Assembly: GCF_024298765.1 (NCBI RefSeq)
Contig: NZ_CP101210.1
Source: Escherichia coli
GTDB taxonomy: Bacteria > Pseudomonadota > Gammaproteobacteria > Enterobacterales > Enterobacteriaceae
Length of the DNA: 64,000 bases
Reading direction: 5' to 3' (one strand)
Shown in pieces: positions 1 to 64,000 of this stretch; positions within the stretch are counted from its first letter, which is position 1, and the number at the start of each line of letters is the position of its first letter. The notes below the pieces were generated by a model. The model searched no databases, had not been told where the DNA came from, and saw only the letters and a list, made by a program, of their open reading frames with translations. Position numbers and translations under genes: made by a program.

Positions 1-8816: not shown

Positions 8817-8992
8817 TTCCCCGAAGGCCGGGGCAGCCCACATGGATGTGGGCTGAGGGCGCGTCTTACAGGACATTACCTCGCGCCCGACCCGGTAGCC
8901 GAAGGGGATAAGCTGAAGGTACCGCGCAGCGGCGATTTTGTTCGCCAGAGCCCGGGGTGCAGGGGGTGGCGGCGATTGGCCGCCCCCTGCAC
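8817..8992. other. GC-rich intergenic element with several stable hairpins (possible dispersed repeat or structured RNA), unassigned
   Basis: Stem-loops AGCCCACAT-GG-ATGTGGGCT (8835-8854) and GGTGCAGGGGGTGGCGGC-GATT-GGCCGCCCCCTGCACC (8954-8992), plus CCCCGAAGGCCGGGG / CCCGGTAGCCGAAGGGG motifs; no convincing ORF. Confidence 0.4.
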
Positions 8993-9073
8993 CATTCAAT
9001 TTATATGGCGAGGCACATTAAGGGAGCGCAACCCGCTGCTGAAGCCAAACAAAACCGCCGCAGGCTAAGTCCC

Positions 9074-10582
<1,509 letters not shown>

Positions 10583-10770
10583 CTAAAGTCTCCAAAAAAT
10601 TATTATCGGCAATGTCGAAACTTGCCGTTATATCTGCCACCGGAACGGGGTAACAGAGTTTATGTTTTACCAGGGCGACCGTATCCTGCCGGAAGCGCTG
10701 GTTATTCACAATCGATTTAACACACCATTTACATTAAATTTTAGTGCTCAGCGACACTATTTTTCATCAG

Positions 10771-10978
10771 GTTGCACTCTCTCACATTTTTTGCGGTTGC
10801 ACCTTTCAAAAATGTTAACTGCCGCAGAGAAAAAGTCTGAGTTATTTTTTTAATCCCTGTCATATCGATTTCGTTTATTAACATTTCATTCATTTTTAAG
10901 CTTGCTACGCAGGTCACATTTAACACAGTTGCACAAAGTTGCAACATCATGGATATTTCACGATAACGTTAAGTTGCA
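10771..10978. promoter_or_regulatory. put control region with five GTTGCA PutA operator motifs between the divergent putP and putA
   Basis: GTTGCA at 10771-10776, 10796-10801, 10928-10933, 10938-10943 and 10973-10978 within the 422-bp intergenic region. Confidence 0.65.
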
Positions 10979-11004
10979 CCTTTCAGAACAACAGGAGTAA
11001 TGGC

Positions 11005-14000
11005 ATGGGAACCACCACCATGGGGGTTAAGCTGGACGACGCGACGCGTGAGCGTATTAAGTCTGCCGCGACACGTATCGATCGCACGCCACACTGGTTA
11101 ATTAAACAGGCGATTTTTTCTTATCTTGAACAACTGGAAAACAGCGATACTCTGCCGGAGCTACCTGCGCTGCTTTCTGGCGCTGCCAATGAGAGCGATG
11201 AAGCACCGACTCCGGCAGAGGAACCACACCAGCCTTTCCTCGACTTTGCCGAGCAAATTTTGCCCCAGTCGGTTTCCCGCGCCGCGATCACCGCTGCCTA
11301 TCGCCGTCCGGAAACCGAAGCGGTTTCGATGCTGCTGGAACAAGCTCGCCTGCCGCAGCCAGTTGCTGAACAGGCGCACAAACTGGCGTATCAACTGGCC
11401 GATAAACTGCGTAATCAAAAAAACGCCAGTGGTCGCGCAGGTATGGTTCAGGGGTTATTGCAGGAGTTTTCGTTGTCATCGCAGGAAGGCGTGGCGCTGA
11501 TGTGTCTGGCGGAAGCGTTGTTGCGTATTCCCGACAAAGCCACCCGTGATGCGTTAATTCGCGACAAAATCAGCAACGGTAACTGGCAGTCACACATTGG
11601 TCGTAGCCCGTCGTTGTTTGTTAATGCCGCCACCTGGGGGCTGCTGTTTACCGGCAAACTGGTTTCCACCCATAACGAAGCCAGCCTCTCCCGCTCGCTG
11701 AACCGCATTATCGGTAAGAGCGGTGAACCGCTGATCCGCAAAGGTGTGGATATGGCGATGCGCCTGATGGGCGAGCAGTTCGTCACTGGCGAAACCATCG
11801 CAGAAGCGTTAGCCAATGCCCGCAAGCTGGAAGAAAAAGGTTTCCGTTACTCTTACGATATGCTGGGCGAAGCTGCACTGACCGCCGCAGATGCACAGGC
11901 GTATATGGTTTCCTATCAGCAGGCGATTCACGCCATTGGTAAAGCGTCTAACGGTCGTGGCATCTATGAAGGTCCGGGCATTTCAATCAAGCTGTCGGCG
12001 CTGCATCCGCGTTACAGCCGCGCCCAGTATGACCGGGTAATGGAAGAGCTTTACCCGCGTCTGAAATCACTCACCCTGCTGGCGCGTCAGTACGATATTG
12101 GTATTAACATCGATGCCGAAGAGGCCGATCGTCTGGAGATCTCCCTCGATCTGCTGGAAAAACTCTGTTTCGAGCCGGAACTGGCAGGCTGGAACGGCAT
12201 CGGTTTTGTTATTCAGGCTTATCAAAAACGCTGCCCACTGGTGATTGATTACCTGATTGATCTCGCCACCCGCAGCCGTCGCCGTCTGATGATTCGCCTG
12301 GTGAAAGGCGCGTACTGGGATAGTGAAATCAAGCGCGCGCAGATGGACGGCCTTGAAGGTTATCCGGTTTATACCCGCAAGGTGTATACCGACGTTTCAT
12401 ATCTCGCCTGTGCGAAAAAGCTGCTGGCGGTGCCGAATCTAATCTACCCGCAGTTCGCAACGCATAACGCCCATACGCTGGCGGCAATTTATCAACTGGC
12501 GGGTCAGAACTACTACCCGGGTCAGTACGAGTTCCAGTGCCTGCACGGTATGGGCGAGCCACTGTATGAGCAGGTCACCGGGAAAGTTGCCGACGGCAAA
12601 CTTAACCGTCCGTGTCGTATTTATGCTCCTGTCGGTACCCATGAAACGCTGCTGGCGTATCTGGTGCGTCGCCTGCTGGAAAACGGTGCTAACACCTCGT
12701 TTGTTAACCGTATTGCTGACACCTCTTTGCCACTGGATGAACTGGTTGCCGATCCGGTCACTGCTGTAGAAAAACTGGCGCAACAGGAAGGGCAAACTGG
12801 ATTACCGCATCCGAAAATTCCCCTGCCGCGCGATCTTTACGGTGACGGGCGCGACAACTCGGCAGGGCTGGATCTCGCCAATGAACACCGGCTGGCCTCG
12901 CTCTCTTCTGCCCTGCTCAATAGTGCACTGCAAAAATGGCAGGCCTTGCCAATGCTGGAACAATCGGTCGCGGCTGGTGAGATGTCGCCCGTTATTAACC
13001 CTGCGGAACCGAAAGATATTGTGGGCTTTGTGCGTGAAGCCACGCCGCGTGAAGTAGAACAGGCGCTGGAAAGTGCGGTTAATAACGCGCCAATCTGGTT
13101 TGCCACTCCTCCGGCTGAACGCGCGGCGATTTTGCATCGCGCTGCTGTGCTGATGGAAAGCCAGATGCAGCAACTGATTGGTATTCTGGTGCGTGAGGCC
13201 GGAAAAACCTTCAGTAACGCCATTGCCGAAGTGCGCGAAGCGGTCGATTTTCTCCACTACTACGCCGGACAGGTGCGGGATGATTTCGCTAACGAAACCC
13301 ACCGTCCATTAGGGCCTGTGGTATGTATCAGTCCGTGGAACTTCCCGCTGGCGATTTTCACCGGGCAGATCGCTGCCGCACTGGCGGCAGGTAACAGCGT
13401 ACTGGCAAAACCGGCAGAACAAACGCCGCTGATTGCCGCGCAAGGGATCGCCATTTTGCTGGAAGCGGGTGTACCGCCAGGCGTGGTGCAATTGCTGCCA
13501 GGTCGGGGTGAAACCGTGGGCGCGCAACTGACGGGTGATGAACGCGTGCGCGGGGTGATGTTTACCGGTTCAACCGAAGTCGCTACGTTACTGCAGCGCA
13601 ATATCGCCAGCCGCCTGGACGCTCAGGGTCGCCCTATTCCGCTCATCGCTGAAACCGGCGGTATGAACGCGATGATTGTCGATTCTTCAGCACTGACCGA
13701 ACAGGTCGTCGTGGATGTACTGGCCTCGGCGTTCGACAGTGCAGGCCAACGTTGTTCGGCGCTGCGCGTGCTGTGTTTACAAGATGAAATTGCCGACCAC
13801 ACGTTGAAAATGCTGCGCGGCGCAATGGCCGAATGCCGGATGGGTAATCCGGGTCGCCTGACCACCGATATCGGTCCGGTGATTGATAGCGAAGCGAAAG
13901 CCAATATTGAGCGTCATATTCAGACTATGCGTAGTAAAGGCCGTCCGGTGTTCCAGGCGGTGCGGGAAAACAGTGAAGATGCCCGTGAATGGCAAAGCGG

Positions 14001-14967
14001 CACCTTTGTCGCCCCGACGCTGATCGAACTGGATAACTTTGCCGAATTGCAAAAGGAGGTCTTTGGTCCGGTGCTGCATGTGGTGCGTTATAACCGTAAC
14101 CAGCTGCCGGAACTGATCGAGCAGATTAACGCTTCCGGCTATGGTCTGACGCTTGGCGTTCATACGCGTATTGATGAAACCATCGCCCAGGTCACTGGCT
14201 CGGCCCATGTCGGTAACCTGTACGTTAACCGTAATATGGTGGGCGCAGTGGTCGGGGTGCAGCCATTCGGCGGCGAAGGGTTGTCCGGCACCGGGCCGAA
14301 AGCAGGCGGTCCGCTCTATCTCTACCGTCTGCTGGCGAATCGCCCGGAAAGTGCACTGGCAGTGACGCTCGCGCGTCAGGATGCAGAGTATCCGGTGGAT
14401 GCGCAGTTGAAAGCCGCATTGATCCAGCCGCTAAATGCACTGCGGGAATGGGCGGCAAACCGTCCAGAATTGCAGGCGTTATGTACGCAATATGGCGAGC
14501 TGGCGCAGGCAGGAACACAGCGATTGCTGCCAGGGCCGACGGGTGAACGCAACACCTGGACGCTGCTGCCGCGTGAGCGCGTGTTGTGTATTGCGGATGA
14601 TGAACAGGATGCGCTGACTCAGCTCGCCGCCGTGCTGGCGGTGGGCAGCCAGGTACTGTGGCCGGATGACGCGCTGCATCGTCAGTTAGTGAAGGCATTG
14701 CCATCGGCAGTCAGCGAACGTATTCAACTGGCGAAAGCGGAAAATATAACCGCTCAACCGTTTGATGCGGTGATCTTCCACGGTGATTCGGATCAGCTTC
14801 GCGCATTGTGTGAAGCAGTTGCCGCGCGGGATGGCGCAATTGTTTCGGTGCAGGGTTTTGCCCGTGGCGAAAGCAATATCCTTCTGGAACGGCTGTATAT
14901 CGAGCGTTCGCTGAGTGTGAATACCGCTGCTGCTGGCGGTAACGCCAGTTTAATGACGATCGGTTAA
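11005..14967 (+). CDS. putA: PutA, bifunctional proline dehydrogenase / P5C dehydrogenase and transcriptional repressor
   Basis: 1320-aa product from ATG 11005 (MGTTTMGVKLDDATRERIKSA..., AGGAG SD at 10993-10997); N-terminal ribbon-helix-helix, PRODH and ALDH domains; ORF track extends upstream to a TTG at 10939. Confidence 0.95.
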   Translation: MGTTTMGVKLDDATRERIKSAATRIDRTPHWLIKQAIFSYLEQLENSDTLPELPALLSGAANESDEAPTPAEEPHQPFLDFAEQILPQSVSRAAITAAYRRPETEAVSMLLEQARLPQPVAEQAHKLAYQLADKLRNQKNASGRAGMVQGLLQEFSLSSQEGVALMCLAEALLRIPDKATRDALIRDKISNGNWQSHIGRSPSLFVNAATWGLLFTGKLVSTHNEASLSRSLNRIIGKSGEPLIRKGVDMAMRLMGEQFVTGETIAEALANARKLEEKGFRYSYDMLGEAALTAADAQAYMVSYQQAIHAIGKASNGRGIYEGPGISIKLSALHPRYSRAQYDRVMEELYPRLKSLTLLARQYDIGINIDAEEADRLEISLDLLEKLCFEPELAGWNGIGFVIQAYQKRCPLVIDYLIDLATRSRRRLMIRLVKGAYWDSEIKRAQMDGLEGYPVYTRKVYTDVSYLACAKKLLAVPNLIYPQFATHNAHTLAAIYQLAGQNYYPGQYEFQCLHGMGEPLYEQVTGKVADGKLNRPCRIYAPVGTHETLLAYLVRRLLENGANTSFVNRIADTSLPLDELVADPVTAVEKLAQQEGQTGLPHPKIPLPRDLYGDGRDNSAGLDLANEHRLASLSSALLNSALQKWQALPMLEQSVAAGEMSPVINPAEPKDIVGFVREATPREVEQALESAVNNAPIWFATPPAERAAILHRAAVLMESQMQQLIGILVREAGKTFSNAIAEVREAVDFLHYYAGQVRDDFANETHRPLGPVVCISPWNFPLAIFTGQIAAALAAGNSVLAKPAEQTPLIAAQGIAILLEAGVPPGVVQLLPGRGETVGAQLTGDERVRGVMFTGSTEVATLLQRNIASRLDAQGRPIPLIAETGGMNAMIVDSSALTEQVVVDVLASAFDSAGQRCSALRVLCLQDEIADHTLKMLRGAMAECRMGNPGRLTTDIGPVIDSEAKANIERHIQTMRSKGRPVFQAVRENSEDAREWQSGTFVAPTLIELDNFAELQKEVFGPVLHVVRYNRNQLPELIEQINASGYGLTLGVHTRIDETIAQVTGSAHVGNLYVNRNMVGAVVGVQPFGGEGLSGTGPKAGGPLYLYRLLANRPESALAVTLARQDAEYPVDAQLKAALIQPLNALREWAANRPELQALCTQYGELAQAGTQRLLPGPTGERNTWTLLPRERVLCIADDEQDALTQLAAVLAVGSQVLWPDDALHRQLVKALPSAVSERIQLAKAENITAQPFDAVIFHGDSDQLRALCEAVAARDGAIVSVQGFARGESNILLERLYIERSLSVNTAAAGGNASLMTIG

Positions 14968-14974
14968 ACAGGTA

Positions 14975-15002
14975 GCCGGAGGATGTTACAACCTCCTCCG
15001 GC
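14975..15002. terminator. Bidirectional hairpin terminator between convergent putA and rutR
   Basis: GCCGGAGG-ATGTTACAA-CCTCCGGC palindrome 8 nt after the putA stop and 5 nt from the rutR stop. Confidence 0.55.
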
Positions 15003-15006
15003 ATCT

Positions 15007-15645
15007 TTAACGTGGTCGAATCCCCTCAATAATTATCCGCTGCACGTTTTCAACCGTTTGATTGAAAAACACCTCATCGCGCAACGTCGCGCCTGTCACC
15101 GCCTCCACCTGAGGGGCAAAATCGGCGTAATGTTGAGTGGAAGCCCAAATCATAAAAATCAAATGCTGCGGGTCAATCGGCGCGAGTTTGCCGCTTTTGA
15201 CCCAACCGGCAATCAGCGCCGATTTCTCATCAATTAATGCCTTCAAATCGCCCGTCAGTTCATCCATTAACAGCGGTGCACCTGCCAGCATCTCCATACA
15301 GAACAGGCGCGAAGCCTGCGGATAATCGCGTGAGACTTCCAGCTTCAGACGGATGTACTCTTTGATCGCCGCCAGCGGGGCGAAATCTTCACGAAACGCT
15401 TTTAACGGTGCCAGCCAGATATCGAGAATCTGCCGCAGTACGGCTATATACAGCGCCTCTTTTGACGGAAAGTAATACAGCAGATTGGTTTTTGAAACAC
15501 CCGCCAACTCCGCGATCTGCTCCAGCCTTGTGCCGTGAAAACCGAATTGTGAAAAAGTGTCCAGTGCTGCGCTAAGAATCGCTTTTTTCTTCGCGCTTAC
15601 TGCGCGCGAACGCTTACCCGTTGTTTTCACTGCGCCTTGCGTCAT
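15007..15645 (-). CDS. rutR: RutR, TetR-family repressor of the rut pyrimidine-utilisation operon
   Basis: 212-aa product MTQGAVKTTGKRSRAVSAKKKAILSAALDTFSQFGFHGTRLEQIAELAGVSKTNLLYYF (TetR HTH). Confidence 0.93.
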   Translation of the reverse strand: MTQGAVKTTGKRSRAVSAKKKAILSAALDTFSQFGFHGTRLEQIAELAGVSKTNLLYYFPSKEALYIAVLRQILDIWLAPLKAFREDFAPLAAIKEYIRLKLEVSRDYPQASRLFCMEMLAGAPLLMDELTGDLKALIDEKSALIAGWVKSGKLAPIDPQHLIFMIWASTQHYADFAPQVEAVTGATLRDEVFFNQTVENVQRIIIEGIRPR

Positions 15646-15875
15646 GCGCTCTCCCCTCTTGTTGATTGGCAACAGGATAGCAAAACCCCCGCCCGGCCTC
15701 GACCTTCTGCACTCTCATCGCGCACGAATGCATGTTTTATGTGCAACTGTTTTGACCGTTTAGTCCACTTTTTTTCAGGCATTTTAGACAACTTAACATT
15801 AACACATTAATAACATTCACTTTTTAAAAACTGGCATCCGCTTTGCAAACAAGCCATTACGCGGCTGAAAAGGAT

Positions 15876-17716
<1,841 letters not shown>

Positions 17717-17727
17717 GGAGTTTAACG

Positions 17728-18114
17728 ATGCCAAAATCCGTAATTATTCCTGCTGGCAGCAGCGCACCGCTGGCCCCCTTCGTTCCCGGCACGCTGGCTG
17801 ATGGCGTGGTGTATGTCTCCGGTACGCTGGCTTTTGATCAACATAACAACGTGCTGTTTGCCGATGACCCAAAGGCGCAAACCCGCCACGTTCTGGAAAC
17901 CATCCGCAAGGTCATCGAGACGGCGGGTGGCACGATGGCGGATGTGACCTTCAACAGCATCTTTATTACCGACTGGAAAAATTACGCCGCGATTAACGAA
18001 ATCTACGCCGAGTTTTTCCCGGGTGACAAACCGGCGCGATTCTGCATTCAGTGCGGACTGGTAAAACCTGACGCGCTGGTGGAAATCGCCACAATTGCGC
18101 ATATCGCCAAGTGA
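17728..18114 (+). CDS. rutC: RutC, aminoacrylate peracid reductase (RidA/YjgF family)
   Basis: 128-aa [41 protein letters not shown]... Confidence 0.93.
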
Positions 18115-18121
18115 GGCCGCG

Positions 18122-18934
18122 ATGAAACTTTCACTCTCACCTCCCCCTTATGCTGATGCGCCCGTAGTGGTGTTGATTTCGGGTCTTGGCGGTAGCGGCA
18201 GTTACTGGTTACCGCAACTGGCGGTGCTGGATCAGGAGTATCAGGTAGTCTGTTACGACCAGCGCGGCACCGGCAATAATCCCGACACGCTGGCAGAAGA
18301 TTACAGTATCGCCCAGATGGCAGCGGAACTGCATCAGGCGCTGGTAGCCGCAGGGATTGAGCGTTACGCGGTGGTCGGCCATGCGCTCGGTGCGCTGGTG
18401 GGAATGCAGCTGGCGCTGGATTATCCCGCGTCGGTAACTGTGCTGGTCAGCGTTAACGGCTGGCTACGAATAAACGCCCATACGCGCCGCTGTTTTCAGG
18501 TTCGCGAACAGTTACTACATAGCGGCGGCGCGCAGGCATGGGTGGAAGCGCAGCCGTTGTTCCTCTATCCCGCCGACTGGATGGCGGCCCGCGCACCTCG
18601 CCTTGAGGCAGAAGACGCGCTGGCACTGGCGCATTTTCAAGGCAAAAATAATTTACTGCGTCGACTTAACGCCCTCAAACGCGCTGACTTTAGTCACCAT
18701 GCGGATCGTATCCGCTGCCCGGTGCAAATCATCTGCGCCAGTGATGATCTGCTGGTGCCAACAGCATGTTCCAGTGAACTTCATGCCGCCCTGCCCGATA
18801 GCCAGAAAATGGTGATGCGCTATGGCGGACACGCCTGCAACGTGACCGATCCCGAAACGTTTAATGCTCTGTTACTCAACGGGCTTGCCAGCCTGTTACA
18901 TCACCGTGAAGCCGCCTGTAAGGAATTGCTATGA
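18122..18934 (+). CDS. rutD: RutD, aminoacrylate hydrolase (alpha/beta hydrolase)
   Basis: Product [29 protein letters not shown]... with GHALGA nucleophile elbow; stop overlaps the rutE start. Confidence 0.9.
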
Positions 18935-19521
18935 ACGAAGCCATTAGCCCAGGTGCGCTTAGCACCTTGTTCACCGATGCCCGCACTCACAACGGCTGGC
19001 GGGAGACACCCGTCAGCGATGAGACGTTACGGGAGATTTATGCCCTGATGAAATGGGGGCCGACATCAGCTAACTGTTCTCCGGCACGGATCGTGTTTAT
19101 CCGCACTGCAGAAGGAAAAGAACGTCTGCGCCCGGCGCTTTCCAGCGGCAATCTGCAAAAAACCCTGACCGCGCCCGTCACCGCTATCGTCGCCTGGGAC
19201 AGTGAATTTTATGAACGGTTACCACTACTGTTTCCCCACGGTGATGCCCGCAGTTGGTTTACCTCCAGCCCACAACTTGCCGAAGAAACAGCGTTTCGCA
19301 ACAGTTCCATGCAGGCGGCTTATCTGATCGTCGCCTGCCGCTCGCTGGGGCTGGATACCGGCCCGATGTCGGGCTTTGACCGTCAACACGTGGACGACGC
19401 CTTTTTTACGGGCAGCACGCTGAAGAGCAATCTGCTGATTAATATTGGCTATGGCGATAGCAGCAAGCTTTATGCGCGCCTGCCACGTCTGTCCTTTGAG
19501 GAAACCTGCGGGCTGATGTAA
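18931..19521 (+). CDS. rutE: RutE, malonic semialdehyde reductase (nitroreductase family)
   Basis: 196-aa [52 protein letters not shown]... Confidence 0.93.
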
Positions 19522-19531
19522 GGAGCAAACT

Positions 19532-20026
19532 ATGAACATTGTCGATCAACAAACTTTTCGCGATGCGATGTCCTGCATGGGCGCGGCGGTCAATATCATC
19601 ACCACGGACGGTCCAGCCGGGCGCGCCGGGTTCACCGCCAGCGCCGTCTGCAGCGTGACCGATACGCCGCCCACATTACTGGTGTGCCTGAATCGTGGGG
19701 CGTCCGTCTGGCCGGTATTCAATGAAAATCGAACGCTGTGTGTAAATACACTTAGCGCCGGACAGGAGCCGCTTTCAAACCTTTTTGGCGGCAAAACGCC
19801 CATGGAACACCGCTTTGCCGCCGCCCGCTGGCAGACTGGTGTGACCGGATGCCTGCAACTGGAAGAAGCACTGGTTTCGTTTGACTGCCGTATCAGCCAG
19901 GTGGTGAGCGTCGGCACCCACGACATTCTGTTTTGCGCCATCGAAGCGATTCATCGTCACGCCACCCCCTACGGGCTGGTGTGGTTTGATCGCAGTTATC
20001 ACGCGCTGATGCGCCCTGCTTGTTAA
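19532..20026 (+). CDS. rutF: RutF, FMN reductase (flavin reductase domain)
   Basis: 164-aa [58 protein letters not shown]... Confidence 0.93.
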
Positions 20027-20046
20027 CCTCCTTAAGGAGACAGCTG

Positions 20047-21375
20047 ATGGCAATGTTCGGTTTTCCTCACTGGCAGTTAAAATCGACCTCTACAGAGAGC
20101 GGCGTGGTCGCGCCGGATGAACGATTGCCGTTTGCTCAGACGGCAGTAATGGGCGTTCAACACGCGGTGGCGATGTTTGGCGCGACGGTGTTAATGCCGA
20201 TTCTGATGGGGCTGGATCCCAATCTTTCCATTTTTATGTCGGGGATCGGCACGTTACTGTTTTTCTTTATTACCGGCGGGCGCGTGCCCAGTTATCTCGG
20301 TTCCAGCGCGGCTTTTGTCGGCGTGGTGATTGCCGCAACGGGCTTTAATGGTCAGGGAATTAATCCGAATATCAGCATCGCGCTGGGCGGGATTATCGCC
20401 TGTGGGCTGGTTTATACCGTCATTGGCCTGGTGGTGATGAAAATCGGTACGCGCTGGATTGAACGACTAATGCCGCCGGTTGTGACGGGTGCGGTAGTGA
20501 TGGCGATTGGCCTGAACTTAGCGCCTATCGCAGTGAAAAATGTATCGGCTTCGGCCTTTGATAGCTGGATGGCGGTAATGACGGTGCTGTGTATTGGGCT
20601 GGTGGCCGTATTTACCCGTGGCATGATCCAGCGATTATTGATTCTCGTAGGATTAATTGTCGCCTGTCTGCTGTATGGCGTGATGACCAACGTTTTAGGG
20701 CTGGGAAAAGCCGTCGATTTTACTCTCGTCAGCCATGCTGCCTGGTTCGGTCTGCCACATTTTTCCACTCCTGCTTTTAATGGTCAGGCAATGATGCTGA
20801 TTGCGCCCGTGGCGGTGATTCTGGTGGCGGAAAACTTAGGTCATCTCAAGGCGGTCGCCGGGATGACCGGACGCAATATGGACCCGTATATGGGGCGGGC
20901 ATTCGTCGGTGATGGTCTGGCGACGATGCTTTCTGGCTCTGTCGGCGGTAGCGGCGTAACCACCTACGCCGAGAATATCGGTGTGATGGCCGTGACAAAA
21001 GTCTACTCGACGCTGGTGTTTGTTGCCGCTGCCGTCATCGCCATGCTGTTGGGCTTTTCGCCGAAATTTGGCGCGCTGATTCATACCATTCCAGCACCGG
21101 TGATTGGTGGTGCATCAATTGTTGTGTTCGGGCTGATTGCCGTCGCAGGCGCAAGGATCTGGGTACAAAACCGTGTCGATTTAAGCCAGAACGGTAATTT
21201 GATTATGGTCGCAGTAACCTTAGTGCTGGGCGCGGGTGATTTTGCTCTCACGCTGGGCGGTTTTACGTTGGGAGGGATCGGTACAGCCACCTTTGGCGCG
21301 ATTTTACTCAATACGTTGTTAAGCAGAAGGTTGGTTGACGTTCCACCGCCAGAAGTTGTTCATCAGGAGCCATAA
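20047..21375 (+). CDS. rutG: RutG, pyrimidine (uracil) permease, NCS2 family
   Basis: 442-aa product MAMFGFPHWQLKSTSTESGVVAPDERLPFAQTAVMGVQHAVAMFGATVLMP...; ORF track starts 9 codons upstream at a TTG. Confidence 0.92.
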   Translation: MAMFGFPHWQLKSTSTESGVVAPDERLPFAQTAVMGVQHAVAMFGATVLMPILMGLDPNLSIFMSGIGTLLFFFITGGRVPSYLGSSAAFVGVVIAATGFNGQGINPNISIALGGIIACGLVYTVIGLVVMKIGTRWIERLMPPVVTGAVVMAIGLNLAPIAVKNVSASAFDSWMAVMTVLCIGLVAVFTRGMIQRLLILVGLIVACLLYGVMTNVLGLGKAVDFTLVSHAAWFGLPHFSTPAFNGQAMMLIAPVAVILVAENLGHLKAVAGMTGRNMDPYMGRAFVGDGLATMLSGSVGGSGVTTYAENIGVMAVTKVYSTLVFVAAAVIAMLLGFSPKFGALIHTIPAPVIGGASIVVFGLIAVAGARIWVQNRVDLSQNGNLIMVAVTLVLGAGDFALTLGGFTLGGIGTATFGAILLNTLLSRRLVDVPPPEVVHQEP

Positions 21376-21382
21376 ATAGAAA

Positions 21383-21414
21383 ACCGCCGGGGTAACCGGC
21401 GGTGATGACTTTTT
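21383..21414 (+). terminator. Rho-independent terminator after rutG
   Basis: ACCGCCGG-GGTAA-CCGGCGGT hairpin followed by TGACTTTTT. Confidence 0.65.
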
Positions 21415-21457
21415 GACGAGCTTCAGACAAAAATACATTCGTCATTGATTAGCCCGG

Positions 21458-21631
21458 CTAGTTGTCGCTTTTGCCGTGACTGCTCTTGCCACCTTTTTTA
21501 CCTGCTTCAGATGCGCGCTGCGGGTCATTTTTGAAATTACCCCCGCTGTGCTGTCCACCTTTTTTACCTGCTTCTGATGCTCTTTCGCGGTCTTCTGCAA
21601 AATTGCCGGAACCGCCTCGATGGTTTGCCAT
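21458..21631 (-). CDS. ymdF: YmdF, small stress-induced KGG-repeat protein
   Basis: 57-aa product MANHRGGSGNFAEDRERASEAGKKGGQHSGGNFKNDPQRASEAGKKGGKSSHGKSDN with internal duplication. Confidence 0.88.
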   Translation of the reverse strand: MANHRGGSGNFAEDRERASEAGKKGGQHSGGNFKNDPQRASEAGKKGGKSSHGKSDN

Positions 21632-21985
21632 TACTGACCTCCGTCTGGGTATAGACATCATATTGCATAGAATTAACGCGGCGTATGGCGGCTGCCATAT
21701 TTTCGCTACGTGGGACTAAGCTTAGTGAACTGACGCGGGCAGACCCGCGTTTGGTAATATCCTGCAACAGCTTCTTAGCGAGAATAGATATCATCTCCAA
21801 TAATTATCCATAAGCCGCTCTTATGATTAAAAAAACGCGATGAGATAAAAATGTGTCATTTTGCGACAAAATTACGTGCTTGTGAAAGTTGTTATAAATC
21901 AAATAAGTGGTTGTGAAATTTGCACTCTGAAAAGGACGTCTTATCTTTAAATAAGTGGTAGCGAATCGCTACGGAATAGAGATAA

Positions 21986-22600
<615 letters not shown>

Positions 22601-22620
22601 TCTTCAACAGGAGGATACGC

Positions 22621-22848
22621 ATGCCAACTCAAGAAGCGAAAGCTCATCACGTCGGTGAATGGGCATCTCTGCGCAATACGTCGCCGGAAATAGCCGAGGC
22701 CATTTTCGAAGTCGCCGGGTACGACGAAAAAATGGCGGAAAAGATTTGGGAAGAAGGTAGCGATGAAGTGTTAGTCAAAGCCTTTGCTAAGACCGATAAA
22801 GATTCGCTTTTTTGGGGCGAACAGACCATCGAACGTAAAAACGTTTAA
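22621..22848 (+). CDS. yccJ: YccJ, small conserved protein co-transcribed with wrbA
   Basis: 75-aa [49 protein letters not shown]...; 20 nt downstream of wrbA. Confidence 0.9.
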
Positions 22849-22854
22849 CCAGCG

Positions 22855-22884
22855 ACTCCCCCGCTTCACGCGGGGGAGTTTTCT
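22855..22884. terminator. Bidirectional terminator between convergent yccJ and agp
   Basis: ACTCCCCCGC-TTCAC-GCGGGGGAGT hairpin followed by TTTTCT. Confidence 0.7.
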
Positions 22885-22885
22885 G

Positions 22886-35278: not shown

Positions 35279-36352
35279 ATGACAGAGAAAAGAAGAACCC
35301 GCTGGCAGCGGCGGCCAGGCACGACGGGCGGCAAATTACCGTGGAATGACTGGCGCAATGCCACGACCTGGCGTAAAGCGACGCAATTATTACTGTTGGC
35401 AATGAATATTTATATTGCCATCACGTTCTGGTATTGGGTGCGCTATTACGAAACGGCAGGTAGTACGACATTTGTCACCAGACCGGGAGGTATCGAAGGC
35501 TGGCTACCGATTGCCGGTCTGATGAATCTGAAATATAGCCTTGCAACAGGCCAGTTACCGTCCGTCCACGCCGCCGCGATGCTGTTATTGGTCGCTTTTA
35601 TCGTCATCAGTCTATTATTAAAAAAGGCCTTTTGTTCATGGTTATGCCCGGTTGGTACGCTTTCTGAATTAATCGGCGATCTCGGTAACAAACTGTTTGG
35701 TCGGCAATTTGTCCTTCCCCGCTGGCTGGATACTCCTCTGCGCGGCGTGAAGTATTTGCTGTTGAGTTTTTTTCTTTATATTGCGTTATTGATGCCCGCT
35801 CAGGCGATTCACTATTTTATGTTGTCGCCCTACAGCGTGGTGATGGACGTTAAAATGCTCGATTTCTTTCGTCATATGGGGACCGCGACATTAATCAGCG
35901 TGACCGTTTTGCTGATTGCCAGCCTGTTTATTCGCCATGCCTGGTGTCGTTATCTTTGCCCATATGGCGCGCTGATGGGCGTGGTTTCGCTATTATCGCC
36001 GTTTAAGATTCGTCGCAATGCCGAAAGTTGTATCGACTGTGGCAAATGCGCAAAAAGTTGCCCATCACGGATCCCGGTCGATAAATTAATTCAGGTACGA
36101 AGCGTGGAATGTACCGGCTGTATGACTTGCGTAGAGTCATGTCCGGTAGCCTCAACATTGACCTTTTCACTGCAAAAACCTGCGGCAAATAAAAAAGCCT
36201 TTGCGTTGTCTGGCTGGTTAATGACGCTACTGGTTCTGGGGATTATGTTTGCGGTGATTGGTTACGCAATGTATGCGGGAGTATGGCAAAGCCCGGTGCC
36301 GGAGGAATTGTACCAACGCTTAATTCCGCAATCGCCAATGATTGGGCACTAA
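35279..36352 (+). CDS. yccM: YccM, polytopic membrane 4Fe-4S ferredoxin-type protein
   Basis: 357-aa ORF with CxxCxxC motifs (CIDCGKCAKSCP, CTGCMTCVESCP) and several transmembrane segments. Confidence 0.9.
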   Translation: MTEKRRTRWQRRPGTTGGKLPWNDWRNATTWRKATQLLLLAMNIYIAITFWYWVRYYETAGSTTFVTRPGGIEGWLPIAGLMNLKYSLATGQLPSVHAAAMLLLVAFIVISLLLKKAFCSWLCPVGTLSELIGDLGNKLFGRQFVLPRWLDTPLRGVKYLLLSFFLYIALLMPAQAIHYFMLSPYSVVMDVKMLDFFRHMGTATLISVTVLLIASLFIRHAWCRYLCPYGALMGVVSLLSPFKIRRNAESCIDCGKCAKSCPSRIPVDKLIQVRSVECTGCMTCVESCPVASTLTFSLQKPAANKKAFALSGWLMTLLVLGIMFAVIGYAMYAGVWQSPVPEELYQRLIPQSPMIGH

Positions 36353-36400
36353 ATTAGCAACAAGCGGAACATCACCTCGCACGGGGTGATGTTCACAAAA

Positions 36401-36574
36401 TCACATTATTTTGATTTTGACATCATAACTTTCAAGCCCGGTCATTTTTTCTCGTGCGGTGAAGCGAATTTCAGAGACTTCTTTCCCTGTATTCTTGTTC
36501 AGCTCGGCGATTTTTTGCGCGATAAAGTCGGCGATTTCCGTTTCGGCTTGTTTTTTTAACTCTTCAATATTCAC
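36401..36574 (-). CDS. gnsA: GnsA, small protein (overexpression suppresses secG/fabA defects); GTG start
   Basis: Minus-strand translation (M)NIEELKKQAETEIADFIAQKIAELNKNTGKEVSEIRFTAREKMTGLESYDVKIKIM, 57 aa; below the ORF-track size cut-off. Confidence 0.8.
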   Translation of the reverse strand: MNIEELKKQAETEIADFIAQKIAELNKNTGKEVSEIRFTAREKMTGLESYDVKIKIM

Positions 36575-36794
36575 TGTTAACCTCTTCTGGTCTTAAAAGA
36601 CAGCAACACGCCAGTAAGGTGTTGGTTCCCGGTACCCTGGTCAGGTAAGAAATGTTATAAGCCATCTCCCCGAAAGATTCAATAATCAACAGGTTATCGC
36701 TTACTATACATACAGCGTTGAAGAAAAATAAGGCAGATATAAAAAAGGCTCCACGAGGGAGCCTGATATTATTTTGTGAAATCCAGCGGCGCAT
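36564..36794 (-). CDS. ymcE: YmcE, small cold-shock-associated membrane protein
   Basis: 76-aa product MRRWISQNNIRLPRGAFFISALFFFNAVCIVSDNLLIIESFGEMAYNISY...; 3' end overlaps the gnsA start by 11 nt. Confidence 0.8.
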   Translation of the reverse strand: MRRWISQNNIRLPRGAFFISALFFFNAVCIVSDNLLIIESFGEMAYNISYLTRVPGTNTLLACCCLLRPEEVNSEY

Positions 36795-36967
36795 GGTCAG
36801 TGCGTATTTGCAGCGCGACGTTATCAAAGGTGATCATCGTCGATTTACAAAAAATACACTTAGCGCCCAAAGGGTTTCGCTCCGTCACATCGAATGCCGA
36901 TGTGCGGTACTGTGAACCATGACAACATGGACAGCGGAAATGGAGATGTTGAGTAATAACGGCAACC

Positions 36968-37180
36968 TTAGAGCGTAACAACGTTCGCTGCCGCGGGGCC
37001 ACGTTGCCCCTGCTCAATAGAAAATTCAACTTTCTGATTTTCGTTCAGTGTGCGGAATTCATTGCTCTGAATGGCGGTGAAATGGACGAAAACGTCTTTG
37101 CTGCCATCATCAGGAGTGATAAAGCCAAAACCTTTATCTGCGTTAAACCATTTTACTAAACCAGTCATTTTATTAGACAT
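36968..37180 (-). CDS. cspG: CspG, cold-shock protein (CspA family)
   Basis: 70-aa [56 protein letters not shown]... Confidence 0.95.
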
Positions 37181-37465
37181 ATTTTACTTCCTTCATTTTG
37201 GGCCTTTCGGCAAACAGGGCTTTAATACAGAAACTACTTAGTGTTCAGGAGAGAGACTCAAAAGAAGGGGATAATGCCTGATAATGAGAACTGCTTTAGT
37301 AAACTACTTTGTATGCTGTCTGTCTTTCAAACCGACGCAGCTATTAACGCATGATAATTGAGATTAAGCAAATTTTATTTTAGCCGTCCGGCGGTCTTAA
37401 ATATCGCTGGCTTTATTTTATTAACCCCGTATAGTGCAGCGCAGTATTTTCAGTAAGGAATTTGT

Positions 37466-37678
37466 TTGTCCCGTAAAATGACAGGAATTGTCAAAACCTT
37501 TGATCGCAAAAGCGGCAAAGGATTCATTATCCCCTCCGACGGTCGTAAAGAAGTCCAGGTCCATATTTCCGCATTCACTCCCCGCGACGCAGAAGTGCTT
37601 ATACCAGGATTACGCGTGGAATTTTGCCGCGTAAATGGCCTGCGAGGACCAACAGCGGCAAATGTATATCTCTCTTAA
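37466..37678 (+). CDS. cspH: CspH, CspA-family paralogue; TTG start
   Basis: 70-aa [56 protein letters not shown]...; divergent from cspG. Confidence 0.9.
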
Positions 37679-38118
37679 TATGAGTTGCTTGTTTAAAGCT
37701 GACTGGTTTTATTGGAATAGCTCAATAGTCAACACTACACATTATAACGCAAGTTACTTTTTCACAAAGAAACTAATCCATTTAAGCGAATATCTCTGCA
37801 CCTAATAGTTATAAATGCCACTTAACAGCCAGTTATAGTACCACATGAAACTATATTACCAACAATAGTTAATAGCTTTCTTAACAATTTTCTTATCTTT
37901 AATTTGTATTTTGCTAAGATTTATCTTATGCTCACAAGTCGTATTTCCAGAGGGGAATAGTTAACAATCTTATATTTCCCTCTGCGCGCCTTTCCCACCC
38001 GCAGTATATAGTGCTGGCGGTATGAGGAAAGGGAGATTTCACAAGGATGTTATACTCAAAGTAGATAATCCTGATCTCAAGCGTACGTATTGTCCATGCG
38101 ATGAATAAAGGAAAAGTT

Positions 38119-38424
38119 ATGAAACACAAGCTTTCTGCAATCCTTATGGCCTTCATGTTGACGACGCCAGCTGCATTTGCTGCCCCTGAAGCAGCAAACG
38201 GGACCGAGGCAACGACGGGTACTACTGGCACCACAACGACCACTACAGGTGCAACCACGACTGCTGCTACCACTGGTGGCGTGGCTGCTGGCGCTGTCGG
38301 CACGGCGACGGTTGTCGGTGTGGCAACGGCTGTTGGTGTGGCGACGTTGGCAGTTGTTGCAGCAAATGACAGTGGCGATGGCGGTTCTCATAACACCTCA
38401 ACCACCACGTCCACTACACGCTAA
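38119..38424 (+). CDS. gfcA: GfcA, threonine-rich small exported protein; first gene of the group 4 capsule (gfc) operon
   Basis: 101-aa product MKHKLSAILMAFMLTTPAAFA + Thr/Gly/Ala/Val low-complexity region; AAGGAAAAG SD upstream. Confidence 0.88.
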   Translation: MKHKLSAILMAFMLTTPAAFAAPEAANGTEATTGTTGTTTTTTGATTTAATTGGVAAGAVGTATVVGVATAVGVATLAVVAANDSGDGGSHNTSTTTSTTR

Positions 38425-38530
38425 TACTGCTTTAACGCGTCGAAATTAAAGTTAAATGATACCCGGTTGCGATATTCGTACCGGGCTTTAGAGATTTGCA
38501 TTTTTTTAATTAACCTTTCAAGGATTAAAG

Positions 38531-39175
38531 GTGCGCCCTCTTATTTTATCGATTTTCGCACTATTTCTTGCGGGATGTACACACAGCCAGCAAAGTATGG
38601 TCGATACATTTCGCGCCAGCCTTTTCGATAATCAGGATATCACCGTAGCGGATCAGCAGATCCAGGCGTTGCCTTATTCCACGATGTATTTACGCCTTAA
38701 TGAAGGGCAACGAATCTTTGTGGTACTGGGATATATAGAACAAGAACAAAGCAAATGGTTATCCCAGGATAACGCCATGCTGGTTACCCACAATGGACGT
38801 CTTTTAAAGACCGTCAAACTTAATAATAATCTGCTGGAAGTGACAAATTCCGGGCAGGACCCTCTGCGTAACGCGCTGGCAATAAAAGACGGCAGCCGTT
38901 GGACGCGCGATATTCTCTGGAGTGAAGACAACCATTTTCGCTCTGCGACCCTGAGTTCCACTTTTTCCTTTGCTGGATTAGAGACGCTGAATATTGCGGG
39001 TCGCGATGTGCTGTGTAATGTCTGGCAGGAAGAGGTGACTTCCACGCTGCCAGAAAAACAGTGGCAAAACACATTCTGGGTCGATTCGGCTACTGGCCAG
39101 GTTCGTCAAAGTCGGCAAATGTTAGGCGCAGGGGTTATTCCCGTAGAAATGACGTTTCTTAAACCCGCACCATGA
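38531..39175 (+). CDS. gfcB: GfcB, lipoprotein (YmcC family); GTG start
   Basis: 214-aa ORF MRPLILSIFALFLAGCTHSQ (lipobox LAGC). Confidence 0.9.
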   Translation: MRPLILSIFALFLAGCTHSQQSMVDTFRASLFDNQDITVADQQIQALPYSTMYLRLNEGQRIFVVLGYIEQEQSKWLSQDNAMLVTHNGRLLKTVKLNNNLLEVTNSGQDPLRNALAIKDGSRWTRDILWSEDNHFRSATLSSTFSFAGLETLNIAGRDVLCNVWQEEVTSTLPEKQWQNTFWVDSATGQVRQSRQMLGAGVIPVEMTFLKPAP

Positions 39176-39918
39176 ATAAATTACAGTCGTATTTCATTGC
39201 CAGCGTACTTTACGTAATGACACCCCATGCCTTTGCGCAAGGAACGGTGACTATTTATCTGCCTGGCGAACAACAGACACTTTCCGTTGGCCCCGTGGAA
39301 AATGTTGTCCAGTTGGTGACACAACCGCAACTGCGCGATCGCCTCTGGTGGCCTGGTGCCTTGCTGACCGACTCTGCGGCGAAAGCTAAAGCGCTTAAAG
39401 ACTACCAACATGTCATGGCACAGCTTGCTTCCTGGGAAGCAGAAGCTGACGACGATGTGGTGGCAACGATTAAATCCGTGCGCCAGCAGTTACTCAATCT
39501 CAAAATCACTGGTCGCTTACCGGTCAAACTGGACCCTGATTTTGTACGAGTGGATGAGAACAGCAATCCCCCGCTGGTCGGGGACTATACGCTCTATACC
39601 GTACAGCGTCCGGTGACTATTACTCTGCTGGGTGCGGTTTCTGGGACTGGGCAATTGCCCTGGCAGGCAGGCCGTAGCGTTACCGATTATCTGCAAGATC
39701 ACCCCCGCCTTGCAGGCGCGGACAAGAATAACGTTATGGTGATTACGCCTGAGGGTGAGACTGTCGTCGCCCCTGTTGCCCTGTGGAATAAAAGACATGT
39801 GGAACCACCGCCTGGCAGCCAGCTTTGGTTGGGCTTTTCTGCGCATGTACTGCCCGAAAAATATGCTGATTTAAATGACCAGATTGTGTCTGTTTTAACG
39901 CAACGTGTTCCTGACTGA
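39172..39918 (+). CDS. gfcC: GfcC, periplasmic capsule-assembly protein
   Basis: 248-aa [38 protein letters not shown]...; overlaps the gfcB stop. Confidence 0.92.
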
Positions 39919-42014
39919 TGAAGAAGAACTCTTATCTTTTAAGCTGCCTGGCCATTGCCGTCTCCAGTGCCTGTCATGCTGAAGTATTAACCTATCCGGA
40001 TCCGCTGGGTTCGTCGCAATCAGACTTTGGCGGCACAGGATTGTTGCAGATGCCAAATGCGCGCATCGCACCGGAAGGTGAATTCAGCGTAAACTACCGG
40101 GATAACGATCAATACCGTTTCTACTCCACCTCCGTGGCGCTGTTCCCATGGCTGGAAGGCACCATTCGTTATACGGATGTGCGCACACGCAAATATAGCC
40201 AGTGGGAAGATTTCAGCGGCGATCAGTCATACAAAGACAAATCTTTCGATTTTAAACTTCGCCTGTGGGAAGAAGGTTACTGGCTACCGCAAGTGGCATT
40301 TGGTAAACGTGATATTGCTGGTACGGGTCTGTTCGACGGTGAATATCTGGTCGCCAGCAAGCAAGCGGGCCCGTTCGATTTCACCCTCGGGATGGCCTGG
40401 GGCTACGCCGGTAATGCGGGCAATATTACCAACCCGTTTTGTCGGGTAAGCGATAAATATTGCCATCGCGCAGAGTCTCACGATGCGGGAGATATCAGCT
40501 TTAGCGATATCTTTCGTGGTCCAGCCTCTATTTTTGGCGGTATTGAGTATCAAACGCCGTGGAATCCTCTGCGTCTGAAACTCGAATACGATGGCAACAA
40601 TTACCAGAATGATTTCGCTGGCAAACTGCCTCAGGCAAGCCATTTCAACGTCGGCGCAGTCTATCGCGCTGCCAGCTGGGCAGATCTCAACCTGAGTTAT
40701 GAACGCGGTAACACGTTGATGTTTGGCTTCACGTTACGGACCAATTTCAACGATCTGCGCCCTGCCCTGCGCGATACGCCAAAACCGGCATATCAACCTG
40801 CGCCGGAATCTGAAGGATTGCAGTACACCACGGTAGCAAACCAACTTACCGCCCTGAAGTATAACGCGGGCTTTGACGCGCCAGAAATTCAGCTACGCGA
40901 TAAGACGCTGTATATGTCTGGTCAGCAATACAAATACCGTGACTCTCGCGAAGCGGTCGATCGTGCCAACCGGATTCTGGTGAATAACCTGCCGCAAGGC
41001 GTTGAGAAGATTAGCGTGACGCAAAAGCGCGAGCATATGGCGATGGTGACTACCGAAACCGACGTAGCCAGCCTGCGCAAACAACTGGCCGGTACAGCGC
41101 CTGGTCAATCAGAGCCACTGCAACAACAACGTGTTGAAGCTGAAGATCTTTCTGCCTTTGGTCGGGGCTACCGTATTCGTGAAGATCGCTTTAGCTACTC
41201 TTTCAACCCAACACTTTCACAGTCGCTGGGCGGCCCGGAAGATTTCTATATGTTCCAGTTAGGGCTGATGTCCAGCGCCCGCTACTGGTTTACCGACCAC
41301 CTGCTGCTTGATGGCGGTATTTTCACCAATATTTACAATAACTACGACAAGTTTAAGTCTTCGCTATTACCCGCGGACTCTACCCTGCCCCGCGTGCGCA
41401 CGCATATCCGTGATTACGTTCGCAATGACGTCTATCTCAACAACTTGCAAGCGAACTACTTTGCCGACTTAGGCAACGGTTTCTATGGCCAGGTGTATGG
41501 CGGTTATCTGGAAACGATGTATGCCGGTGTCGGTTCCGAGCTGCTTTATCGCCCGCTAGATGCCAGCTGGGCGCTGGGTGTGGACGTTAACTACGTGAAG
41601 CAGCGTGACTGGGACAACATGATGCGCTTCACCGATTATTCCACGCCAACAGGTTTCGTGACGGCTTACTGGAACCCGCCGACGCTCAATGGCGTACTGA
41701 TGAAACTTAGCGTTGGGCAATATCTGGCAAAAGATAAAGGTGCAACGATCGACGTCGCCAAACGCTTTGACAGCGGCGTGGCAGTAGGGGTATGGGCGGC
41801 AATCAGTAACGTATCAAAAGATGACTACGGCGAAGGCGGCTTTAGTAAAGGTTTTTATATCTCGATTCCGTTCGACTTGATGACCATTGGACCTAACCGC
41901 AACCGCGCGGTGGTTTCGTGGACACCATTGACGCGTGATGGTGGACAAATGCTGTCACGTAAATACCAGCTCTATCCAATGACGGCAGAGCGAGAAGTAC
42001 CGGTTGGACAATAA
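39918..42014 (+). CDS. gfcD: GfcD, outer-membrane beta-barrel lipoprotein (YjbH family)
   Basis: 698-aa [27 protein letters not shown]... Confidence 0.92.
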
Positions 42015-42059
42015 CCTGACGTAATTCATAACATTACATTGACTGATAAATATAAACCA

Positions 42060-43199
42060 ATGAAAAAGAACATTTTTAAGTTTTCGGTACTGACATTGGC
42101 TGTTCTGTCTTTGACAGCATGTACCCTTGTTCCTGGTCAGAATTTATCGACCAGTAACAAGGATGTCATTGAACTACCTGACAATCAGTATGACCTGGAC
42201 AAAATGGTCAATATCTATCCCGTCACGCCAGGATTGATTGATCAGCTGCGCGCCAAACCGATTATGTCGCAGGCTAATCCGGAGCTGGAGCAGCAAATCG
42301 CGAACTATGAATATCGTATCGGCATTGGGGATGTGTTGATGGTTACGGTCTGGGATCACCCGGAACTAACCACACCCGCAGGGCAATATCGTAGCGCCAG
42401 TGATACCGGCAACTGGGTTAACGCTGATGGTGCAATTTTCTACCCTTATATTGGCCGCCTGAAAGTGGCCGGGAAAACGCTTACCCAGGTACGCAACGAG
42501 ATTACAGCGCGTCTGGATTCAGTCATTGAAAGCCCGCAGGTCGATGTCAGCGTCGCGGCGTTCCGATCGCAAAAAGCGTACGTCACCGGCGAAGTCAGCA
42601 AATCGGGTCAGCAGCCGATTACCAATATTCCTCTGACCATCATGGATGCGATTAACGCCGCGGGCGGTCTGACCGCAGATGCAGACTGGCGCAACGTGGT
42701 GCTCACCCAGAATGGCGTAAAGACCAAAGTGAACCTCTATGCGCTGATGCAGCGTGGCGACTTGCGCCAGAACAAACTGCTGCACCCGGGCGATATTTTA
42801 TTTATTCCGCGCAACGATGATCTGAAAGTCTTCGTGATGGGTGAAGTGGGTAAACAGAGCACGCTGAAAATGGACCGCAGCGGTATGACCCTGGCGGAAG
42901 CGCTGGGTAACGCTGAGGGTATGAATCAGGATGTCGCTGATGCGACGGGGATTTTTGTTATTCGTGCAACGCAAAACAAGCAGAATGGCAAAATCGCCAA
43001 TATTTATCAGCTGAATGCGAAGGACGCATCGGCAATGATACTCGGAACGGAATTCCAGCTTGAACCTTACGACATTGTTTATGTCACTACCGCGCCGCTG
43101 GCTCGTTGGAACCGTGTGATTTCTCTGCTGGTACCGACGATTTCCGGGGTGCACGACCTGACAGAGACTTCACGGTGGATTCAAACATGGCCCAACTAA
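42060..43199 (+). CDS. gfcE: GfcE, Wza-like outer-membrane polysaccharide export lipoprotein
   Basis: 379-aa product [29 protein letters not shown]...; ORF track begins 7 codons upstream. Confidence 0.92.
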
Positions 43200-43633
43200 A
43201 ATTTAACTCAATCCTGGTGGTTTGTACCGGCAACATTTGCCGTTCGCCCATTGGCGAGCGCTTGCTGCGTAAACGTCTGCCAGGCGTAAAAGTCAAATCG
43301 GCAGGTGTTCATGGTCTGGTAAAACACCCTGCAGATGCGACAGCAGCAGATGTTGCCGCAAATCATGGCGTATCTCTTGAAGGACATGCCGGACGTAAGC
43401 TCACTGCTGAGATGGCACGAAATTACGATCTGATTCTGGCAATGGAGTCGGAACATATTGCTCAGGTTACCGCAATCGCTCCCGAGGTCCGCGGGAAGAC
43501 AATGCTGTTTGGGCAATGGCTGGAACAGAAAGAGATCCCGGATCCCTATCGTAAAAGTCAGGACGCATTTGAACATGTCTACGGTATGTTGGAGCGCGCC
43601 AGTCAGGAATGGGCGAAGCGCCTCAGCCGGTAA
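43187..43633 (+). CDS. etp: Etp, low-molecular-weight protein-tyrosine phosphatase
   Basis: 148-aa product [27 protein letters not shown] (CX5R P-loop); start overlaps the gfcE 3' end. Confidence 0.92.
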
Positions 43634-43652
43634 TTTGAGTTTATAAAATACG

Positions 43653-45833
43653 ATGACAACTAAAAATATGAATACGCCACCAGGCAGCACTCAGGAAAAT
43701 GAGATCGATCTGCTTCGTCTGGTCGGCGAGTTATGGGATCACCGTAAGTTTATTGTCAGCGTGACTGCGTTATTCACGCTGATCGCTGTCGCTTACTCGC
43801 TGTTAAGCACACCAATTTATCAGGCAGATACTCTGGTCCAGGTTGAGCAGAAACAGGGCAACGCCATTCTCAGCGGCCTGAGCGATATGATCCCTAACTC
43901 ATCGCCCGAGTCTGCACCGGAGATACAACTGCTGCAATCGCGCATGATTCTCGGTAAAACCATTGCTGAACTGAATCTGCGCGACATGGTTGAGCAGAAG
44001 TATTTTCCGATTGTGGGTCGCGGCTGGGCGAGATTAACCAAAGAGAAACCTGGTGAGCTGGCGATCAGCTGGATGCATATTCCACAACTGAATGGTCAGG
44101 ATCAGCAACTGACACTCACGGTTGGGGAAAACGGCCACTATACGCTGGAAGGTGAAGAGTTCACCGTCAATGGTATGGTCGGTCAGCGTCTGGAAAAAGA
44201 TGGCGTTGCGCTGACTATCGCGGACATTAAGGCCAAACCAGGAACACAGTTTGTCCTGAGCCAGCGTACCGAACTGGAAGCGATTAACGCGTTGCAGGAA
44301 ACCTTTACCGTTAGCGAACGCAGTAAAGAAAGCGGGATGCTGGAACTTACCATGACCGGTGATGATCCCCAGTTGATTACCCGTATTCTGAACAGCATCG
44401 CTAACAACTATTTGCAACAGAATATCGCTCGCCAGGCGGCGCAGGATTCACAAAGCCTTGAATTCTTACAGCGCCAGTTGCCTGAAGTGCGCAGCGAGCT
44501 GGACCAGGCGGAAGAAAAACTCAACGTTTATCGCCAGCAGCGCGATTCGGTTGACCTTAACCTGGAAGCCAAAGCCGTTCTTGAGCAGATTGTTAACGTT
44601 GATAATCAACTCAATGAGCTGACCTTCCGCGAGGCAGAGATCTCCCAGCTGTATAAGAAAGATCACCCAACTTATCGTGCGCTGCTGGAAAAACGCCAGA
44701 CGCTGGAGCAAGAACGCAAACGCCTGAATAAGCGGGTATCGGCAATGCCTTCCACCCAACAGGAAGTATTGCGTTTAAGCCGTGACGTAGAAGCGGGCCG
44801 TGCGGTATATCTGCAATTACTTAACCGCCAGCAGGAGTTGAGTATTTCGAAATCCAGTGCGATTGGTAACGTGCGGATTATCGACCCGGCAGTCACTCAG
44901 CCGCAGCCAGTGAAACCGAAAAAAGCGTTGAATGTGGTGCTTGGTTTTATTCTTGGCCTGTTTATTTCGGTGGGTGCCGTGCTGGCGCGTGCGATGTTGC
45001 GTCGTGGTGTAGAAGCACCAGAACAACTGGAAGAGCACGGCATCAGCGTTTATGCCACTATCCCGATGTCCGAGTGGCTGGATAAGCGTACCCGTCTGCG
45101 TAAGAAAAATTTATTTTCTAATCAGCAGCGCCATCGTACTAAAAATATCCCCTTCCTGGCGGTGGATAACCCGGCAGATTCTGCTGTGGAAGCCGTACGT
45201 GCGCTACGAACCAGTCTGCACTTCGCTATGATGGAGACAGAGAATAACATTCTGATGATCACCGGTGCGACGCCAGACAGTGGTAAAACGTTCGTCAGTT
45301 CAACTCTGGCGGCGGTGATCGCCCAGTCCGATCAAAAAGTGTTATTTATTGATGCCGACTTACGTCGTGGTTATTCGCATAACCTGTTTACCGTGAGTAA
45401 TGAACATGGCTTGTCGGAATATCTGGCAGGGAAAGATGAGCTCAACAAAGTGATCCAGCATTTTGGCAAAGGAGGCTTTGATGTGATTACTCGCGGTCAG
45501 GTGCCACCTAACCCGTCTGAACTGCTGATGCGCGATCGGATGCGTCAATTACTGGAATGGGCGAACGACCATTACGATCTGGTGATTGTCGATACGCCGC
45601 CGATGCTGGCGGTGAGCGATGCTGCGGTCGTGGGGCGCTCTGTCGGCACCAGCCTGCTGGTTGCGCGTTTTGGCCTGAACACCGCCAAAGAGGTGAGCTT
45701 GTCAATGCAGCGTCTGGAACAGGCTGGCGTTAATATTAAAGGCGCAATCCTCAATGGTGTGATTAAACGCGCCAGCACCGCTTACAGTTACGGCTATAAC
45801 TATTACGGTTATAGTTACTCCGAGAAAGAGTAA
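43653..45833 (+). CDS. etk: Etk, BY-kinase (Wzc-like tyrosine autokinase)
   Basis: 726-aa ORF with Walker A GATPDSGKTF and C-terminal tyrosine cluster YSYGYNYYGYSYSEKE. Confidence 0.95.
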   Translation: MTTKNMNTPPGSTQENEIDLLRLVGELWDHRKFIVSVTALFTLIAVAYSLLSTPIYQADTLVQVEQKQGNAILSGLSDMIPNSSPESAPEIQLLQSRMILGKTIAELNLRDMVEQKYFPIVGRGWARLTKEKPGELAISWMHIPQLNGQDQQLTLTVGENGHYTLEGEEFTVNGMVGQRLEKDGVALTIADIKAKPGTQFVLSQRTELEAINALQETFTVSERSKESGMLELTMTGDDPQLITRILNSIANNYLQQNIARQAAQDSQSLEFLQRQLPEVRSELDQAEEKLNVYRQQRDSVDLNLEAKAVLEQIVNVDNQLNELTFREAEISQLYKKDHPTYRALLEKRQTLEQERKRLNKRVSAMPSTQQEVLRLSRDVEAGRAVYLQLLNRQQELSISKSSAIGNVRIIDPAVTQPQPVKPKKALNVVLGFILGLFISVGAVLARAMLRRGVEAPEQLEEHGISVYATIPMSEWLDKRTRLRKKNLFSNQQRHRTKNIPFLAVDNPADSAVEAVRALRTSLHFAMMETENNILMITGATPDSGKTFVSSTLAAVIAQSDQKVLFIDADLRRGYSHNLFTVSNEHGLSEYLAGKDELNKVIQHFGKGGFDVITRGQVPPNPSELLMRDRMRQLLEWANDHYDLVIVDTPPMLAVSDAAVVGRSVGTSLLVARFGLNTAKEVSLSMQRLEQAGVNIKGAILNGVIKRASTAYSYGYNYYGYSYSEKE

Positions 45834-45849
45834 AACTGAAGGTAAGGTG

Positions 45850-45883
45850 GCCGGATGCGGCGTGAACGCCTTTTCCGGCCTAC
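45850..45883. repeat. REP element
   Basis: GCCGGATGCGGCGTGAACGCCTTTTCCGGCCTAC between etk and appA. Confidence 0.75.
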
Positions 45884-45953
45884 GCATCAGACAGTTCTTC
45901 GTTTGTCATCAGCTTCAGAGCATTCAGGTAACTGAATGCTCTTTTTTTATGCA

Positions 45954-64000: not shown

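What the first reader, a model, noticed from the sequence alone, without database searches (positions are those of the whole stretch)
8817..8992. GC-rich multi-hairpin element between efeU and putP
About 175 bp of very GC-rich sequence with at least two long perfect stem-loops, one of them an 18-bp stem, and related CCCCGAAGGCCGGGG / CCCGGTAGCCGAAGGGG motifs. It does not match the REP consensus found elsewhere in the window and has no credible ORF. It could be a member of another dispersed repeat family, a structured small RNA, or an attenuator.
Basis: seen in the sequence. Interest (0 to 1): 0.4.

Follow-up and report, generated by a model that had tools for sequence, protein, structure and literature searches.

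The report
Decayed copy of structured dispersed repeat
The GC-rich hairpin cluster between efeU and putP is a damaged copy of an apparently undescribed repeat that is scattered through E. coli, Klebsiella and related bacteria, keeps an unusually well-conserved fold, and in some genera rides inside small IS4-type jumping elements; at this locus it does not appear to regulate anything.

Summary
It is the only copy in the window. It belongs to a dispersed repeat family found in Escherichia (median 3 places per genome, up to 9), Klebsiella (13 places in one chromosome), Kluyvera, Citrobacter and Pseudocitrobacter, with remote relatives in Rahnella. It matches no Rfam family and is not REP. The roughly 265-nt core has a conserved 68-pair fold: 47 pairs show compensatory changes once diverged members are included. 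Two hairpin loops almost always carry GGA. In Pseudocitrobacter, Kluyvera and metagenome contigs the core sits inside transposase-less units. These units are bounded by the 18-bp ends of IS4 (TAATGCYRGTCAGTTAAG), carry 10-13-bp target duplications and lie in terminator hairpins, so they are IS4-type MITEs. E. coli copies have no recognisable ends. They sit at three old loci and are variably deleted, inverted or absent. The window copy has an 11-nt deletion and two broken pairs. K-12 has a short form at this locus, and about a third of strains lack the element or have only a stub. I found no conserved promoter, ORF or leader position, so it is not an attenuator. What the fold does is unknown; CsrA binding is a low-probability guess.

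The parts
8780..9032 (+). Core of the repeat. It is the single copy in the window and is a full-length match to the family covariance model.
   Evidence: cmsearch with R1 gives 243.7 bits, E 4e-66, model positions 1-267. nhmmer places it at 8756-9055. It aligns with 29 other copies.
8795..8815 (+). 5' arm of the long closing helix (helices 1-2 of alignment A2). It pairs with 8912-8918 and 8933-8947.
   Evidence: RNAalifold and pair counts. Pairs 22/168, 26/163, 33/142, 36/139 and 37/138 show compensatory changes.
8834..8855 (+). Perfect 10-bp hairpin CAGCCCACAU-GG-AUGUGGGCUG. Its apical sequence is CAUGGAUG, with GGA at 8843-8845.
   Evidence: the repeat finder I2. In helix 6, three pairs covary in A2 and seven in A3. 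GGA is present in 28 of 28 family members.
8857..8888 (+). Second hairpin, GGGCGCG...CGCGCCC, with inner loop ACAGGACA. The inner closing pair is broken (C-A) in this copy.
   Evidence: Helices 7-8. The C-A mismatch at columns 93/100 occurs only in the window copy. The loop carries GGA in 27 of 28 members.
8912..8947 (+). 3' arms of the closing helices, plus the small hairpin 8922-8932 (CCGCGCAGCGG).
   Evidence: Helices 1, 2 and 9.
8956..8993 (+). GC-rich 3' hairpin with 15 pairs (one G-U) and loop GGCGAUUG. It is the most widely conserved module of the family.
   Evidence: the repeat finder I1. An exact 20-mer from it recovers the family in 34 genome loci. It is retained in the Rahnella and AwEntero relatives with a covarying stem. 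It scores as terminator-like only here, because the deletion brings a T-rich tail next to it.
8987..8988 (+). Junction of an 11-nt deletion (GCGCTCCCTGC, present in the K-12 allele and nearly all other copies). The deletion removes the 5' arm of the last helix and parts of the helices around the 3' hairpin.
   Evidence: Alignments. The missing pairs are listed. The same deletion occurs independently in L044, at another locus and in another species.
9024..9032 (+). GGGAGCGCAAC, the 3' arm of the last helix. It looks like a ribosome-binding site but covaries as a stem.
   Evidence: CTCCTT/AAGGAG in E. coli becomes CTCCCT/CGGGAG in Klebsiella. In helix 14 of A3, six of six pairs covary. The ORFs that follow it differ at every locus.
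9033..9060 (+). Weakly conserved 3' tail, CCGCUGCUGAAGCCAAAC... No IS4-type end is recognisable.
   Evidence: The tail is semi-conserved across copies. The apparent TIR-like match CCCTTAGCTTTCCTGCA at 9071-9087 is native putP sequence, because it is also present in the element-free haplotype.
8624..8660 (-). A separate REP-type palindrome in the same intergenic region. It is not part of the element.
   Evidence: Weak Rfam naRNA4 hit, 27 bits against a gathering score of 59.5.

Best explanation
The element is one old, damaged copy of a dispersed intergenic repeat of Enterobacterales. Its core of about 265 nt is a conserved multi-helix structured module. In lineages where the family is intact, this core is carried singly or as a head-to-head pair inside non-autonomous transposons (MITEs). 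These have the 18-bp terminal inverted repeats of IS4, make 10-13-bp target duplications and insert into terminator hairpins. The inferred mechanism is therefore mobilisation in trans by an IS4-subgroup transposase. In E. coli the copies have lost recognisable ends and sit at three ancient loci (putP-efeU, dusC-yohP, lysO-aqpZ). There they decay by recurrent microhomology deletions, replacement and inversion. The window copy is such a relic, with an 11-nt deletion and two broken pairs. It needs no locus-specific function to explain its presence.

Shown: dispersal, the conserved fold, IS4-type ends and duplications in other genera, and polymorphism and lesions at this locus. Inferred: that the E. 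coli copies descend from the end-bearing form, that an IS4-type transposase is the mobilising enzyme, and that the fold is maintained in active lineages because it acts at the RNA level. One possible RNA-level role is a compact fold that keeps the split terminator working.
For: - **Copy number and spread.** The element is multi-copy in E. coli, with a median of 3 places per genome and up to 9. An exact 20-mer recovers it in E. albertii, E. whittamii, Kluyvera (6-7 per genome, often at contig ends), Pseudocitrobacter and others. One K. pneumoniae chromosome has 13 places.
- **Genus-specific loci.** Insertion loci differ between genera, which argues for mobility rather than a vertically inherited gene.
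- **Conserved fold.** In A2, 99% of cells are paired and 14 pairs show double changes, against 0-3 in slid controls. With diverged members, 47 of 68 pairs show double changes, against 9-14 in slid controls.
- **IS4-type ends.** L046 has perfect 18-bp TIRs, TAATGCTGGTCAGTTAAG, flanked by a duplicated terminator loop. A metagenome scan found 20 loci, 9 with TIR pairs 63-660 bp apart and none with a transposase. Abutting duplications are 10-13 bp and lie in hairpin-plus-T-run targets. The 580-660-bp units contain a diverged core that still fits the model at 40-83 bits.
- **Match to IS4 itself.** IS4 of K-12 has ends TAATGCCAGTCAGTTAAG / CTTAACTGATCGGCATTA and a 12-bp duplication. The IS4 subgroup is defined by -AATR ends and 10-13-bp duplications (PMC2266710 Table 1).
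- **Head-to-head dimer.** The Kluyvera and Pseudocitrobacter unit is a head-to-head dimer of two cores.
- **Decay in E. coli.** The window copy has the lowest model score of the full-length copies built into the model, an 11-nt deletion and two mismatches. K-12 has a short form at this locus, and the same kind of short form occurs at lysO-aqpZ in another strain. Only 3561 of 5426 genomes have at least 80% of the window-type intergenic region. The others are element-free with a native terminator (L063) or retain only a stub of about 45 nt (L064, L065).
Against: - E. coli, Klebsiella and Citrobacter copies show no significant IS4-type ends or target duplications. Their descent from the end-bearing form is therefore inferred from the shared core only. 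The core could instead be an independent module that IS4-type MITEs captured.
- No autonomous IS carrying this cargo was found, and no plasmid or phage copy with these ends was found.
- The interior shares nothing with IS4 apart from the ends.
- The depth of covariation and the near-invariant GGA loops are more than most MITEs show. They suggest a selected function that this explanation leaves open.
- At putP-efeU and lysO-aqpZ, the haplotypes with and without the element (or with it in either orientation) differ by replacement of the whole spacer, not by a clean insertion.
Confidence: 0.6

Rival explanations
1. The core is a functional RNA module that binds the global regulator CsrA/RsmA. Two hairpins 29 nt apart present CANGGANG-type loops, which is the arrangement of a bidentate site for a CsrA dimer. 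Copies transcribed with neighbouring genes would then tie those transcripts to the Csr system, or would together titrate CsrA.
For: Loop 1 carries GGA in 28 of 28 members and loop 2 in 27 of 28, including the diverged subfamily and the second cores, while the closing pairs covary. The E. coli sequences CACAUGGAUGUG and UACAGGGAUGUU closely match the published SELEX consensus RUACARGGAUGU. That consensus is recalled from the literature and was not tested here. A further invariant GGA lies at the 3' end, and another occurs in most copies. There is a modest excess of G-U over A-C in helices on the + strand: 25 against 9 outside one weak helix.
Against: Overall GGA density is not enriched: 4-5 per copy, against about 6 expected from composition. 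In the K-12 CsrA CLIP/transcriptomics table, dusC and ybjE (lysO) are scored 'No' in every CLIP column (PMC5694010 supplement). There is no conserved promoter. The element occurs in both orientations relative to flanking genes. The window copy has the closing pair of loop 2 broken. The G-U excess is biased, because the model was built on the + strand.
Confidence: 0.12
2. It is a cis-acting 3'-end element of the neighbouring genes. As a structured block it would stabilise upstream mRNA, terminate or insulate transcription between convergent or tandem genes, or replace the native terminator.
For: Most copies lie just after gene ends, often between convergent genes. TIR-bounded members insert inside terminator hairpins. 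Element-bearing haplotypes at putP-efeU and at lysO-aqpZ (O157 type) lack the native terminator seen in the alternative haplotype. In the window copy the 3' hairpin plus a T-rich tail scores as terminator-like on the + strand.
Against: In the window that terminator-like site faces the wrong way for putP and efeU, which are both on the - strand. No - strand terminator is predicted within the element. In other copies the hairpin is not followed by a T run. The element occurs in either orientation at the same locus in different strains. Many strains do without it.
Confidence: 0.12
3. It is an independent small-RNA gene, or an attenuator or riboswitch controlling efeU or putP.
For: The structure is strong and conserved. 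Weak -35/-10-like hexamers can be read upstream of some E. coli copies.
Against: No promoter-like site is found in 8400-9150. The upstream 35-70 nt differ between E. coli, Klebsiella and Kluyvera copies. The element is downstream of putP and on the strand opposite to both genes. The element-free haplotype keeps a 219-nt efeU upstream region. No Rfam family matches.
Confidence: 0.04

Closest known systems
IS4 (E. coli K-12, insG) and the IS4 subgroup of the IS4 family
   Same: The end-bearing members of the family have 18-bp terminal inverted repeats that are identical or nearly identical to the IS4 ends. TAATGCCAGTCAGTTAAG occurs in L071, L075 and L081 and as the IS4 left end. Their 10-13-bp target duplications match the 12 bp of IS4 in K-12.
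   Different: They have no transposase gene. The interior is unrelated to IS4. The cargo is a conserved structured module. The E. coli copies, including the window copy, have no recognisable ends.
ERIC/IRU and other enterobacterial MITE-like intergenic repeats (RU-3, YPAL/RU-2) as reviewed in PMC3184786
   Same: They are short non-coding intergenic repeats of Enterobacteriaceae with a predicted secondary structure and presence/absence polymorphism between strains. They are probably co-transcribed with neighbouring genes.
   Different: There is no sequence similarity. The core here is longer (about 265 nt, in units of up to 660 bp). It is a branched multi-helix fold rather than a single imperfect palindrome. 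It has IS4-type ends with long duplications. It is not listed among the families in that review.
REP/BIME (PU) elements
   Same: They are GC-rich extragenic palindromes located after genes. In Klebsiella the family sits beside REP clusters, and a REP lies about 130 nt away in the window.
   Different: The sequence and size are different, and the element does not hit the REP-derived Rfam model. REPs are thought to be mobilised by RAYT (Y1) transposases, not DDE IS4-type enzymes (background knowledge).
CsrB/CsrC/RsmZ-type protein-sponge RNAs
   Same: They present GGA motifs in the loops of short hairpins.
   Different: Only two or three conserved sites are present, against 7-22 in the sponges. 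There is no dedicated promoter or terminator. The element is multi-copy and mobile. There is no binding evidence.
RSA repeat of E. coli K-12 (150/151 bp, 6 copies in the original GenBank annotation; PMC5172473 Table 1)
   Same: It is a little-characterised palindromic repeat of K-12. Its size is close to the 153-nt domain enclosed by the closing helix (8795-8947).
   Different: K-12 has only three loci of the present family, two full and one short. I could not obtain an RSA sequence, so identity is neither shown nor excluded.

Membership tests
MITE derived from the IS4 subgroup | Terminal inverted repeats matching IS4-subgroup ends (-AATR...) | tested here: not met
   Met at family level: L046, L027, L068, L073, L074, L085 and the small units L066, L069, L071, L075, L081. 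Not met for the window copy or any other E. coli copy: local alignment scores of 5-9 are not significant, and the best match is native putP sequence.
MITE derived from the IS4 subgroup | Target-site duplication of 10-13 bp | tested here: not met
   Family level: abutting repeats of 10, 11, 12, 13 and 13 bp in L081, L071, L068, L073 and L046. No duplication is detectable around the window copy or the other E. coli copies.
MITE derived from the IS4 subgroup | No transposase gene; small size; multiple dispersed copies | tested here: met
   No conserved ORF. The core is about 265 nt and the units are 63-660 bp. Copies are dispersed in many genomes.
MITE derived from the IS4 subgroup | Mobilisation in trans by the cognate transposase | not testable with these tools
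   This needs a transposition assay. No autonomous partner carrying the cargo was found.
REP/BIME | The 35-40-nt PU palindrome consensus | tested here: not met
   The only REP-like match is at 8624-8660. Nothing within 8780-9032 matches.
Any Rfam 15 RNA family | Covariance-model match at or near the gathering score | tested here: not met
   The best hits over the element are Pxr (17.9 bits against 80), Chloroflexi-1 (15.4 against 80) and BjrC80 (15 against 80), all with E > 2.
Independent bacterial sRNA gene | Own promoter and intrinsic terminator, conserved with the RNA | tested here: not met
   No promoter-like site. The upstream sequence is not conserved between genera. The terminator-like tail exists only in the window copy and results from the 11-nt deletion.
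Transcription attenuator / riboswitch | Located in the 5' leader of the regulated gene, on the same strand, with a conserved gene association | tested here: not met
   It lies after the putP stop and upstream of the efeU promoter region, with the favoured strand opposite to both genes. The flanking genes differ at every locus. The element is dispensable at this locus.
Conserved structured RNA (generic) | Base pairs maintained by compensatory substitutions | tested here: met
   14 of 68 pairs in A2 and 47 of 68 in A3 have double changes, with 97.6-99% of cells paired, far above the shuffled and slid controls. Watson-Crick covariation cannot tell RNA from single-stranded DNA, or one strand from the other. 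G-U against A-C is 25 to 9 outside one weak helix, a modest and model-biased preference for the + strand.
CsrA/RsmA-binding RNA | GGA in hairpin loops (A(N)GGA), in at least two sites suitably spaced | tested here: met
   Loops at A3 columns 76-80 and 107-112 carry GGA in 28 of 28 and 27 of 28 members. They are 29 nt apart in the window (8843 and 8872).
CsrA/RsmA-binding RNA | Demonstrated binding of CsrA | tested here: inconclusive
   The published K-12 table scores dusC and ybjE as 'No' in the CLIP columns. However, expression of the element is unknown, and the intergenic copies are not listed as such.
RSA repeat (K-12) | Sequence identity to the annotated 150/151-bp RSA copies | not testable with these tools
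   Only the length and copy number were retrievable. The local K-12 record carries no RSA features in the regions read.

The most novel reading that the evidence does not exclude
The core is a mobile, functional RNA module rather than junk cargo. Its 68-pair fold displays two near-invariant A(N)GGA hairpin loops as a bidentate CsrA/RsmA site. IS4-type MITEs would then spread a ready-made post-transcriptional control element, or a distributed CsrA sponge, into the 3' ends of genes across Enterobacterales. The E. coli copies would be its fossils.
Probability: 0.1. Interest if true: 0.8.

Novelty: new member of a known kind. Interest (0 to 1): 0.5.

Why it matters
At this locus the result is deflationary. 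The hairpin cluster is a decaying repeat, not a regulator of proline or iron transport.

The family behind it is worth noting for three reasons:
- A branched structure of about 265 nt, with 47 of 68 base pairs supported by compensatory change, is present in E. coli K-12 and in 13 places in one K. pneumoniae chromosome. It is absent from Rfam and from the repeat surveys I could read.
- It links a conserved structured module to IS4-type MITEs that target terminator hairpins. This gives a concrete, testable case for asking why a selfish element would maintain an elaborate fold.
- The family creates spacer polymorphism (inversions, deletions, replacements, contig breaks) that matters for annotation, assembly and strain typing in Enterobacteriaceae.

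Tried and rejected
- **Rfam.** A permissive scan found no family for the element.
- **Other copies in the window.** BLAST and the covariance model found none.
- **Phage origin.** There was no match in 50,697 phage records. The one IMG/VR hit is a prophage remnant fused to the dusC-yohP copy, not a phage-borne element.
- **Plasmid-borne or autonomous IS with these ends.** None was found. Most of the 'plasmid' hits I inspected are chromosome-sized or carry chromosomal genes.
- **Reading AAGGAG-N9-ATG at the 3' end as a ribosome-binding site plus start codon.** Rejected, because AAGGAG covaries as a helix arm and the downstream ORFs differ at every locus.
- **Tn3-type interpretation (GGGG...TAAG ends, 5-bp duplication) of the Pseudocitrobacter unit.** Rejected once more copies showed abutting 10-13-bp duplications and identity to the IS4 ends.
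- **Degenerate right end overlapping the putP stop (CCCTTAGCTTTCCTGCA).** Rejected, because the element-free haplotype has the same putP end.
- **Simple in-place inversion between flanking inverted repeats as the cause of the orientation polymorphism.** The flanks do not align in inverted orientation (p = 0.6-0.9). The model in which alternate halves of a dimer are lost has only one marginal match (p about 0.02).
- **Interior derived from IS4.** No similarity beyond the ends.
- **RSA = a small IS4-type MITE in E. coli.** The 155-bp L066-type unit has no match in 5426 E. coli genomes.
- **Group II intron, retron, omega-RNA or bridge-RNA readings.** I considered these from memory and dropped them. 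No reverse transcriptase, TnpB, IscB or recombinase gene lay next to the copies whose flanks were inspected, and there were no Rfam intron or HEARO hits.
- **Literature searches.** Searches for the sequences and for prior descriptions found nothing.

Full report
**Setting.** The window is E. coli. efeU is the ORF at 7590..8429 (-) and putP is the ORF at 9074..10582 (-). Strain 104 matches 8300-9200 at 100% identity and has those two genes annotated there. The finding lies in the 644-nt spacer between them.

**Observation.** The described features exist.
- Region 8817-8992 is 68% GC. The window as a whole is 52% GC and the rest of the spacer is 39%.
- A perfect 10-bp hairpin lies at 8834-8855 and a strong hairpin at 8956-8993.
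- The two quoted motifs are at 8819-8833 and 8891-8907.
- The longest stem has 15 pairs including one G-T, not 18 perfect pairs.
- The + strand of 8785-9035 folds with z = -5.7 and the - strand with z = -4.65, relative to dinucleotide shuffles.
- The unit is larger than reported. Homology with other copies runs from about 8756 to 9055 by HMM and 8780-9032 by covariance model.

**It is a dispersed repeat.**
- A 221-nt query hits 5425 of 5426 complete E. coli genomes, with a median of 3 places per genome and a maximum of 8-9.
- K-12 carries a full copy between dusC and yohP (92.9% identical) and a full copy between lysO and aqpZ. At putP-efeU it has a short form that lacks about 125 internal nucleotides.
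- An exact 20-mer from the 3' hairpin recovers the family in E. albertii, E. whittamii, cryptic Escherichia clades, Kluyvera, Pseudocitrobacter and a Klebsiella MAG. Kluyvera has 6-7 hits per genome, many at contig ends, as expected for a repeat that breaks assemblies. Hairpin-only relatives occur in Rahnella and an unnamed enterobacterium.
- BLAST against records filed as plasmids adds K. pneumoniae (13 places in a 5.37-Mb record filed as a plasmid), K. aerogenes, K. variicola and Citrobacter freundii.
- The flanking genes are genus-specific. Klebsiella copies lie at ABC-F/GH31, mscS/pcaC (a tandem pair), csdE/moeB-like (annotated moeB_1) and ybhB/proY. Citrobacter has a head-to-head pair at yeiP/torD. 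Kluyvera copies lie next to a TonB-dependent receptor and cytochrome b561, and between a LysR regulator and a sugar transferase. Within Escherichia the three loci are shared between species. This pattern indicates mobility in the past rather than a vertically inherited gene.
- The window holds exactly one copy.

**It is not a known RNA or REP.** A permissive Rfam 15 scan gives nothing above 18 bits over the element (E > 2). The only REP-like hit is a separate palindrome at 8624-8660. Phage records have no match. Searches of the paper library for the sequences, and for a described repeat at these loci, found nothing. The K-12 'RSA' repeat (150/151 bp, six copies; PMC5172473) is similar in size to the 153-nt domain closed by the long helix. 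However, K-12 has only three loci of this family and I could not obtain an RSA sequence. That lead stays open.

**The core has a conserved fold.**
- Thirty copies from four genera align over 278 columns. RNAalifold predicts 68 pairs in 13 helices. A long irregular closing helix (window 8795-8832 with 8891-8947) encloses two hairpins (8834-8855, 8857-8888). It is followed by a small side hairpin (8922-8932), the GC-rich 3' hairpin (8956-8993) and a terminal helix (8988-8993 with 9024-9030).
- On that alignment 99% of cells are paired and 14 pairs carry compensatory double changes, against 0-3 when partners are slid by 1-3 columns.
- A covariance model built from it finds strongly diverged members in metagenome contigs and inside the Kluyvera and Pseudocitrobacter units. 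In the resulting 28-sequence alignment, 47 of 68 pairs have double changes, against 9-14 in slid controls, and 97.6% of cells are paired. That alignment is fitted to the model, which inflates the percentage paired. The number of covarying pairs and pair types is still far above both controls.
- Watson-Crick covariation does not identify the strand or the molecule. G-U against A-C is 25 to 9 outside one weak helix, a modest preference for the + strand that is biased by the way the model was built.
- The AAGGAG near the 3' end looks like a ribosome-binding site. It is in fact a helix arm: CTCCTT/AAGGAG in E. coli becomes CTCCCT/CGGGAG in Klebsiella. The ORFs that follow differ at each locus.

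**How the family moves.**
- In Pseudocitrobacter the core lies in a unit of about 630 bp bounded by perfect 18-bp inverted repeats, TAATGCTGGTCAGTTAAG. The unit sits inside a terminator hairpin whose loop and inner stem are duplicated on both sides.
- A metagenome scan for this end returned 20 loci. Nine have a second inverted end 63-660 bp away and none contains a transposase. Abutting direct repeats are 10, 11, 12 and 13 bp, and the reconstructed targets are hairpins followed by T runs. The 580-660-bp units carry a diverged core that still fits the model at 40-83 bits.
- These ends are those of IS4. The K-12 copy (insG) begins TAATGCCAGTCAGTTAAG, ends CTTAACTGATCGGCATTA and is flanked by a 12-bp duplication. 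The first of these ends is identical to ends seen in L071, L075 and L081. The IS4 subgroup is characterised by -AATR ends and 10-13-bp duplications (PMC2266710 Table 1). Nothing but the ends is shared with IS4.
- The covariance search also shows that the '5' module' of the Kluyvera and Pseudocitrobacter unit is a second, diverged core in inverted orientation. That unit is therefore a head-to-head dimer with an IS4-type end beyond each 3' tail. Head-to-head pairs also occur in Citrobacter and in one Escherichia-like contig.
- I infer that the family is, or was, mobilised in trans by an IS4-subgroup transposase.
- The inference does not extend directly to the window. E. coli, Klebsiella and Citrobacter copies have no significant ends or duplications, and the best apparent end in the window is native putP sequence. 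Either these copies are eroded descendants, or the core is an older module that IS4-type MITEs captured.

**State of the copy in the window.**
- Compared with intact E. coli copies (291-312 bits), the window copy scores 243.7 bits.
- It lacks 11 nt (GCGCTCCCTGC) at 8987/8988. This removes the 5' arm of the terminal helix and part of the helices around the 3' hairpin. It also has a C-A mismatch closing the second GGA loop and an A-C mismatch in the terminal helix.
- The same 11-nt deletion occurs independently at another locus in another Escherichia species. Short forms like that of K-12 recur at lysO-aqpZ in strain CUVET18-565. Both deletions lie between short direct repeats, so slippage is the likely cause.
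- At putP-efeU, 3561 of 5426 genomes have at least 80% of the window-type spacer, in full or short form. The rest fall into two groups. One has an element-free 219-nt spacer with a normal putP terminator (L063). The other keeps only the first 45 nt or so of the element, followed by foreign DNA (L064, L065).
- No sigma-70-like promoter is predicted in 8400-9150. The only terminator-like site in the element is the 3' hairpin on the + strand. It scores only because the deletion places a T-rich tail next to it.
- The element is downstream of putP, upstream of the efeU promoter region and on the opposite strand. It is therefore not an attenuator for either gene.

**Unresolved points.**
- At dusC-yohP (1998 genomes against the K-12 type) and at lysO-aqpZ (O157 against K-12), the core is present in opposite orientations at 92-95% identity. 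The 45-75 nt on either side do not align significantly either way. Loss of alternate halves of an ancestral head-to-head dimer is a plausible route but is not shown.
- The reason for the conserved fold is unknown. Two hairpin loops carry A(N)GGA in 28 of 28 and 27 of 28 members while their closing pairs covary. In E. coli they read CACAUGGAUGUG and UACAGGGAUGUU, close to the CsrA SELEX consensus as I recall it. Overall GGA density is not enriched. The published K-12 CsrA table scores dusC and ybjE as unbound. I keep CsrA binding as a low-probability reading.
- A second possibility, by inference only, follows from the insertion sites. Because these MITEs insert in terminators and would be transcribed from the upstream gene, a compact fold closed by long helices might keep the split terminator working.

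**Verdict.** The finding is a real element, correctly suspected to be a repeat. At this locus it is an ordinary, decaying relic with no sign of regulatory function. The family it belongs to is a new member of a known kind (MITE-like intergenic repeats). It is notable for an unusually deep, well-supported secondary structure, for its link to IS4-type ends, and for being unannotated in the best-studied bacterium.

Noticed in passing
window 8624-8660 (-): A REP/PU-type palindrome (weak naRNA4 hit, 27 bits) lies about 130 nt from the element. In Klebsiella loci the family also sits beside REP clusters (L055-L058).
   Followed up: partly
window 7590-8429 (-): efeU is an intact 279-codon ORF in this strain, whereas K-12 efeU is annotated as a pseudogene (L001).
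   Followed up: no
L009 about 3270 (IMG/VR UViG_2681813004_000019): A lambdoid prophage remnant (integrase fragment, AntA, Ea22/DUF551, DUF2737) is fused directly to the middle of the dusC-yohP copy (...ggta|AACCCGGTAGCC). This is a deletion joint or an insertion inside the repeat.
   Followed up: partly
L064 1796-1876 and L065 1790-1875 (E. coli strains 319 and 2021CK-01784): At efeU-putP only the first 45 nt or so of the element remain. More than 1 kb of AT-rich foreign DNA and a 1344-nt hypothetical gene follow. This is an island junction inside the repeat.
   Followed up: partly
L052 2076-2341 versus L002 3969-4235; L053 804-1068 versus L051 1121-1386: The core is present in opposite orientations at the same two loci in different E. 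coli lineages, at 92-95% identity. The adjacent spacers cannot be aligned, and the last codons of dusC differ between the alleles.
   Followed up: partly
L022 6137-6203; L036 after about 213; L047 about 1510-1560: Short tandem repeats abut family members. A 35-nt repeat lies between the two Kluyvera cores, (GACAAA)n follows one Kluyvera copy, and (TTGAAG)n follows the Rahnella/AwEntero relatives, with different copy numbers at different loci.
   Followed up: no
L046 5618-5876 (+), L027 2166-2429 (+), L022 5879-6136 (-), L035 791-1047 (-): A second, strongly diverged core (73-89 bits) lies in inverted orientation inside the Kluyvera and Pseudocitrobacter unit. That unit is therefore a head-to-head dimer between IS4-type ends.
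   Followed up: yes
L069 9249-9316, L071 4563-4643, L075 3606-3816, L081 1703-1935, L066 1460-1614: A wider set of very small (68-233 bp) transposase-less elements has IS4-type ends and unrelated interiors. They lie in terminator hairpins of metagenome contigs. The 155-bp type has no match in 5426 E. coli genomes.
   Followed up: partly
L055 1027-1336 and 1465-1773; L059 859-1109 (-) and 1177-1445 (+): Klebsiella has a tandem pair of copies and Citrobacter a head-to-head pair of copies within single intergenic regions.
   Followed up: no
L043 (583-nt contig labelled Bacillus sp.) and L026 (MAG labelled Proteobacteria): These contigs carry E. coli-type copies with E. coli flanks. They are probably contamination or chimeric assembly. 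L043 joins an aqpZ-type 5' flank to a putP-type 3' flank.
   Followed up: no

What the first reader, a model, noticed from the sequence alone, without database searches (positions are those of the whole stretch)
10771..10978. Five PutA operator motifs in the put control region
Five GTTGCA hexamers lie in the 422-bp divergent putP-putA intergenic region, matching the known PutA autoregulatory operator arrangement. This confirms the regulatory architecture is intact; it is not novel.
Basis: established knowledge. Interest (0 to 1): 0.12.

Follow-up and report, generated by a model that had tools for sequence, protein, structure and literature searches.

The report
PutA repressor sites between putP and putA
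The five GTTGCA motifs are real and are the already well-known binding sites through which the E. coli proline enzyme PutA switches off its own gene and the proline transporter gene, so the finding is correct but ordinary.

Summary
Observation confirmed. Five GTTGCA hexamers lie on the + strand at 10771, 10796, 10928, 10938 and 10973. They sit in the 422-bp gap between putP (9074-10582, -) and putA (11005-14967, +). About 0.35 hexamers are expected there by chance (P about 2e-6). K-12 MG1655 has the same five at the same offsets, and PutA residues 1-52 are identical to the crystallised DNA-binding domain. The interpretation as PutA operators is supported and already known.

- Across 78 Enterobacteriaceae species, four sites (O1-O4) are invariant with fixed spacing. 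The fifth (O5) is exact only in Escherichia, so five sites is a lineage-specific arrangement.
- O4 is the palindrome GTTGCAAC.
- O3 coincides with the putA -35 hexamer. O3 and O4 lie inside a published ArcA site.
- This strain has a rare variant base next to O3.

Noticed in passing: 115 bp left of O1, in the putP leader, is a hairpin (10634-10656, - strand). Its stem covaries strongly and its loop CGUUCC is invariant. It has no Rfam match, and a published RNA 3' end lies 7 nt downstream. Its function is unknown and it may be undescribed.

The parts
10583..11004 (.). put control region: the 422-bp divergent spacer between the putP and putA start codons
10771..10776 (+). Operator O1, GTTGCA (extended AGGTTGCACTC). 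It lies 52-57 bp upstream of the putP P1 start and 4 bp from the ymdG start codon.
   Evidence: AGGTTGCACT is invariant in 78 of 78 species.
10796..10801 (+). Operator O2, GTTGCA (extended CGGTTGCACCT), 25 bp from O1. From memory, this is the site crystallised with PutA52.
   Evidence: The core GTTGCACC is invariant in 78 of 78 species; the preceding G is A in 3. The O1-O2 spacing is 25 bp in 77 of 78.
10928..10933 (+). Operator O3, GTTGCA. It overlaps the inferred putA -35 hexamer TTGCAC (10929-10934). This strain has A at 10927 where K-12 and the other genera have G.
10938..10945 (.). Operator O4, the palindrome GTTGCAAC. It lies 10 bp from O3, in the spacer of the putA promoter.
   Evidence: AAGTTGCAACA is invariant and the spacing is 10 bp in 78 of 78 species.
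10973..10978 (+). Operator O5, GTTGCA, about +12 to +17 of the putA transcript and 32 nt before the ATG. It shares 15 of 16 nt with O2 (GTTGCACCTTTCA is identical). It is exact only in Escherichia.
11005..14967 (+). putA, the trifunctional repressor and enzyme. Residues 1-52 (11005-11160) form the ribbon-helix-helix DNA-binding domain.
9074..10582 (-). putP, the sodium/proline symporter and second gene repressed through these sites
10952..10957 (+). Inferred putA -10 hexamer GATATT. The start site is about 10962, derived from the published position of the ArcA site relative to the putA start.
   Evidence: GATA-T is invariant in 23 genera. The start site is derived from the PMC3798270 supplement. 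The hexamer assignments are my inference.
10917..10947 (-). Published ArcA-P direct-repeat site of putA (-45 to -15). It overlaps O3 and O4.
   Evidence: PMC3798270 supplement. Coordinates were converted through the K-12 alignment.
10702..10734 (-). Published ArcA-P site at putP promoter P1 (footprint -15 to +9). The P1 start is at 10719, P4 at 10677/10676 and P5 at 10595.
   Evidence: PMC3798270; PMC2760140
10741..10767 (-). ymdG, a validated small ORF (8 aa in the K-12 RefSeq record, MKNSVAEH). PGAP annotates the same frame as a 69-aa hypothetical protein (10741-10950) lying over O1-O4.
10634..10656 (-). Conserved RNA hairpin in the putP 5' leader (not part of the original finding). It has an 8-bp covarying stem and a 7-nt loop N-CGUUCC. 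A published RNA 3' end lies at 10627.

Best explanation
These are the operator sites of the E. coli proline-utilisation (put) control region. When proline is scarce, the N-terminal ribbon-helix-helix domain of PutA binds GTTGCA-containing sites in the spacer between the divergent putA and putP genes. Three sites lie next to putA. O3 sits on the -35 hexamer, O4 sits in the promoter spacer one helical turn away, and O5 sits just inside the transcribed leader. Bound PutA there should block RNA polymerase at the putA promoter. Two sites, O1 and O2, lie 25 bp apart on the putP side and act on putP expression. When proline reduces the PutA flavin, PutA moves to the membrane, leaves the DNA and both genes are expressed.

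Shown here: the sites exist, they are non-random, their positions are identical to K-12, they are conserved, and the cognate domain is identical. Taken from the literature: physical binding and repression. My inference from published start sites: the placement of each site relative to the promoters.
For: - The five hexamers are at the stated coordinates and are about 17-fold enriched.
- Full-length putA and putP flank them.
- K-12 MG1655 has the same five sites at the same offsets.
- PutA residues 1-52 are identical to PDB 2gpe and 2rbf.
- Across 78 Enterobacteriaceae species, O1-O4 are invariant as (A/N)GGTTGCAC and AAGTTGCAACA. Spacings are fixed at 25 bp, 10 bp and 130-136 bp, while the spacer sequence between the pairs diverges freely.
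- Genomic SELEX found PutA bound only to the putA/putP spacer (PMC8249747).
- PutA is described as binding operator sites between putA and putP and repressing both (PMC5879082).
- The putA start site derived from PMC3798270 puts O3 at -34 to -29, O4 at -24 to -19 and O5 at +12 to +17.
Against: - The primary mapping paper could not be read. The number five, the split of three and two sites, and the 9-bp contact are recalled rather than checked.
- O5 is absent from every genus outside Escherichia, so it is not part of the conserved core.
- O3 and O4 also lie within an ArcA site and on the -35 hexamer, so their invariance is not evidence for PutA alone.
- O1 and O2 lie 52-82 bp upstream of the mapped putP P1 start. 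How they repress putP is not explained by simple occlusion of P1. The positions of P2 and P3 were not available to me.
Confidence: 0.93

Rival explanations
1. The hexamers next to putA (O3, O4) are conserved mainly because they form the putA -35 and spacer region and the direct repeats of the anaerobic repressor ArcA, not because PutA binds them.
For: The published ArcA site ATGTTGCAACTTTGTGCAACCATGTTAAATG (-45 to -15 of putA) covers both hexamers. putA rises 30.8-fold in an arcA mutant (PMC3798270 supplement). TTGCAC with a 17-bp spacer to the invariant GATATT fits a -35 hexamer.
Against: The same extended motif GGTTGCAC recurs at O1 and O2, about 130 bp away from the putA-side ArcA site and -35 hexamer, and is equally invariant. 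PutA binds this spacer specifically in genomic SELEX. The two roles are compatible: ArcA and PutA probably share this DNA.
Confidence: 0.04
2. The clustering of GTTGCA is a chance product of the AT-rich spacer composition.
For: The window as a whole has no excess of the hexamer (59 observed against 55.8 expected).
Against: Six copies fall in 422 bp where 0.35-0.38 are expected. None of 20,000 composition-matched simulations reached 6. Four sites are invariant in 78 species within otherwise diverged sequence.
Confidence: 0.005
3. Only four sites are the functional core. O5 is a recent, possibly dispensable addition in Escherichia rather than an integral operator.
For: Exact O5 is found only in E. 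coli, two unnamed Escherichia species and E. whittamii. It is absent from E. albertii, Salmonella, Citrobacter, Klebsiella, Enterobacter and the rest. 53 of 78 species have exactly four sites.
Against: O5 shares 13 contiguous nucleotides with O2. It lies at about +12 of the putA transcript, a good roadblock position. Other lineages have independently placed a fifth site near the putA promoter: on the - strand 42 nt before the ATG, or about 100-105 nt before it on either strand. This suggests selection for an extra site. From memory, Zhou et al. found three sites needed for putA repression.
Confidence: 0.15

Closest known systems
E. coli K-12 put control region with PutA operators O1-O5 (Zhou et al. 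2008, J Mol Biol 381:174; PDB 2rbf)
   Same: Same genes, same 422-bp spacer, and the same five GTTGCA hexamers at identical offsets. The PutA DNA-binding domain is identical.
   Different: There are five single-base differences in the spacer. Two of them (10926, 10927) touch the 5' flank of O3 (AGTTGCAC instead of GGTTGCAC), and one (10985) lies 7 nt after O5. The window haplotype over 10913-10984 is exact in only 86 of 5387 complete E. coli genomes.
Put control regions of Salmonella and other Enterobacteriaceae (Salmonella region: Hahn et al. 1988, cited in PMC5879082)
   Same: Divergent putP and putA. O1-O4 are identical in sequence, orientation and spacing.
   Different: They lack O5. Some carry a different extra site, for example a reverse-oriented TGCAAC 101-105 nt before the putA ATG in Salmonella, E. 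albertii and Kluyvera.
ArcA-P direct-repeat operators (PMC3798270)
   Same: The putA ArcA site overlaps O3 and O4, and a second ArcA site covers putP P1.
   Different: A different protein and a different signal (quinone redox state rather than proline). ArcA recognises TGTTA-like repeats at 11-bp spacing, not GTTGCA as such.

Membership tests
PutA (ribbon-helix-helix) operators of the put control region | GTTGCA core motif | tested here: met
   Five exact copies on one strand, plus a palindromic extension at O4.
PutA (ribbon-helix-helix) operators of the put control region | Location in the spacer between divergently transcribed putA and putP | tested here: met
   putP is at 9074-10582 (-) and putA at 11005-14967 (+). 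Both are NCBIfam equivalog matches over their full length.
PutA (ribbon-helix-helix) operators of the put control region | Same number and positions of sites as in the reference strain K-12 | tested here: met
   MG1655 has hexamers at the same five offsets. The spacer is 422 bp in both, with five SNPs.
PutA (ribbon-helix-helix) operators of the put control region | Cognate trifunctional PutA with an N-terminal RHH DNA-binding domain encoded next to the sites | tested here: met
   Residues 1-52 are identical to PDB 2gpe and 2rbf. The protein matches the trifunctional equivalog NF008772.
PutA (ribbon-helix-helix) operators of the put control region | Conservation of each site in orthologous control regions | tested here: inconclusive
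   Met for O1-O4 (78 of 78 species, fixed spacing). Not met for O5, which is exact only in five Escherichia species.
PutA (ribbon-helix-helix) operators of the put control region | Physical binding of PutA and proline-dependent repression through the sites | not testable with these tools
   Known only from the literature: PMC8249747 (genomic SELEX), PMC5879082, and Zhou et al. 2008, which was not retrievable.
ArcA-P direct-repeat site | Sequence match to the published K-12 sites at putA and putP P1 | tested here: met
   The putP site is identical. The putA site is identical except for the two SNPs at 10926 and 10927.
Rfam RNA families (for the putP-leader hairpin) | Match to any of 4227 covariance models | tested here: not met
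   Nothing relevant at E up to 10 in 10300-11200, on either strand.

The most novel reading that the evidence does not exclude
The hairpin in the putP 5' leader (10634-10656, - strand) is a previously undescribed cis-regulatory RNA element, conserved across the sampled Enterobacteriaceae (77 of 79 loci carry the loop motif). Its invariant loop CGUUCC would be recognised by an unknown RNA or protein partner, and it would control putP after transcription, for example through premature 3'-end formation or transcript stability. That would add a second layer of control beside PutA and ArcA.
Probability: 0.4. Interest if true: 0.45.

Novelty: already known. Interest (0 to 1): 0.14.

Why it matters
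The finding itself only confirms that a textbook autoregulatory circuit is present and intact in this strain. Three by-products have modest value.

- A comparative map shows that the ancestral enterobacterial arrangement is two pairs of sites with fixed spacing. The fifth site, used in E. coli work as part of the standard model, is a recent Escherichia addition. This matters when E. coli results are transferred to Salmonella or Klebsiella.
- O3 and O4 serve at once as PutA operator, ArcA site and -35 region. This explains their absolute invariance.
- A strongly covarying hairpin in the putP leader has no Rfam family and could be tested directly as a post-transcriptional control element of proline uptake.

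Tried and rejected
- **Primary literature.** I tried to read Zhou et al. 2008 and two PutA reviews by PubMed and PMC id. None is held. Full-text searches for PutA with GTTGCA found nothing usable.
- **CsrA and the CAGGAUA block.** I considered that the invariant block TATCCTG (CAGGAUA on the putP strand, 10683-10689) is a CsrA site in a hairpin loop. RNAalifold did not support that hairpin. The block, together with the invariant TTGTGA (10706-10711, 16-bp spacer), fits the -10 and -35 hexamers of the published putP P4 start at -94/-95. The promoter reading is simpler, although CsrA is not excluded. No paper links CsrA to E. coli putP.
- **GcvB.** The loop CGUUCCGG is the exact complement of GcvB nt 11-18. 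I recalled the GcvB sequence, and it matches E. coli genomes at 100%. However, that stretch is, by my reading of the sequence, inside a GcvB stem rather than a known seed region. An 8-mer match to some small RNA is expected by chance. Duplex predictions with GcvB or its R1 region gave no conserved site and mostly no excess over shuffles. PMC9299463 notes only an old microarray hint that putP responds to GcvB R1 in Salmonella.
- **Coding reading of the leader.** A 45-codon ORF from a GUG can be read through the leader. I rejected it because indels across genera are not multiples of three, and because the pattern is invariant loop plus covarying arms.
- **The 69-aa PGAP ORF (10741-10950).** I treat the long form as an over-extension of ymdG, because it crosses the variable, indel-rich spacer.
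- **The consensus promoter scan** found nothing useful for putA.

Full report
**1. The observation**

The window carries exact GTTGCA on the + strand at 10771, 10796, 10928, 10938 and 10973. These are the reported coordinates. A sixth copy lies on the - strand at 10940-10945, because the fourth site reads GTTGCAAC, an 8-bp palindrome.

The neighbouring ORFs are full-length PutP (9074-10582, - strand, 502 aa) and full-length trifunctional PutA (11005-14967, + strand, 1320 aa). Both match their NCBIfam equivalog models end to end. The gap between the start codons is 422 bp.

The hexamer is not over-represented in the window as a whole (59 observed, 55.8 expected). Six of the 59 fall in this one spacer, where 0.35 are expected (P about 2e-6). 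No other 422-bp stretch has as many. 20,000 composition-matched simulations never reached six.

**2. Identity of the region**

The spacer is 100% identical to E. coli strain 104 and is present in 5420 of 5426 complete E. coli genomes. From position 1048 onward the whole window is 99.99% identical to strain 104.

K-12 MG1655 has the same five hexamers at the same offsets. It has only five single-base differences in the spacer: 10873, 10912, 10926, 10927 and 10985.

PutA residues 1-52 are identical to the crystallised ribbon-helix-helix domain in PDB 2gpe and 2rbf. I recall 2rbf as the operator complex.

The papers I could read say two things. PutA binds operator sites between putA and putP and represses both (PMC5879082). 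In genomic SELEX, PutA binds only this spacer in the whole genome (PMC8249747).

The paper that defined five GTTGCA operators is Zhou et al. 2008, J Mol Biol 381:174. It is not held in the library. The following rest on my memory of its abstract:
- there are five operators;
- three are needed for putA repression and two for putP;
- the protein contacts 9 bp, the hexamer plus three flanking base pairs.

**3. Geometry relative to promoters**

Published start sites place putP P1 at -137, P4 at -95/-94 and P5 at -13 from the ATG (PMC2760140). In the window these are 10719, 10677/10676 and 10595.

The ArcA study gives two sites (PMC3798270 supplement):
- The putP ArcA site has a footprint at -15 to +9 of P1. 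It converts to 10702-10734, and the sequence matches exactly.
- The putA ArcA site ATGTTGCAACTTTGTGCAACCATGTTAAATG lies at -45 to -15 of the putA start. It converts to 10917-10947.

The second site implies a putA start near 10962. On that basis I infer the following:
- The putA -10 hexamer is the invariant GATATT (10952-10957).
- The putA -35 hexamer is TTGCAC (10929-10934), which is O3 shifted by one base.
- O4 lies in the promoter spacer at -24 to -19.
- O5 lies at about +12 to +17.

This fits steric repression of putA by the three proximal sites.

O1 and O2 lie 52-82 bp upstream of P1, so they do not simply occlude P1. A validated small ORF, ymdG, starts 4 bp from O1. It occupies window 10767-10741 on the - strand and encodes 8 aa in the K-12 RefSeq record; it was originally tagged as a 40-aa form. 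Its expression implies transcription in the putP direction from further upstream. That may be where O1 and O2 act, but the positions of P2 and P3 were not available to me.

**4. Comparative evidence**

A scan of one genome per species returned 80 loci from Enterobacteriaceae. In 78 usable species:
- O1 is always AGGTTGCACT.
- O2 always carries the core GTTGCACC; the preceding G is A in three species.
- O3 is NGGTTGCACAA in 77 of 78; the exception, E. whittamii, has GTTGCG.
- O4 is always AAGTTGCAACA.
- O1-O2 spacing is 25 bp in 77 of 78.
- O3-O4 spacing is 10 bp in all.
- O2-O3 spacing is 130-136 bp, although the intervening sequence is freely diverged and has indels.

Exact O5 occurs only in five Escherichia species: E. 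coli, a second E. coli-labelled species-level genome, two unnamed Escherichia species and E. whittamii. It is replaced by unrelated sequence in E. albertii and in every other genus. 53 of 78 species have only the four sites.

Other lineages carry different extra sites:
- a reverse-oriented copy 101-105 nt before the ATG in Salmonella, E. albertii and Kluyvera;
- a reverse-oriented copy 42 nt before the ATG in the Pluralibacter group;
- a forward copy at 100-103 nt in Pseudocitrobacter and Enterobacter mori.

So the ancestral arrangement is two pairs of sites, and the fifth site of the E. coli model is a lineage-specific gain. O5 shares 13 contiguous bases with O2.

**5. Strain-level detail**

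This strain has A at 10927 where K-12 and the other genera have G, giving AGTTGCAC at O3. The 72-nt haplotype 10913-10984 is exact in only 86 of 5387 E. coli genomes. Most differ at two positions, as K-12 does. That the two differences are the same ones in all those genomes is an inference. The hexamer itself is intact.

**6. Rivals**

Chance is excluded.

O3 and O4 are conserved for the -35 hexamer and ArcA as well as for PutA. That is very likely true, but it does not replace PutA binding, because the same extended motif is equally invariant at O1 and O2, away from the putA-side ArcA site and -35 hexamer.

**7. Noticed while footprinting: a hairpin in the putP leader**

On the putP-sense strand, 10656-10634 folds as CUGUUACC-CCGUUCC-GGUGGCAG. 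The evidence comes from 56 distinct sequences:
- The 8-bp stem changes sequence freely but keeps pairing.
- 84% of cells are paired, against 66% in shuffles and 29-45% when the partner is slid by 1-3 columns.
- 111 cells carry compensatory double changes, against 41 in shuffles and 15-33 when slid.
- G-U pairs outnumber A-C mismatches 66 to 14, which points to the putP-sense RNA rather than the other strand or duplex DNA.
- The loop CGUUCC is invariant, and 77 of the 79 loci examined carry the exact 8-mer CCGGAACG. In the one locus where a closing C-G pair changes, it becomes U-A.
- RNAalifold on the whole leader finds this helix and no other.
- No Rfam family matches.
- A covariance model built from it finds only this site in the 64-kb window, at 33 bits against 13.8 bits for the next best hit.
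- The hairpin is in transcripts from P1 and P4.
- A published 3'-end map lists an RNA 3' end at -45 of putP. This is window 10627, 7 nt after the stem (PMC7815308 supplement).

I could not identify the partner of the loop. The GcvB and CsrA ideas were examined and are not supported.

The RNA structure is well supported. A regulatory role is inferred, and I found no description of it in what I could search.

**8. Verdict**

The finding is correct and already known, and I score it low. The comparative result on O5 and the leader hairpin are the only items that go beyond the textbook picture.

Noticed in passing
window 10634-10656 (- strand); RNA 3' end at 10627: A conserved hairpin in the putP 5' leader. 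It has an 8-bp stem with many compensatory changes across 56 distinct sequences, an invariant loop CGUUCC, and a G-U bias that points to the putP-sense strand. There is no Rfam match. A published Term-seq 3' end lies 7 nt downstream. The function and the binding partner are unknown.
   Followed up: yes
window 10741-10950 (- strand): RefSeq (PGAP) annotates a 69-aa hypothetical protein lying across operators O1-O4. It is the same reading frame as the validated small ORF ymdG (8 aa in the K-12 RefSeq record, 40 aa as first tagged). The ymdG start codon is 4 bp from O1. The ATG is present in Escherichia (E. coli and E. albertii checked) but not in Salmonella.
   Followed up: partly
window 10926-10927: Two adjacent SNPs relative to K-12 (CA instead of TG) change the base 5' of O3 from the otherwise universal G to A, and also touch the third repeat of the putA ArcA site. 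The haplotype over 10913-10984 is exact in only 86 of 5387 complete E. coli genomes.
   Followed up: partly
window 10683-10689 and 10706-10711 (- strand): The nearly invariant blocks CAGGATA and TTGTGA, 16 bp apart, fit the -10 and -35 hexamers of the published putP P4 start (-94/-95). CAGGAUA would also be a good CsrA-type GGA motif in P1 transcripts, and several genera carry a further GGA in a downstream hairpin loop.
   Followed up: partly
window 614-1101 and 2418-2458: tRNA-Ser(GGA) (serX, 614-701) is followed by a 181-bp unit repeated in tandem about 2.3 times. Each copy starts with the tRNA 3' end and its terminator. A 41-nt piece of the unit recurs just beyond an IS3-family element. The window differs from strain 104 in the copy number of this unit.
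   Followed up: partly
window 1-5128: The gene order here is ghrA, serX, IS3, a DUF2726 gene, then phoH. The pgaABCD-dgcT block that I recall lying between phoH and serX in K-12 is absent. efeU (7590-8420) is annotated as an intact gene here, whereas I recall it as a pseudogene in K-12.
   Followed up: no
window 25894-26237: A 101-bp unit repeated 3.4 times (95% matches) between cbpM and torD. It looks like a REP/BIME-type intergenic repeat array.
   Followed up: no

Follow-up and report, generated by a model that had tools for sequence, protein, structure and literature searches.

In the type II toxin–antitoxin operons relBE and yefM-yoeB, a small upstream open reading frame overlaps a small downstream one by a few nucleotides on the same strand, an arrangement also seen for ymcE and gnsA of Escherichia coli. 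Both operons have a single autoregulated promoter upstream of the two genes, the antitoxin binds DNA, and the two partners are conserved together. The ymcE-gnsA pair is listed as a type II toxin–antitoxin system in reviews and surveys; in the literature surveyed, the listing is made only by way of Wei et al. 2015, the paper reporting the GnsA crystal structure, or of reviews. A second described relative is the cspI-ynfQ-ynfR-ynfN-gnsB locus of the Qin prophage. Here, as at the chromosomal locus, a csp gene is followed by a ymcF-like gene with CxxC motifs, an intrinsic terminator, a conserved promoter block, a Shine-Dalgarno site and the gnsA/B start codon. The Qin locus differs in that the ynfQ stop codon is separated from gnsB by 473 nt holding ynfR and ynfN, and in that gnsB starts with ATG. 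Neither a ymcE homologue nor any overlapping ORF is found at Qin gnsB.

We analysed the ymcE-gnsA region of an E. coli genome within a 64,000-nt stretch of DNA (the window), whose numbering is used throughout unless K-12 coordinates are specified. The genes of the region are as follows.

36401–36574, minus strand: gnsA coding sequence, 57 amino acids with a GTG start (ORF list, Pfam PF08178, RefSeq and K-12 coding sequence annotation)
36564–36794, minus strand: annotated ymcE (sfa) ORF, 76 amino acids with an ATG start (Pfam PF15939, NCBIfam NF007379)
36564–36574, minus strand: gnsA/ymcE overlap, GTGAATATTGA, 11 nt from the gnsA start codon to the ymcE stop codon
36769–36957, minus strand: ymcF coding sequence, 62 amino acids with an ATT start and a CxxC...CxxC pattern (RefSeq and K-12 annotation; Pfam PF23641, 4.2e-49)
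36968–37180, minus strand: cspG coding sequence, first gene of the cspG-ymcF transcript (Pfam CSD, 1.7e-33, and annotation)
36914–37336, minus strand: cspA-type thermoregulator covering the cspG 5′ UTR and coding sequence (Rfam RF01766, 162.8 bits, E = 7.5e-44)

The gnsA GTG lies at 36574–36572 and the ymcE TGA at 36566–36564. ymcE is in the -1 frame relative to gnsA, and its TGA is supplied by gnsA codons 3 and 4 (ATT GAA, Ile3-Glu4). At the other end, the start of ymcE overlaps the 3′ end of ymcF by 26 nt, and the ATG at 36794 is the first ATG of an 87-amino-acid ORF in the ORF list (36564–36827, minus strand).

The same arrangement is annotated in K-12, where ymcE (1051847–1052077) and gnsA (1052067–1052240) likewise overlap by 11 nt. 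A 661-nt stretch of the window shows two mismatches to K-12 MG1655, both outside the gnsA and ymcE ORFs. K-12 gnsA (b4517) has the same protein, GTG start, length and neighbours (cspH, cspG, ymcF, yccM and torS), with no difference other than the strain, and K-12 ymcE/sfa (b0991) is a 100% identical 76-amino-acid ORF with the same overlaps with gnsA and ymcF. A RefSeq strain is 100% identical to the window over a 951-nt query and has the same coding sequences and overlap annotated. Because the coordinates match exactly, the overlap is the known K-12/RefSeq annotation: the gene pair and its overlap are already known, and nothing new is added to this textbook description. The original prediction had given gene names, coordinates, strand, start codon, lengths and an 11-nt overlap, all of which agree exactly with that annotation. 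It had also remarked that gnsA is easy to miss, as is indeed the case for a 57-amino-acid product when the ORF list has a cut-off of 60 amino acids.

GnsA matches Pfam PF08178 (GnsAB_toxin) at 7.6e-36, with a score of 122.3 bits against a cut-off of 27 and with residues 1–54 aligned to profile positions 1–54. The protein is 100% identical to that crystallised in PDB entries 4XO1 and 4XO2. Its GTG codon is preceded by the Shine-Dalgarno site GAAGAGGU, which forms a calculated duplex of -6.5 kcal/mol with the anti-Shine-Dalgarno sequence.

36580–36588, minus strand: gnsA Shine-Dalgarno site, AGAAGAGGT, ending 5 nt before the GTG

The start codon was compared among 39 gnsA loci from species-representative Enterobacteriaceae genomes, 36 of them full-length. 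The aligned codon is ATG in 27 and GTG in nine of the full-length loci, and a GAGG or GGAG motif is retained 5′ of it in all 36. The paralogue gnsB of K-12 has ATG at the same aligned position, and a protein alignment of 16 clean GnsA sequences is free of gaps from Met1 onwards. According to the original prediction, the overlap would disappear if gnsA started at a downstream codon. This candidate was rejected: no in-frame ATG, GTG or TTG occurs before Met44, and the strength of the Shine-Dalgarno site and the conservation of start position and ribosome-binding motif, which extends to gnsB, point to the annotated codon. The gnsA start is secure, and moving it cannot abolish the overlap. The variable columns of gnsA number 7/1/18 at the three codon positions, and pN/pS is 0–0.11 in five of six comparisons with other Escherichia. 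gnsA is a solid gene under purifying selection and a member of the GnsA/GnsB family.

In the O157:H7 strain F7386, gnsA is frameshifted and the ymcE frame is intact. 'GnsAB_toxin' has been reported as rare in ST11, probably because of a frameshift of the F7386 type.

The ymcE ORF covers or adjoins several transcriptional signals, all on the same strand.

36741–36764, minus strand: intrinsic terminator of the cspG-ymcF transcript, a 7-bp GC-rich hairpin followed by T6, inside ymcE codons 11–18
36695–36708, minus strand: weak upstream start site, an A at 36695 behind a TATAGT -10 element (36708–36703)
36654–36682, minus strand: gnsA promoter, with -35 TTGAAT (36682–36677), a 17-nt spacer and -10 TATAAC (36659–36654)
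36575–36646, minus strand: gnsA 5′ UTR of 72 nt, beginning with the A of the main start site (36646) and ending before the start codon
36362–36394, minus strand: gnsA terminator hairpin (36367–36394), common to the convergent gene yccM, and mRNA 3′ end at 36362

A scan for consensus intrinsic terminators identified the hairpin AGGCUCCCUCGUGGAGCCU followed by U6, beginning 4 nt past the ymcF stop codon. Five of its seven base pairs are GC, and its folding energy is -11.8 to -13.5 kcal/mol. A hairpin is present just 3′ of the ymcF or ynfQ stop codon in 18 of 18 loci, and in 16 of them it is followed by a T tract; across these loci the stem occurs as GGCUCC/GGAGCC, GGCCCC/GGGGCC and GGUUCC/GGAGCC. 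Published Term-seq data place an RNA 3′ end at K-12 position 1051901 in LB at an OD of 0.4 and one base away, at 1051900, in another condition (Adams 2021, PMC7815308, supplementary files 1 and 3). These positions map to 36740 and 36741 of the window, where the T tract ends (at its last U or one base beyond). The study classed this 3′ end as lying within ymcE, 54 nt past the ymcE start codon and 166 nt short of gnsA. It has an intrinsic-terminator score of 8.09, values of at least 3.0 being suggestive, and lies outside the Rho termination regions (PMC7815308). The hairpin, the U tract and the mapped 3′ end together constitute a working intrinsic terminator. An Rfam match to STnc220 at 36731–36811, which covers the terminator, reaches 34 bits, the gathering score being 60, and was treated as sub-threshold, terminator-like similarity. 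In strain TW10690, an IS4 element within the terminator severs the 5′ end of ymcE, and gnsA is intact.

DirectRNA-seq coverage downstream of the terminator is not lower than that upstream (468 against 569 reads), in an interval that includes the gnsA promoter. CspA-family cold-shock proteins act as antiterminators at intrinsic terminators. The terminator is not absolute, and with antiterminators of this kind acting at a leaky terminator, read-through mRNA spanning the whole of ymcE may therefore occur, especially in the cold.

Downstream of this terminator, and still within ymcE, lies the promoter of gnsA. When the 226 nt upstream of gnsA were aligned among Escherichia, ten Citrobacter loci and Qin gnsB, a conserved block was found, TTGATTATTGAAT-CTTT...TATAAC. 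In published Cappable-seq data, the strongest plus-strand start site of the K-12 locus is at U00096.2 position 1051218, with a score of 74.8 (Ettwiller 2016, PMC4782308, supplementary file 1). Other start sites were recorded at 1051226 (12.4) and, weakly, at 1051169 (3.5), and no plus-strand start site is listed between 1050610 and 1051169, from the cspG leader to ymcE codon 34 (PMC4782308). Positions were converted from U00096.2 to U00096.3 with an offset of +777, calibrated on the cspG start site at 1050528, which corresponds to 37336 of the window and coincides exactly with the 5′ edge of the Rfam cspA-thermoregulator match. With this conversion the main start site is at U00096.3 position 1051995, or 36646 of the window, 7 nt past TATAAC. 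From there the gnsA GTG is 72 nt downstream and the ymcE ATG 148 nt upstream. Each of the three start sites is an A residue properly spaced from a -10-like hexamer. TTGAAT-17-TATAAC, together with the mapped start site, is thus a sigma70-type promoter of gnsA located inside ymcE.

The gnsA transcript ends at an inverted repeat that can be read from the sequence, GAACATCACC...GGTGATGTTC. Its primary Term-seq 3′ end is at K-12 position 1052279 (36362 of the window) in three growth conditions (PMC7815308), and the 5′ end from Cappable-seq and the 3′ end from Term-seq together define a gnsA mRNA of about 285 nt. As this mRNA starts inside ymcE, it cannot encode YmcE. The 131 nt before gnsA diverge by 0.8–3.1% in five of the six other Escherichia representatives and by 8.5% in the sixth (L008); the corresponding range for gnsA itself is 0.6–8.6%. 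A structured RNA in the gnsA 5′ UTR was considered and rejected, the minimum free energy of -17.5 kcal/mol corresponding to z = +0.92 relative to shuffled sequences. An upstream ORF in the ymcE frame downstream of the gnsA transcription start was also rejected, as no ATG, GTG or TTG occurs in that frame from 36646 to the stop codon.

To examine ymcE as a coding gene we used its database families, the other Escherichia species and the substitution patterns of the region. YmcE matches Pfam PF15939 (YmcE_antitoxin) at 1.6e-56 with 188.9 bits, and NCBIfam NF007379, an equivalog family, with 187 bits. A search among 5.8 billion proteins recovered this family as 28 clusters, from Escherichia and Shigella only, several of them truncated, fused or internally frame-switched. 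Six other Escherichia species-level representatives have intact cspG, ymcF, gnsA and yccM genes, but none of them retains an intact ymcE. L004, L005 (E. albertii) and L006 have lost the ATG, L004 having in addition a 6-nt deletion and a premature stop codon; a 1-nt deletion produces a frameshift in L007, L008 and L009 (E. whittamii). No pairing of sequences 5′ of the ymcE ATG with the anti-Shine-Dalgarno sequence was detected.

In the comparisons with these six representatives, ymcE shows no codon periodicity and no sign of protein-level selection in its substitutions. Its variable columns are distributed 13/8/10 over the codon positions (chi-square p = 0.54). Those of its neighbours are concentrated at third positions, with 13/11/33 in cspG, 3/2/20 in ymcF and the counts given above for gnsA (p <= 4e-4), and the pattern of ymcE differs from that of ymcF and gnsA combined (Fisher p = 2e-4). 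Values of pN/pS for ymcE are 0.29, 0.82, 0.90 and 0.39, and infinite in the two remaining comparisons. For the neighbouring genes pN/pS is 0–0.11 in 16 of 17 comparisons (0–0.07 for ymcF), the value for gnsA of L006 being undefined because there are no synonymous changes. The 'synonymous' divergence of ymcE is only 0–0.08 in five of six comparisons, against 0.11–0.43 in the neighbours. Constraint therefore acts on the nucleotides whatever the frame; judged from the sequence comparisons, this frame-independent constraint is what would be expected of a terminator, a promoter and a 5′ UTR.

Within E. coli the frame persists. Of 60 complete genomes sampled evenly, 59 have the entire 76-codon ORF annotated. 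The region is, however, at least 99% identical in 4950 of 5414 genomes, and the frame has therefore had few chances to break. An open frame of 76 codons arises at this base composition in about 1% of shuffled sequences per frame, and in about 3% in any frame, which is unremarkable across the intergenic regions of a whole genome. At these rates of chance openness, the ORF by itself is weak evidence for a gene. The combination of persistence with a chance of about 1% also fits a young functional gene.

The origin of the frame is suggested by the spacing of the paralogous loci. In Citrobacter and Qin the stop codon of the ymcF-like gene is separated from gnsA or gnsB by 223–637 nt, usually with a ynfN-like ORF between the terminator and the promoter. 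The spacer of the Escherichia chromosomal locus is 188–194 nt and consists of terminator, promoter and leader. The ynfN-like ORF is present in 12 loci, ends about 90–440 nt upstream of the gnsA start and has no Pfam match. A conserved alternative partner ORF adjoining gnsA in other genera was looked for and rejected, the ynfN-like ORF alone being recurrent. No YmcE-like ORF was found in 33 of the 39 gnsA loci or at gnsB, and where one occurs it is confined to Escherichia. Two Citrobacter loci have similarity only to the DNA of approximately the last 40 codons of ymcE, and this similarity does not include a start codon.

These observations can be combined in a single model. In this model gnsA is expressed mainly as its own short mRNA, running from the sigma70-type promoter to the hairpin that it shares with yccM, and the cspG-ymcF transcript ends at the intrinsic terminator at 36764–36741. 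The ymcE frame is what is read when the last 26 nt of ymcF are followed straight on through this terminator, the promoter of gnsA and its 5′ UTR including the Shine-Dalgarno site, until gnsA codons 3 and 4 provide a stop codon. Each of these underlying elements would by itself account for the nucleotide conservation seen in ymcE. The Escherichia chromosomal locus would have lost a ynfN-like gene, leaving a 194-nt spacer that is open by chance in E. coli proper. We consider it probable that gnsA is monocistronic and that ymcE does not encode a conserved antitoxin but is an ORF open by chance and specific to E. coli. The terminator, the promoter, the broken frames and the lack of a coding pattern therefore indicate that two annotations overlap here, and probably not two translated genes. 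The original prediction had spoken of overlapping small genes; this stands for the coordinates and for gnsA, but the same four lines of evidence argue against ymcE as a gene of equal standing. The overlap partner of gnsA is most likely an untranslated frame, or at best a very young ORF, and the two most likely form neither a translationally coupled pair nor a toxin–antitoxin operon. The analysis or published mapping shows the coordinates and sequence identity, where the terminator leaves an RNA 3′ end and where transcription starts, and that the ORF is not conserved and lacks coding-type selection; from these we infer that E. coli makes no YmcE protein, or none that functions in vivo. Neither the supplementary files of the SMRT-Cappable-seq study nor the main text of the Weaver preprint mentions ymcE or gnsA.

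Two other explanations of the locus place a protein at the centre of it. According to one, ymcE is a true gene of very recent origin, specific to E. coli and encoding a small hydrophobic protein, expressed from transcripts that start at the cspG promoter and read through the terminator. On such long transcripts ymcE and gnsA could be translationally coupled, because the ymcE stop codon overlaps the gnsA start. The presence of the ORF in nearly all sampled E. coli genomes and the low chance of a frame of this length agree with this explanation, as does the predicted protein, in which a single segment of 19 residues is strongly hydrophobic (Kyte-Doolittle 1.88). Antitermination by CspA-family proteins, which is textbook knowledge, would supply the transcript. 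Published array studies found 'ymcE' RNA to increase together with cspG at low temperature, but the array probes cannot distinguish ymcE from the 3′ end of cspG-ymcF and the gnsA 5′ UTR. A modest butanol-tolerance phenotype has been published for the ASKA ymcE clone. The ymcE ATG nevertheless has no Shine-Dalgarno site, the principal gnsA transcript begins inside ymcE, pN/pS is about 0.3–0.9 or higher with codon periodicity absent, and no other Escherichia representative keeps both the ATG and the frame. We therefore regard a young functional gene as unlikely. A more specific version, in which loss of the ynfN-like gene joined the 3′ end of ymcF to the terminator, the promoter and the 5′ UTR in one open frame, giving de novo birth of a membrane peptide made by read-through in the cold and coupled to gnsA, appears distinctly improbable.

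The other explanation is that ymcE-gnsA is a type II toxin–antitoxin operon, with YmcE as the upstream antitoxin, GnsA as the toxin and the overlap securing their co-expression. A small upstream gene with an overlap of a few nucleotides does resemble many type II modules, and the names in use (GnsAB_toxin, YmcE_antitoxin and 'addiction module toxin' in Pfam and RefSeq) and the reviews and surveys that list the two genes as a pair with reference to Wei et al. 2015 point the same way. The two genes, however, have no common promoter. Counted from the ymcE ATG, the mapped terminator lies at 54 nt and the main start site at 148 nt, and there is no start site just 5′ of that ATG; because the terminator and the start site separate the two start codons, the locus does not have the architecture of a toxin–antitoxin operon. 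Toxin and antitoxin do not occur together either, given the many gnsA loci, and gnsB, that have no YmcE-like ORF, and the natural IS4 insertion in TW10690 removes the 5′ end of the supposed antitoxin gene beside an intact gnsA. YmcE matches its own Pfam and NCBIfam family alone, with no DNA-binding or known antitoxin domain, and the ORF shows no purifying selection. When carried alone on a plasmid, gnsA is a routine multicopy suppressor that rescues growth (published), which is a poor fit with a potent toxin, and no primary data on toxicity or neutralisation were found in the literature surveyed. A toxin–antitoxin operon is thus very improbable, and we favour a monocistronic gnsA preceded by a fortuitous frame.

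The label 'YmcE antitoxin / GnsA toxin' is by now found in Pfam, RefSeq product names, toxin–antitoxin surveys, modelling papers and fold-switch predictions. The main value of the present analysis is a caution about the 'antitoxin' annotation of YmcE, which is attached to an ORF that lies over a terminator and the promoter of the supposed toxin gene, has not been kept open in related species and does not have the distribution of a partner. If the favoured interpretation is correct, gnsA would be a stand-alone regulator of membrane lipids adjoining cold-shock genes, reported changes in 'ymcE' expression would represent signal from the cspG-ymcF 3′ end or the gnsA 5′ UTR, and ymcE knock-outs would be lesions in a terminator or a promoter.

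The locus can thus be placed among its described relatives. The sequence of ymcE is the same as in K-12 but its interpretation differs, since the comparative and transcript-mapping evidence argues that the 'family' amounts to one orphan ORF over regulatory DNA. Unlike in relBE and yefM-yoeB, the start codons of ymcE and gnsA are separated by a terminator and a promoter, and the partner of gnsA is not conserved.

The convergent genes gnsA and yccM have a hairpin in common, and the strand opposite gnsA carries two short ORFs:

36362-36394, hairpin common to gnsA and yccM (GAACATCACC...GGTGATGTTC)
36386-36559, plus strand, antisense ORF of 57 aa
36459-36596, plus strand, antisense ORF of 45 aa

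Because the hairpin is shared by both genes, and the published gnsA mRNA 3′ end lies just past it (5 nt beyond) with no clear U tract, it looks like a bidirectional terminator. Both antisense ORFs were found again in many homologous loci; rather than being genes, they most likely arise as mirror-frame by-products of the conservation of gnsA codons.

Natural disruptions of the region were found in two other E. coli strains:

727-899 of the O157:H7 F7386 locus, gnsA, annotated as a frameshifted pseudogene
88-1416 of the TW10690 locus, IS4 element, inserted at about window position 36761

The ymcE frame is intact in F7386. The gnsA frameshift probably accounts for the reported scarcity of ‘GnsAB_toxin’ in ST11. 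In TW10690, the IS4 element interrupts the cspG-ymcF terminator together with the 5′ end of ymcE, and the gnsA promoter and gene are undamaged. A further insertion sequence, IS1D, lies between gfcA and cspH in K-12 (279-1046 of the K-12 locus); in a comparison restricted to K-12 and strain 104, the latter, whose match to the window is 951 nt at 100% identity, has no IS1 between these genes.

Upstream of gnsA, the cspG-ymcF region includes the following features:

36731-36811, minus strand, STnc220-like Rfam match, sub-threshold (34 bits versus a gathering score of 60)
36769-36957, minus strand, ymcF, 62 aa, CxxC...CxxC, annotated with a non-canonical ATT start
36914-37336, minus strand, cspA thermoregulator match (Rfam RF01766, 162.8 bits), cspG leader and coding sequence

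A start site from published Cappable-seq data, U00096.2 1050528, sits precisely at the 5′ edge of the RF01766 match. The match to STnc220, a Salmonella sRNA, spans the ymcF 3′ end and the terminator; the similarity could reflect a 3′-UTR-derived terminator fragment, or hairpin resemblance alone.

ymcF begins 10 nt past the cspG stop codon and, in contrast to ymcE, is strongly conserved (pN/pS 0–0.07). ymcF-like genes are also found downstream of csp genes in Citrobacter and in the Qin prophage (ynfQ). A ynfN-like small ORF, for which no Pfam family was found, is missing from the Escherichia chromosomal locus and was recorded as follows:

5955-6110 of locus L003, ynfN-like ORF
1869-2168 of locus L010, ynfN-like ORF
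11 other loci, ynfN-like ORF

In Qin, Citrobacter and other genera, this ORF lies after the ymcF-like terminator and before the gnsA or gnsB promoter.

What the first reader, a model, noticed from the sequence alone, without database searches (positions are those of the whole stretch)
37679..38118. gfc operon upstream region is uninterrupted
In K-12 an IS1 copy sits between cspH and gfcA and is reported to silence the group 4 capsule operon. Here the cspH-gfcA interval is 440 bp with no IS, followed by intact gfcABCDE-etp-etk, so this strain may be able to express the gfc operon.
Basis: established knowledge. Interest (0 to 1): 0.3.

Follow-up and report, generated by a model that had tools for sequence, protein, structure and literature searches.

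The report
Uninterrupted wild-type gfc capsule promoter region
The stretch between cspH and gfcA is the normal, insertion-free regulatory region of the E. coli group 4 (O-antigen) capsule export operon, as in most wild E. coli, so the strain has the genetic capacity that K-12 lost, but this is ordinary and already known.

Summary
cspH ends at 37678 and gfcA starts at 38119. The 440 bp between them contain no IS1 sequence, nor does the rest of the 64-kb window. gfcABCDE-etp-etk (38119-45833) is intact, 0-7 amino-acid changes per protein from the experimentally functional EPEC E2348/69 operon, and ends at a clean intrinsic terminator. In K-12, IS1D sits at window 38086-38094, 24 nt upstream of the gfcA ATG.

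This is the common state. Of 5,426 complete E. coli genomes, about 3,068 have the interval uninterrupted, 416 carry the K-12 IS1 junction (the rows inspected were mostly laboratory derivatives), about 233 have other disruptions, and about 1,683 lack the operon. The window allele is 100% identical to at least 59 genomes, many of them avian isolates.

EHEC also has an uninterrupted interval yet makes about 30-fold less gfcA mRNA than EPEC, and capsule also needs an O-antigen locus outside the window.

One unexplained feature remains. The gfcA-proximal 239 bp are better conserved in E. albertii than the flanking genes. They fold strongly as RNA (z = -5) and hold a 28-codon upstream ORF. Neither the structure nor the ORF is confirmed. 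Novelty: already known.

The parts
37466..37678 (+). cspH (cold-shock-like protein, 70 aa, TTG start); left boundary of the interval
   Evidence: tblastn with the K-12 CspH protein, 100% over 70 aa; annotated identically in relatives
37679..38118 (+). cspH-gfcA intergenic interval, 440 bp, 35% G+C, with no insertion sequence
37679..37879 (+). Distal, fast-evolving half of the interval (59.9% identical to E. albertii)
37880..38118 (+). Proximal conserved block, inferred to hold the native gfc promoter and 5' leader. It is 88.7% identical to E. albertii, more than the cspH (87.3%) or gfcA (78.4%) coding sequences, and differs from EPEC E2348/69 at 2 positions
37904..37932 (+). Best sigma-70-like site, TTGTAT-17-TATGCT (candidate gfc promoter; inferred and weak)
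   Evidence: Top-scoring site in a weight-matrix scan, but no better than shuffled sequence. It is nearly invariant in E. albertii, and BL21(DE3) has a 23-bp deletion (window 37917-37939) that removes its -10-like hexamer
37948..37984 (+). Predicted hairpin 1 of the putative leader (12-bp stem)
   Evidence: Inverted repeat, 92% complementary; part of the minimum-free-energy fold; two G-U to A-U changes are consistent with pairing, with no compensatory change
37989..38078 (+). Predicted hairpins 2 and 3 of the putative leader
   Evidence: 37938-38130 folds at -59.8 kcal/mol, z = -5.0 against 200 shuffles. RNAalifold finds only 1 compensatory pair, so the structure is unconfirmed
38022..38108 (+). 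28-codon upstream ORF (MRKGRFHKDVILKVDNPDLKRTYCPCDE) whose stop codon is followed directly by the gfcA Shine-Dalgarno sequence; status uncertain
   Evidence: Read from the sequence. It is intact in E. albertii, where 5 of 6 nucleotide changes are synonymous by my reading of the alignment (one search shows 27 of 28 residues kept). In Escherichia sp. MOD1-EC7003 the start is lost and there is an internal stop. It has no good SD of its own
38086..38094 (.). CGTATTGTC, the site where K-12 carries IS1D (present once here, duplicated as the 9-bp target repeat in K-12); 24 nt upstream of the gfcA ATG
   Evidence: blastn of the window against K-12 and reconstruction of the empty site
38119..38424 (+). 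gfcA (threonine-rich inner-membrane protein, 101 aa)
   Evidence: 98% to K-12; 2 aa differences from EPEC
38531..39175 (+). gfcB (lipoprotein, 214 aa, GTG start)
   Evidence: Pfam YjbF PF11102, 232 bits; identical to the EPEC protein
39172..39918 (+). gfcC (248 aa)
   Evidence: Pfam GfcC N- and C-terminal domains; 7 aa differences from EPEC
39918..42014 (+). gfcD (outer-membrane YjbH-family protein, 698 aa)
   Evidence: Pfam YjbH PF06082, 899 bits; 4 aa differences from EPEC
42060..43199 (+). gfcE (Wza-like polysaccharide export protein, 379 aa)
   Evidence: NCBIfam NF011658, 703 bits against a cut-off of 333; identical to the EPEC protein
43187..43633 (+). etp (low-molecular-weight phosphotyrosine phosphatase, 148 aa)
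   Evidence: NCBIfam equivalog NF008486, 334 bits against a cut-off of 247; identical to the EPEC protein
43653..45833 (+). etk (BY-type tyrosine kinase, 726 aa)
   Evidence: NCBIfam equivalog NF007350, 1595 bits against a cut-off of 1248; 4 aa differences from EPEC
45917..45949 (+). Intrinsic terminator after etk (11-bp stem followed by T7); end of the operon

Best explanation
Window 37679-38118 is the ancestral, uninterrupted regulatory region of the group 4 capsule export operon gfcABCDE-etp-etk. Its gfcA-proximal ~240 bp carry the native promoter and a long conserved 5' leader (inferred from conservation). Because this region is contiguous with the gfcA ribosome-binding site, transcripts started there can run through all seven intact genes to the terminator after etk. 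In K-12, a 768-bp IS1 sits 24 nt upstream of the gfcA ATG with its insA reading away from gfcA. That insertion separates the whole promoter/leader from the operon (shown). It is expected to block read-through because IS1 is polar in both orientations (established knowledge, not tested here). The window therefore shows the normal wild-type allele and has the genetic capacity for regulated gfc expression. Whether a capsule is actually made depends on regulators and on a Wzy-dependent O-antigen locus that lies outside the window.
For: Exact coordinates and absence of IS1. Position of K-12 IS1D and its 9-bp duplication. All seven genes intact, with 0-7 aa differences from the functional EPEC E2348/69 proteins. 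Family HMMs above the curated cut-offs. Terminator after etk. Interval 96.6% identical to EPEC, with only 2 differences in the proximal 239 bp. Proximal block more conserved in E. albertii than the flanking coding sequences. Population frequencies among 5,426 complete genomes (3,068 uninterrupted, 416 with the K-12 junction, about 1,683 lacking the operon). Window allele 100% identical in at least 59 genomes. Window 99.994% identical to an APEC O78:H4 chromosome over 63 kb. Literature: IS1 lies in the K-12 ymc/gfc promoter but not in pathogenic strains (PMC2516531, PMC12428005); the gfc genes are on one mRNA and are required for capsule in EPEC (PMC8592465); O78 septicaemic strains depend on a group 4 capsule (PMC4313913, PMC12846712).
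Against: No transcription start site is known to me for this region. The best sigma-70-like site is weak and scores no better than shuffled sequence, so the promoter position is inferred from conservation only. An intact interval does not ensure expression: EHEC O157:H7 has one but about 30-fold less gfcA mRNA than EPEC (PMC3853201). A strong Rho-dependent terminator zone is reported at gfcA in K-12 (PMC9160355). The O-antigen locus and any trans-acting regulators are not in the window. The key primary papers (Peleg 2005, Shifrin 2008, Wiebe 2015) could not be read.
Confidence: 0.9

Rival explanations
1. The interval and operon are intact but effectively cryptic in this lineage. Transcription would be kept very low by repression (for example H-NS on the 30-35% G+C spacer, or YjjQ) or by Rho-dependent termination, as in EHEC, so the absence of IS1 has no phenotypic consequence.
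For: EHEC has an uninterrupted interval yet about 30-fold lower gfcA mRNA and no visible capsule (PMC3853201). The spacer is AT-rich, at 30-33% G+C over 37700-37999. No strong consensus promoter is present. A Rho terminator zone is reported at gfcA (PMC9160355). YjjQ is listed as a regulator of capsule formation (PMC5210515). That YjjQ represses gfc specifically is from my memory of the Wiebe 2015 abstract, which I could not read.
Against: The proximal 239 bp are 99.2% identical to the expressing EPEC strain, closer than to O157. All seven genes are kept intact with few substitutions, which argues for continued selection. O78 avian and septicaemic strains are reported to need the group 4 capsule (PMC4313913, PMC12846712).
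Confidence: 0.2
2. Control of the operon lies mainly in a structured 5' leader RNA, possibly with a translated 28-codon upstream ORF, within 37938-38118 rather than at the promoter. The K-12 IS1 would then destroy this leader as well as displacing the promoter.
For: 37938-38130 folds at -59.8 kcal/mol, z = -5.0, with 0 of 200 shuffles as stable. The last 78 bp are 94.9% identical in E. albertii, above the coding flanks. The uORF is retained in E. albertii with 5 of 6 nucleotide changes synonymous. The uORF stop codon is followed directly by the gfcA SD.
Against: Covariation is uninformative: 1 compensatory pair, several broken pairs, covariation term +0.81. No Rfam family matches. The uORF has no usable SD, its ATG lies inside a predicted stem, and it is disrupted in Escherichia sp. 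MOD1-EC7003. No transcription start is known, so it is not shown that the region is transcribed as a leader. High conservation could equally reflect protein-binding sites on the DNA.
Confidence: 0.2
3. The interval only appears intact. An IS was once present and left by excision or recombination, leaving a small lesion that inactivates the promoter.
For: Small lesions do occur at this locus in other strains: a 23-bp deletion in BL21(DE3), and an IS1-associated deletion of 37921-38404 in strain 2024CK-00474.
Against: The window interval is colinear with EPEC, O157 and the reconstructed K-12 empty site except for one 1-bp indel at its cspH end. It shows no duplicated 9-bp target and no IS remnant.
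Confidence: 0.02

Closest known systems
gfc (ymc) operon and its upstream region in EPEC O127:H6 E2348/69, the reference group 4 capsule system
   Same: Same position between cspH and appA and the same seven genes in the same order. The upstream interval is 441 bp and 96.6% identical, with 2 differences in the proximal 239 bp. GfcB, GfcE and Etp are identical, and the other proteins differ by 2-7 aa.
   Different: There are 15 differences in the interval, 13 of them in the distal, non-conserved half. The genetic background differs (the window matches avian/O78:H4-type chromosomes). Expression and capsule formation have been shown for EPEC but not for this sequence.
E. coli K-12 MG1655 gfc locus with IS1D
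   Same: Same genes, 98-100% identical at protein level. Once IS1D and one target repeat are removed, the interval is 95% identical.
   Different: K-12 has a 768-bp IS1D flanked by the 9-bp duplication CGTATTGTC, 24 nt upstream of the gfcA ATG (33 bp counting the duplicated target), with insA oriented away from gfcA. The window has a single copy of that 9-mer and no IS.
EHEC O157:H7 gfc locus
   Same: Uninterrupted 441-bp interval and an identical GfcA protein (WP_001299283.1).
   Different: The interval is 94.1% identical. It includes changes in predicted hairpin 2. EHEC is reported to express gfcA about 30-fold less than EPEC (PMC3853201).
gfc-less E. coli genomes (about 31% of complete genomes)
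   Same: The same cspG-cspH and appA flanks.
   Different: The interval and the whole operon (about 8.3 kb) are absent. cspH and appA converge and overlap by 13 bp.
Paralogous systems yjbEFGH and wza-wzb-wzc (colanic acid / group 1 capsule export)
   Same: GfcB, GfcC and GfcD belong to the YjbF, GfcC and YjbH families. GfcE, Etp and Etk score second-best to the Wza, Wzb and Wzc models.
   Different: Different loci and regulation. Etp and Etk score above the cut-offs of their own equivalog models, not the Wzb and Wzc ones.

Membership tests
E. coli group 4 capsule (gfc) export operon | Seven genes gfcA-gfcB-gfcC-gfcD-gfcE-etp-etk, co-directional and tightly spaced | tested here: met
   All seven found in order at 38119-45833, with gaps of -13 to +106 bp
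E. coli group 4 capsule (gfc) export operon | Proteins belong to the YjbF, GfcC, YjbH, Wza-like OPX, LMW-PTP (Etp) and BY-kinase (Etk) families | tested here: met
   Pfam PF11102, PF20616 + PF06251 and PF06082; NCBIfam NF011658, NF008486 and NF007350. All score above the curated cut-offs. GfcA has no HMM but is 98% identical to K-12 GfcA
E. coli group 4 capsule (gfc) export operon | Open reading frames intact (no frameshift, stop codon or IS) | tested here: met
   Full-length colinear translations with 0-7 aa differences from EPEC; no IS1 in the window
E. coli group 4 capsule (gfc) export operon | Chromosomal position between cspH and appA | tested here: met
   cspH at 37466-37678 and appA on the minus strand from 45954
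E. coli group 4 capsule (gfc) export operon | Transcribed as one mRNA from a promoter upstream of gfcA | not testable with these tools
   Reported for EPEC (PMC8592465, citing Peleg 2005). Here there is only a weak candidate promoter and a terminator after etk
E. coli group 4 capsule (gfc) export operon | Produces an O-antigen capsule, which requires a Wzy-dependent O-antigen locus | not testable with these tools
   The O-antigen locus is outside the window, and phenotype cannot be read from sequence
K-12-type IS1-interrupted gfc allele | IS1 terminal inverted repeats or IS1 body between cspH and gfcA | tested here: not met
   0 matches to IRL or IRR at up to 3 mismatches; no IS1 similarity by blastn
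K-12-type IS1-interrupted gfc allele | Duplicated 9-bp target CGTATTGTC flanking the insertion | tested here: not met
   A single copy at 38086-38094; the empty site aligns colinearly with K-12 minus IS1
Known cis-regulatory RNA family (Rfam) in the gfcA leader | Match to a curated covariance model | tested here: not met
   No hit in 37679-38118 at E <= 1. The only hits nearby are the cspA thermoregulator on cspG and a sub-threshold STnc220 match

The most novel reading that the evidence does not exclude
The gfcA-proximal ~180-240 bp (about 37880-38118) may be an uncharacterised cis-regulatory leader of the group 4 capsule operon. It could be a structured 5' UTR, with or without the translated 28-codon upstream ORF (38022-38108) whose stop codon is followed directly by the gfcA ribosome-binding site. 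K-12-centred studies would have missed it because the K-12 IS1 cuts through it.
Probability: 0.2. Interest if true: 0.4.

Novelty: already known. Interest (0 to 1): 0.08.

Why it matters
It matters little beyond correct annotation. The IS1 in K-12 is a peculiarity of a lineage dominated here by laboratory strains, and the uninterrupted interval seen in the window is the normal E. coli state, present in about 87% of genomes that have the locus. For this strain it means the group 4 capsule export machinery and its native control region are genetically complete. That is relevant because O-antigen capsules contribute to serum and antimicrobial-peptide resistance in EPEC and in avian and septicaemic O78 strains (PMC3853201, PMC4313913, PMC12846712). 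Two leads are worth modest follow-up. The first is the unusually conserved, strongly folding leader upstream of gfcA, whose regulation is essentially undescribed. The second is the repeated, independent IS1 hits in this 440-bp spacer in unrelated strains, which suggest recurrent loss of capsule expression.

Tried and rejected
1. IS1 remnants. I searched for IRL and IRR and ran whole-IS1 blastn and found nothing.

2. Consensus promoter scans. The tool scan found no plus-strand promoter in 37200-38600. My own weight-matrix scan gave TTGTAT-17-TATGCT as the best site, but 91% of shuffles score as well, so the promoter is not identifiable from consensus alone.

3. Rfam search of 36000-39500 at E <= 1 gave no family in the interval.

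4. Covariation test of the predicted leader structure on six alleles, including E. albertii and a cryptic Escherichia clade. The sequences are too conserved to decide: 1 compensatory pair and a covariation term of +0.81.

5. Repeated motif AATAGTYWA. It occurs three times in the window, all inside the interval, against 0.056 expected in local shuffles. I defined it post hoc, and two of the three copies are not conserved in E. albertii, so I do not treat it as a binding site.

6. Exact look-up of the 28-aa uORF peptide and its E. albertii variant in the 15-billion-protein collection. Neither is present. This is uninformative, probably because gene callers skip ORFs this short.

7. Search for more distant gfc loci with GfcB in one-genome-per-species contigs. 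Only 5 loci were returned, and the Cedecea, Citrobacter and MAG loci share no upstream nucleotide similarity and no uORF homologue.

8. The primary papers Peleg 2005, Shifrin 2008 and Wiebe 2015 are not held. What I say about YjjQ repressing gfc rests on my memory of the abstract and on the EcoCyc summary line (PMC5210515).

9. NCBIfam has no models for GfcA-D, so I used Pfam instead.

Full report
**Observation.** The coordinates are exact. cspH (70 aa, TTG start, 100% identical to the K-12 protein) occupies 37466-37678. gfcA (101 aa) begins at the ATG at 38119, preceded by an AAGGA Shine-Dalgarno sequence. The interval 37679-38118 is therefore 440 bp. Neither IS1 terminal repeat (IRL GGTGATGCTGCCAACTTACTGAT, IRR GGTAATGACTCCAACTTATTGAT) occurs anywhere in the 64-kb window at up to 3 mismatches. 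blastn of the full K-12 IS1D against the window returns only chance matches.

**Downstream genes.** The seven genes are gfcA 38119-38424, gfcB 38531-39175, gfcC 39172-39918, gfcD 39918-42014, gfcE 42060-43199, etp 43187-43633 and etk 43653-45833.
- All are full length and 98-100% identical to the K-12 proteins.
- They differ from the proteins of the experimentally characterised EPEC O127:H6 E2348/69 operon by 2, 0, 7, 4, 0, 0 and 4 residues respectively.
- Family models score far above their curated cut-offs.
- An 11-bp-stem/T7 intrinsic terminator at 45917-45942 closes the operon before the convergent appA.

**What K-12 looks like.** In MG1655, IS1D (768 bp) lies between gfcA and cspH. Aligning the window to K-12 shows that the insertion duplicated the 9-mer CGTATTGTC, which is present once in the window at 38086-38094, 24 nt upstream of the gfcA ATG. 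Removing IS1D and one repeat restores a 441-bp interval that is 95% identical to the window. The IRL end, and hence the insA promoter pointing away, abuts gfcA. The whole native upstream region is therefore displaced by 777 bp. Transcripts from it would have to cross IS1 antisense. IS1 is classically polar in both orientations; that is established knowledge, not tested here. [quoted passage not shown] It also notes that etk-dependent phenotypes exist in K-12, so silencing is not absolute (PMC2516531; also PMC12428005).

**How common the uninterrupted state is.** I searched 5,426 complete E. coli genomes.
- 5,400 genomes contain cspH, and 3,535 contain the cspH-gfcA segment.
- 3,717 match the interval, and 3,068 of those match it as one uninterrupted piece.
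- 416 carry the exact K-12 IS1D/gfcA junction; most of the rows inspected are K-12 laboratory derivatives.
- About 233 have other partial or interrupted states.
- About 1,683 have cspH but neither the interval nor gfcA. In these, cspH and appA converge and overlap by 13 bp, so about 8.3 kb are missing.

The window allele is 100% identical over cspH-gfcA in at least 59 genomes, many from poultry. The window is 99.994% identical over 63 kb to APEC O78:H4 strain E12049. So the finding describes the ordinary wild-type configuration. These counts come from an unrepresentative set of genomes in which K-12 derivatives are over-sampled. The 80%-coverage criterion would also miss insertions in the outer ~100 bp of the query.

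**Anatomy of the interval.** It is AT-rich, at 30-33% G+C over 37700-37999, and falls into two parts. Against E. albertii (found via GfcB), the distal half 37679-37879 is 59.9% identical. The proximal 239 bp (37880-38118) are 88.7% identical, above the cspH (87.3%) and gfcA (78.4%) coding sequences, and the last 78 bp reach 94.9%. The window differs from EPEC at only two positions (37881 and 38018) in this proximal block.

There is no strong consensus promoter. The best site, TTGTAT-17-TATGCT at 37904-37932, scores no better than shuffled sequence. It does lie in a nearly invariant stretch, and BL21(DE3) carries a 23-bp deletion that removes its -10-like hexamer.

If transcription starts near 37940, the leader would be about 180 nt. 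That segment (37938-38130) folds at -59.8 kcal/mol, z = -5.0, with none of 200 shuffles as stable. The fold contains hairpins at 37948-37984, 37989-32 and 38033-38078. The available alleles are too similar for covariation to decide: 1 compensatory pair, some broken pairs, covariation term +0.81. No Rfam family matches.

The block also contains a 28-codon ORF (38022-38108) whose stop codon is followed directly by the gfcA SD. E. albertii keeps it with 5 of 6 nucleotide changes synonymous. It lacks a usable SD of its own, and it is broken in Escherichia sp. MOD1-EC7003. I treat the leader and the uORF as unproven.

**Interpretation.** The control region is contiguous and almost identical to that of EPEC, where the seven genes lie on one mRNA and are required for the O-antigen capsule (PMC8592465, PMC3853201). 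O78 avian and septicaemic strains are reported to depend on a group 4 capsule (PMC4313913, PMC12846712).

Capacity is not expression, for three reasons.
- EHEC has an equally uninterrupted interval yet about 30-fold less gfcA mRNA and no visible capsule (PMC3853201).
- A strong Rho-dependent terminator zone is reported at gfcA (PMC9160355).
- Capsule formation needs an O-antigen locus that is not in the window.

**Comparison and novelty.** The locus meets every sequence-testable criterion for the gfc operon and fails every criterion for the K-12-type IS1 allele. The K-12 versus pathogen difference was already noted in the literature (PMC2516531, which attributes it to its reference 18). The finding is therefore already known and ordinary. 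Two things remain of some interest. One is the undescribed, highly conserved and strongly folding region immediately upstream of gfcA. The other is the repeated IS1 targeting of this spacer in unrelated strains.

Noticed in passing
window 37679-38118 (compared with L001-L005): The spacer is a recurrent IS1 target, with at least five independent events involving different IS1 variants and orientations. These are K-12 (target 38086-38094), strain 22AR0750 (37821-37830, flanks 100% identical to the window), E2386 (37917-37925), LR-25 (37982-37991), and 2024CK-00474 (IS1 plus deletion of 37921-38404, removing gfcA). In E2386 and 2024CK-00474, gfcD is also annotated as frameshifted. This suggests repeated loss of capsule expression.
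   Followed up: partly
window 37880-38118: The gfcA-proximal 239 bp are better conserved in E. albertii (88.7%; last 78 bp 94.9%) than the flanking coding sequences. 37938-38130 folds as RNA with z = -5.0. There is no Rfam match, and covariation is uninformative.
   Followed up: partly
window 38022-38108 (+): A 28-codon upstream ORF (MRKGRFHKDVILKVDNPDLKRTYCPCDE) ends 10 nt before the gfcA ATG. It is conserved with mostly synonymous changes in E. albertii but disrupted in Escherichia sp. MOD1-EC7003. The K-12 IS1D insertion would truncate it.
   Followed up: partly
window 37917-37939 (versus L008, BL21(DE3)): BL21(DE3) and a similar strain have a 23-bp deletion in the most conserved promoter-like stretch. 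It removes the -10-like hexamer of the best sigma-70-like site.
   Followed up: no
window 37679-45950 (versus L017): About 31% of complete E. coli genomes lack the whole interval plus gfc operon (about 8.3 kb). In them, cspH and appA converge and overlap by 13 bp, and appA is slightly longer.
   Followed up: partly
window 37724, 37864, 37956 (+): The motif AATAGTYWA occurs three times in the 64-kb window, all inside the 440-bp interval, with a near-copy at 37804. The motif was defined post hoc and is poorly conserved in E. albertii.
   Followed up: partly
window 36914-37336 (-): The cspG 5' UTR matches the Rfam cspA thermoregulator (RF01766, 162.8 bits against a gathering score of 78). A sub-threshold STnc220-like hit lies at 36731-36811 (-), under ymcE/ymcF.
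   Followed up: no
window 614-1108 and about 1100-3150: tRNA-Ser(GGA) at 614-701 is followed by a 181-bp x 2.4 tandem duplication (683-1108) that includes the tRNA 3' end. In the near-identical APEC genome this is followed by an IS3-family element and a DUF2726 gene, which looks like the scar of an integrated element. The window and strain E12049 differ only in this first ~1 kb.
   Followed up: no
window 25894-26237: A 101-bp x 3.4 tandem array of REP/BIME-like units lies between cbpM and torD.
   Followed up: no
window ~24408-24509 (by position in L010): Between agp and cbpA, where K-12 has yccE by my recollection of its gene order, the near-identical APEC genome annotates only a ~100-bp pseudogene fragment.
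   Followed up: no
window 38425-38530: The 106-bp gfcA-gfcB spacer contains a GC-rich hairpin (ACCCGGT...ACCGGG) without a proper T-tract. It is 96% and 83% conserved in the cryptic clade and E. albertii respectively. It could be an attenuator or an mRNA-stabilising element.
   Followed up: no

What the first reader, a model, noticed from the sequence alone, without database searches (positions are those of the whole stretch)
38119..38424. GfcA low-complexity Thr/Gly/Ala/Val region
After the signal peptide, GfcA is dominated by Thr runs (TTGTTGTTTTTTGATTTAATTGG) and Val/Ala/Gly repeats. The underlying ACN/GCN repeat DNA is prone to slippage, so length may vary between strains, and it also produces the spurious overlapping ORFs seen on both strands.
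Basis: seen in the sequence. Interest (0 to 1): 0.15.

Follow-up and report, generated by a model that had tools for sequence, protein, structure and literature searches.

The report
gfcA: threonine-rich capsule gene, fixed length
The interval is the known E. coli capsule gene gfcA; its threonine-, glycine-, alanine- and valine-rich sequence is real, but it is written in mixed codons and has the same length in essentially every E. coli genome sampled, so it is an ordinary conserved feature and not a slippage-prone repeat.

Summary
Window 38119-38424 (+) is the complete gfcA (ymcD) gene, the first gene of the group 4 capsule operon gfcABCDE-etp-etk. The protein is 101 aa with 28 Thr. Thr, Gly, Ala and Val make up 81% of the mature 80 aa. 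Four long ORFs overlap it in other frames. The DNA is not a microsatellite: the longest perfect triplet repeat is 8 nt and no codon occurs more than twice in a row. About 3,600 of 5,426 complete E. coli genomes carry the gene. In 175 evenly spaced sample rows, every full-length copy had the same length. The two exceptions were annotated pseudogenes: a +1 frameshift and a 34-nt microhomology deletion. What does vary between strains is presence of the whole operon (absent in about 1,800 genomes) and IS1/IS5 insertions. Length changes appear only between species and only in the Thr-rich N-terminal spacer. The hydrophobic core and C-terminal Thr run are conserved across genera. In the paralogue YjbE the Thr run shows 2,950 synonymous and 0 non-synonymous pairwise differences. 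GfcA's function remains unknown. An AlphaFold GfcD-GfcA fusion model gave no docking signal. Already known, low interest.

The parts
38119..38424 (+). gfcA (ymcD) coding sequence, 101 codons plus stop
   Evidence: ORF list and translation. It is 100% identical to annotated GfcA in RefSeq E. coli genomes. AGGA at 38109-38112 lies 6 nt before the ATG.
38119..38181 (+). Predicted Sec signal peptide, residues 1-21 (MKHK n-region, hydrophobic h-region, AFA|AP cleavage site)
   Evidence: Read from the sequence. The A-x-A followed by (A/E/D)P pattern recurs at the same place in 78 homologues. This is an inference; no signal-peptide predictor was available.
38182..38268 (+). Thr/Gly/Ala-rich spacer, residues 22-50; the part that differs in length between species
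   Evidence: Family alignments. Signal peptide plus spacer is 50 aa in E. coli, 45 in E. albertii and 34-37 in Cedecea/Enterobacter. AlphaFold gives no structure here, with pLDDT about 40.
38269..38364 (+). Gly/Ala/Val/Thr hydrophobic core, residues 51-82 (TTGGVAAGAVGTATVVGVATAVGVATLAVVAA)
   Evidence: It is exactly 32 aa in all nine GfcA-type sequences from four genera. The best 19-residue Kyte-Doolittle mean is 2.16. AlphaFold models a low-confidence helix at 59-83.
38365..38421 (+). Acidic-glycine plus Thr-rich tail, residues 83-101 (NDSGDGGSHNTSTTTSTTR)
   Evidence: It aligns with the GGGDGSNTGTTTTTTTSTQ tail of YjbE-type proteins. The YjbE Thr run shows 2,950 synonymous and 0 non-synonymous pairwise codon differences.
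38239..38273 (+). Imperfect 15-nt tandem repeat, 2.3 copies, 80% match
   Evidence: Tandem Repeats Finder. One unit (ACCAC...15 nt) is deleted in rare draft-genome alleles L014/L016. In L014 the gfc operon is already destroyed.
38293..38346 (+). Imperfect 18-nt tandem repeat, 3 copies, 77% match; encodes the hexapeptide (A/V)VG(V/T)AT three times
   Evidence: Tandem Repeats Finder and the repeat finder family D2; codon table.
37932..38303 (-). Spurious antisense ORF, 123 aa
   Evidence: Mechanical ORF list. It is not annotated in any of the RefSeq records listed.
38077..38391 (-). Spurious antisense ORF, 104 aa
   Evidence: That frame has a single stop across the CDS.
38177..38449 (+). Spurious +2-frame ORF, 90 aa
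   Evidence: Frameshifted database proteins of 109 aa (P0008, P0029 and others) read into exactly this frame.
38462..38485 (+). Stem-loop in the gfcA-gfcB spacer (CCCGGTTGCGATATTCGTACCGGG, followed by CTTT)
   Evidence: RNA fold. The stem is kept in E. albertii, Cedecea and Enterobacter, with two compensatory pairs. A different but equally placed hairpin follows yjbE in about 60 species.
38086..38094 (+). Site (CGTATTGTC) where K-12 lineages carry IS1; it is uninterrupted in this window
   Evidence: Comparison with K-12 locus L006 shows a 9-bp target duplication 25-33 nt upstream of the ATG.
38531..45833 (+). Rest of the operon: gfcB 38531-39175, gfcC 39172-39918, gfcD 39918-42014, gfcE about 42039-43199, etp to 43633, etk 43653-45833
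   Evidence: ORF list. Pfam hits are YjbF for gfcB and GfcC_N/GfcC_C for gfcC. RefSeq annotation of collinear records.

Best explanation
The interval is the whole of gfcA, the first gene of the group 4 (O-antigen) capsule operon. It encodes a small exported protein with four parts. Residues 1-21 are a Sec signal peptide. Residues 22-50 are a Thr/Gly/Ala-rich spacer that is probably disordered. Residues 51-82 are a 32-residue Gly/Ala/Val/Thr hydrophobic core descended from an 18-nt (hexapeptide) triplication. Residues 83-101 are an acidic-glycine plus Thr-rich tail.

The low complexity is a property of the protein that selection maintains. The DNA uses mixed synonymous codons, so there is no tract long enough to slip, and the gene is 306 nt in essentially all E. 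coli that have it. The ORFs in other frames and on the other strand are by-products of the codon composition.

Between strains the locus varies by presence or absence of the whole operon and by IS1/IS5 insertions, not by repeat length. Length changes accumulate only over species-level divergence and only in the Thr-rich spacer.

The following part is inferred, not shown. GfcA and its paralogue YjbE are most likely translocated whole across the inner membrane. They probably act in the periplasm or at the outer membrane together with GfcB, GfcC and GfcD, as an abundant anchor or carrier for the capsule polymer. The transcript is probably made in excess of the downstream genes because of the conserved stem-loop after the gene.
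For: Identity and context: the sequence is 100% identical to annotated GfcA, with gfcB to etk downstream and cspH upstream.

No microsatellite: the longest perfect triplet tract is 8 nt and no codon occurs more than twice in a row. Only imperfect 15-nt and 18-nt repeats are present.

Fixed length: 58 of 58 full-length CDS rows span 306 nt, and 59 of 59 core rows span 176 nt. In the 561-nt sample, 46 rows span 561 nt, 8 carry an upstream IS1, and 4 differ in length. Of those four, two are homopolymer changes outside the CDS and two are annotated pseudogenes. Only 39 of 3,604 records fall below 95% identity over the core.

Selection on the protein: 78 of 80 related loci have the small gene. The other two have too little upstream DNA to judge. 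YjbE is 80 aa in 46 species and is invariant at amino-acid level in its hydrophobic stretch and Thr run, with 3,655 and 2,950 synonymous pairwise differences and 0 non-synonymous in each. The GfcA core is 32 aa in four genera, with 514 synonymous and 222 non-synonymous pairwise differences.

The gene is functional: an EPEC gfcA deletion is unencapsulated, and wild-type resistance to HD-5 is restored by gfcA alone on a plasmid (PMC3853201).

Exported rather than membrane-spanning: the C-terminal tail has net charge -1 and a single Arg. YjbE-type proteins have a best Kyte-Doolittle mean of only 1.0-1.4.

Against: The census is a sample of 175 rows taken at even steps, not a full enumeration. In-frame indels at a frequency up to about 2% cannot be excluded.

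Rare microhomology deletions do occur: 15 nt in L014/L016 and 34 nt in L001.

E. albertii alleles of 94, 95 and 96 aa differ by single Thr codons, so some slippage-like change happens in the sister species.

The synonymous-codon shuffle gave no sign that identical adjacent codons are avoided: 9 observed against 7.0 expected. The absence of long tracts therefore need not itself be selected.

On localisation, GfcA's own core is hydrophobic enough (Kyte-Doolittle 2.16) for a membrane helix, and AlphaFold draws a helix at 59-83, although at pLDDT about 45.

The AlphaFold fusion with GfcD left GfcA unstructured at pLDDT 22-31, so no partner is supported. GfcA does not reach any Pfam threshold.
Confidence: 0.85

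Rival explanations
1. The ACN/GCN tract behaves like a simple-sequence contingency locus: replication slippage changes its length, so GfcA length differs from strain to strain.
For: The protein is strongly low-complexity. Imperfect 15-nt and 18-nt tandem repeats exist. One 15-nt unit is deleted in rare draft genomes. E. albertii alleles differ by single Thr codons.
Against: There is no perfect repeat longer than 8 nt. No in-frame length variant appeared in 175 sampled rows from about 3,600 genomes. The 15-nt deletion allele L014 has lost gfcB, gfcC and half of gfcD through a 2.65-kb deletion. Thr runs are invariant in length across 46 species in the paralogue YjbE.
Confidence: 0.03
2. GfcA is what its RefSeq name says, a bitopic inner-membrane protein. 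After signal-peptide cleavage the Thr-rich N-terminus stays in the periplasm, residues about 59-83 span the membrane as a helix, and the tail is cytoplasmic. It would then act at the inner-membrane end of the export machinery, near Etk.
For: The best 19-residue Kyte-Doolittle mean is 2.16, above the usual 1.6 threshold, and GfcA-type and Pantoea/Erwinia-type homologues also exceed 1.8. AlphaFold alone models a helix at 59-83. GxxxG-like spacing of Gly is present in the core.
Against: A crude Hessa-scale sum for the best 19 residues is +0.98 kcal/mol, which is marginal. The tail has net charge -1 with one Arg, so there is no positive-inside signal. The YjbE paralogues, in the same operon position, have only an 8-12 residue hydrophobic stretch with a Kyte-Doolittle mean of 1.0-1.4. 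The AlphaFold helix has pLDDT below 50 and disappears in the fusion model.
Confidence: 0.3
3. One of the overlapping ORFs (antisense 123 or 104 aa, or the +2-frame 90 aa) is a real gene, and the composition reflects dual coding.
For: They are unusually long for alternative frames. Only 0.3% of 150-nt windows in the 64 kb have five open frames.
Against: ACN, GCN, GGN and GTN codons cannot create stops in most other frames, so open frames are expected. None is annotated in the RefSeq rows listed. Across GfcA-type sequences, codon differences in the gfcA frame are mostly synonymous, 514 against 222. Database proteins in the +2 frame are frameshift chimeras that start as GfcA.
Confidence: 0.02

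Closest known systems
GfcA (YmcD) of E. coli, first gene of the group 4 capsule operon (Peleg et al. 2005, as cited in PMC8592465; Larson et al. 2021, PMC8592465; Thomassin et al. 2013, PMC3853201)
   Same: It is this gene. The sequence is 98-100% identical, has the same 101 aa and has the same neighbours. The literature already notes the unusual Thr content (about 30%), the uncertain location (inner membrane or secreted) and the requirement for capsule.
   Different: Nothing differs in kind. This window has the allele with A26 and A50 where K-12 has T26 and T50, and it lacks the IS1 that sits 25 nt upstream of gfcA in K-12.
YjbE (Pfam PF11106), first gene of the yjbEFGH exopolysaccharide operon
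   Same: It holds the same position ahead of YjbF/GfcB, YjbG/GfcC and YjbH/GfcD homologues. It has the same architecture: signal peptide, Ser/Thr/Ala/Gly-rich stretch, small hydrophobic stretch, GDG motif and terminal Thr run. A stem-loop follows the gene in both operons.
   Different: GfcA scores nothing against PF11106, and BLASTP finds no alignment to YjbE. YjbE is 80 aa, lacks the roughly 29-residue Thr-rich spacer and has a much shorter hydrophobic stretch.
Simple-sequence contingency loci (phase-variable genes with perfect short tandem repeats)
   Same: The only shared feature is a repetitive-looking coding region in a surface-structure operon.
   Different: There is no perfect repeat tract and no length polymorphism among about 3,600 genomes.
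Mucin-like Ser/Thr-rich spacer regions that carry O-linked glycans
   Same: Composition and predicted disorder are similar. Larson et al. speculate that GfcA could be modified with O-antigen and exported through GfcD.
   Different: No glycosylation has been shown and no glycosyltransferase gene lies in the operon. The AlphaFold fusion with GfcD gave no interaction signal.

Membership tests
GfcA (RefSeq 'threonine-rich inner membrane protein GfcA') | Near-identity to the annotated E. coli gfcA | tested here: met
   100% identity to strain 104 and others, and 98.0% to K-12, over 306 nt.
GfcA (RefSeq 'threonine-rich inner membrane protein GfcA') | First gene of gfcABCDE-etp-etk, between cspH and gfcB | tested here: met
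   ORFs and Pfam hits for gfcB and gfcC; collinear annotated records.
GfcA (RefSeq 'threonine-rich inner membrane protein GfcA') | Required for group 4 capsule formation | not testable with these tools
   Literature only: the gfcA deletion in EPEC is unencapsulated, and its HD-5 phenotype is complemented by gfcA on a plasmid (PMC3853201).
YjbE family (Pfam PF11106) | Score at or above the Pfam gathering threshold (27.9 bits) | tested here: not met
   GfcA gives no PF11106 hit even at E<=10. The GfcA-type homologue P0032 scores 24.0 bits and YjbE itself 113.6 bits.
YjbE family (Pfam PF11106) | Small gene immediately upstream of YjbF, GfcC-family and YjbH genes | tested here: met
   Window; 78 of 80 related loci; L011 and L013.
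YjbE family (Pfam PF11106) | Architecture of signal peptide, S/T/A/G-rich stretch, hydrophobic stretch, GDG motif and terminal Thr run | tested here: met
   Multiple alignments A1 and A4. Pairwise BLASTP nevertheless finds nothing.
Simple-sequence contingency locus | Perfect tandem repeat tract of many units | tested here: not met
   The longest perfect period-3 tract is 8 nt, and the longest for any period up to 21 is under 2.7 units.
Simple-sequence contingency locus | Repeat-number polymorphism among strains | tested here: not met
   No in-frame length variant in 175 sampled rows.
Bitopic inner-membrane protein | Hydrophobic segment long and hydrophobic enough to span the membrane | tested here: inconclusive
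   Kyte-Doolittle mean 2.16 (passes); crude Hessa sum +0.98 kcal/mol (marginal); AlphaFold helix 59-83 at pLDDT below 50.
Bitopic inner-membrane protein | Positively charged cytoplasmic flank | tested here: not met
   The tail NDSGDGGSHNTSTTTSTTR has net charge -1 and one Arg. Tails of homologues have 0-2 Lys/Arg.
WGxxGxxG family (NCBIfam NF041742) | Score at or above the curated cut-off (35 bits) | tested here: not met
   17.3 bits, E 0.0053, and the match covers mostly the signal peptide.

The most novel reading that the evidence does not exclude
GfcA and YjbE are not membrane proteins. They are the abundant, disordered, Thr-rich cargo or anchor of an outer-membrane apparatus formed by GfcB/C/D (YjbF/G/H). 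A conserved stem-loop after the first gene sets a high cargo-to-machine ratio. The invariant hydrophobic stretch and terminal Thr run are the recognition or attachment element, for example the site where capsule polymer is linked. Uncoupling cargo from machine would stress the envelope, which would explain why an IS1 between yjbE and yjbF alone causes sedimentation resistance and colanic-acid overproduction, read by the authors as Rcs activation (PMC8117528).
Probability: 0.2. Interest if true: 0.55.

Novelty: already known. Interest (0 to 1): 0.1.

Why it matters
For the scan, this finding can be closed. It is a correctly identified, already described gene whose odd composition explains the extra ORFs, and it is not a hypervariable locus.

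There are two practical points. First, low-complexity coding regions should not be assumed to be slippage-prone without looking at the codons. Second, open alternative frames here generate long frameshift chimeras in public protein databases.

The biological question that remains open is what GfcA and YjbE do. The family-wide invariance of the Thr run and the conserved hairpin after the gene are small new leads for that question.

Tried and rejected
- **Synonymous-codon shuffle.** This tested whether adjacent identical codons are avoided. They are not (9 observed, 7.0 expected), so selection against repeats cannot be claimed.
- **Protein database searches with GfcA.** The word-index search gave 31 hits and the exhaustive HMMER search gave 15. 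Most were frameshift chimeras or fragments.
- **Exact-sequence look-up.** The canonical 101-aa sequence is not in that collection, so cluster sizes could not be used for a length census.
- **BLASTP of GfcA against YjbE, and P0032 against YjbE.** No alignment was found. Homology rests on architecture, synteny and a sub-threshold Pfam hit.
- **PDB sequence search.** Nothing was found.
- **AlphaFold of GfcA alone.** Mean pLDDT was 44, so it is uninformative beyond a weak helix.
- **AlphaFold of mature GfcD, a 35-aa linker and mature GfcA with 81 aligned rows.** GfcD folded at block-mean pLDDT mostly 65-94, but GfcA stayed at 22-31 with no secondary structure. The idea that GfcA adds strands to the GfcD barrel gets no support. 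The result is inconclusive because most rows were unpaired and no contact output is available.
- **GfcD homologue search to deepen that alignment.** It listed only relatives of 63% identity or more.
- **Simple promoter and terminator scan.** It found nothing.
- **Rfam.** No family covers either intergenic hairpin.
- **Listing the roughly 39 lowest-identity records.** The tool's even-step sampling cannot reach the last 60 ranks, so these were not inspected.

Full report
**What is at the coordinates.**
Window 38119-38424 on the + strand is a 306-nt ORF with an AGGA ribosome-binding motif 6 nt upstream. It encodes 101 aa: MKHKLSAILMAFMLTTPAAFA, then APEAANGTEATTGTTGTTTTTTGATTTAATTGGVAAGAVGTATVVGVATAVGVATLAVVAANDSGDGGSHNTSTTTSTTR. 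Thr is 28 of 101 residues. Thr, Gly, Ala and Val together make 81% of the 80 residues after the predicted signal peptide.

Downstream ORFs match Pfam YjbF (gfcB) and the two GfcC domains. They are followed by ORFs of the sizes of gfcD, gfcE, etp and etk. cspH lies upstream. The 561-nt stretch around the gene is 100% identical to RefSeq E. coli chromosomes in which it is annotated 'threonine-rich inner membrane protein GfcA'. The identification as GfcA is therefore correct.

**The overlapping ORFs.**
Four further ORFs of 123, 104, 90 and 44 aa overlap the gene in other frames. Within the CDS, one antisense frame has a single stop, another has two, and the + strand +2 frame has two near the start. 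Five of six frames are open over 150 nt. Only 60 of 21,284 sliding windows of the 64 kb reach that. This follows from codons of the form ACN, GCN, GGN and GTN. None of these ORFs is annotated in the RefSeq rows listed. Public proteins that contain the +2-frame peptide are chimeras that begin as GfcA and shift frame, for example the 109-aa P0008 and P0029.

**Is the DNA slippage-prone?**
It is not, by its sequence. The run of six Thr is written ACC ACA ACG ACC ACT ACA, and no codon occurs more than twice in succession. The longest perfect period-3 tract is 8 nt (CTGCTGCT). Tandem Repeats Finder sees only an imperfect 15-nt unit x2.3 and an imperfect 18-nt unit x3. The 18-nt unit encodes the hexapeptide (A/V)VG(V/T)AT three times, which looks like an old, diverged triplication. 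Shuffling synonymous codons gives as many adjacent identical codons as observed (7.0 expected, 9 observed). There is therefore no evidence that repeats are actively avoided.

**Does length vary between strains?**
- With the CDS as query, 3,607 genomes have a match. In 60 rows taken at even steps down the ranking, all 58 full-length matches span exactly 306 nt.
- With the 176-nt low-complexity core of the K-12 allele as query, 3,604 genomes match. Of these, 2,511 are at least 99% identical, 1,054 are 95-99%, and 39 are below 95%. All 59 full-length sample rows span 176 nt.
- With a 561-nt query, 46 of 58 rows span 561 nt and 8 carry an IS1 upstream. Four differ in length.

I fetched those four. 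Two differ by one base in homopolymers outside the CDS. One has an extra C in a C-run at codon 22-23 and is annotated frameshifted. One has lost 34 nt between two GTGGCGA direct repeats and is also annotated frameshifted. None of the changes is in the Thr run.

The one in-frame repeat-unit change I found is a 15-nt deletion between ACCAC repeats in a few draft genomes (P0002; L014, L016). In L014, gfcA codon 89 is joined to the middle of gfcD by a 2.65-kb deletion, so the operon is already dead. The caveat is that this is a sample of 175 rows and not a full count.

**What does vary.**
About one third of the genomes lack the whole operon. In these, the match to a cspH-to-gfcA query ends at the end of cspH, and appA is annotated under the same short match. 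K-12 lineages carry IS1 with a 9-bp duplication of CGTATTGTC (window 38086-38094), 25 nt before the ATG. Other genomes have an IS1-bounded deletion from this point into etk, an IS5 replacing most of gfcA, or an IS1 in the 3' end of gfcA.

**Variation between species.**
A scan of species-representative genomes with a GfcB/YjbF alignment returned 80 loci. Of these, 78 have a small gene of the same design immediately upstream. The other two have too little upstream DNA to judge.

GfcA-type proteins are 101 aa in E. coli and a divergent Escherichia clade, 94-96 aa in E. albertii, and 85-86 aa in Cedecea and two Enterobacter species. The 32-residue core from TTGG to VVAA has the same length in all nine GfcA-type sequences. 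Signal peptide plus spacer ranges from 34 to 50 residues.

The YjbE-type paralogues are 80 aa in 46 species of many genera. Among them the hydrophobic stretch and the run of seven Thr show 3,655 and 2,950 pairwise synonymous codon differences and no amino-acid change. These low-complexity elements are under strong purifying selection at the protein level.

**What GfcA does.**
The literature held here says that gfcA is required for the capsule. An EPEC deletion is unencapsulated, and wild-type resistance to HD-5 is restored by gfcA alone on a plasmid (PMC3853201). The same study found gfcA to be the most highly expressed of the surface-structure genes it measured. The protein is otherwise uncharacterised. 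Larson et al. suggest that it might carry O-antigen and leave through GfcD (PMC8592465; bioRxiv 10.1101/2023.12.04.565983).

My own evidence on location is indirect.
- For a membrane helix: the core's Kyte-Doolittle mean is 2.16, and AlphaFold draws a low-confidence helix at 59-83.
- Against a membrane helix: a crude Hessa-scale sum of +0.98 kcal/mol is marginal. The tail carries net charge -1 and one Arg. The YjbE paralogues have only an 8-12 residue hydrophobic stretch.

I therefore lean towards a protein that is translocated whole and works with GfcB, GfcC and GfcD. This is inference.

An AlphaFold model of mature GfcD joined by a 35-residue linker to mature GfcA folded GfcD well, with block-mean pLDDT mostly 65-94 over two barrels and a central domain. 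GfcA stayed at pLDDT 22-31 without secondary structure. That gives no support for docking and is not decisive either way.

**A side observation.**
A stem-loop follows the first gene in both operon families. After gfcA it is CCCGGTTGCGATATTCGTACCGGG (38462-38485), followed by CTTT. The stem is kept, with two compensatory pairs, in E. albertii, Cedecea and Enterobacter, where a longer T-run follows. After yjbE it is ATAACCACAC-TTCG-GTGTGGTTAT followed by TTT, in nearly all of about 60 YjbE-type loci. Rfam has no family for either. It looks like a partial terminator or a 3'-end stabiliser. Either would give more transcript of the first gene than of the rest, which fits the reported high gfcA expression.

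Kessler et al. report that an IS1 between yjbE and yjbF by itself causes sedimentation resistance and colanic-acid overproduction, which they read as Rcs activation (PMC8117528). This is compatible with envelope stress when the small protein is made without its partners.

**Family membership.**
The gene is GfcA by identity and context. It resembles YjbE in position and design, but it fails the Pfam PF11106 threshold and gives no BLASTP alignment. I call it a YjbE-like paralogue by architecture and synteny, not a PF11106 member. It fails both defining features of a simple-sequence contingency locus.

**Verdict.**
The identification and the ORF artefact explanation are correct. The slippage and length-variation hypothesis is not supported in E. 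coli. The gene and its Thr-richness are already described, so interest is low.

Noticed in passing
window 38462-38485; L007 3217-3240; loci L017-L096 between the small gene and the YjbF homologue: A stem-loop follows the first small gene in both the gfc and yjb operon families. It is GC-rich, CCCGG...CCGGG with compensatory inner pairs, after gfcA-type genes. After yjbE-type genes it is ATAACCACAC-UUCG-GUGUGGUUAU followed by U-rich sequence. No Rfam family covers it. It may be a partial terminator or a 3'-end stabiliser.
   Followed up: partly
window 38086-38094: This is the site where K-12 lineages carry IS1, with a 9-bp duplication of CGTATTGTC, 25 nt before the gfcA start. The window has no IS1, so the operon is still joined to its upstream region. 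IS1 at this site was seen in 8 of 58 full-length sampled genomes.
   Followed up: yes
window 37679-45950 (cspH end to appA end): About 1,800 of 5,426 complete E. coli genomes lack the whole gfcA-etk operon, and cspH directly abuts appA in them. Which phylogroups these are was not determined.
   Followed up: partly
L008 (NZ_CP143092.1), L009 (NZ_LR536431.1), L010 (NZ_CM143727.1), L014: The locus collects disruptive events. These are an IS1-bounded deletion from upstream of gfcA into etk, an IS5 replacing most of gfcA, an IS1 in the gfcA 3' end, and a 2.65-kb deletion joining gfcA codon 89 to mid-gfcD across an 11-nt microhomology.
   Followed up: partly
window 38177-38449 (+2 frame); proteins P0008-P0012, P0017, P0023-P0026, P0029: Public protein collections hold many proteins of about 109 aa that start as GfcA and continue in the open +2 frame (...QRLLVWRRWQLLQQMTVAMAVLITPQPPRPLH...). 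They come mostly from read-level assemblies and are probably sequencing or assembly frameshifts that the open frame lets run on.
   Followed up: partly
protein collection: The canonical 101-aa GfcA of K-12 and of this window is not present as an exact sequence in the 15-billion-protein collection. No large E. coli GfcA cluster appears in either search, although GfcD has a cluster of 9,462 members. Low-complexity filtering of that collection is a possible cause.
   Followed up: no
window 38293-38346: The hydrophobic core is a diverged triplication of an 18-nt unit encoding (A/V)VG(V/T)AT. The same hexapeptide periodicity is visible in Cedecea and Enterobacter homologues.
   Followed up: partly
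window about 17431-17700, 31645-31869, 50500-50700 and 55000-55372: Four other places in the window have four or five of six reading frames free of stops over 150-240 nt, like gfcA. They were not examined.
   Followed up: no
window 37400-37714: There is a sub-threshold Rfam match (21.9 bits against a gathering score of 78) to the cspA thermoregulator. It runs from upstream of cspH to just past its stop codon and is cut off at the 5' end of the stretch searched.
   Followed up: no
E. coli genome collection: Five of the gfcA matches lie on records classed as plasmids, and a few chromosomes have two places. These were not inspected.
   Followed up: no
window 39978-42011 (mature GfcD), model m5f74a4ed749a: With only 81 fairly similar sequences, AlphaFold still modelled GfcD as two beta-barrels separated by a mixed alpha/beta domain (mean pLDDT 71 including the disordered linker and GfcA). 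This agrees with the published two-barrel description.
   Followed up: partly
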